From IMG/VR virus record IMGVR_UViG_2778261418_000022, positions 1 to 7,071 of that record: DNA of 7,071 bases; one strand, 5' to 3'. The translations under genes and the position numbers were made by a program. This document shows positions 1 to 7,071 of this stretch, piece by piece (positions within the stretch are counted from its first letter, which is position 1; each line of letters begins with the position of its first letter). The DNA comes from a virus (taxonomy: Duplodnaviria; Heunggongvirae; Uroviricota; Caudoviricetes). The notes beneath the pieces were generated by a model that saw only the letters and a list, made by a program, of their open reading frames with translations, was not told the DNA's origin and made no database searches.

Positions 1-2856
1 CGGATGCGCAGGATGACGCCGGACAGCACCACAGACCAGCTGCAGAACAAAACGCTCTGGTCGTCATACACCGAAATCATCGATGTGAAACAGTGCTACC
101 CGAACACGGCACTGGTCGGCGTACAGGTGGATTCGGAGCAGTTCGGCAGCCAGCAGGTGAGCCGTAATTATCATCTTCGCGGGCGCATTCTGCAGGTGCC
201 GTCGAACTATAACCCGCAGACGCGGCAATACAGCGGTATCTGGGACGGAACGTTTAAGCCAGCATACAGCAACAACATGGCCTGGTGTCTGTGGGATATG
301 CTGACCCACCCGCGCTACGGCATGGGGAAACGTCTTGGTGCGGCGGATGTGGATAAATGGGCGCTGTATGTCATCGGCCAGTACTGCGACCAGTCGGTGC
401 CGGACGGCTTTGGCGGCACGGAGCCGCGCATTACCTGTAATGCGTACCTGACCACACAGCGCAAGGCGTGGGATGTGCTCAGTGATTTCTGCTCGGCGAT
501 GCGCTGTATGCCGGTATGGAACGGGCAGACGCTGACGTTCGTGCAGGACCGACCCTCGGATAAGGTGTGGACCTATAACCGCAGTAATGTGGTGATGCCG
601 GATGATGGCGCGCCGTTCCGCTACAGCTTCAGCGCCCTGAAGGACCGCCATAATGCCGTTGAGGTGAACTGGATTGACCCGAATAACGGCTGGGAGACGG
701 CGACAGAGCTTGTGGAGGACACGCAGGCCATTGCCCGTTACGGTCGTAACGTCACGAAGATGGATGCCTTTGGCTGTACCAGCCGGGGGCAGGCACACCG
801 CGCCGGGCTGTGGCTGATTAAAACGGAGCTGCTGGAAACGCAGACCGTGGACTTCAGCGTGGGCGCAGAAGGGCTTCGCCATGTACCGGGCGATGTCATT
901 GAAATCTGTGATGATGACTATGCGGGTATCAGCACCGGCGGGCGCGTGCTGGCGGTGAACAGCCAGACGCGGACACTGACGCTCGACCGTGAAATCACGC
1001 TGCCATCCTCCGGCACCACGCTGATAAGCCTGGTTGACGGAAGTGGCAATCCGGTGAGCGTGGAGGTCCAGTCCGTCACCGACGGCGTGAAGGTGAAAGT
1101 GAGCCGTGTTCCTGACGGCGTTGCCGGATACAGCGTGTGGGGACTGAAGCTGCCGACGCTGCGCCAGCGCCTGTTCCGCTGCGTGAGTATCCGTGAGAAC
1201 GACGACGGCACGTATGCCATCACCGCCGTGCAGCATATACCGGAAAAAGAAGCCATCGTGGATAACGGGGCGCACTTTGACGGCGACCAGAGCGGCACGG
1301 TGAATGGTGTCACGCCGCCAGCGGTGCAGCACCTGACTGCCGAAGTCACCGCAGACAGCGGGGAGTATCAGGTACTGGCCCGCTGGGACACGCCGAAGGT
1401 GGTGAAGGGCGTGAGCTTCCTGCTCCGTCTGACCGTAACAGCGGATGACGGCAGTGAGCGGCTGGTCAGCACGGCCCGGACGACGGAAACCACATACCGC
1501 TTCAGGCAGCTGGCGCTGGGGAACTACAGACTGACAGTCAGGGCGGTAAATGCCTGGGGGCAGCAGGGTGATCCGGCGTCGGTATCATTCCGGATTGCCG
1601 CACCGGCAGCACCGTCGCGGATTGAGCTGACGCCGGGCTATTTTCAGATCACCGCCACGCCGCATCTTGCGGTTTACGATCCGACGGTACAGTTTGAGTT
1701 CTGGTTCTCGGAAAAGCGGATTGCGGATATCAGGCAGGTTGAAACCACAGCCCGCTATCTTGGTACGGGGCTGTACTGGATAGCTGCCAGTATCAATATC
1801 AAACCGGGCCATGATTATTACTTTTATATCCGCAGTGTGAACACCGTTGGCAAATCGGCATTCGTAGAGGCTGTTGGTCGGGCGAGCGATGATGCGGAAG
1901 GCTATCTGGATTTTTTCAAAGGTCAGATAACCGAATCCCATCTCGGCAAGGAGCTGCTGGAAAAAGTCGAGCTGACGGAAGATAACGCCAGCAAACTGGA
2001 GGAGTTTTCGAAAGAGTGGAAGGACGCCAACGATAAATGGAATGCCATGTGGGGCGTCAAAATTGAGCAGACCGAAGACGGTAAGCATTATGTCGCGGGG
2101 CTTGGCCTCAGCATGGAGGATACAGAGGAAGGCAAACTGAGCCAGTTTCTGGTTGCCGCCAATCGTATCGCGTTTATTGACCCGGCAAACGGGAATGAAA
2201 CGCCGATGTTTGTGGCGCAGGGCAATCAGATATTCATGAACGAAGTATTCCTGAAGTATCTGACGGCTCCTACCATTACCAGCGGCGGTAATCCTCCGGC
2301 ATTTTCCCTGACACCGGACGGAAAGCTGACCGCTAAAAATGCAGATATCAGTGGCAGTGTGAATGCGAACGCCGGGACGCTCAACAACGTCACGATTAAT
2401 GAGAGCTGTACTATTAAGGGGATGCTTGATGCTAACCAGGTGCGTGGTGATTTTGTAAAAACGACAGGGCATCGATTTCCGCACCCCGGAGAATACCCAC
2501 AGGGTTCACTTACCGTTCATATTAAGGACGATCATGCCTTTGACAGGCAGATTATAATTCAACCAATCATGTACGGTGCACCACCATATTTTAGTAAAAA
2601 TGATGGCGCTAATATCTACGATACCTGCAGATTAATTGTGCGCAAAAATGGCAATGTAATCTATGACAAATCCACTAGTGGTTCGAAAAGGACAACAGTC
2701 GTGTACAGCAATATCATTGATATGCCAGTGGGGGACGGAGATGTAATATTAACATTTGAAGTTCAGTCGAGCGGCAGTGGAAATCCCAGAACATGGATCA
2801 GTGATTTAATGGTCTCGGTAACGAAAAAAGCCGCATCCGGTATCAGTATCAGTTGA
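1..2856 (+). CDS. J: Tail tip host-specificity protein, lambda J family (central fibre); 5'-truncated by the window edge, about 950 codons present, stop at 2854-2856
   Basis: Continuous open frame from base 1 to the TGA at 2854-2856. Size and position directly upstream of a lom-like gene match lambda J. The region around nt 1310-1860 translates to two tandem beta-rich repeats with a fibronectin-III-like pattern (e.g. [27 protein letters not shown]). The conserved part is about 60% GC. The overlapping minus-strand ORFs are read as spurious. Confidence 0.88.
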
Positions 2857-2876
2857 AATTTTTATAACCCCAATAC

Positions 2877-2904
2877 GGGCGCCAGAAATGGCGCCTTTTT
2901 TATT
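2877..2904 (+). terminator. Rho-independent terminator candidate downstream of J
   Basis: GC stem GGCGCC (2878-2883), loop AGAAAT, stem GGCGCC (2890-2895), followed directly by TTTTTTATT (2896-2904). Confidence 0.6.
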
Positions 2905-2925
2905 GCAGAAAAGCGAGAGGTAATT

Positions 2926-3525
2926 ATGCGTAAAGTTTGTGCAGCCATTTTGTCCGCAGCCATCTGTCTGGCCGTATCCGGTGCGTCTGCATGGGCGTCT
3001 GAACATCAGTCCACACTGAGCGCAGGGTATCTTCATGCCCGTACGAACGCACCCGGCAGCGATAATCTGAACGGGATTAACGTGAAATACCGTTATGAGT
3101 TTACGGACACACTGGGGCTGGTGACGTCATTCAGCTATGCAGGAGACAAGAATCGCCAGCTTACCCGTTACAGCGATACCCGCTGGCATGAAGATTCAGT
3201 GCGTAACCGCTGGTTCAGCGTGATGGCGGGGCCCTCTGTGTGCGTGAATGAATGGTTCAGCGCGTATGCGATGGCGGGTATGGCTTACAGCCGTGTTTCG
3301 ACTTTCTCCGGAGATTATCTCCGCGTAACTGACAACAAGGGGAAAAAGCACGATGTGCTGACCGGAAGTGATGACAGTCGCCACAGCAACACGTCTCTGG
3401 CGTGGGGGGCAGGCGTGCAGTTTAACCCGACCGAATCCGTGGCCATTGATATTGCTTATGAAGGCTCCGGCAGTGGTGACTGGCGCACTGACGGTTTCAT
3501 CGTGGGTGTCGGTTATAAATTCTGA
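2926..3525 (+). CDS. lom: Outer-membrane beta-barrel protein of the Ail/Lom/OmpX family (lambda Lom-like moron), 199 aa
   Basis: ATG at 2926 preceded by GAGAGG (2915-2920). N-terminus [24 protein letters not shown] is a typical Sec signal peptide with AxA cleavage motif. Mature protein has alternating aromatic/hydrophobic beta-strand patterns and a C-terminal ...GVGYKF ending in Phe, as in outer-membrane barrels. Near-identical by recall to lambda Lom (about 206 aa) and in the same place between J and stf. Confidence 0.92.
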
Positions 3526-3551
3526 TTAGCCAGGTAACACAGTGTTATGAC

Positions 3552-3579
3552 AGCCCGCCGGTTCAGGCGGGCTTTTTTG
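3552..3579 (+). terminator. Rho-independent terminator candidate downstream of lom
   Basis: Perfect 8-bp stem AGCCCGCC (3552-3559) / GGCGGGCT (3566-3573) with loop GGTTCA, followed by TTTTTT (3574-3579). Confidence 0.7.
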
Positions 3580-3589
3580 TGGGGTGAAT

Positions 3590-5893
3590 ATGGCAGTAAA
3601 GATTTCAGGTGTACTGAAAGACGGCACAGGAAAACCGGTACAGAACTGCACAATCCAGCTGAAAGCAAAACGTAACAGCACCACGGTGGTGGTGAACACG
3701 CTGGCCTCAGAAAATCCGGATGAAGCCGGGCGTTACAGTATGGACGTTGAGTACGGTCAGTACAGCGTTATTTTGTTGGTGGAAGGGTTCCCGCCGTCAC
3801 ATGCCGGGACCATCACCGTGTATGAAGATTCTCAACCCGGTACGCTGAATGATTTTCTCGGTGCCATGACGGAGGATGATGCCCGTCCGGAGGCACTGCG
3901 CCGTTTTGAACTGATGGTGGAAGAGGTGGCGCGTAACGCGTCCGTAGTGGCACAGAACACGGCAGCCGCGAAGAAGTCAGCCAGCGATGCCAGCACATCA
4001 GCCCGTGAGGCGGCAACCCATGCAACTGATGCTGCAGACTCAGCACGCGCAGCCAGAACGTCAGCCGGACAGGCCGCGACGTCGGCTCAGGAGGCTTTTT
4101 CCAGCGCAGGAACGGCATCAGCAAAGGCCACTGAAGCATCAAAAAGTGCTGCCGCAGCAGAGTCCTCAAAAAGCGCGGCGGCCACCAGTGCCGGTGCCGC
4201 GAAAACGTCTGAAACGAATGCGGCAGCGTCACAACAATCAGCAGCCACTTCTGCATCCACCGCGACCACGAAAGCGTCAGAAGCAGCCACTTCAGCACGG
4301 AATGCGGCGGCTTCAAAAGAGGCGGCAAAATCATCAGAAACGAGTGCAGCCTTGAGCGCCAGTAGTGCAGCCTCCTCGGCAACGGCGGCAGGAAATTCCG
4401 CGAAGGCGGCAAAAACGTCCGAGACGAACGCAAGGTCTTCTGAAACAGCGGCAGCACAGAACGCCTCAGCTGCAGCAGATTCAGAAACTGCTGCAGAGAC
4501 GTCCGCCAACGCTGCGGCTACGAAGGCGACAGAGGCGGCAGACAGTGCGGCGGAGGCTGAGCGGAGCAAAAGTACAGCAGAGTCCGCGGCAACCCGAGCC
4601 GAGACAGCGGCAAAGCGGGCAGAGGATATCGCATCCGCCGTGGGGCTTGAGGATGCGAGTACAACGAAAAAGGGAATAGTACAGCTCAGCAGTGCTGCCA
4701 ACAGCACATCTGAAGCATTTGCTGCAACCCCAAAAGCCGTCAAAATCGTCATGGACGAGACGAAAACCAAAGCGCCGCTGGACAGCCCGGCATTCACCGG
4801 TACGCCAACCACACCAACCCCACCGGATGATGCGGTCGGACTGGAGATGGCGAACGCGGCGTTTGTCCGCAAACTGCTCGCTGCGCTGGTTGGCTCGTCC
4901 CCGGAAGCCCTGGACACGCTGAACGAACTGGCAGCGGCGCTGGGTAATGACCCAAACTTTGCGACGACGGTCACTAACGCACTGGCAGGTAAACAGCCGC
5001 TTAGCGATATTTTAACAGCGATTAGCAAATTAACAGTACGGGCAGATAACCTTCTGTATTTTAATACCGGAGGGAATATCGCGCTGTCTCCGTTGTCAGC
5101 AAAAGCCCGCTCACTGCTGGCGCAGTTCACATCCGAAGATATGCGGCAGGTGCTTGAAATCTCAGATAGCGTGGCATTACAAAGTAATATTTATGATCGC
5201 ACTGAAGGGAGAGGAGCATTACCGGGGACATTGGGTTTTGGAGCACTGACTTCGACGATTAAATATTTTAGCGCAAGTGATGGTCAGTCTGAGCTTGTAA
5301 CCTGGTGTATGCAGACGCCGCCAGGGCGCTACCTTGTGGAGCAGAGAACACATCCGGATTTTAATCCCATCATTCCGGATATTGGTTTTACCGGAGTGCT
5401 CGAAATTAAAATTTCTGACAGGGTATACAGTCAGGCAGAACATCAGGGCAAAAGAAAATTACTGACATTTTATGAACAGTATGGGGATGTCTATCGAACA
5501 GTTCTTGATGCAGATCCCGTAAGCCCGTCCCTGCGCCCCTGGGACTCAGGCTACATAAACAGAAGCGGGATTGCCAGTCTGCTTGGGAGCGATAGCCAGG
5601 CCCCGGAAGTCGGTAATATTATTCTTGCAGCCTATTACGGTACATCAGACAGCGATATGACCAGAACTCTGCAGAGAGGAAAGATTTATCCAGGTTCAAG
5701 GCTGGGGCATGTGGAATTCTCGGGAGGGGTGGCGACAGGCGCTGGCGTAAAAGGAATCACACCAACTTGTTATGTCAGTGGACTGTCATATTCGCTTTCC
5801 CTGCCCGGGGCATACAGAGCGTTATCTGGTTCGGGTGGTGTACTGATGGCTGACAACAACACTATTGTGGGGTTATTTGTGCGGGTACGGTAG
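3590..5893 (+). CDS. stf: Side tail fibre protein, lambda Stf-like, with conserved N-terminal and Ala-rich shaft region and a divergent AT-richer C-terminal distal domain
   Basis: ATG at 3590 gives MAVKISGVLKDGTGKPVQNCTIQLKA..., matching by recall the lambda Stf N-terminus. The track's GTG at 3584 is an in-frame upstream alternative. GGGGTG lies just upstream as a Shine-Dalgarno-like element. Single uninterrupted frame to TAG at 5891-5893, so it is not split as in laboratory lambda (orf401/orf314). Long Ala/Ser/Thr-rich shaft, then a compositionally distinct C-terminal third. Confidence 0.88.
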   Translation: MAVKISGVLKDGTGKPVQNCTIQLKAKRNSTTVVVNTLASENPDEAGRYSMDVEYGQYSVILLVEGFPPSHAGTITVYEDSQPGTLNDFLGAMTEDDARPEALRRFELMVEEVARNASVVAQNTAAAKKSASDASTSAREAATHATDAADSARAARTSAGQAATSAQEAFSSAGTASAKATEASKSAAAAESSKSAAATSAGAAKTSETNAAASQQSAATSASTATTKASEAATSARNAAASKEAAKSSETSAALSASSAASSATAAGNSAKAAKTSETNARSSETAAAQNASAAADSETAAETSANAAATKATEAADSAAEAERSKSTAESAATRAETAAKRAEDIASAVGLEDASTTKKGIVQLSSAANSTSEAFAATPKAVKIVMDETKTKAPLDSPAFTGTPTTPTPPDDAVGLEMANAAFVRKLLAALVGSSPEALDTLNELAAALGNDPNFATTVTNALAGKQPLSDILTAISKLTVRADNLLYFNTGGNIALSPLSAKARSLLAQFTSEDMRQVLEISDSVALQSNIYDRTEGRGALPGTLGFGALTSTIKYFSASDGQSELVTWCMQTPPGRYLVEQRTHPDFNPIIPDIGFTGVLEIKISDRVYSQAEHQGKRKLLTFYEQYGDVYRTVLDADPVSPSLRPWDSGYINRSGIASLLGSDSQAPEVGNIILAAYYGTSDSDMTRTLQRGKIYPGSRLGHVEFSGGVATGAGVKGITPTCYVSGLSYSLSLPGAYRALSGSGGVLMADNNTIVGLFVRVR
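3950..4640 (+). repeat. Low-complexity Ala/Ser/Thr-rich repetitive shaft-coding region inside stf, with imperfect internal direct repeats
   Basis: Translation is dominated by short degenerate units of the form SAxxAxTSA / AAKTSETNA. Near-identical DNA copies occur, e.g. gccgcgaaaacgtctgaaacgaatgc (4197-4222) versus gcggcaaaaacgtccgagacgaacgc (about 4404-4429). GCN/GCR-rich sequence gives long spurious ORFs in other frames. Confidence 0.6.
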
Positions 5894-5896
5894 CTG

Positions 5897-6478
5897 ATGA
5901 TGAAAATAAAAGATATTAAAAAGATATTCAGACTGGAAAATGGTGCTGTGGATTGTGAGGTGTTGTTTTTCGGTATGGAAGAGTATTTGCCTTACACTGC
6001 ATCGCCGGAAGACATGGATGAGACAGGGCAGCGCATCTGGAAAGAGTTACAGAGCGGCAAATGGGGCGAAATTTCCCCGTTTACCGTCACCCCTGAACTT
6101 ATCGCTGCGGCAAAGGATGCCAAAAAGTGGGAAATTGAGGCGTGGCGAACAAAACAGGAGGCGCAGCCGTTCACGTTCGAATGGAGCGGTCGTATCTGGA
6201 ACGCCGGCCCCGACTCACTGGCCCGTCTTTATCCGGTGGTAATGGCCGCAAAATCTGATACGGCACGAACCGCCCTTGCGTGGGGTGACGCTGATAATCA
6301 ACAGGTGAAACTTTCAATGCCAGAACTGGAAGAGCTGGCAGCAGCAATGGCACAGGCGCAGGTCGATCGCAACGACGAGATTTATCGTCGTCAGCGGGAG
6401 ATGAAGCAAGAGCTGAATAACCTGAATGATTTACGCTCAATCAGAGCGATGGCGATTAGCGGCAATCACGCTCGATAA
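5897..6478 (+). CDS. Putative tail fibre assembly chaperone in the tfa position, 193 aa; family not confirmed
   Basis: ATG at 5897 lies 3 nt after the stf stop (TAG CTG ATG ATG), indicating translational coupling. Its length is close to lambda Tfa (194 aa) and it occupies the position directly after stf. The sequence does not match lambda Tfa from memory, so the call rests on synteny and size; the coding call itself is stronger than the product call. Confidence 0.6.
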   Translation: MMKIKDIKKIFRLENGAVDCEVLFFGMEEYLPYTASPEDMDETGQRIWKELQSGKWGEISPFTVTPELIAAAKDAKKWEIEAWRTKQEAQPFTFEWSGRIWNAGPDSLARLYPVVMAAKSDTARTALAWGDADNQQVKLSMPELEELAAAMAQAQVDRNDEIYRRQREMKQELNNLNDLRSIRAMAISGNHAR

Positions 6479-6481
6479 ATT

Positions 6482-6507
6482 AACCCCGGTGATCATCCGG
6501 GGTTTTG
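6482..6507. terminator. Candidate bidirectional terminator between convergent genes
   Basis: Stem AACCCCGG (6482-6489) / CCGGGGTT (6497-6504) with loop TGATCAT, followed by a T-run on the + strand (6503-6506). It sits in the 35-bp gap between the tfa-position gene stop (6478) and the minus-strand gene stop (6514). Confidence 0.5.
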
Positions 6508-6513
6508 CATTCA

Positions 6514-7071
6514 TTAAAACCGCATCAACCTTTCCACCAATTGTTCTTTACGGGCAACGATCCACCCATGTTGCTCCAGATAAAATTTAAACCGTTCCAG
6601 AGTGCATACCATCGCATCGGCGGGGACTTTTTCTGTGAACTCGACCTGACCGTGTTTATCGAAGTGGATCAGTAATGCGCATCCATTATTTGGGGCGGGG
6701 GAGTTTTGTGCTGCAGGAGGACGTTTGTGGAGTTCTTCTTCCATTGCGTTAATTTTTTCAATGTAAGCTTCTTTTAGTCTGGCTGCTTTTTTGCCAGTAA
6801 ATCCCATTACGAGGAACATGAAGCCGTCTTTTGTGATCAGGTAACATCGTGATTCACGTTCTGCGCCGTTGCCAATTTCGACAGTCTGAACATCGGCCGA
6901 AAAGTTGGCTGATGTAAATTCGGGAGAGCAGTCGAGTGTGTCAATCTTAGCTAAAACGTGTTTATGTTGTTTATCGAAGTAGTCGGCAACAGCTTGAGAG
7001 GTGGTAACCAGGCGACCATCTTTGAAAAAGGCTTTTGGTGACTCGTTAGAAAAAGTTATAGCTGTATTCAT
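6514..7071 (-). CDS. Rha-family phage regulatory protein (antirepressor-like N-terminal domain) with an uncharacterised C-terminal region, 185 aa
   Basis: Complete ORF on the minus strand; the ATG is the reverse complement of 7069-7071 at the window edge, stop at 6514-6516. The N-terminal half (...GRLVTTSQAVADYFDKQHKHVLAKI...ITKDGFMFLVMGFTGKKAARLKEAYIEKINAMEEEL) fits the recalled Phage_pRha domain pattern. The C-terminal ~70 aa have no family I recognise. The promoter and any RBS lie beyond the window. Confidence 0.6.
   Translation of the reverse strand: MNTAITFSNESPKAFFKDGRLVTTSQAVADYFDKQHKHVLAKIDTLDCSPEFTSANFSADVQTVEIGNGAERESRCYLITKDGFMFLVMGFTGKKAARLKEAYIEKINAMEEELHKRPPAAQNSPAPNNGCALLIHFDKHGQVEFTEKVPADAMVCTLERFKFYLEQHGWIVARKEQLVERLMRF

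Follow-up and report, generated by a model that had tools for sequence, protein, structure and literature searches.

The J gene at the start of the window, by which we mean the whole stretch of 7,071 nucleotides analysed here, carries a horizontally replaced receptor-binding domain, as is seen directly in its homology, fold, breakpoints, mosaic distribution and base composition. The tip of J decides which outer-membrane protein is used by a lambda-like phage, and hence which strains are infected or lysogenised. Taken as a whole, the evidence is best explained, with high confidence on our part, by nt 2404-2800 being an allelic C-terminal specificity cassette of J that has been exchanged among lambdoid prophages of E. 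coli.

Results

The J fragment and its neighbours

Frame 1 is open from nt 1 to a stop codon at 2854-2856 and corresponds to residues 180-1132 of lambda gpJ, the N-terminus being cut by the window edge (Table 1). Pfam domains follow one another in the order Phage-tail_3, Ig_J, Ig_J_second, Phage_Tail_Tip and Ig_GpJ_C, with the stop directly after the last. The part of intermediate GC comprises the second FNIII/Ig domain, the alpha-helical shaft and the beta-prism fibre (domain names from PMC11101478), and the cassette takes in the final strands of the fibre prism together with the Ig-like receptor-binding domain. The terminator on the 3' side of J has a stem at 2877-2896 and a T run, and mEp460 has an annotated terminator at the same place. 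The lom gene that follows is a context marker of the J-lom-stf-tfa arrangement. No Rfam families were found in the window, and promoter-like sites in it were no commoner than in shuffled sequences.

Table 1. Features of the J locus in the window.
Feature	Position (nt)	Strand	Basis
Lambda-type tail-tip / host-specificity gene J, 3' 84%	1-2856	+	Frame-1 ORF, Pfam, lambda J alignment
Intermediate-GC part of J (GC 0.51)	1638-2403	+	Change point at 1638; Pfam; PMC11101478 domain names
Conserved left flank	2281-2403	+	86-100% identity to all relatives in the 2301-2400 bin
Exchanged specificity cassette	2404-2800	+	Identity profiles, mismatch maps, carrier comparison
Ig_GpJ_C receptor-binding domain proper (fragment residues 831-951)	2491-2853	+	PF12421, AlphaFold2, Foldseek
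Conserved right flank: last ~18 J codons, intergenic spacer, rho-independent terminator	2801-2925	+	Identity bins; terminator-like site
lom (Ail/Lom outer-membrane protein), downstream neighbour of J	2926-3525	+	PF06316, 394.6 bits

Breakpoints of the cassette

J was compared at the nucleotide level, in 100-nt bins, with the J genes of lambda, mEp460, 2H10, 1W, PhiR55_1, PhiR47_1 and CEA224S. Nearly all bins as far as nt 2400 show 85-100% identity, the exceptions belonging to PhiR55_1 (57-68% at 1-100 and 1901-2200), and the bins over 2401-2800 show 44-69%. On the 3' side of the cassette identity is high again except in lambda and 1W: the 2801-2900 bin gives 77-81% to the non-lambda relatives and 47% to lambda, and the 2901-3000 bin gives 95-98% to mEp460 and 2H10 and 75% to PhiR55_1, PhiR47_1 and CEA224S.

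In the protein alignment with lambda J, conservation gives out near lambda residues 960-985, and this is where the left boundary lies. Identity stays at 90-100% in each 50-residue bin as far as lambda residue 980 and is 38-52% from there to the end; counted by decades, it is 10/10 up to residue 969 and then 7, 6, 5 and 2 of 10. Residues 964 and 980 correspond to nt 2353 and nt 2401. The sequence-only reading had expected identity to collapse near residue 835; the collapse is present, but it lies at about residues 800-806 of the fragment.

The left flank, with its invariant alignment columns, is where natural gpJ variants are last identical, and it is likely to be the left-hand homology arm for exchange of the cassette; the right flank is likely to be the right-hand arm. 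The cassette would have moved by homologous recombination between an upstream arm at about nt 2280-2400 and a downstream arm made of the end of J, the terminator and lom. This recombination mechanism, like the change of receptor and the direction of transfer considered below, is what we infer from the comparisons.

Base composition along J

In 120-nt windows GC is 0.54-0.66 over 1-1680 and 0.375-0.392 over 2521-2760, which agrees with the hand counts of the sequence-only reading (about 60% in the body of J, 35-40% over 2521-2760). That reading described one sharp drop inside a single ORF. The drop does fall inside one ORF, but maximum-likelihood placement of change points gives two steps, at nt 1638 and nt 2505, which separate segments with GC of 0.612, 0.509 and 0.407 (GC3 of 0.755, 0.578 and 0.402). 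The profile is stepped and not smooth, a smooth one being what the same reading had set against a swap. Its contrast of about 60% with 38%, treated as a single signal, mixes a family-wide step with an allele-specific one.

The step at about nt 1638 is the larger of the two (log-likelihood ratio 25). It is also found in lambda, mEp460, 2H10, 1W, PhiR55_1 and PhiR47_1 and in 97 surveyed J loci; because all lambdoid J genes examined have it, it is a family trait that lies outside the swapped part and does not argue for a swap here. The other step, at about nt 2505, spans only ten GC points and is modestly significant (post-hoc Fisher p = 0.0015). From nt 2506 total GC is 0.41, a low stretch with which the Ig_GpJ_C domain coincides. 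The drop at synonymous sites begins about 100 nt earlier than the step in total GC, with GC3 of 0.60 in 1651-2403 and 0.39 in 2404-2511, and this fall at about nt 2404 sits exactly at the homology break with the other J genes. This second step is the mark of a true exchange of modules.

The variable region of the window allele has a GC of 0.43 and a GC3 of 0.41. Most other lambdoid alleles have a GC3 of 0.48-0.62, and one, L048, is AT-richer still (0.38). The low composition of the variable region is specific to the allele; lambda shares the step at about 1638, but its variable-region GC3 is 0.62.

The receptor-binding domain

The C-terminal segment matches the Pfam family PF12421 (Ig_GpJ_C) with 107.6 bits against a cut-off of 26.2, over profile positions 17-135 of 135. 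A phmmer search against the PDB gives E = 1e-68 to A8 gpJ and 1e-56 to lambda gpJ. An AlphaFold2 monomer model of the domain (pLDDT 81, eight strands) was compared with solved structures by Foldseek, and the top four PDB matches are all gpJ: 9wcb/9wca (A8, OmpC) and 8xck/8xcj (lambda, LamB), with E = 2e-16 to 8e-15 and TM 0.69-0.70. The claim that the C-terminus is the receptor-binding domain is borne out by the Pfam match, and the structural comparison proposed with it returned the receptor-binding domains of lambda and A8 gpJ as best matches. Judged by profile and model, the segment qualifies as a true Ig_GpJ_C receptor-binding domain, and by analogy with these proteins it would bind a receptor.

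The motifs FDRQ, NG, DMPxGxG, LxF, SD, KK and GI are invariant across alleles. Relative to lambda there are four indels, at residues 1011-1014, ~1045-1050, ~1072-1077 and ~1103-1105, all of them at or within a few residues of published lineage-defining hot spots. Identity in the variable region is 44-46% to lambda and 49-50% to A8/2H10, which places the allele in neither the LamB-type nor the OmpC-type class; since it has no close identity to any receptor-assigned allele, its receptor is not assignable by homology. Framework residues are kept and all four loop/indel hot spots differ from LamB-type and OmpC-type alleles, so that a different receptor, or a different variant of one, would be expected for the carrier phage.

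By analogy with lambda and A8 gpJ (PMC11101478, PDB 9WCB), the central tail fibre would end in a tip made of three copies of the domain, whose bottom loops would insert into an outer-membrane protein. Binding would spread the three domains, the fibre prism would twist, and the tail tube would open for DNA ejection, as in the receptor-triggered mechanism described in PMC11101478. A change of host range by such a swap of tips is suggested by the cases reported in PMC6646904 and PMC11338833.

Mosaic distribution and rarity of the allele

Eleven other carriers of the cassette, five complete E. coli genomes and six IMG/VR prophages, were compared with the window. Nt 2404-2925 are mostly 98.6-100% identical in these carriers (96.3-99.3% in Z1323CEC0013), and the J body is 94-96% and lom 90-96% identical; nt 1901-2300 occur in three versions with 63%, 87% and 96% identity to the window. 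In Z1323CEC0013 the cassette lies between mEp460-like flanks, the mEp460-like mismatches stopping at 2427 and resuming at 2832. The minimal block common to all carriers is about 2430-2820. Moreover, the J backbone of the window is also seen with other tips and the cassette on at least three backbones, and the C-terminus and the remainder of J disagree in their similarity relations. The horizontal replacement put forward in the sequence-only reading is thus confirmed by the collapse and recovery of identity around 2404-2800 and by the presence of an identical cassette on different J backbones. One carrier has a frameshifted J.

The allele is present in 23 of 5,426 complete E. coli genomes (~0.4%), many of them from poultry, and absent among 50,697 phage records. 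A DNA search of those records with the cassette matched only its last ~118 nt, at ~80% identity, and the best phage allele found by tblastn has 48.8% amino-acid identity. A scan of the GTDB species-representative genomes with cassette patterns gave no match; with the patterns shared with P0002 it returned mEp460-type alleles only, from two Escherichia genomes and from a Collinsella MAG that is probably contaminated. No bacterial host of lower GC was found in these scans. A word-indexed search of 5.8 billion proteins returned mainly J fragments. Among 1.84 billion cluster representatives there were 98 matches, none above 57% identity, in a library where full-length J proteins are clustered by their conserved body and tip alleles are not separable. 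The supplement of PMC11338833 contained no match to the allele.

At a 90% threshold the allele forms a cluster of its own, and no relative with any characterisation exceeds about 60% identity to it. Since it is, in addition, absent from sequenced phages and found in about 0.4% of complete E. coli genomes, it is a candidate for a new receptor specificity.

Low-GC relatives and the origin of the cassette

The C-terminal Ig_GpJ_C domains of J-like tail-tip proteins of uncultured gut phages of ~42% GC (L103-L112 and L013) have 55-61% amino-acid identity to the cassette. The variable regions of these proteins have a GC of 0.42-0.45, equal to that of their own J bodies (0.43) and loci (0.42), and a GC3 of 0.33-0.41. 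Their tips share motifs with the window allele, including a 14-residue stretch, a 22-residue stretch and TWISDL. Outside the tip, the protein has no DNA-level relationship to lambda J and only 38.6% amino-acid identity even to Escherichia phage DCP80, the nearest cultured relative. These phages are not lambdoid, because their genomes carry a T4-type uvsW and an M15 endolysin.

By distance the low-GC tips are nearest to the window tip (0.59-0.62; lambdoid alleles lie at 0.75 or beyond), and the clade formed by the window, the mEp460-type alleles and the low-GC phages has 91% bootstrap. Within it, a neighbour-joining tree places the window with the mEp460-type alleles, outside the low-GC clade, at 54% bootstrap. 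At the nucleotide level the cassette is ~65-70% identical to its nearest low-GC relatives, without long shared stretches. The lower-GC donor proposed in the sequence-only reading has circumstantial support in so far as the nearest tips by distance come from ~42% GC phages, and is weakened by identities of only 55-61% and by the 54% bootstrap.

The low GC of the cassette, with a GC3 of 0.41 in a gene with a GC3 of 0.75, is most probably the result of long residence in phage genomes richer in AT. A lower-GC origin is circumstantially supported by these sequence comparisons, which fit it without proving it, given a branching order at 54% bootstrap. The main competitor, to which we give a substantial though minority share of belief, accepts the exchange and denies that AT-richness is a sign of the donor: the J modules of lambdoid phages would in general be AT-richer than a J body of unusually high GC, the window allele would stand at the low end of their range, and the ~42% GC phages may have taken up lambdoid tips. 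Low GC may indeed be a property of the whole pool, because L048 lies below the window allele and in all 11 allele clusters the variable region (GC 0.43-0.55) is AT-richer than the J body (0.59-0.60), with a GC3 continuum of 0.38-0.62; the 54% bootstrap for the placement relative to the low-GC clade and the lack of a close nucleotide match to any low-GC phage found point the same way. Against this stand the GC3 of the window tip, which is far under that of flanking J (0.60-0.75) and equal to that of the low-GC phage tips, the agreement of the low-GC tips with the composition of their own gene and locus, as expected of native sequence, and their being the nearest tips by distance.

The likeness in composition to the tips of uncultured ~42% GC phages is a hint of traffic in host-range modules between temperate phages and non-lambdoid ones. 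We would go further only as a speculation that we regard as rather doubtful, namely that the tip crossed between two widely separated lineages, large uncultured ~42% GC gut phages with T4-type replication genes and temperate lambdoid prophages of E. coli, and maybe binds an outer-membrane receptor that no lambdoid J has so far been assigned, one other than LamB, OmpC and OmpF. If true, base composition in J tips could serve as a tracer for host-range modules passing between virulent and temperate phages, and engineered lambda particles would gain an extra targeting option in this allele.

Alternatives to exchange

Divergence of the C-terminus in place, by diversifying selection and AT-biased mutation, would be in keeping with a region known for such selection and for quick evolution in the laboratory (PMC6646904), and we consider it very improbable. 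It is at odds with abrupt breakpoints between flanks that are 95-100% identical on both sides, with saturated synonymous sites within the cassette (about 50% nucleotide identity), with multiple indels, and with the finding of the window backbone with other tips and of the same cassette, mostly 98.6-100% identical, on backbones 4-6% apart that have three versions of 1901-2300.

A shade less credible still is the reading of the GC drop as a fluctuation of chance or of amino-acid composition without a biological boundary. The step at 2505 amounts to ten points only, an equally low 336-nt window turns up in 197 of 5,000 shuffles (4%) of the codons in nt 1651-2856, and I, K, N, Y and D are abundant in the domain; yet third codon positions show the shift most strongly (0.60 to 0.39 at about nt 2404), so amino-acid composition cannot be its cause, and the boundary agrees with the identity profiles and with the edge of the Pfam domain.

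Some phage tail proteins have C-termini that are varied by diversity-generating retroelements, and that the C-terminus of J is the variable repeat of such an element can practically be dismissed, since the whole window holds no direct-repeat partner for nt 2400-2856 (the sole match, of 21 nt at 2586/5263, is due to chance), no reverse transcriptase is present among the window ORFs scanned, and the cassette is nearly invariant (98.6-100%) in 11 carriers, the opposite of hypervariability. The two marks of a retroelement target, a template repeat and hypervariability, are both missing, the first from the window and the second from the carriers compared.

Comparison with known systems

Exchange of an allelic specificity cassette, the preferred reading, has close precedents. 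The gpJ domain of lambda (8XCJ/8XCK) resembles that of the window in its family, its place at the extreme C-terminus, the order of the upstream domains, the framework motifs and the Ig-like fold (Foldseek E = 1e-15, TM 0.70), and the gene context, with J, terminator, lom and stf, is alike. It differs in the variable region, where amino-acid identity falls to the 44-46% given above, and in the four indels, one of which removes the residues around 1012 from the window protein. The receptor of the window allele is presumably other than LamB, to judge from this comparison.

The A8 gpJ / 2H10-type domain (OmpC; 9WCA/9WCB), which has been put to use in engineered lambda particles (PMC11338833), is the best match to the window among solved structures, in sequence as well as in structure (Foldseek E = 2e-16). 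Both are natural E. coli prophage alleles of one module and both have a short first loop; at 49-50% identity, the window differs by a 3-residue insertion (…SGSKRTT…) and by shorter third and fourth loop regions.

The J specificity region (lambda residues 960-1132) has been described as an independently circulating module under diversifying selection that evolves quickly in the laboratory (PMC6646904). The history of the C-terminal ~170 residues is discordant with that of the rest of J, with breakpoints near 960-985, and lineages are marked by indels at 1012, 1048-1049, 1077-1078 and 1107 (Maddamsetti et al. 2018, PMC6646904). Discordant history, breakpoint zone and lineage indels are all present in the window. 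That paper, which has an alignment of 1,207 sequences, does not take up base composition and links no allele to the tips of low-GC non-lambdoid phages. Lambda-like phages are known to exchange this module and thereby alter the surface protein that they bind. Furthermore, lambda changes from LamB to OmpC when its gpJ C-terminus is exchanged at residue 964, and natural J tips have already been used to retarget engineered lambda particles (PMC11338833). Since a modular, recombining specificity region of J is already established, the conceptual gain is small: modular exchange of J tips is published, and the window holds a further allele of this known module.

Results and discussion

The window covers the tail-fibre end of a lambda-type prophage, with the same J-lom-stf gene order as lambda. 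Its part of the tail-tip gene J encodes the C-terminal 951 residues of the protein, matching lambda gpJ residues 180-1132, with the complete Pfam domain series in order: Phage-tail_3, Ig_J, Ig_J_second, Phage_Tail_Tip and Ig_GpJ_C. Phage matches to the side tail fibre region (3584-6478) stop at about nt 4430-4820, so that the distal part of this gene (stf) appears to be a further swapped module. Behind stf lies a gene of the DUF4376 family, which is not a typical tail-fibre assembly protein family.

Features of the window, with nucleotide identity to it of 11 other E. coli prophage loci (carriers) that share the J-tip cassette
Feature	Position (nt)	Strand	Basis or context	Carriers vs window
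J tail-tip gene, C-terminal part	1-2856 (stop 2854-2856)	+ (frame 1 open from nt 1)	ORF + Pfam	
J body	101-1900			94-96%
J segment, three versions	1901-2300			63%, 87%, 96%
Cassette + right flank	2404-2925			mostly 98.6-100%; Z1323CEC0013 96.3-99.3%
Ig_GpJ_C ("C-terminal receptor binding domain")	fragment residues 831-951	+	Pfam	
Rho-independent terminator	2877-2896		downstream of J; terminator-like site prediction	
lom	2926-3525	+	Pfam	90-96%
Side tail fibre gene (stf)	3584-5893		downstream of lom	
DUF4376 gene	5897-6478		after stf	
Rha-family regulator	6514-7071	opposite		

Base composition and homology along J

Computed in 120-nt windows, GC is 0.375-0.392 across 2521-2760 against 0.54-0.66 across 1-1680, so that the hand counts of the sequence-only reading (60% in the body, 35-40% at 2521-2760) were correct. 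The drop, which that reading described as sharp, is real and lies inside a single ORF, but it occurs in two steps. Change points at nt 1638 and 2505, set by maximum-likelihood partitioning, delimit segments with GC of 0.612, 0.509 and 0.407 (GC3 of 0.755, 0.578 and 0.402). The step at nt 1638, statistically much the stronger, falls on the boundary of two FNIII/Ig domains (about lambda residue 726), and is found at this same position in lambda, mEp460, 2H10, 1W, PhiR55_1, PhiR47_1 and the survey of 97 J loci. Being present in all lambdoid J genes examined, it is uninformative on a swap in the window, and looks like an old compositional seam within the gene. The step at nt 2505 amounts to ten points and is of modest significance (Fisher p = 0.0015; matched by 197 of 5,000 codon shuffles). 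GC3 falls before total GC, from 0.60 in 1651-2403 to 0.39 in 2404-2511, a shift at synonymous sites that amino-acid composition cannot have caused.

Compared with seven relatives carrying other tips, the window shows 85-100% nucleotide identity in almost every 100-nt bin as far as nt 2400, with the exception of PhiR55_1 (57-68% at 1-100 and 1901-2200), and 44-69% per bin over 2401-2800; identity is high again past about nt 2800, lambda and 1W excepted. In the comparison with lambda J at the protein level, 50-residue bins up to residue 980 are 90-100% identical and those over 981-1132 are 38-52% identical, which places the collapse at fragment residue ~800-806 (nt ~2400-2416), some 30 residues before the position 835 first guessed. 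The break agrees in position with the GC3 step, the fusion point of engineered gpJ chimeras and the published J "specificity region" of lambda residues 960-1132 (PMC6646904). Since the GC3 step thus meets independent boundaries (identity profiles, Pfam domain edge), chance or an amino-acid artefact is excluded as the origin of the GC drop.

Within the variable region, the first ~25 codons (nt 2404-2470) resemble mEp460-type and low-GC-phage alleles, their likeness to other lambdoid alleles being much lower. Over nt 2401-2500 the window is 69% identical to mEp460 against 54-61% for the other relatives, and sequence comparison suggests an extra breakpoint within the cassette. A breakpoint inside the specificity region has likewise been proposed, at alignment position 49 (PMC6646904).

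An exchanged cassette

The cassette (nt 2404-2800: last fibre-prism strands and Ig-like receptor-binding domain) is found in 23 of 5,426 complete E. coli genomes, at 97.6-99.4% identity, and in six IMG/VR prophage contigs. In the carrier Z1323CEC0013, mEp460-type mismatches extend up to nt 2427 and resume from 2832, and the minimal common block is therefore ~2430-2820. The proposal of a swapped receptor-binding domain is thus borne out: nearly identical cassettes sit on differing J backbones, and the window's J body is paired with different tips in lambda, mEp460, 2H10 and others. A nearly invariant young block on older, diverse flanks, bordered on each side by conserved sequence, is what exchange by homologous recombination characteristically leaves behind, a mechanism that we infer from this pattern. 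Divergence of the C-terminus in place, without exchange, is excluded by the mosaic distribution among the 11 carriers. Targeting of a variable C-terminus by a diversity-generating retroelement is equally excluded, as the cassette is near-invariant among carriers and no template repeat was found in the window.

Segment 1901-2300, encoding the alpha-helical shaft and upper fibre prism (Pfam Phage_Tail_Tip), is a second mosaic segment within J, and its divergent version also occurs in PhiR55_1. The length of stf varies widely among cassette carriers (1.25-3.36 kb). Among 24 cassette-bearing E. coli records, 14 give chicken, duck, turkey or "poultry" as their source, eight of these belonging to a single South Korean series. 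In strain SM107 the cassette lies on the chromosome and also on a 111-kb record with a plasmid label (NZ_CP130669.1).

Rarity and receptor class

The allele was not found among 50,697 phage genomes, where the best tblastn identity is 48.8% and DNA-level matches are limited to the conserved ~118 nt at its end. Clustering at 90% identity gave 11 allele clusters; between the variable region of this allele and those of all other lambdoid alleles identity is 44-51%, and to the OmpC-binding A8/2H10 tip it is only 49-50%, so that the receptor is not assignable by homology. The receptor-binding region of phage 2H10 (L003 2854-3456), in contrast, is identical to the A8 gpJ of PDB 9WCA/9WCB; from this identity, 2H10 and many prophages of its allele cluster (43 of the 97 loci surveyed) can be predicted to use OmpC. 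An mEp460-type E. coli J fragment on a 1.35-kb contig binned to a Collinsella MAG (L100; JAGZNZ010000056.1, 1-1350) is almost certainly a binning contaminant.

Low-GC relatives and the donor

A word-indexed protein search retrieved one relative of the tip (57% identity) on a ~40% GC contig, and a metagenome scan ten more (50-59%). These tips end J-like proteins of 1218-1259 residues, on human-gut contigs of up to 194 kb. The phages (L103-L112 and L013) are a non-lambdoid, uncultured group of ~42% GC, in which the tip (GC 0.42-0.45; GC3 0.33-0.41) has the same GC as the remainder of the gene (0.43) and the locus (0.42). Behind the J-like gene come an M15 endolysin and a uvsW helicase (e.g. L105 698-4474, 6125-6478, 6510-8009), the latter with 80-89% nucleotide identity to Krischvirus (T4-like); the nearest and only cultured relative of the J-like body is Escherichia phage DCP80 (141 kb; 38.6% amino-acid identity). 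In the Logan contig L013 (360-400) the J-like gene shifts at about nt 390 from frame 1 to frame 2, which carries the tip; as related metagenome contigs have a single uninterrupted ORF, an assembly or sequencing error is the probable cause.

For the lower-GC donor first proposed, the support is circumstantial. By Kimura distance the low-GC tips are closest to the window tip (0.59-0.62, against 0.75 for mEp460 and 0.83-1.01 for others), and a clade of window, mEp460-type and low-GC tips has 91% bootstrap; however, the window's placement inside it reaches only 54%, and nucleotide identity to the low-GC tips only ~65-70%. Scans of GTDB species representatives found no close relative in a lower-GC bacterial host. 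A live alternative, bearing on the donor but not on the exchange, is that the lambdoid tip pool is AT-rich in general and the low-GC phages were recipients. Variable-region GC3 is 0.38 in the lambdoid allele L048, 0.41 in the window, 0.48 in mEp460, 0.50-0.54 in common types and 0.62 in lambda, the rest of J being compositionally constant; thus the whole pool is AT-richer than the J body, and the window lies near, not at, the extreme. GC3 0.41 inside a GC3 0.75 gene is most economically read as the trace of a history in AT-richer phage genomes, with both the donor and the direction of transfer conjectural.

Comparison with known gpJ tips

The cassette encodes an ordinary receptor-binding domain of the gpJ family and no foreign fold. 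Against PDB sequences, phmmer gave E = 1e-68 for "A8 gpJ 713" (9WCA/9WCB, the second bound to OmpC) and, for lambda gpJ (8XCJ/8XCK, with LamB), 1e-56. The structure prediction called for by the sequence-only reading agrees: the AlphaFold2 model (pLDDT 81) has these same four entries as best Foldseek matches, at TM 0.69-0.70. Framework motifs are unchanged across aligned J-tip alleles. The window differs from lambda mainly in four indel-bearing segments (lambda residues 1011-1014, ~1045-1050, ~1072-1077 and ~1103-1105), which are the indel hot spots defining J lineages (Maddamsetti et al., PMC6646904); two of these hot spots, 1012 and 1107, are the residues that proved critical when OmpF use was gained in the laboratory (PMC6646904).

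That the specificity region evolves as a recombining module was already described in 2018 (PMC6646904), lambda has been retargeted from LamB to OmpC with natural C-terminal variants (PMC11338833), and two such tips have been solved with their receptors (PDB 8XCJ, 9WCB). Our finding therefore rightly recognises something already known; its novelty lies in the allele, which is rare, prophage-confined and without characterised relative, and in the compositional and phylogenetic hint tying it to tips of uncultured low-GC phages. In lambda, LamB receives the four bottom loops of the Ig-like gpJ domain, and binding spreads the three gpJ domains and sends up the fibre a twist that opens the tail (PMC11101478). 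By analogy, the window's allele would be expected to work as in lambda, on a different receptor or receptor variant.

Follow-up and report, generated by a model that had tools for sequence, protein, structure and literature searches.

The range of strains to which a phage can attach is set by its tail-fibre tips, and the same is true of delivery particles derived from phages. Among lambdoid phages the reference system is the Stf/Tfa side fibre of Ur-lambda, which binds OmpC, has a distal part related to T4 gp37 and is encoded with a chaperone of the Tfa/gp38 type. When tips of Tfa-type systems are exchanged, they usually take the entire chaperone gene along. A second kind of pair is found in Alteromonas phage V22, where gp27, a DUF4376 protein, was shown experimentally to be a tail-fibre chaperone (PMC7289586). 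AlphaFold-Multimer models of V22 and of the related phage A5 place the N-terminal strands of the chaperone against the fibre head (PMC7289586, PMC10579305). As for the exchange of such genes, relaxed homologous recombination at about 88% identity has been demonstrated between the stf/tfa regions of lambda and of the prophages Rac and Qin (PMC3945230).

Here we analyse a stretch of 7,071 nt (IMG/VR record IMGVR_UViG_2778261418_000022, positions 1 to 7,071; hereafter the window), which belongs to a lambdoid prophage adjoining yciE-yciF-yciG/trpA. We consider it probable that the locus encodes a lambda-type fibre with an exchanged head and a DUF4376 partner chaperone, the exchange having proceeded by two-arm recombination. 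A preliminary description had proposed a mosaic cassette of tip plus chaperone. Its claim that a foreign distal domain has been joined to an anchor and shaft of lambda type is borne out below, whereas the partner does not travel with the tip as a whole.

Results

The fibre gene is of lambda type up to the neck

The locus retains the lambda-type order J - lom - stf, and its features are collected in Table 1. An in-frame GTG at 3584 would extend the Stf protein to 769 aa; however, ATG 3590 is most likely the start, since the 767-aa protein is also called in contigs whose product is 99% identical. For reference, lambda Stf begins with MAVKIS.

Table 1. Features of the side tail fibre locus (positions in the window).
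Feature	Position	Strand	Basis or remarks
Terminator-like hairpin, then T-run, between lom and stf	3552..3573	+	8-bp stem with 7 GC pairs, then TTTTTTGTGG; possible terminator
stf, side tail fibre gene	3590..5893	+	ORF; 767 aa from ATG 3590
N-terminal anchor domain, lambda type (PF08400, prophage tail fibre N-terminal)	3590..3991	+	Pfam E 6e-72, residues 3-136
Ala/Ser/Thr-rich lambda-type shaft, degenerate internal repeats	3992..4654	+	identity to lambda and PhiR29_1
Conserved neck block (KGIVQLSSA ... GKQP ... LSAKARSLLA)	4655..5157	+	blastn blocks against six other loci
Variable distal head (tip) domain	5158..5890	+	starts near QSNIYDRTEGRGALPGTLGFG motif, ends ...GLFVRVR
Partner gene, DUF4376 family, putative intermolecular tail-fibre chaperone	5897..6478	+	193 aa, PF14301
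Variable AT-rich 5' part of partner	5897..6040	+	codons 1 to ~48; three predicted beta-strands and helix start
Conserved DUF4376 body of partner	6041..6440	+	nucleotide and protein identity regardless of tip
Variable C-terminal tail of partner (...AMAISGNHAR)	6441..6478	+	not tied to tip type
GC-rich hairpin (CCCCGG...CCGGGG), then TTTT	6482..6504	.	between convergent partner gene and Rha-like gene

The PF08400 match covers the full length of the model, and the anchor is 92-95% identical to that of lambda Stf. The shaft is 70-92% identical to lambda and 90-100% identical to phage PhiR29_1. Together with its position after J and lom, a neck motif ending NALAGKQP and a small gene directly 3', these features align the locus with Ur-lambda Stf/Tfa. 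Compared with intact Ur-lambda Stf, BLASTP gives 75% identity over residues 3-524 (numbered from the GTG); high identity extends as far as GKQP, residue 472 (nt 4999), just where the preliminary description had seen the lambda resemblance end, and no significant similarity to Ur-lambda Stf is found beyond that residue. With blastn, the match to lambda stf stops exactly at nt 4999, inside the neck block.

This junction is graded. Residues 401-440 of Stf are 92-95% identical to DUF4376-linked fibres as against 42% to lambda, and residues 441-480 are 85-92% identical to the former as against 75% to the latter. Residues 401-472 are thus already of the allele typical of DUF4376-linked fibres, which places the onset of the junction near nt 4655-4790. 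The neck itself (blastn blocks 4655/4668-5131/5157 in six other loci) shares about 80% nucleotide identity with fibres bearing other tips of the same tip family, and several E. coli genomes match the window over positions 1-5157 and no further.

The head belongs to a small, uncurated tip family

Unlike those of Ur-lambda Stf, the distal ~295 residues of the window's fibre carry no HxH repeats and are unrelated to the lambda sequence. The count is 0 HxH motifs compared with 8 in lambda Stf, in keeping with the absence of GAHAHS-type repeats claimed before, and the C-terminal HxH-repeat region homologous to lambda Stf and T4 gp37 is missing, no similarity being found past residue 472-524.

The tip matches phrog_2636 (E 1.8e-41). 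Its family, sought in 1.84 billion proteins, falls into 83 clusters at a threshold of 50% identity, and the domain almost always forms the C-terminal end of its protein. The window's head is 17-45% identical to other members, which occur in myoviruses (Av-05, TH18, phiP27) and in lambdoid prophages. Even with E values of up to 10 allowed, no Pfam model matches Stf residues 473-769, NCBIfam models match neither the tip nor the partner, and a PDB sequence search with the tip gives no match; the family is small and uncurated, without a Pfam or NCBIfam model or a solved relative. The AF2 model of the head is alpha+beta (pLDDT 69.6). Near-identical copies of this head allele are rare: among complete E. 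coli genomes they occur in 6 out of 5426, and 50,697 phage records contain none. We presume the head to be the receptor-binding part, and it is plausible that the swapped tip confers a changed receptor specificity.

An intramolecular chaperone of the Peptidase_S74 type at the fibre C-terminus was also considered and rejected, since the Pfam search of residues 473-769 just described gave no match to it.

A DUF4376 gene adjoins the tip

As described previously, the partner begins 3 nt past the stf stop (TAG 5891-5893, ATG 5897) and is not Tfa-like: the best BLASTP E against lambda Tfa is 0.21. DUF4376 is its sole Pfam match at E up to 10 (PF14301, 56 bits versus a cutoff of 25, residues 72-175), with no match to Caudo_TAP/Tfa (PF02413), in which it differs from Ur-lambda Tfa; at the same threshold, neither the tip nor the partner gives even a weak S74 or Tfa signal in Pfam. 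The partner also matches phrog_1141 (E 7e-83). The proposal that it comes from a fibre-assembly family is upheld by hhalign, which relates it to the chaperone V22 gp27 with a probability of 91.3% (E 9.4e-7, 147 columns, 20% identity).

V22 gp26/gp27 and A5 gp8/gp9 resemble the window in that the fibre gene is directly followed by one for a DUF4376 protein of equal size (PMC7289586, PMC10579305). In their chaperones, as in the window's partner, beta-strands at the N-terminus give way to a helical body that contains beta-hairpins. In the AF2 model of the partner (pLDDT 89.2), a three-strand N-terminal unit, with strands predicted at residues 4-12, 18-24 and 31-35, precedes a helix/beta-hairpin body, and the model resembles those of other viral DUF4376 proteins. 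Among PDB sequences, its sole match is an EF-hand protein at E 0.5. The window differs from the V22 and A5 pairs in host and phage type, and the partner is only 20% identical. Its homology to V22 gp27 makes it most likely that the partner, as an intermolecular chaperone separate from the fibre, assists the head in folding and trimerising.

It should also be noted, against such a role, that the one homologue it is drawn from is 20% identical, and that the fibre of A5 folds without its chaperone (PMC10579305). The tip profile does not match V22 gp26 significantly (hhalign probability 13.6%). A motif common to both, '...AAT...G..GAFG.G', is a lead only.

The adjacency of tip and partner is invariable among the loci examined. 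A DUF4376 gene of 187-192 aa follows the tip in 5/5 phage records inspected, and in IMG/VR the ORF upstream of the DUF4376 gene ends ...LF[VIM]R.. in all ~45 parsable loci; in the loci examined the tip family is always at the fibre C-terminus and directly 5' of the DUF4376 gene. The closest named pairs, SerU-LTIIb stf/stf2, Rac-SA53 tail3/tail4, phiP27 L56/L57 and Av-05 gp76/gp77, have tips of the same family at 32-38% identity and the same gene order. In the temperate SerU-LTIIb, Rac-SA53 and phiP27, the partner body is 82-85% identical to that of the window, compared with only 33% in Av-05. In P-Eib prophages, compared by the partner alone, the relative 'ORF-191' is ~36% identical. What sets the window apart from other E. 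coli fibre/DUF4376 pairs is its rare head allele, fused to a full lambda-type shaft.

Only the 5' end of the partner follows the tip

The coupling of tip and partner claimed in the preliminary description thus holds for adjacency; within the partner, however, only the first ~45 residues track the tip. Identity over residues 1-45 correlates with tip identity at a Mantel rho of 0.77, compared with 0.39 for residues 51-170. These statistics were computed on 36 unique tip-partner pairs, as a fixed motif used in the first parsing missed ~30 of 67 related loci. Mean identity of residues 51-170 is 88-93% whether the tips are <30% or >90% identical. Physical linkage alone could explain the co-variation of the partner N-terminus with the tip. 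In 15 pairs, moreover, tips of only 36-44% identity are accompanied by partner N-termini of 90% identity or more.

The DNA shows the same division. Column entropy is high at partner residues 1-50, and positions 5897..6040 are 30-76% identical to loci with distant tips; positions 6041..6440, by contrast, are mostly 80-93% identical even to loci with unrelated tips, and ~1060 E. coli genomes match, of the queried region, this segment only. Past ~6440, partner identity collapses, and does so even in comparison with loci that share the tip, with an entropy of 1.1-1.5 bits at residues 171-193.

These data bear on whether the 193-aa protein might instead be a structural component of the distal fibre, a cap or adhesin retained at the tip like Mu Tfa or like the receptor binder gp38 of T2/S16 type, rather than a transient chaperone. 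Its gene occupies the position of gp38 and Tfa, its family is named 'tail fiber protein' in PHROGs and in several GenBank records (stf2 of SerU-LTIIb, tail4 of Rac-SA53), and a 'transient cap' role for the DUF4376 chaperone has been proposed from work on Alteromonas phages (PMC10579305). However, an adhesin should be variable, and the partner body is 88-93% identical across heads that are <30% identical; moreover, size exclusion resolves V22 gp27 from the functional fibre (PMC7289586). We regard a structural role as unlikely.

A probable exchange of the head on a conserved shaft

A fall in GC content past the junction, noted previously, is confirmed in 200-nt windows: 62.5% at 4801-5000 compared with 44.5% at 5001-5200, with values of 44-53.5% up to ~nt 6000. 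Overall, GC goes from about 60% in the lambda-like part (60% in the shaft) to 49% in the distal part, and the stretch 5401-5460, put at 37% before, counts 36.7%. The AT-rich block does not end with stf but extends ~140 nt past its stop into the partner gene, of which codons 1-35 have a GC content of 34%.

Comparison with relatives locates the edges. In one near-isogenic prophage (L077), Stf residues 1-480 are identical to those of the window, and nucleotide identity is 94% up to 5235 and again from 6122, yet the head is strongly divergent from about residue 550 onward. Another prophage (L078) and other genomes match the window up to 5157-5243. The right edge lies inside the partner gene, at ~nt 6040 when loci with distant tips are compared and at 6122 in the one near-isogenic relative. 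The variable block runs from ~nt 5158 to 6040 and covers the head plus the first ~48 partner codons. Conversely, L081 combines this neck, tip and partner with another N-terminal anchor and another type of tail. The presence of other tips on the same shaft in near-isogenic prophages points to a recent cassette replacement at this locus.

Could the pattern have arisen with no recent exchange, from old divergence combined with the amino-acid use of a globular head versus an Ala-rich shaft? Part of the GC fall is indeed compositional, since second codon positions have a GC content of 68% in the shaft and 49% in the head. Nevertheless, GC3 falls too, from 53% in the shaft to 44% in the tip and then to 40% over the first 35 partner codons, before recovering to 58% in codons 36-193, so amino-acid composition alone does not account for the drop. 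Old divergence also fits poorly with heads that differ strongly between flanks of 94% nucleotide identity, with the same head on another anchor in L081, and with a lambda C-terminus that is a different architecture (8 HxH motifs); we consider it very improbable. Nor do we give much credence to stf being a decaying pseudogene in a defective prophage: although PGAP labels it a partial pseudogene ('incomplete; missing C-terminus') in 4/4 RefSeq loci inspected and J is frameshifted in one of the four, the ORF, of 764-769 aa when read from the in-frame GTG, is complete both in the window and in 4/4 of these loci, the pseudogene call spans only the portion with reference proteins, and conservation of the head family at the protein level is seen across its 83 clusters.

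Discussion

With a recent exchange as the preferred reading, the following scheme may be proposed. The retained anchor fits the lambda-type J/tail tip. Beyond the neck, a globular head of the small tip family replaces the HxH-repeat needle of lambda, and the variable N-terminal beta-strand domain of the partner would contact this head, the helical DUF4376 body serving as the common core. New tips would arrive by homologous recombination between the neck (4655-5157), the presumed left arm, and the DUF4376 body (6041-6440), the presumed right arm, so that ~0.9 kb is swapped, comprising the head and the N-terminal ~48 codons of the chaperone. The arm identities of ~80-93% are within the range shown for Red-type relaxed recombination (PMC3945230).

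As in the fibres of P2, Mu, P1, lambda and T4, the variable receptor-binding segment lies between conserved arms. Mosaicism of this kind, here with one edge of the swapped piece inside the helper gene, is ordinary among phages and leaves the understanding of tail-fibre evolution unchanged. The difference from Tfa-type systems is that here the chaperone's own body would be the right arm, only its 5' ~140 nt going with the tip. Having the variable part at the chaperone N-terminus is, we assume, the reverse of the polarity described for Tfa-type chaperones.

We tentatively suggest that enterobacterial DUF4376 chaperones in general may be two-part proteins, with a head-matched N-terminal beta-domain and a near-invariant helical body that performs the shared chaperone task and doubles as the right-hand recombination arm, such that a single crossover in the neck and another in the body could install a matched head/adaptor pair on any shaft. 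If so, lambda-type particles could be retargeted by following a simple design rule. The coding DNA of the partner's N-terminal domain, it may be added, directly adjoins that of the head.

In practical terms, the locus contributes a rare allele of a head family that is unmodelled in curated databases, one whose head-bearing fibre was truncated by RefSeq annotation in 4/4 records inspected. It also displays natural head/shaft junctions, on the left at the GKQP neck and on the right near codon 48 of the DUF4376 gene, which are useful for the engineering of chimeric lambda Stf and for annotating prophage host-range genes.

An invertible tail-fibre segment (as in Mu G, P1 C or e14 P) was also considered and rejected: the search returned only two weak, short inverted repeats and no invertase. 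No tRNA was found within the window, and a promoter scan gave nothing beyond shuffle expectation. Downstream of the partner lie a Rha-family gene and then host genes, and the hairpin that follows the partner gene (fold of -14.3 kcal/mol, z -3.0) is likely a terminator.

Gene layout and chromosomal site

Contigs encoding exactly the same 193-aa protein as the gene downstream of stf (hereafter the partner) place the window at the right end of a lambdoid prophage. On these contigs the prophage end is flanked by two DUF892 genes, a KGG-family gene (the three taken here as yciE, yciF and yciG) and the trp operon. The final gene of the prophage is the Rha-family gene, followed by the host DUF892 gene, presumably yciE; relatives at the potB site have no Rha-family gene and end with the partner gene.

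Features of the side tail fibre locus (window coordinates)
Feature	Position	Remarks
J, lambda-type host-specificity gene	4-2856	3' 2.85 kb
lom	2926-3525	
stf, side tail fibre gene	3584/3590-5893	769 aa from GTG 3584, 767 aa from ATG 3590
Partner gene	5897-6478	193 codons
Hairpin, likely terminator	6482-6504	shared by the partner gene and the convergent Rha-family gene
Rha-family regulator gene	6514-7071	minus strand; runs off the window end; convergent on the fibre operon; PF09669, E = 7e-26

Divergence of Stf from lambda

The intact Stf (774 aa) and Tfa of Ur-lambda, taken from one phage record, were used for comparison. At the protein level, the window Stf shares 75% identity with its lambda counterpart across residues 3-524. 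As proposed in the preliminary description, it is lambda-like up to ...NALAGKQP: strong identity ends at residue 472 (nt 4999), where the DNA alignment also stops exactly, and weak similarity persists to about residue 524, with none beyond. The suspected GC drop is found as well, from 62.5% (4801-5000) to 44.5% (5001-5200), with 44-53.5% until about nt 6000; the hand count of 37% for 5401-5460 was correct (36.7%). GC3 drops as well (shaft 53%, tip 44%), so the Ala-rich shaft does not account for the whole shift. GAHAHS-type HxH motifs are absent from the window Stf (0 versus 8 in lambda Stf), the partner ATG follows the stf stop by 3 nt, and the partner is not similar to lambda Tfa (E = 0.21). 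The initial observation at this locus is confirmed.

Breakpoints and mosaic junctions

A conserved neck (nt 4655-5157) is common to the window and to fibres with other tips, at ~80% identity, and Stf residues 401-472 already belong to the DUF4376-linked fibre allele, not to lambda's. In several E. coli genomes the match to the window begins at nt 1 and breaks off exactly at 5157. In L077, a prophage at the potB site, Stf residues 1-480 are 100% identical to those of the window, and the nucleotide match is 94% up to 5235 and again at 6122-6448, with a strongly divergent head between. L077 is thus direct evidence for a replaced cassette comprising the head and the 5' part of the partner gene. 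A different prophage at the same chromosomal site as the window prophage, L081, encodes a 1575-aa J protein and has no lom; here (7703-9997) the window's shaft (from residue 207), neck, head and identical partner follow a different N-terminus of ~200 aa. This fusion marks a second junction of the mosaic, within the Ala-rich shaft. Neither inverted repeats nor an invertase is present at the window locus, which differs in this from the Mu and P1 tail-fibre switches; an invertible switch of that type was therefore rejected.

The receptor-binding end of J is likewise a swapped module (~150 C-terminal codons, 2410-2782). Close relatives all match the window to nt 2409 and from 2783, not between; GC3 is 41% there versus 75% in the N-terminal part of J, and of 5426 complete E. 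coli genomes only 24 carry this allele, most of them with 99.8% identity.

Coupling of tip and partner

The expectation that tip and chaperone travel together holds for the family as a whole, while for individual alleles only part of the partner is coupled to the tip. A DUF4376 gene (187-192 aa) lies directly after the tip in five phage records, and in all of the ~45 IMG/VR loci found via the partner, the ORF upstream of it closes with the ...LFVR.. signature. Against loci with distant tips, the partner gene's first ~140 nt show 30-76% DNA identity, which rises to mostly 80-93% at about nt 6040-6440 and collapses thereafter; the variable stretch is paralleled by an AT-rich block (34% GC in codons 1-35, 55% in codons 36-193). 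Among 36 unique tip/partner pairs from related enterobacterial prophages, tip identity correlates with the identity of partner residues 1-45 (Mantel rho 0.77), compared with 0.39 for residues 51-170 and 0.33 for the C-terminal tail. The partner body averages 88-93% identity with tips <30% or >90% identical, and the partner N-terminus drops to 54-61% for tips <45% identical. Physical linkage alone could explain part of this N-terminal correlation. Nor is the link strict: 15 pairs combine partner N-termini at least 90% identical with tips only 36-44% identical.

The partner as a DUF4376 protein

The partner matches Pfam DUF4376 (PF14301) over residues 72-175 (56 bits versus a cutoff of 25) and PHROG 1141, with no match in NCBIfam or among PDB sequences. 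E. coli has many members of this family (1795 clusters at 90% identity), mostly under the bare name "DUF4376 domain-containing protein". In a confident AlphaFold2 model (pLDDT 89.2), strands 4-12, 18-24 and 31-35 and a helix (42-53) precede a helix/hairpin/helix/hairpin/long-helix body; the closest viral models are other DUF4376 proteins. Two aligned partners, P0154 and P0155, are themselves mosaic, of E. coli-prophage type to about residue 112 and of Av-05 type in the C-terminal half.

In Alteromonas myovirus V22, the DUF4376 protein gp27, encoded after fibre gene gp26, is needed for a functional fibre and is not retained on it; the chaperone of the related phage A5 is dispensable. In the published AlphaFold-Multimer models, three N-terminal beta-strands of the chaperone lie against the fibre head and the helical bodies form a trimer (PMC7289586, PMC10579305). 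The family profile of the partner matches V22 gp27 over 147 columns (probability 91.3%, E = 9.4e-7) at 20% identity; the two are remote homologues.

By homology to V22 gp27, the DUF4376 protein most probably aids trimerisation of the head; from the V22 and A5 systems, its N-terminal strands are proposed to make the head-specific contact and its conserved body to form a common core. The anchor and shaft would mount the fibre on a lambda-type tail tip, and the head would bind a putative surface receptor. Diversity could arise through homologous crossovers in the neck and in the DUF4376 body; lambda has been shown experimentally to recombine with prophage stf/tfa regions at ~88% identity (PMC3945230), and lambda Stf chimeras engineered to carry foreign distal parts are functional (bioRxiv 10.1101/2022.09.30.509847).

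The tip family

For Stf residues 473-767, Pfam, NCBIfam and PDB sequences gave no match, but PHROG 2636 "tail fiber protein" is matched over its C-terminal half (E = 1.8e-41). When 1.84 billion representative proteins were scanned exhaustively by HMMER using just the head (residues 533-769), only 83 clusters were found, and in nearly all of them the match reaches the last residue. Relatives sit on lambda-type PF08400 anchors, PF03406 fibres and a P2-type collar protein; those in isolated phages (SerU-LTIIb, Rac-SA53, phiP27, pPE4, and myoviruses Av-05 and TH18) are 32-38% identical. The family shares the motif Q..IYDRTEGR.A.PG.FG.G and the ending ...GLFVR... AlphaFold2 models the tip with moderate confidence (pLDDT 69.6) as a globular domain of mixed alpha/beta structure rather than a needle. 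The window allele is rare: of 5426 complete E. coli genomes, 6 carry it (coverage of the region at least 80%, nucleotide identity 95-96%), and no phage record searched does.

V22 gp26 (record L079, 8251-9360) contains "...LGLGSAATKDVGTAAGNVMEVGAFGVG...", resembling the tip motif "LELK.AATM..Q..IYDRTEGRLALPGAFGYG" (window nt ~5160-5240); its comparison with the tip profile was not significant (probability 13.6%). In alleles 98-99% identical to the window, head differences cluster at E629G, D642N, V645T, S646N and Q671R; this patch (residues 629-671, ATG numbering; nt ~5474-5602) could be a surface loop under diversifying selection. The window fibre holds one DRTxG...PG.FG.G motif, while many family fibres hold 2-4 copies, as tandem head-like modules in single proteins of up to ~1100 aa (ORFs upstream of the partner in L006, L013, L014, L018, L027, L039-L041, L044, L047 and L050; proteins P0004, P0005 and P0011).

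Relation to known systems and annotation

Tail-fibre mosaicism and the exchange of tips were recognised in the early 1990s and DUF4376 chaperones in 2020, and hence the locus belongs to an already known kind. Fibre/DUF4376 pairs of E. coli have been sequenced repeatedly and left unstudied; "ORF-191" of the P-Eib prophages is a relative of the partner. Modestly new are an exchange unit that ends within the chaperone gene, a head family lacking a curated model, and the marking of intact fibre genes as partial pseudogenes by the RefSeq pipeline in all four records inspected. The tip family is probably under-represented in protein databases because of these calls. In the four RefSeq prophage loci, PGAP lists stf as "missing C-terminus" (L001 and L002, both 4611-5714; L077, 5091-6245; L078, 7091-8224), leaving ~1.2 kb unannotated, and the homologous ORF is intact in each, at 764-769 aa.

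Follow-up and report, generated by a model that had tools for sequence, protein, structure and literature searches.

Antirepressor operons gated by the small RNAs C4 and IsrK have been dissected experimentally in one lambdoid case, the isrK-orf45-anrP region of Gifsy-1. There, the isrK promoter drives transcription of anrP; the read-through mRNA is not translated unless IsrK acts in trans; short IsrK supplied in trans raises anrP translation about 100-fold; and this activation depends on translation of orf45 (Hershko-Shalev et al. 2016, PMC4825925). A stable processed RNA, STnc1160, covers orf45, and AnrP, which raises antQ-operon RNA and induces Gifsy-1, is termed 'anti-repressor-like', its action having been deduced from antQ-operon RNA levels and phage release (PMC4825925). 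The immI region of P1 and P7 (c4 - icd - ant1/ant2), the P1 mechanism of which is summarised, citing Citron & Schuster 1990, in a passage of PMC8201110, and the immA region of N15 (cA RNA - icd - antA - antB) also yield a C4-family RNA from the very transcript that is controlled, as is predicted for the locus described here. In the P1 model C4 represses, whereas in the Gifsy-1 model IsrK activates.

The Rha family (PF09669 / TIGR02681; rha of phi80 and P22) is defined by its head alone, which is joined to many different C-termini, and most of its members have no known mechanism. The original rha phenotype was reportedly an inhibition of phage growth in IHF-deficient hosts. Phage regulators of the Bro/KilA/ANT type are said to form a network of shuffled domains.

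We examined a window of 7,071 nucleotides of viral DNA (the whole stretch analysed, IMGVR_UViG_2778261418_000022:1-7071), which closes with a minus-strand gene for a Rha-headed protein (Table 1). Analysis of this gene and of related loci indicates that it is probably the protein effector of an antirepressor module, gated by the small RNAs C4 and IsrK, at the att-proximal end of a lambdoid prophage in ompW; the best reading of its class places it, as a Rha-headed member, with the antirepressors of P1 immI, N15 immA and Gifsy-1 isrK-orf45-anrP. As the sequence-only reading had recognised, the start codon occupies the final bases of the window (the ATG is the last three in the ORF list) and the gene, being convergent with tfa, is transcribed towards the tail genes. 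Public assemblies contain the exact 185-aa protein in 236 blocks, and the Rha domain is conserved in 41 aligned full-length homologues, so that this is a real, conserved gene. It is already annotated in thousands of genomes, RefSeq relatives with about 99% DNA identity bearing the label 'Rha family transcriptional regulator', and 1138 of 5426 complete E. coli genomes contain similar DNA, which covers at least 80% of the query in 446 of them. The spacer between the convergent tfa and Rha genes measures 35 nt and contains a GC-rich hairpin with predicted folding energies of -14.3 kcal/mol on the minus strand and -15.5 kcal/mol on the plus strand (z -2.6 and -3.0, respectively), a probable terminator shared by the two genes that a strict terminator scan did not call because its T-tract is short.

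Table 1. Features of the window and of the adjoining leader, with sites in related loci. The leader lies outside the window; window positions marked ~ are extrapolated as 17072 minus the L005 coordinate.
Feature	Window position	Strand	Locus coordinates	Remarks
lambda-J-type tip attachment gene, 3' part	4-2856	+		
lom	2926-3525	+		
Side tail fibre gene	3584-5893	+		
DUF4376-type tail fibre assembly gene (tfa)	5897-6478	+		Convergent with Rha gene
GC-rich hairpin in tfa/Rha spacer	6482-6504	.		Stem AACCCCGG/CCGGGGTT, 8 bp
Rha-headed AnrP-type putative antirepressor gene	6514-7071	-		Complete, 185 aa; stop 6514-6516, ATG 7069-7071; ORF list
C-terminal AnrP-type module	6517-6675	-		aa 133-185, ~55 aa; beta-hairpin and two helices
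Low-complexity disordered linker	6676-6723	-		aa 117-132; module boundary
Phage_pRha domain	6736-7005	-		aa 23-112; predicted DNA-binding-type head
45-codon uORF	~7068-7205		L005 9867-10004	ATG at C4 position 5; stop overlaps Rha start as ATGA
C4 antisense RNA (RF01695)	~7122-7209		L005 9863-9950	75.9 bits, cutoff 45; same strand as effector
C4 second hairpin loop UGUGAUGAC				Pairs with the two sites in the next two rows
IsrK site CAUCACAA			L005 9805-9812	
Downstream site GUCAUCACA	~7073-7081		L005 9991-9999	
C4 single-stranded ACGCCAA				Pairs with the two sites in the next two rows
IsrK site UUGGCGU			L005 9789-9795	
Downstream site UUGGCGU			L005 9955-9961	
isrK (Rfam RF01394)	~7234-7308		L005 9764-9838	72.2 bits, cutoff 50
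Promoter TTGACA-18-TATATT	~7315-7344		L005 9728-9757	11/12 match, near-consensus sigma-70
att core	~7530-7564		L005 9508-9542	35-nt word shared with integrase-side junction of L007
sRNA-Xcc1 match			L013 5869-5958	
sRNA-Xcc1 match			L020 3854-3938	
sRNA-Xcc1 match			L025 3881-3973	
sRNA-Xcc1 match			L047 3857-3944	
sRNA-Xcc1 match			L059 3875-3958	

The DNA beyond position 7071 was read from ten loci that encode the identical protein and whose right ends are 98-100% identical to the window (four are identical to its last 1200 bases, and all ten are about 98% identical over positions 2783-7071). Every one of the ten has the order trpLEDCBA, yciGFE, a gap of about 380 bp, the Rha gene and the convergent tfa-stf-lom-J, followed by further tail genes, and five have a small gene call labelled Phage_ASH ahead of the Rha gene. 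Phage DNA continues for about 460 nt past the window in all ten and gives way to the att core, a 3' remnant of ompW and the host genes yciEFG-trp; the Rha gene is hence the terminal gene of a lambdoid prophage inserted in ompW. Between the att core and the Rha ATG the ten sequences are identical, the few differences being confined to the ompW remnant of the host. The integrase side of the prophage was seen in a shortened copy (L007), where it carries Exc, integrase and an intact ompW. RefSeq relatives, including ST131-type strains, end alike, with Rha, an 'ash family protein', truncated ompW and trpA.

The proposal that the gene is the last of a transcription unit starting past position 7071 is borne out by the promoter and leader found there, but the accessory, defence or conversion genes that had been expected upstream are missing: the approximately 460 nt hold the promoter, IsrK, C4 and the uORF, with the att core after them, and in the ten exact loci no gene other than the overlapping uORF, and no defence or conversion gene, lies between the Rha gene and the att site. 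What had been taken for an entry point to anything new leads, once the sequence is extended, to no novel cargo; an RNA switch and the end of a prophage are all that lies beyond the window edge, with nothing unexplored. The cargo of ST131-type relatives (a SAM methyltransferase, invertase and fibre remnants) is found in the interval from tfa to the Rha gene rather than upstream of the latter. These findings bear on the notion that the gene is an accessory 'moron' protecting the lysogen by superinfection exclusion, abortive infection or interference with other phages. Its att-proximal position behind the tail fibre genes, a frequent site of morons, and a strong promoter of its own that could be active in the lysogen are compatible with such a role, which the rha phenotype reported for IHF-deficient hosts might also suggest. 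It is also conceivable that an antirepressor might act in trans on other prophages, Gifsy cross-talk being a cited case (PMC4825925). However, besides the lack of further upstream genes, a defence-system search with PADLOC found nothing (PADLOC-DB has no family matching the protein, the uORF or tfa), tight RNA gating is typical of lysis-lysogeny switches and not of constitutively expressed morons, and close homologues occupy regulatory positions, namely early-left operons by the repressor and, in Gifsy-1, a place beside Q. We consider a protective role very unlikely.

The leader begins with its promoter about 190 nt inside the att core. IsrK ends in a GC hairpin followed by T9, which constitutes an intrinsic terminator, and the isrK match overlaps that to the c4-a1b1 model; the latter scores 43.8 bits in L005, just below the cutoff of 46.7, and exceeds the cutoff in L002, L018, L023, L043 and Gifsy-1. 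C4 ends 50 nt before the Rha ATG. The same RNA elements were found with Rfam in the ST131-type, ORF6N-variant and shortened-prophage loci, and among divergent loci with Rha-type homologues, sampled at one genome per species, C4 or sRNA-Xcc1 lies directly upstream in 17 of 17, with isrK in most. The genera concerned include Lelliottia, Citrobacter, Shigella, Enterobacter, Pantoea, Cedecea and Symbiopectobacterium, as well as Arsenophonus, Vibrio, Veronia, Photobacterium, Shewanella and Ferrimonas. In several genera sRNA-Xcc1 (RF02221), which is not listed under the C4 clan, takes the place of C4 upstream of Rha-type genes, and it looks functionally equivalent to C4 at these loci. By sequence analysis, we take it as shown that a leader under C4/IsrK control has the Rha gene as its protein output. 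A search for LexA boxes (CTGT-N8-ACAG, at most one mismatch) found none near the promoter, and so control of the module looks independent of SOS; SOS control is known for antirepressors of the Gifsy GfoA type and for AntC of N15.

Two segments of C4 are each complementary to one site in IsrK and another downstream of C4 (Table 1), the complementary words measuring 9, 8, 7 and 7 nt at L005 positions 9991, 9805, 9789 and 9955, and this pairing has the a1/b1 plus a2/b2 arrangement of P1 c4. The downstream site GUCAUCACA falls between the GGAG Shine-Dalgarno sequence and the Rha AUG, and the 3' arm of the C4 closing stem has an alternative pairing partner, GAGGUGGUGA, at L005 9964-9973. Folding of the 267-nt leader gave z = -3.9. 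In the predicted fold, a local hairpin takes up the Rha Shine-Dalgarno sequence and the C4 closing stem the uORF AUG, so that both would be sequestered.

Because long-range duplex energies are uninformative for full-length RNAs, exact complementary words were used in their place, and cognate pairs were compared with non-cognate ones. Across 19 loci, the longest Watson-Crick word between C4 and the ribosome-binding region of its own effector (-30 to +5) averages 8.0 nt (range 6-10); most cognate words originate in C4 positions 40-51 and fall at -22 to -5, with sequences that vary from locus to locus. When C4 is set against a non-cognate ribosome-binding region, 196 of 342 pairs lack any word of at least 6 nt and only 16 of 342 reach 8 nt. 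Loop and target have thus changed together across the 19 loci, which is evidence of selection on their interaction.

This co-variation across genera, indicating selection on a regulatory interaction, weighs against the gene being a non-functional relic in the decaying terminal part of a cryptic prophage, a view prompted by the degraded prophages of many carriers (for example, IS21 in lom and the fibre and invertase pseudogenes of the ST131-type locus), by the shortened prophage L007 and by the many truncated database gene calls of the protein. The 185-aa ORF is identical and the leader invariant in ten of the ten exact loci, and the region is present in more than 1,100 E. coli genomes. Defence, as discussed above, is an unlikely function, and so is the lack of any function, the latter to an extreme degree.

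The uORF that overlaps the start of the Rha gene was scored by Pfam as Phage_ASH (PF10554; 28.9 bits versus a cutoff of 26), and no Icd-like match to it was found in NCBIfam. Across 20 loci (among them L005, L099, L002 and L018-L094), the frame behind the uORF AUG is not conserved, ranging from 3 to 45 codons or running on into an in-frame fusion with the effector, and among these 20 the 45-codon version with the AUGA overlap is kept only in the present locus and in Gifsy-1. Since the 'Phage_ASH' ORF sits exactly on C4 and its frame is not conserved, much of the signal attributed to this protein family looks like translation of an RNA gene. The layout of the uORF (45 codons, AUGA overlap) is the one that coupling to the effector would structurally require.

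The sequence-only reading had likened the N-terminal ~110 aa of the protein to the Rha family, and the HMM search agrees: Phage_pRha (PF09669) matches above cutoff over the full domain (91.1 bits versus 29.9; profile positions 1-91 of 91) and TIGR02681 of NCBIfam scores 74.4 bits against a cutoff of 45.95. Phage_pRha is the sole result of the Pfam scan, ANT, P22_AR_N, P22_AR_C and AntA being absent, and the domain is nearly invariant across the 41 homologues. AlphaFold2 predicts with confidence an alpha/beta Rha head at aa 14-116 (pLDDT ~85-92), and in the following linker pLDDT drops below 50 at aa 121-129. DNA similarity to an ORF6N-headed record ends at window position 6730. Searched as a whole, the protein has no Foldseek match to the PDB below E 0.1 and no match in a PDB sequence-profile search.

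The C-terminal ~70 aa had been described as assignable to no family, and indeed Pfam is blank for this region even at E<=10, as is NCBIfam. A domain-only model (mean pLDDT 86) predicts a beta-hairpin followed by two helices, a module for which no sequence or fold match was found in the PDB and no match in BFVD. With phmmer the module retrieves 13 of 1.84 billion representative proteins at E<=0.001; these and word-indexed matches show it behind Phage_pRha, ORF6N, AntA or P22_AR_N heads, and fragments carrying the module suggest a Bro-N-like head as well. One ORF6N-headed protein in the same ompW-proximal position shares 93% identity with the present protein from aa 115 onwards and is unrelated over the preceding part. 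A profile search with the module added little, its candidate step being biased towards short sequences; when a module HMM was applied to all ORFs of 87 fetched loci, only genes directly behind C4-family RNAs matched, and in Gifsy-1 AnrP was the sole match, with no link to the small Gifsy antirepressors. Standalone module proteins of 80-110 aa were rejected as candidates: all start within the last helix of a head domain and are therefore mis-cut gene calls, which provide no evidence for head-less forms.

Other homologues, at 52% identity, lie behind a C4-family RNA in the early-left operon beside the repressor of Rac-like Salmonella prophages. The placements in Rac-like early-left operons, in Gifsy-1 and at the att end therefore put the module in at least three positions of lambdoid genomes. 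Two proteins (P0114 and P0128) considered as AnrP itself were rejected, since they sit in early-left operons of Rac-like Salmonella prophages. In an Enterobacter cloacae assembly with many split genes (L100, 4001-4321), a shortened AntA-type gene with a variant module lies beside trpA, which suggests the same attachment region and prophage-end placement in another genus.

The distribution of heads is pertinent to the main rival explanation, that the protein is a sequence-specific DNA-binding transcription factor whose Rha head binds phage or host promoters directly, to activate or repress them, and which, though still under C4/IsrK control, does not act through a repressor. Among the 41 homologues no part of the protein is better conserved than the Rha domain, databases name the family 'transcriptional regulator', and the top fold matches, weak and not significant, are winged-helix DNA binders. 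Against this, the same leader and C-terminal module occur with four unrelated heads, which speaks against a conserved activity that depends on a single DNA-binding specificity; a search around the promoter and module found no operator-like inverted repeats; and the precedents of the class, P1 Ant and the N15 and Gifsy antirepressors, act on repressor proteins. We regard this alternative as unlikely, though it deserves to be kept in mind.

The preferred reading, an antirepressor gated by C4 and IsrK, is drawn most closely from Gifsy-1. In the Gifsy-1 record AnrP corresponds to STM2616/SL2578, and STM2616 adjoins the Q antiterminator STM2617, matching the position of anrP beside antQ; the intergenic region STM2616-STM2617 scores as isrK, c4-a1b1 and C4, and isrJ follows STM2616. 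Both loci possess, in the same order, a promoter, IsrK, a C4-type RNA (STnc1160 in Gifsy-1) and a 45-codon uORF that starts at C4 position 5 and overlaps the effector by AUGA, and the effectors are of similar size (187 aa for AnrP, 185 aa here). The C-terminal modules are homologous (aa 119-182 of AnrP versus 121-184; 32% identity over 65 aa, E 3e-6), and homology to AnrP is confined to these C-terminal 65 aa. Because AnrP has an ORF6N head and the present protein a Rha head, the latter is not an AnrP orthologue; an ORF6N-headed version with the 93% identical module occupies the same ompW-proximal site in other E. coli. The C4 loop and target sequences differ between the two loci, and in Gifsy-1 the module is placed between Q (antQ) and the lysis genes, with isrJ after it, whereas the present one is the last before attR and lacks isrJ. 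What the two genes share, as judged by alignment and layout, is the regulatory design and the C-terminal module.

The locus also resembles P1 and N15, in which two pairs of complementary sites flank the C4 RNA, the downstream pair lies over the ribosome-binding region, a short ORF overlaps the effector start, and loop/target specificity diverges between elements. Unlike those of P1 and N15, the present leader also terminates as a discrete IsrK sRNA; its effector, with Phage_pRha as the only Pfam match, is unrelated to P1 Ant, its uORF has no Icd-like match in NCBIfam, and it resides in an integrated lambdoid prophage rather than a plasmid prophage. Within the Rha family, of which its head is a full-length, high-scoring member, linkage to a C4 RNA and the AnrP-type C-terminal module mark a specific subgroup. 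Interchangeable head and tail modules are a feature shared with the Bro/KilA/ANT-type regulators, from whose network the present C-terminal module differs in being absent from Pfam and NCBIfam and in having no detectable fold relative.

Comparison with these systems suggests that the module may operate as follows: the sigma-70 promoter would drive an IsrK-type sRNA ending at the intrinsic terminator; read-through past this terminator would extend transcription into C4, the uORF and the Rha gene; the long transcript would, by analogy with Gifsy-1 and P1, be translationally silent; an excess of short IsrK would serve as decoy or opener and relieve the block; translation of the uORF would open the Rha ribosome-binding site through translational coupling; and the protein would antagonise the prophage repressor, starting lytic gene expression independently of SOS, with the conserved C-terminal module as the putative partner-binding part and the swappable Rha head as an adaptor. 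The prophage of the ST131-type relative encodes an S24/LexA-type repressor, presumably cleavable, together with Cro and Q. If the repressor is cleavable, an antirepressor is not obviously required, which counts against this explanation, as do the difference in head from AnrP, the low identity (32% over 65 aa) that connects the two proteins, and the c4-a1b1 score slightly below its cutoff in this locus; given an ordinary S24-type repressor, Cro and Q, the module might therefore be a second route of induction or act on other prophages. A bolder extension, to which we assign an outside chance, is that the C-terminal module is the business end of C4/IsrK-gated antirepressors at large and inactivates lambdoid repressors, cleavable S24-type ones included, to bring about SOS-independent induction in stationary phase or under stress, the Rha, ORF6N, AntA and P22_AR_N heads doing no more than tether it to DNA near its target.

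In the shortened prophage (L007 9728-10558 and 17200-18556), xis (Exc), int and the isrK-C4-Rha unit all lie on the same strand. Transcription of int and attP would enter the module in the excised circle, a topology like that of lambda pL transcription into the b region and sib; the module of this prophage nonetheless has its own strong promoter. Because xis, int, attP, the isrK promoter and rha are co-directional in the excised genome, expression of the module could differ between the integrated and excised states, as with the sib/b region of lambda.

The RNA families, the Rha family and the operon design were already known. What is new is the assignment of a common gene to the AnrP/immI-type class, the recognition that its unassigned C-terminal module is what it has in common with AnrP and that this module is shuffled among several heads, the co-variation of loop and target across genera, and the att-terminal placement of the module. 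A gene common in E. coli and Shigella next to an 'ash family protein' thereby becomes readable as the output of a C4/IsrK-gated antirepressor operon, and what is annotated here as an 'Ash' protein is for the most part the reflection of an RNA gene. Should the module function as it does in Gifsy-1, an SOS-independent route of prophage induction would be present in about one-fifth of sequenced E. coli, including the ST131-type strains sampled; the small C-terminal module shared with AnrP offers a concrete target for biochemistry.

The prophage end of one ST131-type locus (L001 4961-15076) is heavily rearranged, with an IS21-family element inside lom, duplicated and inverted remnants of tail fibre and assembly genes accompanied by a recombinase fragment, a class I SAM-dependent methyltransferase between tfa and the Rha gene, and a DUF4376 tfa reduced to a pseudogene. 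The lambda-type tfa of the ORF6N-variant prophage contains an Rfam IS009 match (RF02111, 226 bits; L002 12260-12458) that is absent from the DUF4376-type tfa of the window. Within the window, the Ala/Ser-rich middle of the side tail fibre gene (3990-5130) also reads open over long distances in other frames and antisense, as in a minus-strand ORF of 347 aa at 4087-5130; these spurious ORFs are artefacts of composition and not genes. Positions 2410-2782, encoding the C-terminal receptor-binding part of J with its Ig_GpJ_C domain, have no megablast match in any of the ten loci, which match the remainder of the window at 95-98% identity, and the sequence comparison suggests a mosaic swap of this host-range determinant.
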